Numbered from the stretch's first letter, positions 1 through 44,017 are shown. The stretch is DNA of 44,017 nucleotides from Candidatus Wildermuthbacteria bacterium RIFCSPHIGHO2_02_FULL_45_25 (GCA_001823215.1 MHTV01000045.1:1-44017); one strand, 5' to 3'. Program-made: numbers and translations. Notes: a model not told the origin generated them from the letters alone.

Positions 1-923
1 TGTATGAAGTTCTCAAGCAAGGCGGTTTTCAAGCGCATTTGGTTGGGAATATCGGAGTTCCGGTATTCCAAGCGCTTGAAAAAGCAACGAAGAAAGACGT
101 GTTTATCTATGAGCTTTCCAGTTATCAGCTTGAACTTTTGAGAAAAAGCCCTCATATCGCGATATTGCTGAATTTGTATGAGGAGCATCTTGACCATTAT
201 GGGAGCATGAAATCCTATGTGGAGGCAAAATCCCATATTGCCAAATTTCAGACGGACAAAGATTATCTCGTGTATAACCGGAGTAATCAATTAGTGAGGG
301 CGATCGCGAAAAAATCAAAGGCAAAGAAAATTGCGTATGAGTATGCGATACGTGCCGATGCACCCTTTATAGCCGCGCTTGAACCGGTAATTGAAGTGGG
401 AAAGTTGCTGAAAATTTCTCAAGCAAAAATTCAGAAAGCGATTCGGCAATTCAAGCCGCTTCCACACCGCCTTGAATTTGTGGGAACATATCGGGAGATC
501 AAGTTTTACAATGATTCGCTGGCAACCATTCCAGAAGCTGCGATGGCGGCTATTTCCTCGCTGGGAAGCAATGTGCATACGCTTATCGCCGGCGGATTCG
601 ATAGGGGAGTGAGCATGAAAAAATTTGCCGAATATCTTTTGGCAAGTCCGGTGCGTGTGCTTATTCTGTTTCCAATCACCGGAATTTCTCTCTGGGATGA
701 AATGCAGAAACTTGCGGACCGGCAAACCAGTACGCAATTGCCAGAGCATGTAATCGTGCAGACAATGGATCAGGCAGTTCAAGAATCGTATGCGCGCACT
801 CTATCTGGCAATATTTGCCTTCTCTCGCCGGCGGCTTCGAGTTTTAATCTTTTTCGGGATTATCAGGACAGGGGAGAGCAATTTAAGAAATTCGTGAAAT
901 TCTATGGCAAGAAAAAAAGCTGA
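1..923 (+). CDS. murD: UDP-N-acetylmuramoylalanine--D-glutamate ligase, 5'-truncated by the window edge
   Basis: ORF is open to the window start. It has a Mur ligase middle/C-terminal pattern (GNIGVP..., ELSSYQLE, HRLE). Its context, upstream of ftsW-murG, is the classic dcw order. Confidence 0.85.
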   Translation, partial: YEVLKQGGFQAHLVGNIGVPVFQALEKATKKDVFIYELSSYQLELLRKSPHIAILLNLYEEHLDHYGSMKSYVEAKSHIAKFQTDKDYLVYNRSNQLVRAIAKKSKAKKIAYEYAIRADAPFIAALEPVIEVGKLLKISQAKIQKAIRQFKPLPHRLEFVGTYREIKFYNDSLATIPEAAMAAISSLGSNVHTLIAGGFDRGVSMKKFAEYLLASPVRVLILFPITGISLWDEMQKLADRQTSTQLPEHVIVQTMDQAVQESYARTLSGNICLLSPAASSFNLFRDYQDRGEQFKKFVKFYGKKKS

Positions 924-2082
924 CTGGTATCCTGATGGTATTCTGCTTGCGTTGTGCGGCGCTCTCTTGTTGAGCGGAATTTTGATTTTGGCAAGCGTCT
1001 CGGCATCCTTCTCGCTGCAGAAAACAGGAACAACTTTTTATTATCTTAGCCATCAGTTATTCTATGGCCTTTTGCCGGGTCTCATATTCGCCGTGGCTGC
1101 TTTTGTGATTCCCCTGGAAAAAATGCGCACATGGAGCGTGTATCTGCTTTTGGGATCATTACTTTTGATGAGTTTAGTGTTTATCCCGGGGATTGGAACT
1201 TCTTCGGGAGGAGCTTCTCGATGGATTTCTATCGGGCCGATTACCTCGTTTCAGCCGTCAGAAATACTCAAACTCGCCTGTATCTTGTATGTTGCTTCGT
1301 GGCTTTCTTCAAAAGGGAAATATCCGTCAAAACAAAAGGCGGTTGCTTCAAGAAACGCTCGGCGCGGCGAAAAAAAATTCACAAAAATCTTTTCTCAATT
1401 ACAGCATACATTTCTTCCATTTATTGCGATTATGAGCGTAATCGCATTATTTTTGCTGATGCAAAAAAACTTAAGCACGCTCGGCGTTATTGTGGTGGTG
1501 GGATTGAGCATGTATTTTCTCTCTGGCGCTCCGTTCTGGCATTCGCTGGCAATGCTTTTCCCCGGAATGATATTGGCGGGATTGGCGGTGTTGCTTACTC
1601 CCTTCCGTATGCAGCGCTTGGCCGCTTTTCTTAATTCGTCTTTTGATCCTTTGGGACAGGGCTATCAAGCAAAGCAAGCGATTATTGGTATTGGATCCGG
1701 CGGATTGACTGGAATCGGGCTTGGGTTAAGCTATCAAAAATTTGGATTGCTTCCCGAGCCAATTTCCGATTCCATTTTCGCTATCTTTGCAGAAGAGACA
1801 GGTTTGATCGGAGCGTTATTGCTTATTGGTTTGTACCTCGCGTTTTCGTGGCGTACATTTGTAATTGCGCGCCGCGCTCCCGATCAATTTTCGCAGCTTG
1901 TCGCGATGGGAATTGGTATTTGGATTTCGTTTCAAGCGTTTGTAAACATGGGCTCTATGGCAGGGGTTGTGCCGCTTACGGGAATTCCACTACCTTTTAT
2001 CAGTTACGGGGGCTCATCTCTCGCGTTGAGCATAGCCGCACTCGGTGTGCTGCTGAATATCTCTCGCACGCGAAAAGTGTAG
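904..2082 (+). CDS. ftsW: SEDS-family peptidoglycan glycosyltransferase FtsW/RodA
   Basis: 392-aa polytopic membrane protein with the conserved C-terminal SEDS block (GLLPEPISDSIFA..., PLTGIPLPFISYGGSS). It overlaps the murD stop by 20 nt and lies between murD and murG. Confidence 0.9.
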   Translation: MARKKADWYPDGILLALCGALLLSGILILASVSASFSLQKTGTTFYYLSHQLFYGLLPGLIFAVAAFVIPLEKMRTWSVYLLLGSLLLMSLVFIPGIGTSSGGASRWISIGPITSFQPSEILKLACILYVASWLSSKGKYPSKQKAVASRNARRGEKKFTKIFSQLQHTFLPFIAIMSVIALFLLMQKNLSTLGVIVVVGLSMYFLSGAPFWHSLAMLFPGMILAGLAVLLTPFRMQRLAAFLNSSFDPLGQGYQAKQAIIGIGSGGLTGIGLGLSYQKFGLLPEPISDSIFAIFAEETGLIGALLLIGLYLAFSWRTFVIARRAPDQFSQLVAMGIGIWISFQAFVNMGSMAGVVPLTGIPLPFISYGGSSLALSIAALGVLLNISRTRKV

Positions 2083-2086
2083 ATAC

Positions 2087-2242
2087 TTTGAATTACGAAA
2101 AGAGCAAAACATAATGCTTTGAGAACACGGATATTTTTCTGCTGAAAAATTCCTGGCTCTCCCACCTCGCGGTGAGGGGCTCGCGCCAGTCGCGCTCCCA
2201 ATGTTCTCAAAACCTCATAATGTGCTAGTTTCGTAATTCAAA
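2087..2242 (-). repeat. Nested-hairpin intergenic element, copy A (family core reads on the minus strand here)
   Basis: Perfect outer arms TTTGAATTACGAAA / TTTCGTAATTCAAA (2087-2100 / 2229-2242). Inner arms TTTGAGAACA / TGTTCTCAAA (2118-2127 / 2202-2211). The core matches copies at 11105-11223, 12788-12951 and 42694-42812. Strand is given for the orientation in which the core reads GAGCGCGACTGGCGCGAGC; the functional strand is unresolved. Confidence 0.85.
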
Positions 2243-2265
2243 TGTATTCATGATACACTAAAAAT

Positions 2266-3390
2266 ATGAAAATTGTTTTCGCGGGCGGTGGTACCGGTGG
2301 TCATATTTTGCCCATTGTTGCTATCGCAAGAGAACTCCAGAAGAGCGTTTCAGACCAACAGTTGCAACTTCACTATATCGGACCAAAAGATATGTTCGGA
2401 GAGATGACGCTCGAACAGGAAGGATTGCGCATCCACCGAATTTTTGCCGGAAAATTGAGGCGAACAGGAGGAATCGGAGCTTGGTTGAAGAATATTTTTG
2501 ATATCTGCGTTCTTCTGCCATTGGGTATTCTCTGGGCGCTTAAAATCGTTTTGTTTCTGTGGCCCGATGCTATTGTAAGCAAGGGCGGATACGGAGCATT
2601 GCCTGTTACCATTGCGGGTTGGCTGCTGCGCAGGCCCGTATTTCTCCATGAGTCAGATATTGCGCCGGGACTTGCCAATCGCATCGGCGGGAAGTTTGCT
2701 CTGGAAATTTTTACATCTTTTCAACGCACAGAATATTTTTCAGCCAAGAAAATGTTGTTTGTGGGAAATCCTATCCGCAGGGAGCTGCTTACTGGAGATC
2801 AGCAGGAAGCTGCCCGATTATTTCAACTTACCAATGAAAAGCCGGTCCTGCTTATTCTTGGCGGTTCTCAAGGAGCACAGCGTGTAAACAATATAATCTT
2901 GGAGATTTTGGCAAAATTGCTCGAAAGTTTTGAAGTCATCCACCAGACCGGCAAACGTAATTTTGAGCAAGTGAGAAAAGAGGGGAAAGTAGTCGTTACT
3001 CAAGACAATTTGCGCTTTTATCATCCCTTGCCGTTTCTTACGGAACCCGAGCTGAAACACGCATACGCGACCGCCTCTTTGGTGGTAAGCCGCGCGGGAT
3101 CCGGAAGCATTTTTGAAATTTCTGCGCGCGGGATTCCGGCAGTTTTGATTCCATTGCCCGAATCCGCGCAGAATCATCAACTCAAAAACGCGTATGGCTA
3201 TGCCCAAAATGGAGCTGCCATTGTTTTGGAGGAAAGCAATCTTACCCCGCATTTTTTTCTGGATCGCATCATATCTATCGTATTCAACGAAGAAAAGTAT
3301 AAAAAAATGTCATCGGCCGCGTTTGATTTTTCCAAGCCAAATGCGGCATACATCATTGCTCATTATCTCCTGGAGTACTTGAAACGATAG
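2266..3390 (+). CDS. murG: UDP-GlcNAc--MurNAc-pentapeptide-undecaprenol GlcNAc transferase
   Basis: N-terminal GGGTGGHILP glycine loop, 374 aa, GT28 layout, dcw context. Confidence 0.9.
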   Translation: MKIVFAGGGTGGHILPIVAIARELQKSVSDQQLQLHYIGPKDMFGEMTLEQEGLRIHRIFAGKLRRTGGIGAWLKNIFDICVLLPLGILWALKIVLFLWPDAIVSKGGYGALPVTIAGWLLRRPVFLHESDIAPGLANRIGGKFALEIFTSFQRTEYFSAKKMLFVGNPIRRELLTGDQQEAARLFQLTNEKPVLLILGGSQGAQRVNNIILEILAKLLESFEVIHQTGKRNFEQVRKEGKVVVTQDNLRFYHPLPFLTEPELKHAYATASLVVSRAGSGSIFEISARGIPAVLIPLPESAQNHQLKNAYGYAQNGAAIVLEESNLTPHFFLDRIISIVFNEEKYKKMSSAAFDFSKPNAAYIIAHYLLEYLKR

Positions 3391-3407
3391 AAATTTTGAA
3401 ATATACT
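3379..3407 (+). promoter_or_regulatory. Sigma-70-type promoter for gltX (TTGAAA-17 nt-TATACT), only 6 nt from the ATG
   Basis: TTGAAA at 3379-3384, 17-nt spacer, TATACT at 3402-3407, ATG at 3414. The predicted transcription start coincides with the start codon. Confidence 0.5.
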
Positions 3408-3413
3408 ACTGGT

Positions 3414-4985
3414 ATGTCAAGACAATCTACTCCTCAATCGGTCAGAGTTCGGATTGCGCCGTCGCCAACGGGACCTATTCATATGGGAAATGTGCGGGCC
3501 GGTTTATTTAATTATCTATTTGCCAAGCAGCAAGGAGGCGTATTTATGTTGCGCATCGAAGACACCGACAAAGAGAGATCAAAACCCGAATGGGAAAAAG
3601 ACATTTTTGAAAATATGCAGTGGCTAGGACTTCTATGGGATGAAGGTCCGGATCCCGCGCATCATGGGGCATCTTTTGGGCAGTATGGGCCTTATCGGCA
3701 ATCTGAACGCACCGAGCTCTACAAAAAATATCTTCTCAAGCTTTTGGCGGAAGGCAAGGCGTATTATTGCTTTTGCGCGAGCGATGAATTGGAAGCGCAA
3801 CGTTCCAATCAAATGAGTTTGGGAGAAGCGCCGCGTTATCTTGGCACATGCCGCCAGCTTGCCAAAGATCAGCAAGAAAAGAAATTCAAAGAAGGCAAAC
3901 CCGCTGTTATTCGTTTTATTGTGGAGCCAAAAGTCGTGGTCTTCGATGACTTGATTCGCGGCAAAGTTTCCTTCGACATGTCGTTGGCCGGAGATATTGT
4001 GATCGCGAAAAATCTGGAAACTCCCTTGTATAATTTTACCGTGGTCATTGATGACTATGAGATGAAGATTACGCATGTGATTCGGGGAGAGGATCATATC
4101 CCCAATACTCCAAAACAAATCTTACTCCAACAAGCGCTTGGATTTCCGGGTGCGCAATTTGGGCATTTGCCGCTTCTGTTGGGTACCGATCGCACGAAAT
4201 TAAGTAAGCGACATGGAGACCATTCAGTAACCAGATATCGCAAAGAAGGATATCTTCCGGAAGCCGTTCTTAATTTCCTGGCGCTTTTGGGTTGGAATCC
4301 AGGCGGAGAAAAAGAGATTTTTACGCTCCAAGAGCTTGTGGAAGATTTCTCTCTCAAGCGCATTCAGAAGGGCGGAGCGGTGTTTAACGTGCAACGCTTG
4401 GATTGGATCAATGGGTATTATATCCGCCAAATGCCAATTGAAGAGCTTACCAGGCGATGCATTCCGTTTTTAATCAATGCAGGATTGATTGATCCATGGC
4501 CAGACGTTAAGGGGGAAGAGATTTGGTATATGGCTGAAAAAAGACCGTTTCCTGAAGGAATTCTGAAGGAAGAAGATATTCAAAAGGTTATTAGTTTGTA
4601 TAAAGATACGATCCAACCGTATCAGGATCGCTTGAAGAAACTTTCAGAACTTCCGGAAATGATTGATTTCTTTTTCGTGGACAACTTAGATTATCCAAAA
4701 GAATTATTGCTCTGGAAAGATGCTGATGCGGCAACAATAGCGCATGCGTTAGAAAGAGCGAAAGAAATCTTATCTGGTATCGCGGATGACAAATGGACAA
4801 GAGAACATTTGGAAGAAGTTTTGATGCCCTTTGCTGAACAGGAAAAAAACAGGGGATATATGCTCTGGCCGTTACGAGTCGCTCTTTCAGGAAAAAAAGC
4901 ATCGGCAGGACCGTTTGAAATCTGCTCGGCGCTGGGCAAGGAAAAAACTTTGCGGCGAATTCAATTTGCGCTCGAAAAATTTTAG
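3414..4985 (+). CDS. gltX: Glutamyl-tRNA synthetase (probably non-discriminating, since gatCAB is present)
   Basis: Class I motifs PSPTGPIHMGN (HIGH-like) and KLSKRHG (KMSKS). The ORF track starts at TTG 3396; I prefer ATG 3414 because of the abutting promoter. Confidence 0.9.
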   Translation: MSRQSTPQSVRVRIAPSPTGPIHMGNVRAGLFNYLFAKQQGGVFMLRIEDTDKERSKPEWEKDIFENMQWLGLLWDEGPDPAHHGASFGQYGPYRQSERTELYKKYLLKLLAEGKAYYCFCASDELEAQRSNQMSLGEAPRYLGTCRQLAKDQQEKKFKEGKPAVIRFIVEPKVVVFDDLIRGKVSFDMSLAGDIVIAKNLETPLYNFTVVIDDYEMKITHVIRGEDHIPNTPKQILLQQALGFPGAQFGHLPLLLGTDRTKLSKRHGDHSVTRYRKEGYLPEAVLNFLALLGWNPGGEKEIFTLQELVEDFSLKRIQKGGAVFNVQRLDWINGYYIRQMPIEELTRRCIPFLINAGLIDPWPDVKGEEIWYMAEKRPFPEGILKEEDIQKVISLYKDTIQPYQDRLKKLSELPEMIDFFFVDNLDYPKELLLWKDADAATIAHALERAKEILSGIADDKWTREHLEEVLMPFAEQEKNRGYMLWPLRVALSGKKASAGPFEICSALGKEKTLRRIQFALEKF

Positions 4986-5000
4986 GATTGCGGGTATAAT
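4972..5000 (+). promoter_or_regulatory. Sigma-70-type promoter (TCGAAA-17 nt-TATAAT) inside the gltX 3' end
   Basis: TCGAAA at 4972-4977 and TATAAT at 4995-5000. It would start transcription near 5007, which argues that the downstream ORF begins at ATG 5062 rather than 4999. Confidence 0.4.
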
Positions 5001-5061
5001 GGAAAATAATGAAAGCTCAAAAGCAGGGGAGAAGAGAGGGGAGAGCCAATGTTACAGTTTG

Positions 5062-5535
5062 ATGCGTTATTTTTTTCTCACATTTTTACTTTTGGGAATA
5101 GTTGGCACGACGAGCATGCCGTTTTGGACGTATGCTCAAACCCATGAAAATCCCGTATCGCCTGGCTTGCATGTTCCAGAGAATTTTGAGGAAGCGCAAA
5201 AGGGTACGGAAGAAGCAGGGAAGAGGATATGGGAAGAACTGCCTCGCATTCTCAAAGATATTTGGAACAACGAAATTCTGCCGCTCTGGAAAACAATGTG
5301 GAACTGGGTTGTAATGCTCTGGGATCACACGGTCAAAGCATGGGTAGAAGCATGCTGGGAATGGCTGCGAAGTTTATTTGGAGAAGAGATTGATACACGC
5401 ACAGAGAGCGCTCGAGAACAAATTGAAGAGGAAAAACAAGAGTTGCAAGAGGAGCTGGAAAAGGAAGGAGAAAATATTACAAGAAGTTTGTGGCAGAGGT
5501 TTAAAGATCTTTTTCGCAATGCAGATACGCCTTAG
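5062..5535 (+). CDS. Hypothetical secreted or membrane-anchored Trp-rich / Glu-rich protein
   Basis: From ATG 5062 the protein starts MRYFFLTFLLLGIVGTTSMPFWTYAQ (signal-peptide-like). A W-rich amphipathic region and an E/K/Q coiled-coil-like tail follow. An alternative in-frame ATG lies at 4999. I recognise no family. Confidence 0.55.
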   Translation: MRYFFLTFLLLGIVGTTSMPFWTYAQTHENPVSPGLHVPENFEEAQKGTEEAGKRIWEELPRILKDIWNNEILPLWKTMWNWVVMLWDHTVKAWVEACWEWLRSLFGEEIDTRTESAREQIEEEKQELQEELEKEGENITRSLWQRFKDLFRNADTP

Positions 5536-5573
5536 ATGTGCTGTGGATAACTTTTGGGTGCGTGTTCTTATAT

Positions 5574-5601
5574 GTGTCGCACAATGTAGGTTAAGCGACA
5601 T
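5574..5601. other. Candidate dif-like Xer recombination site (11-6-11)
   Basis: GTGTCGCACAA-TGTAGG-TTAAGCGACAT. The arms are inverted repeats sharing ATGTCGC..AA. By my hand alignment, 18 of 28 positions are identical to E. coli dif GGTGCGCATAATGTATATTATGTTAAAT. A third arm-like motif, TTATGCGCAC, follows at 5602-5611. Confidence 0.45.
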
Positions 5602-5730
5602 TTATGCGCACTTCAAATGTTTAGATCATTCTGCGAGCCAATCCTTTAGGGAATGAGTCATCTTGCCAAGCAAGATATCTGCGGGCTATCTTTGGAAGAA
5701 TGGCTTGCGAGATGCGATGATGCTTATCCT

Positions 5731-5759
5731 TTGACTATCCCTTGAAACTCACACATATT
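5731..5759 (+). promoter_or_regulatory. Possible promoter for xer (TTGACT-17 nt-CATATT), 8 nt from the ATG
   Basis: TTGACT at 5731-5736, CATATT at 5754-5759, ATG at 5768. Confidence 0.35.
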
Positions 5760-5767
5760 CCCCTTTC

Positions 5768-6769
5768 ATGATGCAAAAATCTCAAAAAACCATTTTCGAT
5801 CATATCCCCGATTTTATTGATTATTGCGATGTGGAACGCGGACTTTCCACGAAGACCCAGGAAAACTATTCTCGGTATCTTCATAAATTCCAAATATGGC
5901 TCAAATTGAAAAAAATCCAAAATCTTTTGCCCCATGAACTTACCGCAGATCTCATTTGGCAATACCGCTTGTATTTGGCCCGTAGACAGGATATTCACGG
6001 CAAAACGCTTTCTCGACTAACCCAGAACTATTATTTAATCGCTCTAAGGGCGCTCCTGGGTTATTTTGTGGTTAAAGATGTAGAATGTATCCCGCCAGAT
6101 AAAATAACCCTTCCAAAAGACGCTACAAAGGAGCGAAGCATTAAATTTCTTACCCTTGAGCAAGTACGCAAACTTCTTGAAACTCCTCAAACCTCTACGC
6201 CATCTGGTTTACGCGATAAAGCCATATTAGAGATCCTTTTTTCGACTGGCTTGCGGATCGCGGAACTTGTCATGCTTAACCGAGAGCAATTTGATTCAAT
6301 CTTTACGAAAGAGGATTTTGAACTTGGGATTATCGGAAAAGGAAATCGGCCCCGCACCGTGTATTTCTCAAACCGCGCGCTCCATTGGCTCAAGGAGTAT
6401 CTCAAGACCCGCATGGATAAAGAAAAAGCATTATTTATTAATTATCGAGGACGAAGTCAGGAGGACCTTCGTCTCTCTGCTCGCTCAATCGAGCGAATGA
6501 TAAAAAAATATGCGATTGCGGCAGGTGTGCCTATTTTTACTACGCCCCATACCATGAGGCATTCGTACGCAACCGATTTATTGGAACAAGGAGTTGATTT
6601 GCGAAGTATTCAAGAATTTCTTGGTCATAAGAATATCGCCACTACCCAAATCTATACTCATGTGACCAACAAACGTCTTCGGGATATTCATCGCCAATTC
6701 CATAGCGGAGGGCGGCTTGACAATGCTGAACCAAACACTCCACTCGACGAGCAGTTGGATTCTCATTGA
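5768..6769 (+). CDS. xerC: Tyrosine recombinase, XerC/XerD family
   Basis: N-terminal SAM-like core-binding domain plus a catalytic domain with GLRIAEL (Arg), HTMRHSYAT (His-x-x-Arg), LGH and IYTHV (Tyr). Confidence 0.85.
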   Translation: MMQKSQKTIFDHIPDFIDYCDVERGLSTKTQENYSRYLHKFQIWLKLKKIQNLLPHELTADLIWQYRLYLARRQDIHGKTLSRLTQNYYLIALRALLGYFVVKDVECIPPDKITLPKDATKERSIKFLTLEQVRKLLETPQTSTPSGLRDKAILEILFSTGLRIAELVMLNREQFDSIFTKEDFELGIIGKGNRPRTVYFSNRALHWLKEYLKTRMDKEKALFINYRGRSQEDLRLSARSIERMIKKYAIAAGVPIFTTPHTMRHSYATDLLEQGVDLRSIQEFLGHKNIATTQIYTHVTNKRLRDIHRQFHSGGRLDNAEPNTPLDEQLDSH

Positions 6770-6775
6770 AATGAA

Positions 6776-6792
6776 ATGTCGCACAATATAAA
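6776..6792 (+). repeat. Direct repeat of the dif-like left arm plus part of the spacer (half-site)
   Basis: ATGTCGCACAATATAAA. The 14-mer TGTCGCACAAT(A/G)TA is shared with 5575-5588 in the same orientation. There is no matching right arm. Confidence 0.5.
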
Positions 6793-6827
6793 CCGCCAAC
6801 ACAATCATTGCGTTGGCGGATCCTTTT
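6793..6827 (+). terminator. Rho-independent terminator after xer
   Basis: CCGCCAAC-(11-nt loop)-GTTGGCGG, followed by ATCCTTTT. Confidence 0.6.
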
Positions 6828-7040
6828 AGGAAGTGCTGAAAAATACGTATCCTTTTCTCCTTAAAATTTCTTCGAGTTCGCATGGGCAACTCGAGAGAAT
6901 TGCCGCGGAGTGCTCAACCTCACAAGTGGAAATACATCGAGCGGGTTTGATCGGCGGGATAAGTGTTGCCAGAACCGCAAGGGCAAATATCTCTTGCTTG
7001 GTGAATACTCGCGTGCTTGTTCCCTCGGGCGATACTTGAA

Positions 7041-7718
7041 CTATTCGAAGTTCAATAAGTGGCCATGGCTTTTGAGCCATTGCTCTGCCTCCTTGTATGT
7101 TGGATACGTTTCCCCTACCTTTCTCCAGAAATTTTTGGAATGGTTCATAAAGGCCAAGTGCGCTAATTCATGAACCACAATATAGTTGACTACGAATGAC
7201 GGAGCCATCATCAATCTCCATGGGAAATTGATTGTCTTGCGACGCGTGCACGATCCCAGCTGATGTTTGGCTGAAGTGATATGCAGGGATTTGAACTCAA
7301 CACCCATTTTTCGAGCATACGCAGAGCTTCGTTGAAAAAGCTCTTTTTCTGCCTGCTGTTTATACCAGTCGATGAATAAACGCTTTGCTTCTCCCCTATT
7401 CTCTTTTGCTAAAACGAACTGTCTGCGAAAAACCAAGTCTGGCGAATTTTTTTTGGTAAATTGAAGTTTGTAGCGGACTCCAAAATAAAGGAATTTCTCT
7501 CCGGGCTGGAATTTCAGCTTTGGAGCTAACATTTTGCGTAACCGATGCTGTCTGGTTTTTTCCTGAATCCACAAACGCTTCTGTTCCACAAAACGCTGAA
7601 TCTCCTGGCGGCTTGTTTTTTTGGGCGCGCGCACGGTCAAGCTCCCATCATGTTCTACGACAAGCGCAAGTGTCTTTTTTCTGCGCGTATAGATAATGTC
7701 ATAGGTGATTTTTCGCAT
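7041..7718 (-). CDS. YgjP-like (DUF45) zinc metallopeptidase-fold protein
   Basis: HELAHLAFMNHSKNFW (HExxH plus NHS..FW signature). The ORF track begins at TTG 7730; the first ATG is at 7718. Confidence 0.75.
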   Translation of the reverse strand: MRKITYDIIYTRRKKTLALVVEHDGSLTVRAPKKTSRQEIQRFVEQKRLWIQEKTRQHRLRKMLAPKLKFQPGEKFLYFGVRYKLQFTKKNSPDLVFRRQFVLAKENRGEAKRLFIDWYKQQAEKELFQRSSAYARKMGVEFKSLHITSAKHQLGSCTRRKTINFPWRLMMAPSFVVNYIVVHELAHLAFMNHSKNFWRKVGETYPTYKEAEQWLKSHGHLLNFE

Positions 7719-7746
7719 GAAACTTGACAAAAGTAAATTCTTATGA

Positions 7747-7771
7747 AGAAAAACATCCCTCTTCTGGATGT
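7747..7771 (-). terminator. Weak rho-independent terminator after gatB
   Basis: Minus strand reads ACATCC-AGAAGAG-GGATGT followed by TTTTTCTTC. Confidence 0.35.
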
Positions 7772-7819
7772 CCTATTGTAACTCTTTTCAATCGCATATT
7801 CAAGAGCAGGGTGCGTTAT

Positions 7820-9277
7820 TCACAAAGATGTTAATACGCGCGCTACGATTTCGCGCGAAGTCTCCGGATTTAAAGATCCCTTTGTCTTTGCCATCATTTG
7901 GCCAACGAAAAACTGAAGCGCATTCCCCTTTCCTTTTTTGTAATCTTCGAGGGCTTTCGGATTATTCTGAATAATTTCTTTGGCGATTTGTTCAATTTGT
8001 GCCGCGTCTGAAATTTGATGGAGACCGCGTTCCTCAATAATGTGATCGGGGTCAGCTCCTGTTCGAAGCATCTCTTTTAATACTGATTTTGCCGCCGCGC
8101 TTGAAATTTTGTTGTCTGCGATAAGGTTAATCAATTCTGCGAAATTTTCCGCGGTTACCAAAAAATGAGAGTCTTGAACGCCTGTTCCGGTTGCTTGAAG
8201 ATACCCTTGCAAATCAGATAACATATAGTTCACGGAAAGTTTTGTGCGTATGCGAAGCTGATCTTTTTCTAATGGGCCAAGTTCGCTTACCACCTGTTCA
8301 AAATACTCTCCCATGTCCTTATTTTTGACCAAGGCGTCTGCCTCTTTTTGCGTCAGATTAAATTCTCTCTGAAAGCGGTCTTTTCTTGCTTGAGGAAGTT
8401 CTGGCAAGCAAGCGCGCAATGCTTCAATTTCTTCTTTGCTAAACTTCATGGGAGGAATATCGGGTTCCGGGAAATACCGGTAGTCATGAGCGGATTCCTT
8501 TTCTCTTTGAAGGAATGTTTCCCCTTTGAGTTCATTCCATCCGTGAGTTTCTTGCCTGATTTGTTGCCCTTTAACTAGAGATTCTGTTTGCCGCGCAATT
8601 TCAAATTCAATTGCTTGTTCAACCGATCGGAATGAGTTTAAGTTTTTGACTTCTACTTTGGTTCCAAATTCTTTTTGGCGCTCCGGGCGGATAGAGATAT
8701 TCGCTTCCACTCGCATTTGGCCTTTTTCCATATCAGCGTCTGAAACTTGGAGATATCGTAAAATTGTTTGGAGTTGACGAGCAAATTCGCTGGCTTCTTG
8801 AGATGATTGAATATCGGGTTCCGTAACCAATTCCATCAGAGGAACTCCTGCTCGGTTGAAATCCACTAACGAAAAAGTTTTGTCTGTCTGATGTTGAGAA
8901 CGGGCGGTATCTTCTTCCAGATGAATTCGGCGGATTTGAATTTGGCGGTCAAATACCCGAAGTTTGCCGTGTTCACAAAGCGGTAAATCGTATTGGCTGA
9001 TTTGGTAACCCTTCGGCAAATCAGGATAAAAATAGTTTTTGCGATCGAATTTTGAAAATGGAGCAATCGCGCAGTCAAGAGCCAATCCCACTTTGATAAC
9101 GTTCGTTATCGCATCTTTGTTGGCAACGGGTAATGTGCCGGGATGCCCCATGCAGATTGGACATACATTCGTGTTTGCATCCTTTTGCAAAGGATCGTTT
9201 AAGCAAGAGCAAAACATTTTGCTCCTTGTTTTCAATTCCGCGTGAATTTCCAGTCCAATCGTAGGAATATATCGCAT
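7820..9277 (-). CDS. gatB: Asp/Glu-tRNA amidotransferase subunit B
   Basis: MRYIPTIGLEIHAELKT..., CPICMGHPGTLP, and a C-terminal GatB/YqeY tail. I chose ATG 9277 because it avoids overlap with the tmk stop at 9283; the ORF track extends to 9316. Confidence 0.9.
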   Translation of the reverse strand: MRYIPTIGLEIHAELKTRSKMFCSCLNDPLQKDANTNVCPICMGHPGTLPVANKDAITNVIKVGLALDCAIAPFSKFDRKNYFYPDLPKGYQISQYDLPLCEHGKLRVFDRQIQIRRIHLEEDTARSQHQTDKTFSLVDFNRAGVPLMELVTEPDIQSSQEASEFARQLQTILRYLQVSDADMEKGQMRVEANISIRPERQKEFGTKVEVKNLNSFRSVEQAIEFEIARQTESLVKGQQIRQETHGWNELKGETFLQREKESAHDYRYFPEPDIPPMKFSKEEIEALRACLPELPQARKDRFQREFNLTQKEADALVKNKDMGEYFEQVVSELGPLEKDQLRIRTKLSVNYMLSDLQGYLQATGTGVQDSHFLVTAENFAELINLIADNKISSAAAKSVLKEMLRTGADPDHIIEERGLHQISDAAQIEQIAKEIIQNNPKALEDYKKGKGNALQFFVGQMMAKTKGSLNPETSREIVARVLTSL

Positions 9278-9282
9278 AGTTC

Positions 9283-9948
9283 TTATCGTTGGATTTTTGT
9301 TCGTAAAGTATCCCAAATATGCTCGTGGATATCTTCTTTACATAGCATACTATTTTCCTTCATACATTCAATAACGCAAAAATCTTGAGGGAAAAGAGAG
9401 ATGGTATGCTGATAAGATTTCCATGAATCCTGCAAATACGAGAGGTTTTGCTCATGAATATCTTGTTTGATTTTCTTGGCAGGGTTAGCCAGAGCCACAA
9501 GCTCAAAGGATTTTTCAGGCGAGACATTCATGAAAAAAGAGATACTTGGTTTGCAAACGCCAAATATGGAAATTTCCAGATCATACAGCCATCTGAAAAA
9601 TTTTTCGCGCGCTCTTTTGTCTTTAATTTTCCCGCCTTGATGCCCGAAGTTCGACCACAAATAGCGATCGGTTACCACGATATTTCCTTGCGCAAGCCAT
9701 TTGGTAATCTGAAAATTCGCATCGTAATGATCAATGGCGAAAAATATTGCTGCTTGTTGAGGGCTAACCTCCGTGAGCATTCCCCAAGCTCCTGAAAGGT
9801 ACTCTTCTACGGGCCCGGCAGATTTCTTGCCGTATTGGGGCGAATGCAATGTTTGCACCGGATATCCTTCTTTCTGTAATCTGGCAATCAAAAGTTCGAC
9901 TTGCGTAGTTTTTCCCGAACCGTCAATTCCTTCAAAGTTAATAAACAT
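9283..9948 (-). CDS. tmk: Thymidylate (dTMP) kinase
   Basis: P-loop FEGIDGSGKTT and the DRY motif (TDRYLWS). Confidence 0.85.
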   Translation of the reverse strand: MFINFEGIDGSGKTTQVELLIARLQKEGYPVQTLHSPQYGKKSAGPVEEYLSGAWGMLTEVSPQQAAIFFAIDHYDANFQITKWLAQGNIVVTDRYLWSNFGHQGGKIKDKRAREKFFRWLYDLEISIFGVCKPSISFFMNVSPEKSFELVALANPAKKIKQDIHEQNLSYLQDSWKSYQHTISLFPQDFCVIECMKENSMLCKEDIHEHIWDTLRTKIQR

Positions 9949-9992
9949 TGCTTTGCGATCCAGATAGTTTATCGTTTATGGTAACATCCTAT

Positions 9993-10535
9993 TTATACTT
10001 GTGTTTCCCGCTCGGTTGTTGTTACCCTTCCTCCTTGCCATTGCCCGCGATACTTATTGCCTTCTCCTTTTACTTCAAAAAACATTATGTGCACGATTCT
10101 CGCGCCCATTTCCAATGGAAATTCCTCACTGCGCATATTATAGATACCCATACTCAAACCTCCTTGGTATCCCGGAGGAACTTGGCCGCCATAGACATAT
10201 ACTCCTGATCGAAATAGCGTGGAGCGCGGCGTCATAATTGCCAACAAGTCAATTGGCATATTCACCTTCTCGACGGTTTGCAAAACATAATAAGTTTGCG
10301 GCTTCAGAGTAATCTTAATTGGCTTAGCATCTCCTTCGTATTTGCCGATCAAACTCATCTGGGGGGTTTCCCGTTCTGTAATACCGAGAAATCCTTTGCC
10401 TGAAACCTCATATATCTCCCCTATTCTCAAGTCAAAACCAGCTCCTTCAGGATTTTTCAATTCGCGTTCTGATAAATTCTCCACAATCTTTTGTTCTGCC
10501 ACTAAACGATGAAGTTCTTTAATTCCTAGTACCAT
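9993..10535 (-). CDS. dUTPase / dCTP-deaminase superfamily protein with divergent active-site motifs
   Basis: PRSTLFRSGV...GGQVPPGYQGGLSMGIYN...GARIVHIMF aligns by eye to the trimeric dUTPase/Dcd motifs (PRSxLxxxG, GxIDxxYRGE, GxRIAQL). The Asp and RGE/Glu positions are replaced. Confidence 0.6.
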   Translation of the reverse strand: MVLGIKELHRLVAEQKIVENLSERELKNPEGAGFDLRIGEIYEVSGKGFLGITERETPQMSLIGKYEGDAKPIKITLKPQTYYVLQTVEKVNMPIDLLAIMTPRSTLFRSGVYVYGGQVPPGYQGGLSMGIYNMRSEEFPLEMGARIVHIMFFEVKGEGNKYRGQWQGGRVTTTERETQV

Positions 10536-10538
10536 ACG

Positions 10539-11039
10539 CTATTGGATGTTATATTCTAATAATACGGTGTTATCATTCAGCTTTTCGACAGCTCTTAAGT
10601 CAAGCTTGGCATCTATTTCTTTTTGAAAAAGCTTCAATCCTTCCCCAAATACTACTGGTTCTATGGTAAGATAGAGTTTTTTGATAAGTCTTCGTTCCAT
10701 GAACATCGTATAAATGGATGACCCGCCGCAGATTGCAACTTCTTTGTATCCGCGTTTCTCCAAATCTGCCAAGAGATCACCGGGATCGGCTTCCGTTACT
10801 TCCGCGCCAGGAAAATTCTTCTCTGTATTGGAATACACAATGTTTAGGCGTTCAGGCAAGGGTTTGCCAATCGTTTTGTAGGTATTCAATCCCATGACAA
10901 TCACGCCGGCTTGCTTGGTGCGTTTTACAAAAAATTGTGTATCTTCTTTGCTTGTCCATTCCAAGGAAAGATGTGAGGAGTTGCGCGCGATAAATCCATC
11001 AGCGGATATGCTTGCGATAATAAATGGAGAAATTGCCAT
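10539..11039 (-). CDS. Dihydrofolate reductase family (RibD C-terminal domain-like) protein
   Basis: From ATG 11039 the protein starts MAISPFIIASISADGFIAR... and contains VIVMGLNTYKTIGKPLPERLNIV and ICGGSSIY. The longer ORF-track start at 11162 reads into repeat copy B and is rejected. Confidence 0.7.
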   Translation of the reverse strand: MAISPFIIASISADGFIARNSSHLSLEWTSKEDTQFFVKRTKQAGVIVMGLNTYKTIGKPLPERLNIVYSNTEKNFPGAEVTEADPGDLLADLEKRGYKEVAICGGSSIYTMFMERRLIKKLYLTIEPVVFGEGLKLFQKEIDAKLDLRAVEKLNDNTVLLEYNIQ

Positions 11040-11104
11040 AAAAATCTCTTGTATTTCAGTATCTGTTACTATATCATAAATTGTAAGAAAGAATAAAGCA
11101 CATG

Positions 11105-11223
11105 AAATAATAGTTTTAGAATATACTTTTGAGAACCTTGCGAGCTTGACTGAAGCGAGCACGAGGAATTTTTCAGCAGAAAAATATCCGTGTTCTCAAA
11201 AGTATATTCTAAAACTATTATTT
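11105..11223 (+). repeat. Nested-hairpin intergenic element, copy B
   Basis: Perfect 32-bp arms (11105-11136 / 11192-11223) enclose GAGCTTGACTGAAGCGAGC-ACG-AGGAATTTTTCAGCAGAAAAATATCC. Confidence 0.9.
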
Positions 11224-11263
11224 ACCCTCCTATAAACATTTCTAATTCCTCTAATTATTCCGT

Positions 11264-11857
11264 ATGTTTCTTGCCGATATTGATATCAAAAAAGCGTTAC
11301 AAGTAGGCGATCTTTATATCAAAGATTTTGAGGAAGCAAGATTGCAGCCCGCGAGTTACGATATTTTGTTGGGCAATCAGTTTATTGTAACCGATCCTCA
11401 TGCGACTCCCTTTGTGGATCCCGCAAAAGGAATTTTGCCAAAAACCAAAGAAATCTTTATTCCCGATGGCGGTGAATTTATGTTGCATCCGAGCGTGAGC
11501 GTATTGGGTTCGTCTCATGATTTTTTCGGCGCAAGCAACAAATATCTTATTCATCTTTCGGGTAAAAGCAGTCTGGCAAGAATTGGATTGATGGTTCACA
11601 ATACCGCAGGAATTGTAAATCCCGGGCATTATCTCAATATCACGCTGGAATTATGCAATTTGAGTTCCGTGCCGATTATTTTACGCCCTAAGATGAAAAT
11701 CGCGCAATTGCTGTTCTCCATGCTCACAAGCCCAACCCAGCAGGAATACAGTAAAACAGGGAGCTATTCCGATAAGAACCACGGAACGGTCGCAGGAATT
11801 TTTAAGCAGGTGCAAGCCCCTCACATCCCTTATGGAACAGACCAACAAGCATCCTGA
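11264..11857 (+). CDS. dcd: dCTP deaminase
   Basis: [17 protein letters not shown] and NPGH..NITLEL (catalytic Glu context), 197 aa. Confidence 0.85.
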
Positions 11858-12785
11858 ATACCAATATCTGTATCTTTTGCAGGATATTTTAGATAACGGC
11901 GCCATTAAGCATGAATTTAATACGGGCATTGAATTCCGCAGTGTGTTTGGCAGACAAATTCGTTTTGATTTATCGCAGGGCTTTCCCCTGCTTACCACCA
12001 AGAAAGTTTTTTGGCGCGGCATTACTCACGAACTGTTATGGTTTTTGAAGGGAGATTCCAATATTAAGTACCTTGTGGATAACGATGTGCATATTTGGGA
12101 TGATTGGGCGTATCGCATCTACAAAGAACAACTAGAAAAACTTGGGGCAAATGTGATGTCTCAACAAGATTTTATCGCCAAGCTGAAAGAAAATGACGCG
12201 TTTGCCGCAAAATGGGGCGATATTCTGACTGTGTACGGCCGGATGTGGCGCAAGTGGCCGGCTTCCGATGGACGTGAAATTGATCAAATCGCGTGGGTCA
12301 TTGAAAAGTTAAAGAAAAATCCCGATCGCCGCCATTATGTCGTTTCCGCATGGAATCCGGACTTTATCTATGAGATGGCATCTGCTGGAAACGCGCGTCC
12401 TGTTCCTCCGTTCTGCCACACGATGTTTCAGTTTAACGTCATCAATGGCAAGCTTTCTCTGCAACTCTACCAAAGATCGGCCGATATGTTTTTGGGCGTG
12501 CCGTTTAATATCGCAAGCTACGCATTATTGCTTATGATGCTTGCGCAAGTTACGGGTTATCCGCCGGGAGATTTTGTGCACACATTTGGGGACGCGCATA
12601 TTTACGGAAATCATTACGAACAAGTCCATGAACAACTCAAGCGCGATCCGCGGCCGTTTCCCACGATGGTAATAAATCCTGAACGTAAACATATTGATGA
12701 CTTTACATTTGAAGACTTCAAACTCGAAGGATACGATCCCCATCCCCTTTTGAAAGGCGAAGTAACCGTGGTAGGCGGGTTTTAG
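11832..12785 (+). CDS. thyA: Thymidylate synthase (long, L. casei-type with about a 50-aa insert)
   Basis: [10 protein letters not shown] (catalytic Cys) and [21 protein letters not shown] (the Asn that specifies dUMP). It overlaps the dcd end by 26 nt. Confidence 0.9.
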
Positions 12786-12787
12786 AA

Positions 12788-12951
12788 TGTTTGCTATGAG
12801 ATTTTCTTTGAATTACGAAACCAGTAGGATATGAGTTTTGAGAACGTTGGGAGCGCGACTGGCGCGAGCCCCTCACCGCAAGGTGATAGGGGGAGCATCA
12901 GGAATGTTTCAGCAGAAACATATCCGTGCTTCTAAAATCTCATAGCAAACA
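12788..12951 (+). repeat. Nested-hairpin intergenic element, copy C (rearranged, with an extra orphan arm)
   Basis: Outer arms TGTTTGCTATGAGATTTT / AAAATCTCATAGCAAACA. The core is identical to A and D in hairpin 1. Positions 12807-12846 are about 85% identical to the arm of copy A but have no partner on the 3' side. Confidence 0.85.
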
Positions 12952-12970
12952 CCTAAAACCCTCTATAATC

Positions 12971-12999
12971 CACAAAACCGCCATTCAGGCGGTTTTGTG
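12971..12999. terminator. Bidirectional terminator hairpin between thyA and rplK
   Basis: CACAAAACCGCC-ATTCA-GGCGGTTTTGTG, a 12-bp stem with A/T runs on both sides. Confidence 0.6.
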
Positions 13000-13018
13000 A
13001 CTAAATAAAGTGTTGAGT

Positions 13019-13441
13019 TTATTTCACTTCGAGTCCCATTGATTTTGCGCTTCCCGCGACAATTTTCATTGCTATCTCAATGTCATCGGTGTTGAGATCG
13101 GACATCTTTTTCTCCGCCACTTCGCGAAGCTGTGCTTTGGAGATTGTTCCAATTTTCTTTTTATTTGCTGTTCCAGAGCCCTTCTCAATACCGAGAGTTT
13201 TCTTGATAAGCTGGGTTGTCGGCGGTTGATGCAACACGAACGTAAATGTTCGATCTACAAATATGCTGATATCCACAGGAATCTTAAATCCTTGCTTCTC
13301 TCTTGTTGCCTCGTTGAACTTTTTGGTAAATTCCCCAATGTTCACTCCATGCTGGGCCAACGCCGGCCCCACCGGAGGAGCAGGAGTTGCTTGACCCGCC
13401 GCGATATGCAGTTTTACGATTGCTTTGAGTTTTTTTGCCAT
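13019..13441 (-). CDS. rplK: 50S ribosomal protein L11
   Basis: MAKKLKAIVKLHIAAGQATPAPPVGPALAQHGVNI... Confidence 0.95.
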   Translation of the reverse strand: MAKKLKAIVKLHIAAGQATPAPPVGPALAQHGVNIGEFTKKFNEATREKQGFKIPVDISIFVDRTFTFVLHQPPTTQLIKKTLGIEKGSGTANKKKIGTISKAQLREVAEKKMSDLNTDDIEIAMKIVAGSAKSMGLEVK

Positions 13442-13473
13442 AGTCCTTGCTTGGAGAAGGAAATCCTCTCTCG

Positions 13474-14019
13474 TTACACCTTTTTAATCTGCAATGAATC
13501 CAATTCGACGGGCGTATCTCGTCCAAACATATTCACCAACACCTTTACTTTCCCGCGATCTTTATCTACGTCGGACACCTTTCCGTCAAAATCTTTGAAG
13601 GGTCCATCTATGATTTTCACGATATCTCCTTCTTCCACTTCAATGTGATACTGCGGCTCATCCACTCCCATGCGCTTCTGTAAATAGGCAATTTCTTCGG
13701 TGGATACTGGAATTGGAGTAGTTCCGGAACCAATAAATCCAGTCACATTCGGAGTATTTCTCACCACATACCATGAGTCATCGGTTACCATCATTTCAAC
13801 AAGCACATACCCGGGATAAATTTTCTCCTCCACTATCTTGCGTTTTCCATTTTTAATTTTGATTTTTTTCTCTTTGGGAACCAGCACATTGAAGATTTTA
13901 TCTTCCATTCCCAAAGATTCAATACGCTGTTTGAGGTTGCGCATAACCGCGTCCTCATAACCTGAATACGTATGAATAACATACCAATGCTTTTCTTGAT
14001 CGGTTTGCTGTTTTGGCAT
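13474..14019 (-). CDS. nusG: Transcription termination/antitermination factor NusG
   Basis: KHWYVIHTYSGYE (NGN domain) and a C-terminal KOW domain (GDIVKIIDGPFKDFDGKV). The start is set at ATG 14019, just after the secE stop. Confidence 0.9.
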   Translation of the reverse strand: MPKQQTDQEKHWYVIHTYSGYEDAVMRNLKQRIESLGMEDKIFNVLVPKEKKIKIKNGKRKIVEEKIYPGYVLVEMMVTDDSWYVVRNTPNVTGFIGSGTTPIPVSTEEIAYLQKRMGVDEPQYHIEVEEGDIVKIIDGPFKDFDGKVSDVDKDRGKVKVLVNMFGRDTPVELDSLQIKKV

Positions 14020-14026
14020 AAGAAAG

Positions 14027-14212
14027 TTATGCGATAAAATTGATAACCTCTGAAAAAATAATGTCAAAGAAGCTTAAAAGAAGTGCGACAACCGCCGAAA
14101 ACGCAATGACGATGATGGTATCGCGAATGGTTTGTTGTCGGCTTGGCCAGCTGACCTTGGATGCCTCCGTTTTTACTTCCTGTAAAAATTGAAATGCGTT
14201 TAGAGCTTTCAT
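14027..14212 (-). CDS. secE: Preprotein translocase subunit SecE
   Basis: 61 aa with a single C-terminal TM segment, EVKTEASKVSWPSRQQ, and the secE-nusG-rplK order. Confidence 0.85.
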   Translation of the reverse strand: MKALNAFQFLQEVKTEASKVSWPSRQQTIRDTIIVIAFSAVVALLLSFFDIIFSEVINFIA

Positions 14213-14268
14213 TTTCTATCTTAAAAAAGGCCCCAATGGCCAAAATCTAACTTATCAAGTACGTTTTC

Positions 14269-14297
14269 ACTATACCCAAGCCCAAAGAAAAAGTCAA
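14269..14297 (-). promoter_or_regulatory. Sigma-70-type promoter for secE-nusG-rplK (TTGACT-17 nt-TATAGT)
   Basis: Minus strand reads TTGACT (14297-14292), a 17-nt spacer, then TATAGT (14274-14269). Confidence 0.5.
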
Positions 14298-14349
14298 TAG
14301 CTAGCTAGTCAGCAGTTTTAACAATAAGAATCAAGACATTGATCTGCGA

Positions 14350-16398
14350 TTAAATATCCAGATTTTGCACTTCTTTGGCGTACGTTTGGATGAATTTTTT
14401 TCGAGAAGCAACTTCGTCGCCCATGAGCACGTCAAAGATATGGTCTGCTTCTTTGATGTCGTCAATGTTTACGCGCAATAATAAACGGTGTTCTGGATTC
14501 ATCGTGGTTTCCCATAGTTGGATTGGGTTCATTTCTCCCAAACCCTTATATCGCTGAATCGCTACTCCAGAGATTTTTGTTTCAACAGTAGGTTCCCCTT
14601 CTTCTTCAGCTACTTGCGCCGCCTTAACTGATGCCTTCGCCGCATTTTTGAGAACTTGCTTTGGTTTGGTTGCTTTCTGTTTTCGGATTTCTTCTAGAAT
14701 TCGTTCCTTATCAGCATCGGTATACGCATATTGAACATTCTTTCCTGCTTGAATGCGGTACAAAGGAGGTTGAGCAATATACAAATATCCTCTATCAATC
14801 ACTGGCTTGAAATAGCGATACATGAGAGTCAGCAACAATGTTCGGATATGAGAACCATCCACGTCCGCATCCGTCATGATAATAATTCGTTGGTAGCGGA
14901 TTTTTTCAATATCAAAATCTTCTGCGATTGCGGCTCCCAATGCGATAACCAATGCCTTAATCTCTTTAGAATCGAGGATCCGATCTAAACGCGCGCGTTC
15001 CACATTCAAAATTTTTCCTTTGAGCGGCAGAATAGCTTGGAACCGGCGATCGCGCGCCATTTTCGCGCTGCCTCCGGCGGATTCTCCCTCCACGATATAT
15101 AACTCCGATTCTTCGGGACGGCGCGAAGCGCAATCGGCAAGTTTTCCCGGCAATGCCAGGCCTTCCAAAATTCCCTTGCGCAAAACTGTTTGACGAGCAG
15201 CCTTCGCGGCTTTACGTGCCTTGGAGGCAAGAATCGCTTTTTCTAGAATAGCTCTGGCATCTTGCGCGTTTCTCTCCAGAAAATCGTTGAGGCCTGTTGC
15301 CACAATTGTCTCTACCACTGGACGCACTTCAGGATTCCCAAGCTTGGCTTTGGTTTGCCCTTCAAATTGGGGCTCTTTTATCTTTACAGAGATTACCGCC
15401 GTCATGCCTTCTCGCACATCATCTCCTGTTAACGATTCCTCTCCTTTGAGAAAATTGCTTTTTTTTGCAAAATCATTCAATGTGCGAGTTAGTGCGGCGC
15501 GAAAACCAGTAATATGCGTTCCGCCTTCGGGATTATGGATATTATTGGCAAATGCTTCCTCGTAGATTTCAAATTCCTCCGTGTACCGTAGCGCGACTTC
15601 CACCAAAATATCCTCTTTTTCTTCTTTGATATAAAATATATTGTCATGCTTTGGCGTCATTTCATGGGTAAGATACCGCACATAGGAAGCAAGCCCTCCT
15701 TCAAAATAAAATGTGTAAGGGATCCCCTCGCCTTCTCTCTCATCAACAAACGTCAACCGAACACCCGAAGATAGATACGCCTGATGGCGCAAATGCTGAA
15801 CAATGCGCTTAGCATCAAAGTGAATCTCTTTGAATATCTCAATATCCGGTTCAAAAGTTACCGTAGTGCCGGTTTCCTTGCTCGCACCTATTTTTTTTAC
15901 TTGTCCTTGAGGATTTCCTCGTTTATATTCCTGCTCGAATTTGCCGCCGTCCCGAGTTACTTCTGCTTTCAAATAGACGGAAAGCGCGTTCACGACGGAA
16001 ACCCCCACCCCATGCAATCCTCCTGAAACTTTATACGCGCCTCCGCCGAATTTGCCACCCGCATGCAAAACCGTCATGACTGTTTCCAGTGTGGATTTTT
16101 TGGTTTGAGGATGCTTTTCCACCGGAATTCCTCGGCCGTCATCAACCACCTGCACGCGATTATTCGGCAATAGGCGCACAATAATATTCTTGGCGTATCC
16201 CGCCATTGCTTCATCCAAACTGTTGTCCAATACCTCCCAAATCAAGTGATGTAAACCATCTGGCCCCGTGGAACCGATATACATTCCCGGGCGCTTTCGC
16301 ACGGGATCCAACCCTTCAAGTACTTGAATCTGGGCTGCTCCATAATCAGACGACTTCGCTGGTTTTTCTTTTGTTTTTGGTATCGCTTTTTTGGGCAT
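14350..16398 (-). CDS. gyrB: DNA gyrase subunit B
   Basis: GHKL ATPase N-terminus (GLHHLIWEVLDNSLDEA), Toprim EGESAGGSA, PLKGKILNVE, and QRYKGLGEMNP. Confidence 0.95.
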   Translation of the reverse strand: MPKKAIPKTKEKPAKSSDYGAAQIQVLEGLDPVRKRPGMYIGSTGPDGLHHLIWEVLDNSLDEAMAGYAKNIIVRLLPNNRVQVVDDGRGIPVEKHPQTKKSTLETVMTVLHAGGKFGGGAYKVSGGLHGVGVSVVNALSVYLKAEVTRDGGKFEQEYKRGNPQGQVKKIGASKETGTTVTFEPDIEIFKEIHFDAKRIVQHLRHQAYLSSGVRLTFVDEREGEGIPYTFYFEGGLASYVRYLTHEMTPKHDNIFYIKEEKEDILVEVALRYTEEFEIYEEAFANNIHNPEGGTHITGFRAALTRTLNDFAKKSNFLKGEESLTGDDVREGMTAVISVKIKEPQFEGQTKAKLGNPEVRPVVETIVATGLNDFLERNAQDARAILEKAILASKARKAAKAARQTVLRKGILEGLALPGKLADCASRRPEESELYIVEGESAGGSAKMARDRRFQAILPLKGKILNVERARLDRILDSKEIKALVIALGAAIAEDFDIEKIRYQRIIIMTDADVDGSHIRTLLLTLMYRYFKPVIDRGYLYIAQPPLYRIQAGKNVQYAYTDADKERILEEIRKQKATKPKQVLKNAAKASVKAAQVAEEEGEPTVETKISGVAIQRYKGLGEMNPIQLWETTMNPEHRLLLRVNIDDIKEADHIFDVLMGDEVASRKKFIQTYAKEVQNLDI

Positions 16399-16402
16399 AT
16401 AA

Positions 16403-18454
16403 TTATTTTCTCACTTCCCATTGGGGATTAGTTTCCAATACCGCGATAATGGAAGATTGCGTTTGTTCGATTTCCTCTCCGGTTAACGTGCGATCATCGG
16501 CCTGATACACAATATGAAACGCGATATTCTTCTTTCCTTCAGGAAGCCCGGATCCCTCATACAAATCGAATAGGGAAATATCTTTCACCAGAATACCGCC
16601 TGCTTTGCCGATGGCATCAAGCAACTCAAAGACTTTCGTGCGTTTATGAACTAACACCGCCACATCCCTCACCACCGAAGGATATTTCACAATCTCCTGA
16701 TATTGTTTTTCAGATGACGCGAATTGCGCCAACATTTCCATATTGATTTGAAAAGCGGCGACTCGAAATGGAAGCTTCAAATTTGCAGACACGTGCCGGG
16801 AAATTTCTCCCACCAGCCCGATTTCCTTGCCATGCACCTTTATTTTGGCGCATCGTGTTGCATGCCATACTTTTCCGTACGCATGATCTGCAGCATGTTT
16901 GTACTCGTCGTACCATACCCCCGCGATCCCAAGCCATTCGCACAATTGCGCAACCGCTCCTTTTGCCTGGTAAAACGGCTGCTCCAGTTGGCGCTCCCCT
17001 ACGAAGCCAGCAACCATACCCGTTTCTGCATAGTTTTTCCCCGCAAGCCCAAATACTTTGCCAACCTCAAATATCTTCAGTTCATCTGATATTCTCGCGT
17101 TTTGAGAAAAATGCTTTAGCAAATTTTCCAAGAGCGTGGGCCGCATATACGAAAAATCTTCGCTGATGGGATTTTGCAATTCTACAAGTTTTTTCCGATC
17201 GCTTGGAGTATACAAGAATTTTGAGGGATCTGTTGCGCTTATAAACGAATAAGAATAGGTTTCCGTGTATCCGGACGCTCTCAACGCATCTCGGACGCTT
17301 TCTTGCAAAAGCCATTCTTTATTTGGCAAAGGCGGGTCCAAAGGAGCCAAAGGAAATACTGCGGGGATTTGGTCATATCCATATATCCGCCCGATTTCCT
17401 CCACCAAATCTTCTTCGATTGCCAAATCCATACGGGAGGTTGGAATTTGTACCCGCAGATGTTTGCCATTCCCTGTTACCTGACATCCAATCGAAAGCAA
17501 AATTCGTTTTATTTCGGGAAGCGGCACCCAAACACCAAGCAGAGATTCAATTCGTTCTGCATGAAGTAAAATTTTCTTTGCCAAGCGTTTAACCGGATAT
17601 ATATCAATTACTTGCACAACCTTGCCTTCGCTTTCAGCTTCCTTGAGCAAAAATAATGCCCTTTGCAAAGATATCATAGCAAGATTGGGATCAATCCCAT
17701 GAGAATACATTACCGCGGCCTGCGTGGAATACCCCATTTGTTTTCTTGCTTTATAAATCGTAATGGGATCAAAATTTGCGGCCTGCAAAACAATATGTTT
17801 CGTCTTTTGCGAAATTGCGCTCTCTTTTCCTCCTTTAATTCCAGCTAAATCAATCAGCCGGTTTTTATCCTCGATCACCAACACGCCTTCCGGCAGAGAG
17901 AGCGTCTGATCGTCTAACGTTTCCACTTCCTCTCCTTTTCTTGATTCTCGCACCGTCATCACAGCTCCCTCAATCTGATCATAATCAAACGCGTGCAAAG
18001 GTTGCCCCATCTCAAGCATAACGTAATTAGTCACATCCACCACGTTGTTGATTGAATGGAGACCAACCGCTTCCAAACGATCGCGTAGCTTTTTTGGGGA
18101 TGGTTTTACTTGGATGCCTTCGATGACCAGAGCCGCATAACGCGCCACCATCTGGCGATTCTGAATATGCACCGTAAGTTTTGCCAATTTTCCCTTTCTT
18201 GGATTTGAGGATACTGTTTTGAGCGCAATTGTTTTCCCATTGGTAATGGCCGCAATTTCTTTTGCCATGCCAAAATGCCCCAGACAATCATGACTGCGAT
18301 TGGGCAACACCGAGATATCGAAAAGATAATCACTCGTCTGCTTTTTCACTTCCTCCACTTCAAAACTATGCGTATTCAACAGCTCTTCCAATTTTTCAGC
18401 TTGGGGAAGTTTGTATTTGCTGTAATGTTGCAGCCAGTTGTAGGAATAGAGCAT
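16403..18454 (-). CDS. pheT: Phenylalanyl-tRNA synthetase beta subunit
   Basis: 683 aa with B3/4, B5 and FDX-ACB-like C-terminal regions. It lies directly downstream of pheS. Confidence 0.85.
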   Translation of the reverse strand: MLYSYNWLQHYSKYKLPQAEKLEELLNTHSFEVEEVKKQTSDYLFDISVLPNRSHDCLGHFGMAKEIAAITNGKTIALKTVSSNPRKGKLAKLTVHIQNRQMVARYAALVIEGIQVKPSPKKLRDRLEAVGLHSINNVVDVTNYVMLEMGQPLHAFDYDQIEGAVMTVRESRKGEEVETLDDQTLSLPEGVLVIEDKNRLIDLAGIKGGKESAISQKTKHIVLQAANFDPITIYKARKQMGYSTQAAVMYSHGIDPNLAMISLQRALFLLKEAESEGKVVQVIDIYPVKRLAKKILLHAERIESLLGVWVPLPEIKRILLSIGCQVTGNGKHLRVQIPTSRMDLAIEEDLVEEIGRIYGYDQIPAVFPLAPLDPPLPNKEWLLQESVRDALRASGYTETYSYSFISATDPSKFLYTPSDRKKLVELQNPISEDFSYMRPTLLENLLKHFSQNARISDELKIFEVGKVFGLAGKNYAETGMVAGFVGERQLEQPFYQAKGAVAQLCEWLGIAGVWYDEYKHAADHAYGKVWHATRCAKIKVHGKEIGLVGEISRHVSANLKLPFRVAAFQINMEMLAQFASSEKQYQEIVKYPSVVRDVAVLVHKRTKVFELLDAIGKAGGILVKDISLFDLYEGSGLPEGKKNIAFHIVYQADDRTLTGEEIEQTQSSIIAVLETNPQWEVRK

Positions 18455-18469
18455 AAAAGAAAATGTCGT

Positions 18470-19591
18470 TTAAAACTGTTCGAGAAACCGCATATCGCCA
18501 GAATACAGCAATCTGATATCGTTGATTTTGTATTTCATCATCGCAAGCCGATCCAAACCAATCCCAAATGCAAATCCCTGCCATTCTTTGGGATCGCACT
18601 TCACTGCCTTCAACACATTGGGATGCACCATGCCTGCCCCCATAATCTCGATCCAACCGCCATGTCCACAACTGGAGCAATCTTTCTTCTGGCCTTCTTT
18701 ATTTATTGAAAATCCTTTTCCCGCGCAAAATACGCATCGCATATCCACTTCAAATCCTGGCTCCACAAACGGGAAATAACTTGGCCGAAGCCGCACCACG
18801 GTTTCCTTTTCGAAGAAGCGCTTGAAAAACTCCTGGATAATTCCCTTAAAATGCGCGGCCGACACGTCTTTGCCGATCATCAACCCTTCGAGCTGATAAA
18901 AATTGATTTCGTGCCGCGCGTCCGTTGCTTCATAGCGAAAAATTCTTCCGGGCGCTATCACGCGCAAGGGCGGTTTTATTTTCTCCATATAGCGAATTTG
19001 CACCGGACTCGTGTGAGTACGCAACAAAAACTTTTGCGGTTTTTCTTTCAGAATTGCGGTGCCGGAGAGAAGATTTTGTTTGGAATTTTCCGGTTCCTTC
19101 AGCCAGAACGTATCCCACATATCGCGCGCGGGATGGGAAGCGGGAATGTTCAAAGCATCAAAATTGTACCATTCACTTTCAATTTCGGGGCCATCTGCAA
19201 GCGCAAATCCCATAGACTGAAAGATTTCTTTCGCTTCCCGCTGAATCTGCGTCAAGGGATGCAAATGCCCTTTGGGAAGTTTTGCGCCAGGAGCTGTAAT
19301 ATCAATCCATTCGTCTTGTTCGCCAGATTCAAATTCATGCATTATCAAATGCTGTTTTTTCTTTGCAAATTCGCGTTCAAACATCTCTCGCGCTTTGTTG
19401 GCCTTTTGACCAATTTTCTTGCGCTCTTTTTCGTCCAATGTTCCTAACGAACGCAATAAAAGGGTCAACTCCCCTTTCTTTCCGATATATCTATGCGAAA
19501 GCTCTTCTAAATCCTTGAGATTTGAGCAAGATTGAATTTCCGTAATTGCCTTCGATTGAAGGATTTCCACATATTGCGAATCATTTGGCAT
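18470..19591 (-). CDS. pheS: Phenylalanyl-tRNA synthetase alpha subunit
   Basis: HPARDMWDTFW, class II motifs (FRYEATDARH, GAGMVHPNVL), and a CxxC...CxxC insert as in Bacillus PheS. Confidence 0.95.
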   Translation of the reverse strand: MPNDSQYVEILQSKAITEIQSCSNLKDLEELSHRYIGKKGELTLLLRSLGTLDEKERKKIGQKANKAREMFEREFAKKKQHLIMHEFESGEQDEWIDITAPGAKLPKGHLHPLTQIQREAKEIFQSMGFALADGPEIESEWYNFDALNIPASHPARDMWDTFWLKEPENSKQNLLSGTAILKEKPQKFLLRTHTSPVQIRYMEKIKPPLRVIAPGRIFRYEATDARHEINFYQLEGLMIGKDVSAAHFKGIIQEFFKRFFEKETVVRLRPSYFPFVEPGFEVDMRCVFCAGKGFSINKEGQKKDCSSCGHGGWIEIMGAGMVHPNVLKAVKCDPKEWQGFAFGIGLDRLAMMKYKINDIRLLYSGDMRFLEQF

Positions 19592-19600
19592 ATCTTTGTG

Positions 19601-19674
19601 CGCGGGCGACCGGACTCGAACCGGCGACCTTCTGCGTGACAGGCAGACGCTCTAACCGACTGAGCTACGCCCGC
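19601..19674 (-). tRNA. tRNA-Asp (GTC)
   Basis: Hand-folded cloverleaf: GCGGGCG/TA/GCTC-AGTCGGTTA-GAGC/G/TCTGC-CTGTCAC-GCAGA/AGGTC/GCCGG-TTCGAGT-CCGGT/CGCCCGC/G. CCA is not encoded. Confidence 0.9.
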
Positions 19675-19716
19675 AATATCTTTTACCTTTGAACGATGAA
19701 ACTCCTTCTCATAGAG

Positions 19717-19788
19717 TGGCTGCGGCAGGATTTGAACCTGCGACCTCGGCCTTATGAAAGCCTCGCTCTGCCACTGAGCTACGCAGCC
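19717..19788 (-). tRNA. tRNA with CAT anticodon (elongator Met or Ile2-lysidine type)
   Basis: GGCTGCG/TA/GCTC-AGTGGCA-GAGC/G/AGGCT-TTCATAA-GGCCG/AGGTC/GCAGG-TTCAAAT-CCTGC/CGCAGCC/A. CCA is not encoded. Confidence 0.85.
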
Positions 19789-19848
19789 CTGCCGCTTGAG
19801 GGCAGACAGGCCGCCTGCCATCGGTTGTGCCTGATTCTTTCTTTTTTG

Positions 19849-19919
19849 TAGCGGGGCCAGGAGTTGAACCTGGATTTAGAGGTTATGGGCCTCCCGTGGT
19901 ACCGAACCACTTCCCCGCT
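19849..19919 (-). tRNA. Atypical tRNA with CAT anticodon (possible initiator-like)
   Basis: AGCGGGG/AA/GTGG-TTCGGTA-CCAC/G/GGAGG-CCCATAA-CCTCT/AAAT/CCAGG-TTCAACT-CCTGG/CCCCGCT/A. The acceptor resembles tRNA-fMet CGCGGGG but has an A1:U72 pair. It carries A8 and C33 instead of the usual U8 and U33. Confidence 0.7.
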
Positions 19920-19930
19920 CTGTATATCTC

Positions 19931-19959
19931 TCTATACAATAGCTCGAATCGCAACTCAA
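19931..19959 (-). promoter_or_regulatory. Possible promoter for the tRNA cluster / pheST (TTGAGT-17 nt-TATAGA)
   Basis: Minus strand reads TTGAGT (19959-19954), a 17-nt spacer, then TATAGA (19936-19931), 11 nt before the first tRNA. Confidence 0.4.
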
Positions 19960-20474
19960 ATCAAGTCCAGCGCGCGGAACGCGCGTTCATACGATTCCAA
20001 TGCTCGTCTTGCTTCGAGAAGAGAAATACGAAAGTCAGGATCATGCGCGATATTATTTCTTACTTGATGGGCATTCCGCAAGTCTTCAATATTGGGAATG
20101 ACAACCGGGCTTAACTGCATCAATTTTTCATCAATCGTAGTTCCGGGAATGACCATGCGCTTGAGAACACCCGCGAGCATCGTATCTGCTTCCAGAATCG
20201 AAAGTTTAAAATCTGCTTCAGCTCCAGTTTCCAAACGCCTCATAACTCTTCGCCACTTTTTGGTAAGCCGCCGCAAACCAAACGGCCGGAACGCGAAAAA
20301 CTCGGCAATTTCAACAAACAAACTAAATTGCAAATAGGAGGTTGTTGCAAGCACATACCCTATCATAAAAACGAAGAACGCAGTCAGAATGACAAACGGA
20401 GTACGAAGCCAAATCAAGCGAGACTGAAGTTCAGCAGAATTGGCAACCGCGATAATTTGCAAGATTGTCTCCAT
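19956..20474 (-). CDS. Hypothetical membrane protein
   Basis: 172 aa with two N-terminal hydrophobic segments and a basic, helical C-terminal region. It lies in an operon position after gatA. I recognise no family. Confidence 0.5.
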   Translation of the reverse strand: METILQIIAVANSAELQSRLIWLRTPFVILTAFFVFMIGYVLATTSYLQFSLFVEIAEFFAFRPFGLRRLTKKWRRVMRRLETGAEADFKLSILEADTMLAGVLKRMVIPGTTIDEKLMQLSPVVIPNIEDLRNAHQVRNNIAHDPDFRISLLEARRALESYERAFRALDLI

Positions 20475-20488
20475 TACACTCTATTAAA

Positions 20489-21937
20489 TCAGAAATTCCA
20501 AGCATTCTCAATAAGTTTGCCTGCCTGGAAAAGCAAGGGTTCTCCAAAGGCGCGAGCAATAATATGCATTCCAACGGGAAGTTCGCCTACTTTTCCCGCT
20601 GGCACTGAAAGCGCGGGCAATCCGGCCAAGTTAACCGGTACGGTAAAAAGATCGGCTAAATACATGGAAAGCGGATCCGCAGTCCGTTCATTCAGCTTGA
20701 AAGGCAGAAATGGAGTAGTGGGCCCCATAATCACATCCACCTTCTCAAACGCTCGATCAAAATCTTGCTTCAACAGCGTGCGGATTTTTTGCGCTTTCAC
20801 ATAATAAGCGTCGTAATAACCCGCAGACAGCGCGTATGTTCCCAACATAATTCTTCTCTTCACTTCCGGTCCAAATTTCTCTCCCCTATTGTTCATATAC
20901 ACATGAAACAGTTTTTCGTCAGTAGCAGCTTCTTTTGGTTGCGCAGGCACGCCATAGCGAATCGCGTCATATCGAGCAAGGTTTGCGGATGCTTCAGATG
21001 TGTTGATAATATAATATACGGCCAGCGCATAAGGAGCATTTGGCAAACTTATTTCATGAATTTCAGCCCCCCCTTTTTCCAGGATGGCGAGCATATCTCG
21101 AATAACCTTCTCCACTTGAGAATCCAGCCCTTCAGCAAAAAATTCTTTTGGCACGCCGATACGGATTTTTTTGGGATTGATATCCTCTTGCAACGGTGCA
21201 TACCGGTAAAGAACGGAAGTGGAATCCAAAGGATCTTTGCCGGAAATCGCATCAAACACCGTCTGCGCGTCCTCGACATTTCTTGCGAATGGCCCCACCT
21301 GATCCAAAGAAGAAGCGAGCGCGATAATACCGTGCCGGGAAACGGTCCCGTATGTGGGCTTTAACCCTATCACTCCGCAGAAAGAAGCAGGAAGCCGGAT
21401 AGACCCTCCCGTATCTTCTCCAAGAGCAAACACCGATTCTCCAGAGCAAACCGCGGCCGCAGACCCTCCAGAACTTCCTCCCGCGACTCTCGTGAGATCA
21501 TGCGGATTTTTTGTAGCGCCAAATGCGGAGTTTTCCGTGGAAGTCCCCATGCCAAATTCATCCGTATTGGTTTTCCCGACTAATACGGTTCCTTGCTCGC
21601 GCAATCGCGCAATAACCGTTGCGTCATACGGAGCAATATAGTTTTCAAGAATTTTGGATCCGGCCGTGCATCGCACGCCTTTTACCAAAATCGCATCTTT
21701 CACCGCGCACGGAATTCCCGCAAGCAAAGGAATCTCCTGCCCTTCTTTGATTTTTTCGTCCACCAAAGCCGCTTGCTCTAACGCCATATCCGCAGTAACA
21801 GTCAGAAAAGCGTGGAACTCTTGATCCGTGTTTTCGATATGCTCCAAATGCATTCTCGCTATTTCGACAGCGGAAATCTCGCGATGAACGAGCTTTTCAT
21901 GAATGGTTCGTATGGAGAGTTTCGCTAAAGATTCCAT
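20489..21937 (-). CDS. gatA: Glu/Asp-tRNA amidotransferase subunit A
   Basis: Amidase signature GGSSGGSAAAV and the DTGGSIRLPASFCG motif. Confidence 0.95.
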   Translation of the reverse strand: MESLAKLSIRTIHEKLVHREISAVEIARMHLEHIENTDQEFHAFLTVTADMALEQAALVDEKIKEGQEIPLLAGIPCAVKDAILVKGVRCTAGSKILENYIAPYDATVIARLREQGTVLVGKTNTDEFGMGTSTENSAFGATKNPHDLTRVAGGSSGGSAAAVCSGESVFALGEDTGGSIRLPASFCGVIGLKPTYGTVSRHGIIALASSLDQVGPFARNVEDAQTVFDAISGKDPLDSTSVLYRYAPLQEDINPKKIRIGVPKEFFAEGLDSQVEKVIRDMLAILEKGGAEIHEISLPNAPYALAVYYIINTSEASANLARYDAIRYGVPAQPKEAATDEKLFHVYMNNRGEKFGPEVKRRIMLGTYALSAGYYDAYYVKAQKIRTLLKQDFDRAFEKVDVIMGPTTPFLPFKLNERTADPLSMYLADLFTVPVNLAGLPALSVPAGKVGELPVGMHIIARAFGEPLLFQAGKLIENAWNF

Positions 21938-21939
21938 TG

Positions 21940-22227
21940 TTACAGAATAGATTTTACCTTCAAATATCTTCCCGTTTTTTCAGGAAATGCTTCGAGTAAT
22001 TGCTCCACGATTTTTTCAGAACACGGCTGCGGAATATCCTCTCTCGTCACATTTTGCAGATCTACCGAATGCATCATGGCATCAATCCCTGTAACATCAA
22101 CCTCCTTGAGAACATCGAAATATTCCAGCACGCCTCCCAAATCTTTTTGGAATTTTTCAATTTCTTCTGGCGAAAGCTGAATTCTCGCGAGCTTTGCAAT
22201 ATGTTCGACTTGTTGTTTTGAAAGCAT
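21940..22227 (-). CDS. gatC: Glu/Asp-tRNA amidotransferase subunit C
   Basis: MLSKQQVEHIAKLARIQLSPEEIEKF... The start is set at ATG 22227, just after the mreB stop; the ORF track extends to 22284. Confidence 0.85.
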   Translation of the reverse strand: MLSKQQVEHIAKLARIQLSPEEIEKFQKDLGGVLEYFDVLKEVDVTGIDAMMHSVDLQNVTREDIPQPCSEKIVEQLLEAFPEKTGRYLKVKSIL

Positions 22228-22231
22228 AAAG

Positions 22232-23296
22232 TTATCGAGGAGGCTCAAGATTTTCGGTTTCCACAAGCACATCGCGCAGTTCATCTAAATTCTCCAACAC
22301 CAATCCAGCTCCGCGCACCATTGCCGTCAGAGGATCCTCCACGATGCGCGTGGGAATCTTTGTCTCTTTCGTAATCAATGTATCCAATTCGCGAAGCAAT
22401 GCGCCACCGCCCGCCAAATAAATACCTCGGTGCATAATGTCCGCCAAAAGCTCCGGCGGCGTTTCCTCCACCGTTACTTTAATTTCGTTGACAATCTGGC
22501 GAACCGAACGTTCCATTGCCTTTCGAATATCGGTATCTGAAATAGAAATCTCCTCTGGCAAACCAGTCAACATATTGCGCCCGCGCAAAGGCATTTCTTT
22601 GCGCTCTTTCAAAGGATACGCCGATCCAATGCCAATTTTTACGCTTTCTGCCGTGCGCTCTCCGATAAGAAGTTTATACTCTTCCTGCGCGTAGTTGATA
22701 ATATCTTCATTGAGTTTATCTCCCGCAATGCGCAGGGATTTGGCATACACTACGCCACCAAGCGAAATCACCGCCACTTCCGTGGTTCCCCCTCCGATAT
22801 CCACAATAAAGTTTCCTCCGGGTTCCTGCACCGCAAACCGCGCGCCAATCGCCGCCGCCATGGGTTCTTCGATCAGATAGACTTCGCGGGATCCCGCGCT
22901 TAACGCCGCATCCCGTACCGCTTTTTTCTCCACTTCCGTTACGCCAAAAGGAATTCCCACTATCACGCGCGGACCCGGCTGGAGGATAAACTTGCGCTTA
23001 ATCGCTCGATCAATGAAGTACTTGAGCATCTGCTCGGTTACTTCAAAATCCGAAATCACTCCCTTCACGAGAGGACGCGTGGCAACTATATGAGCAGGTG
23101 TGCGGCCTACCATTTTTTTCGCTTCCTGGCCGATTGCCAGCACTTTTCCCGTTTTTTGATTAATCGCAACCACCGAGGGCTCTTGAATAACAATCCCTCT
23201 TCCTTTTACATACACAAGAGAATTGGCAGTCCCCAAGTCAATGGCAAGATCTTGCCCTATGGAAGATAATACCCGATTAATAAATTTAATAAGCAT
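22232..23296 (-). CDS. mreB: Rod-shape-determining actin homolog MreB (paralog 1)
   Basis: DLGTANSLVYVKGRGIV..EPSVVA, DIGGGTTEVAVISLGG, and GIYLAGGGALLR. Confidence 0.9.
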   Translation of the reverse strand: MLIKFINRVLSSIGQDLAIDLGTANSLVYVKGRGIVIQEPSVVAINQKTGKVLAIGQEAKKMVGRTPAHIVATRPLVKGVISDFEVTEQMLKYFIDRAIKRKFILQPGPRVIVGIPFGVTEVEKKAVRDAALSAGSREVYLIEEPMAAAIGARFAVQEPGGNFIVDIGGGTTEVAVISLGGVVYAKSLRIAGDKLNEDIINYAQEEYKLLIGERTAESVKIGIGSAYPLKERKEMPLRGRNMLTGLPEEISISDTDIRKAMERSVRQIVNEIKVTVEETPPELLADIMHRGIYLAGGGALLRELDTLITKETKIPTRIVEDPLTAMVRGAGLVLENLDELRDVLVETENLEPPR

Positions 23297-23312
23297 AAAA
23301 TTAGATCACGCC

Positions 23313-24560
23313 CTACCCTTGCATTTCTATCACTTTCTCTATGATCTTGTCGAGTGGGACAAGCGCGCTTTCTTTTTGTCCGCGAGTTTTCCATTCTGCG
23401 GCATTCTCTTTGAGTGTCCGTTCGCTTATCACCAGCCGCAAAGGAATTCCCAGCAAGTCAGCATCTTTCAGTTTCGCTCCCGAGCTTTCTCCCCGACGGT
23501 CGTCATACAACACATCCAGTCCTTGAGATTGCAATTTGTCGTATACCTCCTGCGCTTTCTCATCTCCGCCCTGCAGTCCAACGATATGAATCTGGAAAGG
23601 CGAGATCGAACGCGGCCATACCAATCCCTGCTCATCGCCAAGCGCTTCCACAACTGCGGCCAGCAGGCGAGTTAACCCGATTCCATAGCATCCCATCACC
23701 ACCAACTTCTTGGCCCCTTTCTCATCGGTATATTGTAAGTCAAAGCATTCTGAAAATCTGGTTTTAAGCTGAAAGATATTGCCCACTTCGATTGCTTTCT
23801 CTTCTTTCAGCTTCGTAGTGTTGCATTGGGGACACTCCGGTTGCTCTTTGACGATCTCTTCATTGATTGCGATCTTGCACGTTTCACAAATAAATATCGT
23901 ATCTTCTCCTGCCTCTGTGAGCGTTTGAAACTCGTGGGAATATTTAGAAAAGGTGCCTCCGGACGCAAAGGTAAAGTAGGTGCGATTTCCAATTCCAACC
24001 GCAGCATAGATTCGCTCATAAGAACTCCTTACTTTCTCATAATACGCGGCAAGATCGTCTTCATTCGCGTGGAAAGAATACAAATCTTTCATGATAAATT
24101 CTCGGCCGCGTAAAAGCCCTGCTTTAGCTCGCTTTTCATCCCGAAATTTGGTTTGAATCTGGAATACCGCGCGGGGAAGATCTTTATACGAAGCGATAAA
24201 GCGTTTGAGCAACGGCGTTACAATTTCTTCATGGGTAGGCCCCAGCGCATACTCGCTTTTCGTATAAAAACTCTCAAATCGGAATAAGGTGTCATACGTC
24301 TCCCATCGATTTGTTTGCTCCCAGTTTGTTTTTGGCTGGAGCGCGGGCATAAGAATTTCCTGGCCATCAAGCGATTCCATCTCTTTGCGAATAATTCCTT
24401 CGATTTTTTTCAGGACGCGAAACCCCAAAGGCAAGATACTATACACCCCCGCAAGTTCTTTTTGAATGTACCCCGCGCGAATAAGCAATTGCGCGTTTTT
24501 GCTTTCTTCATCTTTGGGAACTGAATGAGAAGTTTTCGTGAATAATTTGGATTGGCGCAT
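23313..24560 (-). CDS. proS: Prolyl-tRNA synthetase, short bacterial-type form without the INS editing domain
   Basis: Class II core (FRDEKRAKAGLLRGREFIMKD, GCYGIG) plus an anticodon-binding C-terminus. It is only 415 aa. A CETC...CPQC mini zinc-ribbon sits where INS normally lies. Confidence 0.85.
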   Translation of the reverse strand: MRQSKLFTKTSHSVPKDEESKNAQLLIRAGYIQKELAGVYSILPLGFRVLKKIEGIIRKEMESLDGQEILMPALQPKTNWEQTNRWETYDTLFRFESFYTKSEYALGPTHEEIVTPLLKRFIASYKDLPRAVFQIQTKFRDEKRAKAGLLRGREFIMKDLYSFHANEDDLAAYYEKVRSSYERIYAAVGIGNRTYFTFASGGTFSKYSHEFQTLTEAGEDTIFICETCKIAINEEIVKEQPECPQCNTTKLKEEKAIEVGNIFQLKTRFSECFDLQYTDEKGAKKLVVMGCYGIGLTRLLAAVVEALGDEQGLVWPRSISPFQIHIVGLQGGDEKAQEVYDKLQSQGLDVLYDDRRGESSGAKLKDADLLGIPLRLVISERTLKENAAEWKTRGQKESALVPLDKIIEKVIEMQG

Positions 24561-24584
24561 ATAGTAAGTTTCTTGAGCAATGTT

Positions 24585-25673
24585 CTAGAATTGACGGGAA
24601 ATGTCGTTGATCGTAACCCACACAATCAAGGGGACCAGCAACGCGAATGAAATAATGATGGAAATCTGGATAACTTTATCTGGCAAAGGTTTCTTCCGGA
24701 CAGCTTCAATCAACAGAAACAGCAACCGACCGCCGTCAAGCGCGGGGATGGGAATGGTGTTAAAGATTGCCAATAAAATTGCGATCTGCGCCACAAATAA
24801 AAGAAATTGCTCGATCCCCACTTCGTAAGAGGCGCCCAAGAGCGAAATAATCCCTACGGGGCCGGTTACCTGCGTATGTAACGGAGGGCCTTGTCCCGCC
24901 AGAGATTTTGAAATTTGCTCGATTGTCTGATCAATGGTGAAGAACGTTAAAATTCCCGTATACCGAATCCCTTCCCAAGGCGCTTGCCACCACGCAAAAT
25001 GCAATACCCCAACGCGATTGAGCGCAACTCCCAGAGACCCCTGGCCGTCGGGCGGGTTAACGCGCGGCACAAGTTCGATTTGTGTAAGTTCACTGTCTCT
25101 GGACACGGTAAGAATAAGCATCTTGCCAGCAGTTTCTTGAATAAAATCGCGAAATGCTTGCATTGTCGTAGGAGTATCCAAGCGACCCGATTGATCCTCC
25201 ACCCGCACCACGAGATCCCCGGCCCGCACACCCGCTTGTTCTGCCGGCAACCCTTCCACAACTCCTAAAATTTGCACCTGCGGATTGCGCAGAAAATTTG
25301 CGTCGTCAGGAATGTTTAACGCAACATTCCAGCCCGCGCCCACGATTGCGATAATCACGGCCGCGGCAATCCATGAGGAAAGCACCCCTGCCATCACGAT
25401 TACGATTCGTTGCCAGATGGGCTTTTCGCTAAAGCTCCTCGGATGAGCATCCCCTGCTTCTTCTCCGCGCATTTTCACAAAAGCACCAATCAGTAAAGGA
25501 TAGAATGAATACATTGTTTCCCCTATCTTGCGCTTGAAAATCGTCGGAGTGAACGGCAGTCCAATCCCAAATTCATGAACCTCCACATTGAACTTTTTGG
25601 CGGTCAAAAAATGGCCAAGCTCATGTAATACCACAAGGAATAAAATGGAAAAAATCGCGATAAAAATACTCAT
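24585..25673 (-). CDS. rseP: Site-2 protease (M50 family, RseP-like) with a PDZ domain
   Basis: HELGHFLTAKKF (HExxH) and FNTIPIPALDGG (NxxPxxxxDG). Confidence 0.9.
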   Translation of the reverse strand: MSIFIAIFSILFLVVLHELGHFLTAKKFNVEVHEFGIGLPFTPTIFKRKIGETMYSFYPLLIGAFVKMRGEEAGDAHPRSFSEKPIWQRIVIVMAGVLSSWIAAAVIIAIVGAGWNVALNIPDDANFLRNPQVQILGVVEGLPAEQAGVRAGDLVVRVEDQSGRLDTPTTMQAFRDFIQETAGKMLILTVSRDSELTQIELVPRVNPPDGQGSLGVALNRVGVLHFAWWQAPWEGIRYTGILTFFTIDQTIEQISKSLAGQGPPLHTQVTGPVGIISLLGASYEVGIEQFLLFVAQIAILLAIFNTIPIPALDGGRLLFLLIEAVRKKPLPDKVIQISIIISFALLVPLIVWVTINDISRQF

Positions 25674-25679
25674 ACGAAG

Positions 25680-26237
25680 TTACTCTGCTTTAATATCTTG
25701 GAGCTTGCGCGCTATGGCTTCCTCGATTTTTTTATTATACTCATCCACTATCTTTTGCAATTCTTCTTTGCCTTTGAATTTGTCATCTTCGCGAATTTCT
25801 CCCAGCCGCGCTTTTTCCTGAATTTGCCCCCAGGCCTCATCGCGAATTTTCCGAATCACCTCCCTGGTCTCTTCTTCTTTTTCCGCGATTACCTTGGATA
25901 ATTTCTCTCTGAATTCTTGCGTAAGCATGGGAAGATGCAAGCGCACGCCTTCTCGGTCAGTTATCGGGCTTGAGCCAAACGAAGATTGCATAAGCGCTTT
26001 TTCCACAGCCCCTATAATCCCTTTGTCCCATGGCTGAACCAAAATTTGCCTGCGTTCGGGACAAGAAATCGCAGCAATATGCTTAATAGGCATTTTCTGT
26101 CCATATACATCAACCATAACATCTTCCACTAATGAAGGGGAAGCTAATCCCGTGCGGATCTTTGCAATTTCTTTGGTAAAAAACTCCATCGCTTTCTCCA
26201 GTTCCGGCTTGCTTTGGGTAATAATATTCTGATACAT
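25680..26237 (-). CDS. frr: Ribosome recycling factor
   Basis: 185 aa; the typical RRF length and pattern (VDVYGQKMPIKHIAAIS..., LTQEFREKL). Confidence 0.9.
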   Translation of the reverse strand: MYQNIITQSKPELEKAMEFFTKEIAKIRTGLASPSLVEDVMVDVYGQKMPIKHIAAISCPERRQILVQPWDKGIIGAVEKALMQSSFGSSPITDREGVRLHLPMLTQEFREKLSKVIAEKEEETREVIRKIRDEAWGQIQEKARLGEIREDDKFKGKEELQKIVDEYNKKIEEAIARKLQDIKAE

Positions 26238-26272
26238 GAGATTTTTACGAGTTACTTGATTTATGGAAGTAC

Positions 26273-27073
26273 TTAAAATTCGATCATCAGACGTTCTAAC
26301 GCCAACCGCGCATTGCTATTTGTCCTTGCAAGAATAGCTGAAACTTCCTGAATCGCTCGCACGGTTTTAAGCATTTTTGAAAGCGAGCTTCCATCCGCTT
26401 TTTCTTTTAGTGTATTCATGAGCGCCGCGCGCGCGGCATACAGCCATTTCTCCAGTTCTACTGAAATTCTTGAAGGATTTTCCGCAAGCTCTTTAGCCAC
26501 AACGAATCTTTCGTGCAAAGAAACCTGCTGTAGCTTCTGAAATTCTTCAAGCGACCGCGCTTGCTCCGGCCGCGCGGTAAAGTTCCAACAAGCCAATTGC
26601 TGCGCGCGGGAACGAATGGTATCTAACAGAACAAATTCATGCTTCGTAAGCAAAAGAAAAAGTACGGGGCCGCGCGGTTCTTCCAAAAGTTTCAAAAACG
26701 CAGACTGCGCCTCCACATTCATTGTATGCGCTTGCTCAACAATCGCAACCTGAAAAGGAGCATTCCACGCCGCCCTACTCAAGGACATCCCTAATTGGCG
26801 AATCTGGCCGATCTTTATTTCCGCCCTCCATTGACTTTCTTCTTCCGTCCCATGGGGAGCAACGCGATACAGATCGGGAAATCGGTTTCCATCAATTGCC
26901 AAACAACTCTCGCATTCTTTGCATGAATTTTCAGAACGTTTGGCGCAATTGATATATCGAACAAATTCCTGCGCGGACTCTTGCACTTTGTTCTCATCAT
27001 TCCCGCATAGAATATATGCGTGTGCCAACCTTTCCTTATCAAAAGCCCTTTTGAGATATTCTAACTCATTCAT
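26273..27073 (-). CDS. holB: DNA polymerase III delta-prime subunit
   Basis: AHAYILCG and the zinc module CKECESCLAIDGNRFPDLYRV, in an AAA+ clamp-loader layout. Confidence 0.75.
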   Translation of the reverse strand: MNELEYLKRAFDKERLAHAYILCGNDENKVQESAQEFVRYINCAKRSENSCKECESCLAIDGNRFPDLYRVAPHGTEEESQWRAEIKIGQIRQLGMSLSRAAWNAPFQVAIVEQAHTMNVEAQSAFLKLLEEPRGPVLFLLLTKHEFVLLDTIRSRAQQLACWNFTARPEQARSLEEFQKLQQVSLHERFVVAKELAENPSRISVELEKWLYAARAALMNTLKEKADGSSLSKMLKTVRAIQEVSAILARTNSNARLALERLMIEF

Positions 27074-27077
27074 CGGC

Positions 27078-28085
27078 TTATTTCTTGCTCATAATGCTTC
27101 TCTTATAGATGTCCAAACTATCCAGCACGATTCCCGCTCCCCTTACCACGCATGTGAGAGGATCTTCCGCGACAAAACATGGCACTCCGATTGACTGGGC
27201 AATCAACTGATCAATATTATGCAATAAAGATCCTCCGCCCGAAAGAATCATTCCTTTATCCATGACATCGGCTGAAAGCTCGGGAGGCGTATCCCGAAGA
27301 AGCGATTTCACCGTAAGCACAATTTCTTCCAGGGGCTCCACAATCGCTTGAGAGATTTCAGATGACGAAATCTTCATCGTGCGCGGTAATCCGTTTATCA
27401 AGTCTCTCCCGCGTATCTCCACAAATTTCTCTTCCCGGTCTGGAATCGCGGTTCCAATTTTGATCTTGATATCCTCCGCAGTTTGTTCGCCAATAGCAAG
27501 ATTATGCTTCTTTTTAATGTACTCTGAAATCGCTTGATCGAATTTGTCTCCTGCTACGCGCAGGGATGTGGCGACAACAATCCCGCCAAGCGAAATCACC
27601 GCCACTTCGGTCGTGCCTCCGCCGATATTCACGATCATGTGCCCCGAAGAAGAGTTAATCGGAATTCCGGCGCCCAGCGCGGCAAGAATGGGTTCCTTGG
27701 CTACATACGCTGCTTTTGCTCCCGCAGAATGAGTCGCTTCAATCACCGCGCGGCGTTCCGTGGATGTAATACCAGCCGGCACCGAAACCAACACTTCCGG
27801 TTTGAGAAATTGATAACGCGGGATAATTTTTTTAAGAAAATATCGAATCATCGCAAGCGTAACCCGAAAATCCGCAATCACCCCTTCTCTCATGGGACGA
27901 TATACGCGAATGGTATCGGGCGTGCGGCCGGTCATTTCTTTTGCTTCCTCCCCTACCGCAAGAATGCGATTGTCAGCTAGTGATACCGCCACTACGGAAG
28001 GTTCATTAAGAACAACACCCTTTTTGGGGATGAATACCAATGAGTTGCACGTTCCAAGATCAATTCCTATTTTTGTGATAAACAT
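27078..28085 (-). CDS. mreB: MreB/Mbl-family actin homolog (paralog 2)
   Basis: IGIDLGTCNSLVFIPKKGVVLNEPSVVAV, NIGGGTTEVAVISLGG, and ILSGGGSLL. Confidence 0.9.
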   Translation of the reverse strand: MFITKIGIDLGTCNSLVFIPKKGVVLNEPSVVAVSLADNRILAVGEEAKEMTGRTPDTIRVYRPMREGVIADFRVTLAMIRYFLKKIIPRYQFLKPEVLVSVPAGITSTERRAVIEATHSAGAKAAYVAKEPILAALGAGIPINSSSGHMIVNIGGGTTEVAVISLGGIVVATSLRVAGDKFDQAISEYIKKKHNLAIGEQTAEDIKIKIGTAIPDREEKFVEIRGRDLINGLPRTMKISSSEISQAIVEPLEEIVLTVKSLLRDTPPELSADVMDKGMILSGGGSLLHNIDQLIAQSIGVPCFVAEDPLTCVVRGAGIVLDSLDIYKRSIMSKK

Positions 28086-28126
28086 AAATTTTTTGAATTC
28101 AACTAAGGCATTGAATTTGTCCCTTT

Positions 28127-29404
28127 TTAATCAGATATTCTTTGAATATCCGCTCCTAACGCTTGTAGTCGCTCCTCGATATGTTCGTAGCCGCGATCCA
28201 CCTGATAAATGTTGTTGATGGCGCTTCTCCCTTTCGCGATTAACGCCGCCATAATCAGCGCGGCTCCCCCGCGCAAATCGAACGTGCCCAAATCGGTTCC
28301 ATATAGTTTCGCTGGGCCATTGATAATTGCTCGATGCGGATCGGTAAAGTAAATCTCCGCTCCCATTTTATTCAATTCCTCCAAATATCTCAATCTTCCT
28401 TCATACAAAGGATCGTGCAGCAGCGTGGAACCTCTCGACTGCGTTGCCAGCACGCCCAGAACGCTTTGCAAATCAGAATGAATCCCCGGGTAAATAAGAC
28501 TTTGAATCTTATCAATCTTCAATGCCCTGGTAGGACTGACATGCACATCCGCGCTCCCCCGTTTATTTGGAATAATCTCAAGTTGCGCTCCAAAATCTCT
28601 CAATTTTTTCAAAAAAAGTTCCAGAAACCGATATTCCACATTCTTCACCAGCACATCCCCTTTGGCCCCCACCGCCATAGCGATAAATGTGCCTGCTTCA
28701 ATCGGATCTGCCATTAATTGATGCGACGCTCCCGTGAGCTCCTGTTGCCCCTGAATGAGAAATTCGTGGCTTTGAGGAATCGTAATGCGCGATCCCATTT
28801 TTTTCAAAAACTTTACCAGCTCCTGCACTTGGTAATCCTGGTCCGCTATTTTTAGAACAATTTTTTCCGGACACGCGCTCGCATACAATAAAATGTTTTC
28901 AGTCGCCGTAACGGAAAATTCATTGAGAATTACTTCCTGACTTTGGATATGGGCTGGCGCCACAAGTTTGAAGCCGTCTTTGCGAGGAGTAATCTTTACC
29001 CCCAATTGAGCGAATGCGTCCAAATGAGTATCAATGGGACGAGCGCCAATCATGCAACCGCCGGGCTGCGGCAAATTGACCACCCCAAAACGCGCCAATA
29101 GAGGTCCGAACAATAACACTGCTCCACGAAACCGCAGAACAAGTCTTTTATTGATGGTCGCGGGATTCAAGTTGCGTGTATGAATGCTCACAACTCGCTC
29201 CCCTCGCCATTCCACTTGAGTGCCCATACTTTCGAGCAACTCAATCATGCGATACACGTCCTCGACGAGAGGAAGATTTTCAATTACGCAATCTTCTTTC
29301 GTAAGAATTGTGGCAGCCAAAATCGGAAACGCCGCATTTTTTGCGCCCCGAACTTCAATTTCTCCTTTAAGAGGTTTCCCACCATTGATAACAAATCGTT
29401 CCAT
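28127..29404 (-). CDS. murA: UDP-N-acetylglucosamine 1-carboxyvinyltransferase
   Basis: MERFVINGGKPLKGEIEVRGAKNAAFPILAA... The start is set at ATG 29404; the ORF track extends to 29503. Confidence 0.9.
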   Translation of the reverse strand: MERFVINGGKPLKGEIEVRGAKNAAFPILAATILTKEDCVIENLPLVEDVYRMIELLESMGTQVEWRGERVVSIHTRNLNPATINKRLVLRFRGAVLLFGPLLARFGVVNLPQPGGCMIGARPIDTHLDAFAQLGVKITPRKDGFKLVAPAHIQSQEVILNEFSVTATENILLYASACPEKIVLKIADQDYQVQELVKFLKKMGSRITIPQSHEFLIQGQQELTGASHQLMADPIEAGTFIAMAVGAKGDVLVKNVEYRFLELFLKKLRDFGAQLEIIPNKRGSADVHVSPTRALKIDKIQSLIYPGIHSDLQSVLGVLATQSRGSTLLHDPLYEGRLRYLEELNKMGAEIYFTDPHRAIINGPAKLYGTDLGTFDLRGGAALIMAALIAKGRSAINNIYQVDRGYEHIEERLQALGADIQRISD

Positions 29405-29514
29405 TAAAATAGTTTGACAGCACTTGTATTGTACTTGATTTTTCCTATTCTTGCAAATTCGATGCAGGAAGTAGAGTATCCCCTTTTTTCTGCACAGAGC
29501 CATTACCTTATCTG

Positions 29515-30753
29515 CTATCCAAAATTTCTTTTCCCCAAGAAAAAAGCTGCGATCACCGTACCCCCCACCAGCATTCCAGCTCCCATAAATACAGAGCCGA
29601 ATCCCCAGACTCCTATCATAAGTCCTGCGGCCAAAGAACCGAAAGCCGAAGCCAATGGGGCAAAAATGGTATCCAAAGCGCCCGCCTCTTCAGGATACGC
29701 GAAAAATCGTTTGGACAACAATCCCGATTTTCCTGATCCCACCATCATTCCGCCAGCTCCGTGAAGCAACGTAATAATCAATACGCTTACGAAGTTCAAA
29801 AGAGGAGCAAAAAATACTCCAAATCCCAGCAGAATTGTCGTAAGCGAAAATATACCTCCGCCTTCTCGTATCGCTTGAACGCTGGATTCGCGACCAAGCC
29901 GTTTAATAACCAATAAGGAAAACAAGGCAAATGCAATAGAAGAAATTGTGCCGTACAGAAGAATGCTCTGCTCTTGCCATCCTTCCTCCCGCAGGAATAC
30001 AAAGAAAAATGAGCGATAGATTCCTGTTACAAACAAAGTCGCGAGCGATACAGCCAGCGCGGCAAGCATCATTCGATGAGCCAGACCCTTCCCCATCTCT
30101 TTGAAATTTCCGGCCATCTGACGTATGTTCGTATGATCTTTCAATACTTTCGCTTTCGCGTATAATCTCCACGCCACAAATATCACGTTGAGAACGTGCG
30201 CGATAAGACTCGCCAGAAATACCAAATAAAAATTTCCAAACCAGATAAGCAGCGCTCCAAGGGCAGGAGCAAGAATATCCACATACAAAGAAGATGAGTA
30301 AAACCAACCAAACGAGCGATTTGGATTTTTCAGATGAAAACCCATGAGCATTGCCCTGCTTGAGACAAAATAGCAGGCCGCGGCGATGCCAAGCATTACC
30401 TGCAGCAAAAGAAATATCCAAAAATCCCACGCAAACAGCATGCTCAACGCATAGCACGCGTATCCGGCAATTCCTATGATTGTCAGTAATGCGGGATTGA
30501 TCTTATGATTTAAAAATCCGACAAAGGGAGCCGCCAATGCAATCGGCAAATAAATAAACAGATAGACATATCCGATCTGGGGAACCGAATATCCCTTCTC
30601 GATCAGGAAGAGAGGAAAATAAAAAGAGAACATCCTGTATCCGAACATTAAAAGAAAATGCGAAATTGACGTATCTCGCGTAATTTGATCAATCTGCGGA
30701 AGAATTCGTTGAATCATATCGTATGCGATAAAGCGTATATCCATCTGAAACAA
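29515..30753 (-). CDS. MFS-type transporter
   Basis: About 12 predicted TM segments and a motif-A-like LVIKRLGRES in the second half. The start is ambiguous (ATG 30753, 30744 or 30717) and overlaps the upstream gene's end. Confidence 0.65.
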   Translation of the reverse strand: MFQMDIRFIAYDMIQRILPQIDQITRDTSISHFLLMFGYRMFSFYFPLFLIEKGYSVPQIGYVYLFIYLPIALAAPFVGFLNHKINPALLTIIGIAGYACYALSMLFAWDFWIFLLLQVMLGIAAACYFVSSRAMLMGFHLKNPNRSFGWFYSSSLYVDILAPALGALLIWFGNFYLVFLASLIAHVLNVIFVAWRLYAKAKVLKDHTNIRQMAGNFKEMGKGLAHRMMLAALAVSLATLFVTGIYRSFFFVFLREEGWQEQSILLYGTISSIAFALFSLLVIKRLGRESSVQAIREGGGIFSLTTILLGFGVFFAPLLNFVSVLIITLLHGAGGMMVGSGKSGLLSKRFFAYPEEAGALDTIFAPLASAFGSLAAGLMIGVWGFGSVFMGAGMLVGGTVIAAFFLGKRNFG

Positions 30754-32590
30754 AAACCGTTTCCCATGTTTCGGGTATACTTATTTGGGTAAAATGCTTC
30801 GCCTCCGCAGGGCCTACAAGAACATAATCTGGCTTTGGTTCCAAATCTTCGGGAACTTGTCCGAGATACAACTGCGCGAGAATATTCTGACGCGGAACAT
30901 AATCTAACCCATGACTCCAAATATGACCGGGATACCCCAAAAATTGATATCGCCCGGACAAAGCAACCGCAGTATTATGCAAAGGGGCGGTAACAATGAT
31001 TTCGCCTGGTTTGGTATATTGCCGGATATTTGCCGCCACTTGTATCGCAGGTCTATCCCATTCCACCCATGTTTCATTGGTAGCAAGCGCAAGCCGCCAT
31101 ATATCAAGCCCACCGGAAATACATTGGAATACTATCATCGCCACCGCCCCCATTCGTATTGCCCAATGATATTTTGGCCAAACCATCCATCGCACAAGAA
31201 GCCATGAAACCAAGGGAATGCCAAACAGGAAGAAAAAAATGAGGACTTTGATATTATCCCATGCCCAGGGAGCAAAGACAAAAAGGTTTCCCCCCACGAA
31301 CCAGCCAATACCGGCGAGCGCAAGAATCATCAGAGCGCGCGGCGGCCGGAATAAAAGCCCAACAAGCAAAAGAGGCATAAACAAACCAGTGTTTTTGAAC
31401 CAAAATTTCATAAACGCTTCTCCTCCCTTCGTCCACCCTGGCTCGAAATGGAAAAAAGATTGAGCGGAAAGTTGCTGGGAAGCGTAATAAAGTATTTCTG
31501 GCACGCCCAACGCGAAAGCCGGAATGAAAAAAAACATCCATTCTCTTCTTGGCCGCGCAAGAAAAAAAAGAACAACAACCGGGGCAATGGCAAGCGCGGT
31601 ATGTGCGTGGAAAAGCGGCAGAAGCCCCGCAAGGATACCAGCTCCCGCATAGAAAAATTTGCGGCGCTTGCCATCAGCGGACATCATGAGGAAACAAATT
31701 GCAATGCTTATGGGAAATCCGAACAAGAACGCGCGCTGGGGCAACAACAGCGCCAAAACCGGATTCATGAAATGGTATTGTTCCTTATCGCTGGAAAAAC
31801 CCGCGTAATCTCTCGGAAGATGAGTAACAAACTCGATCACCGGCTCGTCGCTTTGTTTCCAGTCCTGGGCAATACGGGTAAACCCAAGCGTTGCTCCCCC
31901 AAAAAGAAAAAGTGCGATTGCGAGGCACCCTGCTATTTTTGAATACTTCTTTCCCAGTGAACTGACGCTTCCATCGGATACCAGAGCATATACAAAGAAA
32001 AAAAACATCGAAATCAACAGAACCGCGGGAAGAATCATACTCGCTGAAAGCGAAAGACCCAGTCTCATCAATGTAGCGCTCCAAAAATCCGAAAGAAATG
32101 GATAGATAAGTTTTTCTCCGGGATAAATGGGATTTTGCGGCGGGAACTGCTGTCCTTCCTCAAACGCAGTAATATTTGCCGCATGCCAAGCCAAATCTCC
32201 ATACGCATTCAACACGCCGGTGTGCAAAGCTCCCTCTTTCTCAAAGATAAGATTTGAAGAAAGCAGCAAAGCAAAAAGCAGTACGCATACGGAAAGCAAC
32301 AGCCCGACTCGGTCGAGAGATAAGTGTCCCCATGAACGCCATGCATTTGTTTTCCACAGCAGGCCTAATCCCGCCAAACCAAAAAGACAAGCTTGTCCAT
32401 ACATTATGAAAGAAGAAATTCCCAAAAGACCAACCGTAAGAAAAGTGATAGAAATACCAATAACCAAACCAAAAAGCAGACTCGACCACAGAGATCTCAT
32501 TTTTTCCGTTGCAAGACAAAGCATGCGCTCCACGCCAAAACCAAATATCCCATACGCCAATATAATACCTAAAACGGAAATAAGCGCCAT
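30689..32590 (-). CDS. Large polytopic membrane protein, possibly a GT-C-fold glycosyltransferase
   Basis: 633 aa with more than 12 hydrophobic segments and a soluble C-terminal domain of about 110 aa. The resemblance to ArnT/PMT-like enzymes is by architecture only. Confidence 0.4.
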   Translation of the reverse strand: MALISVLGIILAYGIFGFGVERMLCLATEKMRSLWSSLLFGLVIGISITFLTVGLLGISSFIMYGQACLFGLAGLGLLWKTNAWRSWGHLSLDRVGLLLSVCVLLFALLLSSNLIFEKEGALHTGVLNAYGDLAWHAANITAFEEGQQFPPQNPIYPGEKLIYPFLSDFWSATLMRLGLSLSASMILPAVLLISMFFFFVYALVSDGSVSSLGKKYSKIAGCLAIALFLFGGATLGFTRIAQDWKQSDEPVIEFVTHLPRDYAGFSSDKEQYHFMNPVLALLLPQRAFLFGFPISIAICFLMMSADGKRRKFFYAGAGILAGLLPLFHAHTALAIAPVVVLFFLARPRREWMFFFIPAFALGVPEILYYASQQLSAQSFFHFEPGWTKGGEAFMKFWFKNTGLFMPLLLVGLLFRPPRALMILALAGIGWFVGGNLFVFAPWAWDNIKVLIFFFLFGIPLVSWLLVRWMVWPKYHWAIRMGAVAMIVFQCISGGLDIWRLALATNETWVEWDRPAIQVAANIRQYTKPGEIIVTAPLHNTAVALSGRYQFLGYPGHIWSHGLDYVPRQNILAQLYLGQVPEDLEPKPDYVLVGPAEAKHFTQISIPETWETVFVSDGYTLYRIRYDSTNSSAD

Positions 32591-32693
32591 ACATTCATGC
32601 TACAATTCATCGTGAATAAATTTGGATTGCGAAACTCCGTGGAGGGCATACCTTTTGTCCGTCCGCTAACCGGCGGACGAATTGTTCTCCTCA

Positions 32694-32722
32694 TTGAAAA
32701 AATACGCTTTTCCCCCTATACT
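32694..32722 (+). promoter_or_regulatory. Sigma-70-type promoter (TTGAAA-17 nt-TATACT), 8 nt from the ATG
   Basis: TTGAAA at 32694-32699, TATACT at 32717-32722, ATG at 32731. Confidence 0.5.
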
Positions 32723-32730
32723 TTACAGTA

Positions 32731-34140
32731 ATGACCAAGCGTACTCGCACATTGCTTTTTTTCTTTTTGGGATTTCTGTTTCTTTGTTCGACTCCGTTGC
32801 TGATTCTCTACTCGCAAGGATACCGCATTGATTGGAATTCCAGAACGATTGGGCAAATCGGAGCAATCCATTTCCATATTGATCCCGCCCGCGCTGATAT
32901 TCTCATTGACCAGCAACACCGCGATCGAACGTTGCCGTTGGTAAACACCGCATTCATTCAAAATCTTGTCCCTCAAACGTATCATGCGCAAGTTGTGAAG
33001 GAAGGATATCACTCATGGGAAAAAGATTTGGAAGTAACGCCACGGCAAGTTACCGAGGCAAACAATATCCTCCTTTTGCCAAAGAACATCAACTTTAAGG
33101 CGGTTGCCGGAAATGTTATGCAGTGGTGGCAATCGCCCAATCACGCTTATGCCATCGTACAAGAACAATTGCCCAACAACAAGTGGAGATTACTGATTCT
33201 TTCGTACGACAACGAAACGCTCAAACCTTTCTATGACCAAAAATCTTTTACGGAAACCGTGGGAGACATCAAATGGAATATCCAATCCAGCGAATTTCTC
33301 GCACAAATCCAATCGCGCGAACAAACAGCTCTTTATCTTTGGGAAACATCCAAGACGCTTTCCCAAAATTCTTCTCCCGCTCCTCCCCCCGCAAGTCCCA
33401 TTATATCAAGCGCGCAAGATATCAGCCATCTTGACTTTTCTCCCCGAACAAATTCCTTGATTCTTTTACGGTATGAGGAACAGGGCAACGAACTTCTCCA
33501 GATTCAATATGATGCAGGAAAAATCAGCCAAACGGAAATGCTCGCTTCCAATGTCCTTGCGTTCACAGTTTCTGGAACCCATATTCTTTGGATTGATGGC
33601 GAAGGCCGTATATGGGATCAAAACGACCGTGCTCAAACTCCTGAATCCGTGAATATCACTGTTTTTCCCATCGATCCGGAACTCCCTTATCAATTATATT
33701 ATTTTGGCGGAAAGGTTTTTCTCCAGGAAAATCGACGACTTTTTATCTTAAACGACTCCCGCGTTTTTGAAGAATTATTCCCTCTGGTGGATACAATCGC
33801 GCTAAGCCCGGACGGTAAGAAATTAGCGTTTGCGCAAGGATCGGAATCATGGCTGTATTTTCTTTCAGACGAACTCGATCAGCCCAAACATAGCCGCGGC
33901 GAGAAAGTTTTTCTTACCAGATTCAGTCAGCCCATTTCTGATCTTTCATGGCTTAATTCTCACTATCTTATCTTTCGAATATCTGATGAAATTAAAGCCA
34001 TGGAAATTGATACTCGAGACAACATCAATACTGTAACTCTCCTACACTTTATTTCCCCCTCCTTTCGCTTTAATCCGGCAACCAAATTTCTTTCTATCTA
34101 CAGCGAAAAAAAACTTTTTGTAACAGAAAAGCTTTTCTAG
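32731..34140 (+). CDS. Membrane-anchored PEGA-domain protein with a beta-propeller-like C-terminal region
   Basis: N-terminal TM segment; PEGA-like segment (ADILIDQQ...TYHAQVVKEGYHSWEKDLEVTP); TolB-like LSPDGKKLAF repeat signature. Confidence 0.55.
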   Translation: MTKRTRTLLFFFLGFLFLCSTPLLILYSQGYRIDWNSRTIGQIGAIHFHIDPARADILIDQQHRDRTLPLVNTAFIQNLVPQTYHAQVVKEGYHSWEKDLEVTPRQVTEANNILLLPKNINFKAVAGNVMQWWQSPNHAYAIVQEQLPNNKWRLLILSYDNETLKPFYDQKSFTETVGDIKWNIQSSEFLAQIQSREQTALYLWETSKTLSQNSSPAPPPASPIISSAQDISHLDFSPRTNSLILLRYEEQGNELLQIQYDAGKISQTEMLASNVLAFTVSGTHILWIDGEGRIWDQNDRAQTPESVNITVFPIDPELPYQLYYFGGKVFLQENRRLFILNDSRVFEELFPLVDTIALSPDGKKLAFAQGSESWLYFLSDELDQPKHSRGEKVFLTRFSQPISDLSWLNSHYLIFRISDEIKAMEIDTRDNINTVTLLHFISPSFRFNPATKFLSIYSEKKLFVTEKLF

Positions 34141-34155
34141 CTCAATTCACAAATA

Positions 34156-34180
34156 AAAGAACTCCTTTGAGGAGTTCTTT
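34156..34180. terminator. Bidirectional terminator hairpin
   Basis: AAAGAACTCC-TTTGA-GGAGTTCTTT, a 10-bp stem between convergent genes. Confidence 0.6.
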
Positions 34181-34197
34181 GAGTATAAAAATGTAGA

Positions 34198-34398
34198 TTA
34201 TACCTTACCGCGCCTTCGACGGTTACAATAATCCCCACCTCCTAGAATGTGCCAAGGTTGCGGCCCTCTGGAACATACCGTATTCATGCCATGGCCATGC
34301 CCAGCAGATGGCGCCAGTATGGGGTTATGCCAGCCAATGGAACACAACATACGGCCGCGCCGATTCCATACCGATCGAATTGACCTCAAAATTTTCAT
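34198..34398 (-). CDS. Orphan small gene: 66-aa very basic Trp/His/Gly/Cys-rich peptide (could alternatively be an ncRNA)
   Basis: It has its own extended -10 (TGTTATACT, 34440-34432), a Shine-Dalgarno sequence AAAGGAAAGG 7-8 nt before ATG 34398, and terminators on both sides. Product: MKILRSIRSVWNRRGRMLCSIGWHNPILAPSAGHGHGMNTVCSRGPQPWHILGGGDYCNRRRRGKV. Confidence 0.4.
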   Translation of the reverse strand: MKILRSIRSVWNRRGRMLCSIGWHNPILAPSAGHGHGMNTVCSRGPQPWHILGGGDYCNRRRRGKV

Positions 34399-34439
34399 GC
34401 CATCACCTTTCCTTTGACTGCATCTAACATGAGTATAAC

Positions 34440-34485
34440 AAAAAATCACCTTATCTACCAAAAGGGGAAGCAAAGGCGATTTTTT
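34440..34485 (-). terminator. Terminator after rpsI
   Basis: Minus strand reads AAAAAATCGCCTT-(20-nt loop)-AAGGTGATTTTTT (13 bp including one G-U), followed by GTT. Confidence 0.5.
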
Positions 34486-34514
34486 GTATATTAGATTGTC
34501 TGACTAGATGGGAA

Positions 34515-34925
34515 TTATCTCTTTCTCCACTGCCTAGCTCGTCGAGCGCGTTTCTTCCCAAATTTCTTGCGTTCGCGCATACGAGAGTCTCGCGTCAAAA
34601 ATCCCAATGCTTTCAATTGCGGCCGCAAGCCAGCTTCGATTTTCTCTAAAGCCCTTGCAATCCCCTGCCGAATCGCGGTCGCTTGAGCGTGAAGCCCACC
34701 TCCTTTTACCGCTACCGTTACTTCCATTTCGCGGTCAGGAGAACTTTTCTCTACGGCTTCCGTTGCAATACGCTGATATTCCCGCTCTCCGAAATATTGT
34801 TCCAACGGCTTTTCGTTTACGACAAAAGCTTTTTTCTTTCCTTGCCAAAGCCGCACTCTTGCAATAGCAGTTTTTCTTCTCCCCACGGCTTCCACATATT
34901 GTTCTTTGTTTGGTGTAACAGGCAT
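34515..34925 (-). CDS. rpsI: 30S ribosomal protein S9
   Basis: GRRKTAIARV... with a C-terminal KKRARRARQWRKR. Confidence 0.95.
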   Translation of the reverse strand: MPVTPNKEQYVEAVGRRKTAIARVRLWQGKKKAFVVNEKPLEQYFGEREYQRIATEAVEKSSPDREMEVTVAVKGGGLHAQATAIRQGIARALEKIEAGLRPQLKALGFLTRDSRMRERKKFGKKRARRARQWRKR

Positions 34926-34928
34926 AGA

Positions 34929-35276
34929 TTATTCAAACCGTAAACGTTTGATCTGCTGATTTCTCAATTTATTTTTTGGGAGCATTCCCATTACCGCTTT
35001 TCGCAACGCTTCTCCGGGAGTTTCTTGCATCATTTTTCCAAGCGTCTTCTCTTTCAACCCTCCTAAATATCCTGAATGATGCCGATACATTTTTTGCGTC
35101 AGTTTTTGTCCGGTTATGCGTATCTGCTTGATATTCGTTACCACCACTTCGTCTCCCATATCCAAATAAGGGACATAATCTGGCCGTTGTCGTCCGCGCA
35201 ATAATTCAGATACTTGCACCGCCAACCGGCCCAAGGGCTTATTTGTCGCATCAATTGTATGGATTTGCTTTTTCAT
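34929..35276 (-). CDS. rplM: 50S ribosomal protein L13
   Basis: IDATNKPLGRLA...YRHHSGYLGG. The start is set at ATG 35276, after the rplQ stop. Confidence 0.9.
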   Translation of the reverse strand: MKKQIHTIDATNKPLGRLAVQVSELLRGRQRPDYVPYLDMGDEVVVTNIKQIRITGQKLTQKMYRHHSGYLGGLKEKTLGKMMQETPGEALRKAVMGMLPKNKLRNQQIKRLRFE

Positions 35277-35280
35277 ACGT

Positions 35281-35631
35281 TTATTCCACAAATTCAAGAA
35301 TGGCCATTCTCGCTCCATCGGTATTGCGAGGTCCCAATTTCACAACTCGCGTATACCCTCCCGCCCGAGCTTGAAATCGTGGAGTAACTGTTTCTACAAA
35401 TTTCTTCACAATAGGAGAATCAAAATAAACCAAAAGCTCGCGTCTCGCGTGCAAATCGCCTTTCTTCGCTTTTGTAACAAGCTTCTCAACAAACCTGGCA
35501 ACTTCTTTTGCTTTTGCCTCGGTTGTCATGATCTTTTCTTTTTCAATAAGCGCGCGCGCGACCGAAACAATAAGCGCGTTTCGCACCCCTGCTTTTCTTG
35601 AAAATGTTCTTCCCTTGACGCGCTTTTTCAT
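35281..35631 (-). CDS. rplQ: 50S ribosomal protein L17
   Basis: LIEKEKIMTTEAKAKEVARFVEKLVTKAKK...GGYTRVVKLGPR. Confidence 0.9.
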   Translation of the reverse strand: MKKRVKGRTFSRKAGVRNALIVSVARALIEKEKIMTTEAKAKEVARFVEKLVTKAKKGDLHARRELLVYFDSPIVKKFVETVTPRFQARAGGYTRVVKLGPRNTDGARMAILEFVE

Positions 35632-35639
35632 ACGTTATC

Positions 35640-36413
35640 TTACTCTTTACTTGTTTTTGCAGATTTCGCCTTTCTTGTCTTTTTCTTTTCGGTTGGCTTT
35701 CCTTGATCTTCCTGCTTTTCTTTCTCATTCACTTCGGTTGTTCCTTTCAATGCCTGGAACTGATTTACCAGCATCGTAACCGCTTGTCCAAAAGCATCTT
35801 CCGGAGTTATCGTGCCATCGGTCTCAATAACCACTGTAACCTTTTGAAAATCGGTGCGATCCCCTACGCGCATATTTTCCACTTTGGAACTTACTTTTTT
35901 AATCGGGCTGTACCACGCATCCAACGCAAGCATTCCAATTGCCTGCTTTTCCCGATGATGAGCATTTGCTGGCACATATCCAATGCCGCGCTCAATTTTG
36001 ATTTCCATTTCCAATGCCGCGCTCTTGCTTGTCAAATGCGCGATTTCCAAATCCTTATTGATAAGCTCTGCCTGTGAAGGGACTTCAAAATCCGCGCCCG
36101 TAACTGTTTTTTCTCCCTTTACTTGCACCGTCGCGGTTTGCGGCTCCGCTTCATACATGCGAAAACGAAGTTGTTTGATATTTAAAAGAATTGAAATCAC
36201 ATCCTCCATTACTCCCGGAAGCGTTGAGAACTCATGGTTTGCTCCCTTAATTTTTACTTGCGTAACTGCGGCTCCTTCCAAAGAAGAGAGCAAGATACGC
36301 CGTAACGCATTCCCGATTGTTACCCCATAACCCGGATATAACCCTTCAATTTCAAAAACTCCCCGATTCTCGGATTTCTCGATGAGTTTCGCAGCTTTTG
36401 GAAGAGAAATCAT
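35640..36413 (-). CDS. rpoA: DNA-directed RNA polymerase alpha subunit, N-terminal domain only
   Basis: GYGVTIGNALRRILLSSLEGAAVT... The NTD is complete. The protein ends after about 230 aa in a Lys/Glu-rich tail, and no alpha-CTD HhH segment is present. Confidence 0.9.
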   Translation of the reverse strand: MISLPKAAKLIEKSENRGVFEIEGLYPGYGVTIGNALRRILLSSLEGAAVTQVKIKGANHEFSTLPGVMEDVISILLNIKQLRFRMYEAEPQTATVQVKGEKTVTGADFEVPSQAELINKDLEIAHLTSKSAALEMEIKIERGIGYVPANAHHREKQAIGMLALDAWYSPIKKVSSKVENMRVGDRTDFQKVTVVIETDGTITPEDAFGQAVTMLVNQFQALKGTTEVNEKEKQEDQGKPTEKKKTRKAKSAKTSKE

Positions 36414-36433
36414 AAAATATGAAAAATAAATTT

Positions 36434-37036
36434 TTATCTTGAATAAAACTCGAAAACGAGGGGAAGCTCAACTGTTGGAGCTATCTCATGGAAAGACGGC
36501 TCTCCCTGTACCGTTGCTTCAACCTTTTCTTTATCAAGATGAAGCCATGAAGGCGCTTGATATTTCTTCAAAACAATAAGGATATTCTGAAAAGCCGGTT
36601 TCTTCTGAAGAGTTGGACGAACCGAAATTTTTTCTCCTGTTTTTACAATATAAGAAGGAATGTCCATCGGGCGTCCATTCACAAAAATATGCCCGTGAGA
36701 CACAAACTGCCGAGCTTGCTTGCGGGTCGTAGCGATTCCCATGCGAAACACCACACTGTCCAAGCGTTTCTCTAATTGCCGCATCAAAAGCTCCGCGGAA
36801 TTTCCGTTTCCCGCCTTTTGCAGTACTTCCTTTACGTAACGCCCAAACTGGCGCTCCCGAAGGTTGTACTCTCTCTTCAACTCCTGCTTTTGCTGAAGTT
36901 GTCGCCCGTATTCAGACAGCGGGCTCGTTCTTCGTTTTCGGACTACTCCTTTTTGCATATAATTTGCGGGATTTCTATACTCTTCGAGTTTTCTTTGCCC
37001 GAGGACCATTATGCGCCACAGGGGTCGCGTCAACAA
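36434..37036 (-). CDS. rpsD: 30S ribosomal protein S4 (short N-terminus; start uncertain)
   Basis: LSEYGRQLQQKQELKREYNLRERQFGRY plus an S4 RNA-binding domain. Candidate ATGs are at 37036, 37009 and 36958; the first two overlap rpsK. Confidence 0.85.
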   Translation of the reverse strand: MLTRPLWRIMVLGQRKLEEYRNPANYMQKGVVRKRRTSPLSEYGRQLQQKQELKREYNLRERQFGRYVKEVLQKAGNGNSAELLMRQLEKRLDSVVFRMGIATTRKQARQFVSHGHIFVNGRPMDIPSYIVKTGEKISVRPTLQKKPAFQNILIVLKKYQAPSWLHLDKEKVEATVQGEPSFHEIAPTVELPLVFEFYSR

Positions 37037-37430
37037 CTGATATCACATCAAATCCTTTTGCTCCAATGGATCGCAACGCGGAATCACGTCCCGGGCCTAC
37101 TCCTTTCATTTGGACAGCGATTTTTTCAATTCCTTTATTCTTCGCGATTTGCGCAATGGCATCTGCCACTTTGGAAGCGGCAAACGGAGTGGATTTCTTT
37201 GTCCCCTTAAAACCGACTGCTCCTGCGCTCACCTGTCCAATGACATTCCCATAAGGATCAGTCAGAGACATAATCGTATTATTATATGAGGCATAGACAT
37301 ACACAATCCCCTCTTTCATTTTTTTGGACGGCATAGAACCCCCGGCTTTCTTATCGCCGACTTGTTCAACCGCATCTGCTTGACCTCGCACTTCTTTTTC
37401 CCCTATGTGAATGATTCGTTTTTTCCCCAT
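36975..37430 (-). CDS. rpsK: 30S ribosomal protein S11
   Basis: IVYVYASYNNTIMSLTDPYGNV...GFKGTKKSTPFAA...HNGPRAKKTRRV. Confidence 0.95.
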   Translation of the reverse strand: MGKKRIIHIGEKEVRGQADAVEQVGDKKAGGSMPSKKMKEGIVYVYASYNNTIMSLTDPYGNVIGQVSAGAVGFKGTKKSTPFAASKVADAIAQIAKNKGIEKIAVQMKGVGPGRDSALRSIGAKGFDVISVVDATPVAHNGPRAKKTRRV

Positions 37431-37456
37431 TTCAAATAAATCTTTTAGTCGCTATC

Positions 37457-37846
37457 CTATGTAGGCGTTGCCGCTGGCTTTCTTCCCGATGTAACCGTCT
37501 TTCTGACATTTCCGCGAATTGTCCGATTATTTGTCTTTGTTCTCTGTCCTCGAACCGGCAAACGTTTTGCGTGACGATTCCCCCTCCAGCATCCGATATC
37601 TCGTAATCTTCGGATACTCATAATAACATCTCTGCGCAAATCTCCTTCGATTCGATAATTTTTCTCAATAAATTCACGGATTTTATTCAATTCATCGGCA
37701 GATAAATCAGCCGCTTTCTTTTCAGCATCAATACCGGCTACTTTCAAAATTTGTTTGCTTCGCGTTTCCCCAATTCCATAGATATAGGTAAGCGAAACTC
37801 GTATTGGTTTATTGTCTGGAATGTTAATTCCTGAAAGTCGTGGCAT
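37457..37846 (-). CDS. rpsM: 30S ribosomal protein S13
   Basis: PRLSGINIPDNKPIRVSLTYIYGIG... Confidence 0.95.
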   Translation of the reverse strand: MPRLSGINIPDNKPIRVSLTYIYGIGETRSKQILKVAGIDAEKKAADLSADELNKIREFIEKNYRIEGDLRRDVIMSIRRLRDIGCWRGNRHAKRLPVRGQRTKTNNRTIRGNVRKTVTSGRKPAATPT

Positions 37847-37866
37847 ATAATAATCAAAAATAAAAT

Positions 37867-37983
37867 TTACCCTTGCCGCTGTTTATGCTTTGGGTTTTTT
37901 TTACATGTAACATAAATCTTCCGTTCTCGTTTCACTATTTGGCAATCCTTGCACATTTTTTTTACTGACGCGCGTACTTTCAT
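37867..37983 (-). CDS. rpmJ: 50S ribosomal protein L36
   Basis: Not in the ORF track because it is too short. My hand translation gives [38 protein letters not shown]. Confidence 0.9.
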
Positions 37984-37987
37984 AGTA

Positions 37988-38224
37988 TTAGTATCTAGAA
38001 ACTCCTCGGTACACGATCCGTCCTCGCTTGGCATCATACGGCGTCATTTCCACCGTTACTTTATCGCCGGGCAGAATTCGGATTTTATGCATTCGAAGCT
38101 TCCCCGCGGCATACGCCAAAATTTCTTCTCCGGTTTCATCAAGCTTAACCCGAAATTTTAAACTCGGCAAGGCCTCGAGCACCAGGCCAGTTTTACGTAA
38201 TTCATTGTCTCCGGAATTTGTCAT
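37988..38224 (-). CDS. infA: Translation initiation factor IF-1
   Basis: S1-like fold pattern: [50 protein letters not shown]. Confidence 0.95.
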
Positions 38225-38248
38225 TTCCTTTCAAGAACCTTCTACAAT

Positions 38249-38277
38249 ATCGTAGCAGAAAGTAAAAATATAGTCAA
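38249..38277 (-). promoter_or_regulatory. Sigma-70-type promoter for the infA-rpmJ-rps operon (TTGACT-17 nt-TACGAT)
   Basis: Minus strand reads TTGACT (38277-38272), then TACGAT (38254-38249), followed by a 24-nt leader with the Shine-Dalgarno sequence GAAAGGAA. Confidence 0.5.
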
Positions 38278-38328
38278 CACACCTCTTCTTATTCGTTTAT
38301 ACGGTGGCTCTCCCATCAGAATTCAGCT

Positions 38329-39627
38329 CTATTGCAACTTGGCCCCATGGGGATCAACAGAAAGCGCCGCCTGTATCTTTCTTGTATCTCGAGGGATTGT
38401 TTGAAGCCAAAATGGCTTAAAAACAATTTCCGCTCGCGCGATCATTGGGTACGCATCCAACACCGTCTGAATCCCCTTGTATGATTTGCCTTCAAAGTCC
38501 GCGACGACTTTATTGAGATCAATGTTCGTATACTTTTTCCCATAAATGTTGAACTTTACCAGCCAAGTGCCTGAATCCACATCAGCTCTTTCTCCTCGGA
38601 ATACAACCTTGAAGGAAGTTTCTTCCAAGACTTCATCTGGCTTCAACAAAGCATCTAAAAGCGTATGCGCCAGCGCTTCAGCATCGCTTCGCTTAAATGC
38701 CAGAATTTTCGCTTCCACGGAAGCACTATAGGTAAAATGTTTGAGTTCATTGCCTTCTTTCGCTTCTGTTCCAGATTCAAGAACTTCCGTGATCAGCGAT
38801 TCTTCAGCCGCGATAAAACTCTCTGGTAATTCGCTCTGCACTTGAGCGGTGGCTTTTGCCTTCAATTGAGCAACTGTGCGGTCTTGGGCGTTTTTGATAT
38901 CCCCGGCCGTTACCACAGGAACTTCGCTTTCCGCTCCTCCCTTCATGGACTGAAAAGATTTGCCGTAAATCTTGGTGTAGAGAGCAGATCCCACAAGCCC
39001 TGGAAGAGAAAAATTTGATGGTTCAATGTTATATGACTCTCCTGTTTCGGCGGCGATCACTTCGATATCAACCTCTCCTGCAACCGCGCGGCCTTTCTCT
39101 TGGCGTTGAGCCGGAATCTTCGCGGCGTTCGCCGAACGAAACAGTTTTCCATCTTCTGAAATAAAGCGGCTGCCTGTCACCAATGTTTGCGAAGCGCTTG
39201 TATTGGTATTATACACCCGAATAACTCCCCGAGCTTTCTCGCTTTTTTCCCTTACGCCGGTAGCTTCAAAAATCTGACTCCCCTCTACTGTTTTTTCATG
39301 GATGAAAGCTGGAATAATTCGCTTTTCCACCTGCGGCGCGGTTTCTCCCGTTCTCGCGACCACCGCAACTTCCATCTGAAGATCTTCCATCCGAGGTTCC
39401 ACGGCAATGGTAACACTTCCCAAAGGCCCAAATCCTGCCACGAGCGGAATCCCTACCACAAGCATTATCAATCCTCCTATGAAAGGTTTGGTAAAACTTT
39501 TTCTGTTGCGCGCGGAATTTCCTTCTCGCTTCCCGCCCATTGACGGCTTTGATCCTTCTTTCCCACTCTCAAAATCGCGCGCTACTCCGGGAGGATAAAT
39601 ATCAATAACTTTTTTTATTGTGCTCAT
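38329..39627 (-). CDS. Hypothetical bitopic membrane protein (short cytoplasmic N-terminus, one TM segment, large external domain)
   Basis: 432 aa with a TM segment at about residues 48-68. The N-terminus KKVIDIYPPG is loosely reminiscent of the PilN INLLP motif. It overlaps the upstream actin-like gene by 26 nt. Confidence 0.5.
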   Translation of the reverse strand: MSTIKKVIDIYPPGVARDFESGKEGSKPSMGGKREGNSARNRKSFTKPFIGGLIMLVVGIPLVAGFGPLGSVTIAVEPRMEDLQMEVAVVARTGETAPQVEKRIIPAFIHEKTVEGSQIFEATGVREKSEKARGVIRVYNTNTSASQTLVTGSRFISEDGKLFRSANAAKIPAQRQEKGRAVAGEVDIEVIAAETGESYNIEPSNFSLPGLVGSALYTKIYGKSFQSMKGGAESEVPVVTAGDIKNAQDRTVAQLKAKATAQVQSELPESFIAAEESLITEVLESGTEAKEGNELKHFTYSASVEAKILAFKRSDAEALAHTLLDALLKPDEVLEETSFKVVFRGERADVDSGTWLVKFNIYGKKYTNIDLNKVVADFEGKSYKGIQTVLDAYPMIARAEIVFKPFWLQTIPRDTRKIQAALSVDPHGAKLQ

Positions 39628-40738
39628 AATGCCAAATTGCCAACAAAAGAATCGGCGTAAACCGAGGATCTGCTGACTGTATTACTTTTTTCAGCTTGGT
39701 AAATTTCACGTTCTTTGGATATAAAAAAGCAATATCCATATCCGGAAATGTTTCCTCTAACATTTCTTGCAACTCAAGCCCAAGTGAATAGGGCCCGCAA
39801 ATCCAAAGACGTTCGGCTGTCTGCATATCAAATCTCATCATTCCCTGTTGTACGCTCGAGGCAATCCGTGAAGCGCAAGGAAGCATCAGCTTTCGGATAC
39901 GAACTCGCAAATCATCAGACACTTTGCCTTGAAAATATCGTTCCTGCAATTCCAAAGCCGTATTTTCGTGCATCTGCATGGAATCCATCAAAGTACTCGT
40001 GAACTGCTTGCCTCCTTGCTCTATGATTGCCGTACGCAGCAATACTCCATTTTCCAGATACATCAACTGGGACTTTTCCGCGCCCACGAAAAGGTATGCT
40101 TCATTCCCCCCGCTCCTTGCAGAAAACGATTCAAACCCATGCGCGATATGCGCGGCTTCCATTCGAGGAGCTCCTTTGATCAAAGAAAGTTTTGAGAGCC
40201 ATTGAACAATTTGTTGAGTAATCGTCTCCGCCCAAACAACGAACGAAACCATACTCCCCGCGCATCCCATAATATCCAAAACCGTATACCCGTTGATCTC
40301 TACCTTGGAAACTCCAAAACGATTGATCAAAATATCTTTCGCGAGAAGACCTGACCGTTCGGCAACGATCTTCTTTATTTCAGATTCCGCAGTCGCATAC
40401 AATTGATCGAGAATTTGCTGTTTTTCATGGGTTCCAATTGGCTTATGCTCGCGCCCTTCTCCTCTTTTGAAACCGAATGTAAAATACACCGCCTGCAGCG
40501 CAGGAAAGCAAACAGAAATCAAGAGATGATCAATTCGATACGTTGCTGAAATTTCAGAGACAAATTGAATCAAAGGATTTCCTTCATAGAGAGAAGAAAA
40601 TTCTTTATTCCCCGCGGCAAGCATTTGTAATCCTTCGCTCCCATTTGTCGCCACGCAATACCATATCGAAGAATCCTCCAAATGCATCACTGCAACGGTT
40701 TGCGATTTTGGATGAGAAGAAAACAAGCGAAACCCCAT
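39602..40738 (-). CDS. Divergent actin-fold protein (FtsA/PilM-like)
   Basis: The length and segments such as IIEQGGKQFTSTLM and LWICGPYSLGLELQEMLEE resemble the FtsA/PilM phosphate-2 and adenosine regions; similarity is weak. I chose ATG 40738 because a promoter abuts it; the ORF track extends to 40765. Confidence 0.45.
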   Translation of the reverse strand: MGFRLFSSHPKSQTVAVMHLEDSSIWYCVATNGSEGLQMLAAGNKEFSSLYEGNPLIQFVSEISATYRIDHLLISVCFPALQAVYFTFGFKRGEGREHKPIGTHEKQQILDQLYATAESEIKKIVAERSGLLAKDILINRFGVSKVEINGYTVLDIMGCAGSMVSFVVWAETITQQIVQWLSKLSLIKGAPRMEAAHIAHGFESFSARSGGNEAYLFVGAEKSQLMYLENGVLLRTAIIEQGGKQFTSTLMDSMQMHENTALELQERYFQGKVSDDLRVRIRKLMLPCASRIASSVQQGMMRFDMQTAERLWICGPYSLGLELQEMLEETFPDMDIAFLYPKNVKFTKLKKVIQSADPRFTPILLLAIWHYEHNKKSY

Positions 40739-40747
40739 AGCAGATAT

Positions 40748-40775
40748 ATTGTACCAAACAAACAAAAGAATTCAA
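40748..40775 (-). promoter_or_regulatory. Sigma-70-type promoter (TTGAAT-16 nt-TACAAT), 9 nt from ATG 40738
   Basis: Minus strand reads TTGAAT (40775-40770), then TACAAT (40753-40748). Confidence 0.5.
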
Positions 40776-40811
40776 AAAAACCTTTTGCGCATCACTATTC
40801 TTTTATCCAAA

Positions 40812-42680
40812 CTATTCAAGCACTGCGCGAATTCTTCGCACGCCCGCACTGACTGCTTCTTCCTTGACTACACGCAAACGCCCCAATTCCCCTGTATTGT
40901 TCACATGCGACCCGCCGCAAAACTCTTTGCTGAACATGTTTCCATCTGTATCTTGCGCGATGTACACAGAAACGATATCGCCGTATTTCACGCCAAATTC
41001 CATTTCAGCTCCCAAGTTCACGGCTTCATCTTTGGGCATTTCTTTGCGAATCATTTGCAGATTTGTGTTGATTTTTTCATTGACCAAATCTTCCACTTCT
41101 TTGAGTTGTTCTGGCGTCAGCTTCTCTGCATGAGAAAAGTCCAAACGGAGACGCTCCGCGGTGATATTGCTTCCTCGCTGATGCACATGGACTCCCAACA
41201 CCTGCCGCAACGCCGCCAACAACAAATGGTGAGCTGTATGAAGCTTCATGGTTTCATAAGAAGTATCTGCCAGTCCACCCTTAAATCGGCCAGCGCTTGC
41301 AGTTCGGGACATGTCTTGATGCTTTTTAAGTTCCGATCGGAACTCTTCTTCATCTACCGTAATGCCACGCTCCTTGGCCAATTCCAATGTCATCTCCAGA
41401 GGGAATCCATACGTCTGATATAAATCAAATGCCTCTTTGCCAGATAACAACGTCTTTTGTTGACCGATTTTTCCAAATTGAGCCAATCCCTTTTCCAGTG
41501 TTTTTCGGAATTTCTCTTCCTCCCCCGAAATAGTTTTTTTGATAAAATCTGCGGTTTGTTGCACTTCAGGATACGCATGTCCATAGGACAACACTACCGA
41601 ACCCGCCAATTCAGCCAATTCCCCTGATGGAAGTCCTATCACGTCCGCATATCGAACAGCTCGTCGAAGCAATCGGCGCGTAAAATAACCTCGTTCGGTA
41701 TTGGAAGGCGTTACGCCGTCAGCAATCATAAACACAGCTCCTCTTAAGTGATCTGCCACAATGCGAAATGCACGTTTCAAATCCTCATATTTCTTACCAG
41801 ACAACTCCTCCATCCCTTTGATAAGCTCGTAGAGGGTATCCACCAGAAACATATCTGCATTATTGTTGGAAGCCGCGCAAATTCGTTCCAATCCCCCGCC
41901 AAAATCCACATTTTTTTGTGGAAGTTTTTCAAAACTTCCTTGTTCCGTCTTGCGATATTCCATGAACACAGAATTCGCAATCTCCAAAAATCTTCCGCAA
42001 TCGCAATTCGGATGGCAATACTCGCCAAATTTTTTGTTGTGTTCTACATTGGTAAATTCGTAAAACACTTCCGAGTCCGGACCTCCCGGCTCGCCTGCCG
42101 GCATCTTTTCTGGCGCGCCTGCCCTGCTCCACCAGTTTTTCTTCGCTCCATAGTAAAAGATCCTTCCTGCTTGCATACCGACTTTTCCGCCATTTTCTTC
42201 TGTTCCAATCTCCACGTCTTTAGCTTCAATCCCCTTTTGTGCGAACAACTCTTTCCAAATCTTCACGGAATCCATATCCTTCGGGATATTATTTTTTTCT
42301 TCACCCGCAAATACCGTCACATAGAGCCGTTGCGGATCCAGCTTGATTCCGTCCGTCAAAAATGTGAACACCCACGAAAGCTGTTTCTCCTTAAAGTAAT
42401 CTCCCAGCGACCAGTTTCCCAGCATTTCAAAGAAGGTTGTATGGCGATTATCGCCTACCTCGTCAATGTCGTCAGAACGGAAACATTTTTGGGAATCGAC
42501 AAGACGACTGCCCATAGGATGGGGCTGCCCAAGCAAATACCGAATCAACGGCTGCATTCCCGATCCCGTAAAAAGTGTCGTGGGATCGTTCTCCGGAACC
42601 AATGAAGCAGAAGGAATTATCTTATGATCTTGATTCTCGAAAAATTTGAGATATTTGGCACGAACATCGTTCAGTTTCAT
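40812..42680 (-). CDS. alaS: Alanyl-tRNA synthetase, short form (catalytic, tRNA-recognition and editing domains; no C-Ala domain)
   Basis: N-terminal class II AlaRS core; editing-domain HTAHHLL and CGGSHV motifs. It ends at 622 aa. Confidence 0.9.
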   Translation of the reverse strand: MKLNDVRAKYLKFFENQDHKIIPSASLVPENDPTTLFTGSGMQPLIRYLLGQPHPMGSRLVDSQKCFRSDDIDEVGDNRHTTFFEMLGNWSLGDYFKEKQLSWVFTFLTDGIKLDPQRLYVTVFAGEEKNNIPKDMDSVKIWKELFAQKGIEAKDVEIGTEENGGKVGMQAGRIFYYGAKKNWWSRAGAPEKMPAGEPGGPDSEVFYEFTNVEHNKKFGEYCHPNCDCGRFLEIANSVFMEYRKTEQGSFEKLPQKNVDFGGGLERICAASNNNADMFLVDTLYELIKGMEELSGKKYEDLKRAFRIVADHLRGAVFMIADGVTPSNTERGYFTRRLLRRAVRYADVIGLPSGELAELAGSVVLSYGHAYPEVQQTADFIKKTISGEEEKFRKTLEKGLAQFGKIGQQKTLLSGKEAFDLYQTYGFPLEMTLELAKERGITVDEEEFRSELKKHQDMSRTASAGRFKGGLADTSYETMKLHTAHHLLLAALRQVLGVHVHQRGSNITAERLRLDFSHAEKLTPEQLKEVEDLVNEKINTNLQMIRKEMPKDEAVNLGAEMEFGVKYGDIVSVYIAQDTDGNMFSKEFCGGSHVNNTGELGRLRVVKEEAVSAGVRRIRAVLE

Positions 42681-42693
42681 AGAAGTTGTGGCA

Positions 42694-42812
42694 GAGTTGG
42701 TTTTTTGCCATAAGGTACGGAGAGACTTGTGAGCGCGACTGGCGCGAGCACGAGGAATTTTCTAGTAAGAAAATATCCGTGCTCTCCATACCTTATGGCA
42801 AAAAACCAACTC
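42694..42812 (+). repeat. Nested-hairpin intergenic element, copy D
   Basis: 31-bp arms (42694-42724 / 42782-42812; 30 of 31 positions paired) enclose GAGCGCGACTGGCGCGAGC-ACG-AGGAATTTTCTAGTAAGAAAATATCC. Confidence 0.9.
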
Positions 42813-42861
42813 CAACCGTGAGTACATAGTTTATTTTATCGTACCTACTTTCTTGAGAGAA

Positions 42862-44013
42862 TCAAGAGATTACCCCTGCTCCTATCATTTCATTGTTGTC
42901 ATACAGCGCCGCAAACTGCCCTTTCGTTACCGCTCGTTGAGGATCCATAAAATTCAATACGTGCTTCTCCCCTGCTCTTTCTTCCAAAACCGCCTCTGCC
43001 ATAGGGCTTCGATAGCGCAGTTTCACATGGAGGTTCGCGGGAAACTTCTTTGGCTTGGCAAACCAATTGATATGAGAAATTTTCACACGGGATTTCAGTA
43101 AATCATTTTCATCCTTGCTTACCTCCACGATATTTCTTTTCACATCTTTGTCCACCACAAAATATGGGCCACCGGCCAACCCAAGCCCTTTGCGCTGACC
43201 AATCGTATAGTACACGGCCCCTTCATGCTCACCCAATACATTTCCCTCCATATCATGAATTTCCCCTTTCTTTGGCGGAATATAGTGCTTGAGGAAGTCC
43301 GAGAAATCCACTTTCCCCACAAAGCAAATTCCCTGGCTGTCTTTTCGCTCCGCATTGGGAAGTCCAAATTTCTTTGCTAACTCTCTGACTTGAGGCTTGG
43401 TATATTCCCCTATGGGAAACATCACGTTCAACAACACCGCAGGATCAATCATGGAAAGAAAATACGACTGATCTTTATTTTCATCTCTCGCCGCCAGTAT
43501 GTGAACAGTTTCTTTTTGTTGCTTCCGACTCTTTGGAACTCGAGAACTGGAAATGGGAAATTTTCGAGAAAGTCGAGCATAATGTCCGGTTGCAACAAAA
43601 TCCGCGCCCAACCGCATTGCTTTCTCAAAAAACAGCCCGAACTTGATATGCTTGTTGCACATTACATCCGGATTTGGCGTAATCCCCTTTCTGTATCCTT
43701 CGAGCATATAATTTACCACTCGTTCTTTGTATTCTTTAATGAAGTTCAAAGAATAAAACGGAATGCCAATTTTGTGCGCTGCAAGCCGCGCCATTCGTTC
43801 GTCGTCTGAAGATGTGCAGTTCTCCCCCATTGGATCATCCGCGCTCCAGCACTTCATGAAAATTCCAATCACGTCAAAACCGGCCTTCTTGAGCAAGGCC
43901 GCAGACACCGAGCTGTCCACTCCGCCAGACATTGCCACGAAGACCTTTCTTTTAAGAGGGGTATTTGATTGTTTGTGTTTATTCCAAATTCTGGCCATAT
44001 TCGTTTCGTTCAC
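42862..44013 (-). CDS. mnmA: tRNA-specific 2-thiouridylase
   Basis: PP-loop VAMSGGVDSS and conserved Cys (CNKHIKF, GICF). The ORF-track start at 44013 is GTG; the first ATG is at 43998. Confidence 0.9.
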   Translation of the reverse strand: MNETNMARIWNKHKQSNTPLKRKVFVAMSGGVDSSVSAALLKKAGFDVIGIFMKCWSADDPMGENCTSSDDERMARLAAHKIGIPFYSLNFIKEYKERVVNYMLEGYRKGITPNPDVMCNKHIKFGLFFEKAMRLGADFVATGHYARLSRKFPISSSRVPKSRKQQKETVHILAARDENKDQSYFLSMIDPAVLLNVMFPIGEYTKPQVRELAKKFGLPNAERKDSQGICFVGKVDFSDFLKHYIPPKKGEIHDMEGNVLGEHEGAVYYTIGQRKGLGLAGGPYFVVDKDVKRNIVEVSKDENDLLKSRVKISHINWFAKPKKFPANLHVKLRYRSPMAEAVLEERAGEKHVLNFMDPQRAVTKGQFAALYDNNEMIGAGVIS

Positions 44014-44017
44014 CGGG

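Follow-up and report, generated by a model that had tools for sequence, protein, structure and literature searches.

The four nested hairpins carried by this stretch of DNA (the window, 44,017 nucleotides at its full length) belong to a family of inserted, interspersed and structurally constrained elements, the head of which is conserved and strand-specific and the stem of which is local and plastic. The finding is much larger than the window suggested: a pattern scan of 185,579 species-representative genomes locates the family at no fewer than 95 loci, that is at least 95, in about 55 genomes. In kind, these are interspersed palindromic repeats resembling the Rickettsia palindromic elements (RPEs), REPINs and MITEs, with an unusual design that combines a conserved apex, a free stem and the lack of both TIRs and target-site duplications (TSDs). 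The genomes of CPR/Patescibacteria are among the smallest and most streamlined of bacterial genomes; the family still reaches four copies in 44 kb and, despite this streamlining, is found inside essential genes such as dnaE, recG, iscS, tgt and mnmA.

Among the matches listed, the taxon-named records are mostly from Patescibacteria lineages (Taylorbacteria, Nomurabacteria, Giovannonibacteria, Vogelbacteria, Zambryskibacteria, Paceibacterota and MAGs labelled 'Saccharibacteria'), many records bear only the name 'uncultured bacterium' or 'bacterium', and one MAG labelled Gammaproteobacteria accounts for four loci. From the listed loci 101 copies were extracted, and a covariance model (CM) run over 682 kb of fetched loci gave 115 matches, about 20 of which are copies outside the search pattern; those with lower scores share the architecture but diverge in the head.

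The family is undescribed in every resource that we queried, namely Rfam, plasmids, phages, viral contigs and the literature. With Rfam 15 at gathering thresholds, the whole window yielded three tRNA matches only, and a permissive scan around copies B and C returned sub-threshold chance matches, the best being TwoAYGGAY, whose 28 bits fall short of the threshold of 43; the preliminary description, which could place the element in no Rfam class, is thus borne out. The head pattern has no match in 2.9 million viral contigs, in which the arms of copies B and D likewise have no exact match, copy B has no BLAST match in plasmids and phages, and our literature search for palindromic elements or MITEs in CPR bacteria retrieved no description of it. 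A profile of the head-encoded peptide run against 5.8 billion proteins matched six tiny spurious ORFs only, a search that gives no estimate of frequency because the known in-gene cases are not retrieved by its word index.

The conserved head and the strand on which it folds

Each element is about 120-165 bp long and folds on one strand as a T-shaped hairpin. Its head of about 56 nt consists of two hairpins, H1 and H2, set at a three-way junction and closed by a helix, P1. H1 is composed of C-(U)-UGC, a tandem GA, GCGC and a GACUG loop, and H2 (GGAAUUUUUC), which is rich in A/U, carries a single bulged A and an AGCA or AGUA loop. Through a GUG junction the head is joined to a long copy-specific stem, and extra hairpins occur at several positions.

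Covariation was measured on a gapless alignment of 87 distinct copies with the three-way junction specified. Head pairing holds in 93.9% of cells against 74.5% in shuffles; 21 of the 29 pairs vary on either side, and 494 cells hold double changes, a count reached by 0 of 500 shuffles, compared with 133 in shuffled data. In H1 and H2 pairing stands at 97.7-99.7% and involves several pair types, and it drops to 35-57% in every one of the slid controls. Positions fixed by the search pattern are uninformative, the free and covarying ones being 12/38, 14/36, 21/29, 22/28, 44-49/54-59 and all of P1. Selection on the head fold is supported by these data, and the compensatory changes first seen in four copies extend to this larger set. 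The preliminary description had contrasted such selection with a simple decaying MITE. Selection on the fold stands, with its excess of double changes, but the contrast fails, because the elements behave much as MITEs and RPEs do, being DNA that was inserted and dispersed, as indicated by their in-frame presence in conserved genes, their decay by deletion and their multi-copy occurrence in many genomes.

The strand question, on which the preliminary description had found the evidence to conflict, is settled in favour of the strand on which the hairpins were first written. In the stems of 95 distinct copies, transition mismatches give G·U (G·T) pairs 122 times on the written strand and 36 times on its complement (p=4e-12), and tandem 5'-GA-3'/5'-GA-3' mismatches are present 28 times on the written strand and not once on its complement (p=7e-9). 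Copy A is thus folded on the minus strand, and copies B, C and D on the plus strand. Where the neighbouring genes are co-directional, the folded strand is antisense in 29 cases and sense in 14 (p=0.03).

Copies in the window and inside genes

A CM built from 87 copies (B and D of the window plus 85 from other genomes) recovers exactly the four homologous hairpins of the preliminary description, copies A-D; the only additional match, at 26-83 (26 bits), was rejected as a false positive that falls within the murD coding sequence. Copy A (2087-2242, minus strand, 43.3 bits) is a long form with a four-way head; read on its folded strand, it comprises a 5' arm (2242-2203), H1 (2202-2178), an extra hairpin with a GCGA loop (2179-2159), H2 (2153-2129) and a 3' arm (2126-2087). 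It is flanked by ftsW (stop codon at 2080-2082) and murG (ATG at 2266), and begins 4 nt after the ftsW stop, that is at the fifth base, rather than 5 nt after it as had been stated. The possible extended -10 for murG of the preliminary description gained no support. Copy B (11105-11223, plus strand, 98.5 bits) is a short form located in the divergent spacer between a folA-like (DHFR) gene and dcd, with its 5' arm at 11105-11136, H1 at 11137-11163, H2 at 11165-11189 and 3' arm at 11192-11223; its H1 carries a TGC/GCA extension and tandem G·A. Copy D (42694-42812, plus strand, 90.7 bits), the other short form, stands between mnmA and alaS and is antisense to both, since both genes are on the minus strand; it is made up of a 5' arm (42694-42724), H1 (42726-42752), H2 (42754-42778) and a 3' arm (42782-42812).

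Copy C (12789-12950, plus strand, 36.8 bits) is a rearranged long form between the convergent genes thyA (stop at 12785) and rplK. Its 3' arm (12929-12950) has as partner the outer 17-nt segment of the 5' arm (12789-12805), a 40-nt A-type arm segment (12806-12845) being interposed on the 5' side; H1 (12846-12870), an extra hairpin with a GCAA loop (12871-12893) and H2 (12901-12925) follow. An arm remnant at 32616-32655 on the plus strand (TAAATTTGGATTGCGAAACTCCGTGGAGGGCATACCTTTT), detected by local alignment, is a probable headless relic of a long-form (A-type) 5' arm: its best local alignment is with the 5' arm of locus L063 (score 42; 33 of 40 columns identical), it also aligns with the terminus of copy A, and the CM does not match it.

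Each of the four copies folds as a single nested hairpin of -56 to -71 kcal/mol, copy A reaching -70.9 kcal/mol on the minus strand against -59.5 on the plus strand. At up to 3 mismatches the H1 motif GAGCGCGACTGGCGCGAGC has 3 matches in the window versus 0 in 100 shuffles, and the H2 motif likewise has 3 versus 0 in shuffles; copy B holds the GCTT/AAGC variant of H1. All the compensatory differences reported between the copies proved correct, namely the exchange of GCGC/GCGC for GCTT/AAGC in H1, the change from T:A to G:C in H2 of copy C and the two-pair swap in that of copy D, the constant bulged A, the closing helix GAGAAC/GTTCTC replaced by GAGAG/CTCTC, and the GCGA (A) and GCAA (C) loops of the extra hairpins; the arms indeed pair at 32 of 32 positions in B and 30 of 31 in D. 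A MAFFT alignment of copy A (reverse complemented) with B, C and D retains a core common to all and unrelated arms, with the exception of TTTGAATTACGAAAC, which is common to copies A and C.

Outside the window, 17 cores lie within long ORFs among the matches listed. Translation indicates that 9 of these 17 interrupt a recognisable housekeeping gene; among the other eight, three are probable ORF-calling artefacts at the start of a gene. The hosts are RecG (between helicase motifs II and III), DnaE, Tgt, MnmA (at two different sites), Dus, Fmt and IscS. An eighth ORF with the element (L034) is without a gene name. A single frame is used per orientation, giving the peptides ..LASATGASTRNFxAxKYPC.. 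in sense and ..TDIFLLKNSSCSRQSRSQ.. in antisense. The in-gene copies are presumably translated, because their reading frames are intact. The ten same-strand ORF pairs that closely flank an element are different, complete genes (among them AlaRS/Tgt, LigA/GatC, UvrD/KsgA, MraY/FtsW and GyrA/methyltransferase), and for that reason no stop-containing intragenic copies are seen; we considered a split-gene or splicing reading and found no evidence for it in these ten pairs.

Alignment to solved homologues gives the net length of the insertions. IscS (+39 aa), RecG (+37 aa) and Tgt (+35 aa) have gained both arms plus the head, while the gain in MnmA (+30 aa) and Fmt (+28 aa) is less than both arms plus the head; in these two either native sequence was lost or part of the stem was made from flanking DNA. 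The length of the MnmA insert, together with native-like residues encoded by the arm, prompted the idea that one arm is native target sequence. As a general rule this idea was rejected, as IscS, RecG and Tgt gain both arms with the head, and it is also countered by sub-families that share arms across unrelated loci; a native origin may apply to the outer part of some stems. The MnmA loop from TGHYA to KDQSYF measures 18-20 aa in most of 120 homologues, and 8 of the 120 contain the head peptide in it. Other MnmA homologues have unrelated inserts of 25-35 aa at the same place, and this loop is therefore a hot spot for several insert families. The in-gene copies constitute a natural test of how well proteins tolerate insertions of 30-40 residues that are readable in either orientation.

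Plastic stems and invertible heads

In the 33 copies with sharp stem ends, we found no target-site duplication beyond chance, the repeat lengths being those of shuffled partners, and no conserved flanking dinucleotide; flanking direct repeats of at least 4 nt are few in this set and include the structural GAGCGAG motif. When the inner 12 nt are excluded, 75 of 95 stems among the matches listed are similar to no other, and the other 20 fall into six small clusters, three of which lie within one genome. A sub-family to which copy A and part of copy C belong has TIR-like TTGAATTACGAAA termini together with an asymmetric internal loop that is conserved; these termini also surround quite different cores at two loci (L061 and L064). 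Near-identical whole elements stand at different loci within the genomes CAZFHL, CAZAOU and CAZVCF. No mobilising enzyme or autonomous partner came to light in the 8-kb loci covered, nor did an empty site at nucleotide resolution. As regards empty sites, the single match for copy B in a metagenome scan was rejected as a chance resemblance of an unrelated AT-rich contig, and relatives of MurG were of no use either, the nearest (L106) being of the same population and carrying A, B and C, and the next (64% identity) having a different gene order.

Heads differ by 3.9 of 56 nt within a genome and by 7.1 between genomes, and this within-genome likeness holds for 40 same-genome pairs with unrelated stems (permutation p<0.0005). 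In the orthologous mnmA copies of four species, the 48-nt head core is identical at 48 of 48 positions among MnmA proteins that are 70-86% identical, and the arms have diverged yet remain paired, with their wobbles on the strand of the head. The MnmA proteins of the carriers are not each other's nearest relatives. At this mnmA site the head is sense in CAYVWL (L020) and antisense in CAYUVX, P0128 and others; between CAYVWL and CAYUVX (the latter copy rebuilt from two contig ends with a 55-nt overlap inside the head) the codon position is the same and the arm-encoded peptides are conserved. The heads of P0127 and P0128, which share 86% identity as proteins, are likewise in opposite orientation, and the strand-specific G·U and tandem G·A pairs follow the head on inversion. 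Loss is documented as well: P0234, syntenic with and 87% identical to P0241, has an in-frame deletion of 81 nt that leaves one arm and 8 nt of the head.

Copy A exists in two alleles that differ only at 2101-2117, in one arm. Eight assemblies have perfect arms (40/40), and the window and two other assemblies have an allele with a 17-nt patch; MHTP01000004.1 (GCA_001823135.1), which is from the same Rifle-aquifer population as the window, differs from it in copy A. No sequence that could have been the source of the patch was found within the window. In E. coli, quasipalindrome template switching makes an imperfect inverted repeat perfect in a single multi-base event (PMC7202029). The alleles of copy A match the product of such a process, whichever the direction of change, and the arms of L061 are a 'perfected' version of the loop-bearing arms of L055 and L096 in the same genome. 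It should be said that template switching is a mutational process and not an element family. The pairing of the arms within each copy, which the preliminary description took as a sign of selection, is real, but selection need not be its sole cause, because the polymorphism of copy A indicates that a single patch of 17 nt can rewrite an arm. Across copies B and C, 11 assemblies of the window's population do not differ; in the 240-270 nt or so aligned around these two copies, L106 matches the window at 100%, and the 11 near-identical assemblies of the Rifle population have no presence/absence polymorphism.

Kinship, propagation and rival explanations

RPEs are palindromic repeats of about 100-150 bp that lie in frame in unrelated housekeeping genes of a reduced genome and encode a conserved peptide, which is apparently tolerated in the protein (PMC10969869). 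The present elements compare with them in lifestyle, being palindromic repeats in frame in genes with a conserved peptide, and thereby carry the RPE phenomenon, that of selfish DNA residing in protein-coding genes, beyond Rickettsia to a major bacterial branch. They differ in their hosts, which are Patescibacteria and not Rickettsia, in a conservation restricted to the apical head, most copies having a stem of their own, and in a head that is readable in both orientations, is inverted at one site and has demonstrated strand-specific constraints. With classical MITEs (Correia, ERIC, RUP, Nezha) they share a short, non-coding, multi-copy and intergenic nature, the capacity to fuse in frame with genes and, in one sub-family, the TIR-like TTGAATTACGAAA termini; they depart from them by the lack of TSDs, by the lack, in most copies, of conserved termini, and by a conservation that is central. 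The IS200/IS605-derived PATEs, which insert 3' of a conserved tetra- or pentanucleotide and have sub-terminal hairpins at their two ends, also lack TSDs and TIRs; our elements have no conserved flanking dinucleotides and form one nested hairpin instead of two end hairpins.

REPs and REPINs, which are mobilised by RAYTs (HUH Y1 transposases), are interspersed hairpin repeats, mostly extragenic and without TSDs; recognition presumably takes place on their folded single-stranded DNA, and their hairpins are preserved by compensatory changes. No REPIN is known to occur in frame within a gene, and their layout is the reverse of the one described here, with conserved arms (REP, GTAG end) and a variable loop instead of a conserved apex and variable arms. 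In integron attC sites the R and L boxes lie at the base of the stem and the centre is variable, whereas here conservation is at the apex, and our copies are in housekeeping operons and genes, whereas attC sites mark the boundaries of cassettes next to intI; the one common trait is a bulged base, here in H2. Intrinsic terminators offer no better parallel: there are 0 terminator-like sites around copy A, and the flanks of B and D are without T-runs. The T-shaped ITR of parvoviruses (AAV) has a long stem, two small hairpins at a three-way junction, GAGC motifs and flip/flop isomers, one the reverse complement of the other; these ITRs are the telomeres of a linear Rep-encoding replicon and are recognised by an HUH nuclease on folded single-stranded DNA. 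The likeness would be one of working, given a three-way junction with covariation support and opposite head orientations at one mnmA site. All copies here are, however, internal to chromosomal contigs, between or within housekeeping genes, the head pattern has no match in the viral contigs, no Rep came to light, and one flip only was seen. We take this likeness as a lead towards a possible HUH-type partner and not as a sign of membership.

The reading to which we incline, with a confidence slightly above even, is that of a selfish interspersed element of CPR/Patescibacteria, the head of which would be recognised in single-stranded form and the stem of which would be kept paired by templated conversion. 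What spreads or is homogenised within a genome would be the head, a trans-acting factor binding its single-stranded form. That form is more likely ssDNA than RNA, given a folded strand that in most cases runs antisense to the surrounding genes and has no conserved promoter, a call made from orientation statistics only. The whole hairpin, both arms with the head, would appear at new sites without TSD and without conserved termini, and a gain of this kind was observed in IscS, RecG and Tgt. The stem would then be kept paired, perfected and sometimes extended by templated conversion within the element through quasipalindrome template switching; one polymorphism, that of copy A, shows the event, and we infer from it a general process, by which arms would drift apart between copies and stay complementary within each copy. 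The head could invert between its arms, as seen once, and copies would persist only where they are harmless, either in the short intervals between genes of housekeeping operons or, with translation, in frame at surface loops of proteins, and would be lost by deletion. What speaks against a selfish element is that the 100% conservation of orthologous heads and the wobbles of the arms look like purifying selection in situ; a selfish element predicts such conservation only if heads undergo gene conversion and well-folded copies alone persist. Also unfavourable to this reading are the failure to find a mobilising enzyme, autonomous partner or empty site, the uniform presence of the copies in the Rifle population, and the short MnmA and Fmt insertions.

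One may therefore ask whether the folded strand serves the cell, as ssDNA or as an antisense RNA (possibly as a site bound by a chromosome or replication protein, as a signal for priming or processing, or as a small antisense RNA), its insertion into genes being incidental. We regard this as unlikely, though it deserves serious consideration, and it stays alive precisely because heads are perfectly conserved in situ: the 48 of 48 nt at orthologous mnmA sites whose proteins are 70-86% identical, the strand-specific G·U and tandem G·A in copy-unique arms that follow an inverted head, the density of 4 copies per 44 kb, high for genomes of about 1 Mb, and the tolerance of extra hairpins at several positions, as in functional RNAs, are all in its favour. 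A cellular function sits badly, however, with the lack of a conserved promoter or terminator and of any Rfam match, the mixed orientation relative to genes, the copies within coding sequences that add 28-39 residues, the deletion of copies without obvious cost, and heads that are specific to a genome, as expected of repeats that spread or convert. If the function were exerted in cis on the mRNA, as an RNase III site, stabiliser, attenuator or terminator that tunes operon expression, the many copies filling housekeeping-operon spacers (e.g., between ftsW and murG, mraY and ftsW, ligA and gatC) would be understandable; long perfect duplexes are RNase III substrates, and the window allele of copy A creates a predicted sigma-70-like site upstream of murG. 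This explanation appears improbable to us, as it is at odds with a folded strand about twice as often antisense as sense, with copies in divergent promoter regions and inside coding sequence, with the lack of a T-run and of terminator-like sites (0 around copy A), and with the occurrence of either orientation at the same mnmA site.

The elements could also be ancient immobile repeats, vertically inherited, with heads homogenised by gene conversion and stems diverged yet paired through template switching. The heads that are closer within than between genomes despite unrelated stems, the mnmA insertion site that several species share with homologous arms, and the lack of presence/absence polymorphism among 11 near-identical assemblies would fit such a history; the near-identical whole elements at different loci of CAZFHL, CAZAOU and CAZVCF, in contrast, indicate recent copying of arms and head together, element-bearing MnmA proteins are not mutual nearest relatives, and several unrelated insert families occupy the same MnmA loop, so that we hold immobility to be quite unlikely. 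The length of about 30 nt and the uniqueness of the arms bring to mind guide-bearing hairpins, in which acquired, spacer-like memory would be mounted on a constant protein-binding head. We attach hardly any credence to this idea: not one of 2.9 million viral contigs contains an exact match to the arms of B and D, several sub-families pass on their arms together with the head, copies stand alone at dispersed places and also inside genes, and arms diverge slowly at orthologous sites.

Returning to the selfish element, it is tempting to speculate, as a doubtful extension, that some unrecognised mobilisation system acts on the head as folded single-stranded nucleic acid, moving or copying it and building or rebuilding a new stem at each site. 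The candidates would be a rolling-hairpin, an HUH-like or a reverse-transcription-based mechanism, operating without TIRs and without TSDs. If true, this would represent a mode of transposition not described for bacteria, which would remodel housekeeping proteins across the CPR. The combination of a conserved apex, a free stem, a strand-specific fold, head inversion and one-step rewriting of an arm points to recognition of a folded single strand and to active maintenance of the palindrome, and the search for a partner enzyme is thus well defined. At a practical level, the elements make predicted proteins too long and give rise to spurious small ORFs in protein databases. Assemblies also break at the elements, as two contigs of one MAG end inside a head.

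Copies beyond the conserved head

Besides the hairpin at the H1/H2 junction known from window copies A and C, extra hairpins are inserted at other points of the head, namely within the loops of H2 and of H1 and on the 5' side of H1 (locus L051, 3013-3112; L016, 7659-7748; L076, 7110-7185). At two other loci, the termini TTGAATTACGAAAT and ATTTCGTAATTCAA enclose structured cores that read GTCATTGCGAG...CTCGCAATGAC, unlike the head of the element (L061, 1382-1525 and approximately 2820-2944; L064, 5383-5518), and these termini behave like terminal inverted repeats common to several element families. Within the window, a remnant of the long-form 5' arm, devoid of any head, lies on the plus strand at 32616-32655 in a divergent spacer bordered by two genes without Pfam hit; this relic is probably a decayed fifth window copy. 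Elsewhere in the window, three tRNA hits are clustered on the minus strand (19601-19916), the third of which (19853-19916) scores 34 bits only and covers positions 4-67 of the model; this hit appears to be truncated or aberrant.

Promoter-like site in copy A

The window sequence is not identical to that of the similar NCBI record GCA_001823135.1 (locus L006), the two differing at copy A, where the window carries the minority allele, also found at loci L003 and L004. In the window allele, a sigma-70-like site directed at murG (TTGAAT-16 nt-CATAAT, 9/12 match) is located at 2088-2115 on the plus strand, and its -10 hexamer falls within the 17-nt patch (2101-2117) that separates the two alleles of the population. 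At the -10 position, the perfect-arm allele displays TATGAG instead, which does not satisfy the criteria of the promoter scan.

In-frame inserts in the MnmA loop

The loop between TGHYA and KDQSYF in the window's own MnmA (43477-43575, inside mnmA, 42862-44013, minus strand) reaches 33 aa, whereas 18-20 aa are usual, and coincides with the hot spot of insertion of other CPR MnmA proteins; an older insert may have left this loop as its remnant, without recognisable head. Two further insert families of 25-35 aa occupy this same loop in the MnmA homologues P0132, P0143, P0166, P0184, P0157, P0179 and P0134, P0139, P0142, P0149, P0205; the sequence is ..KIGQANGLA..EEIRGPESELFS.. in one family and ..KKAQTQVLG..TRPDHSPDQFS.. 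in the second, the head peptide of the element being recognisable in neither. CPR genomes therefore seem to harbour several different families of in-frame inserts.

Consequences for assemblies and protein collections

The element breaks short-read assemblies. In the metagenome-assembled genome CAYUVX, it splits mnmA over two contigs, one ending (L019) and the other starting (L012) inside the head, with an overlap of 55 nt. Public protein collections are affected as well: six "proteins" of 48-69 aa (P0001-P0006) are mere translations of intergenic copies of the element.
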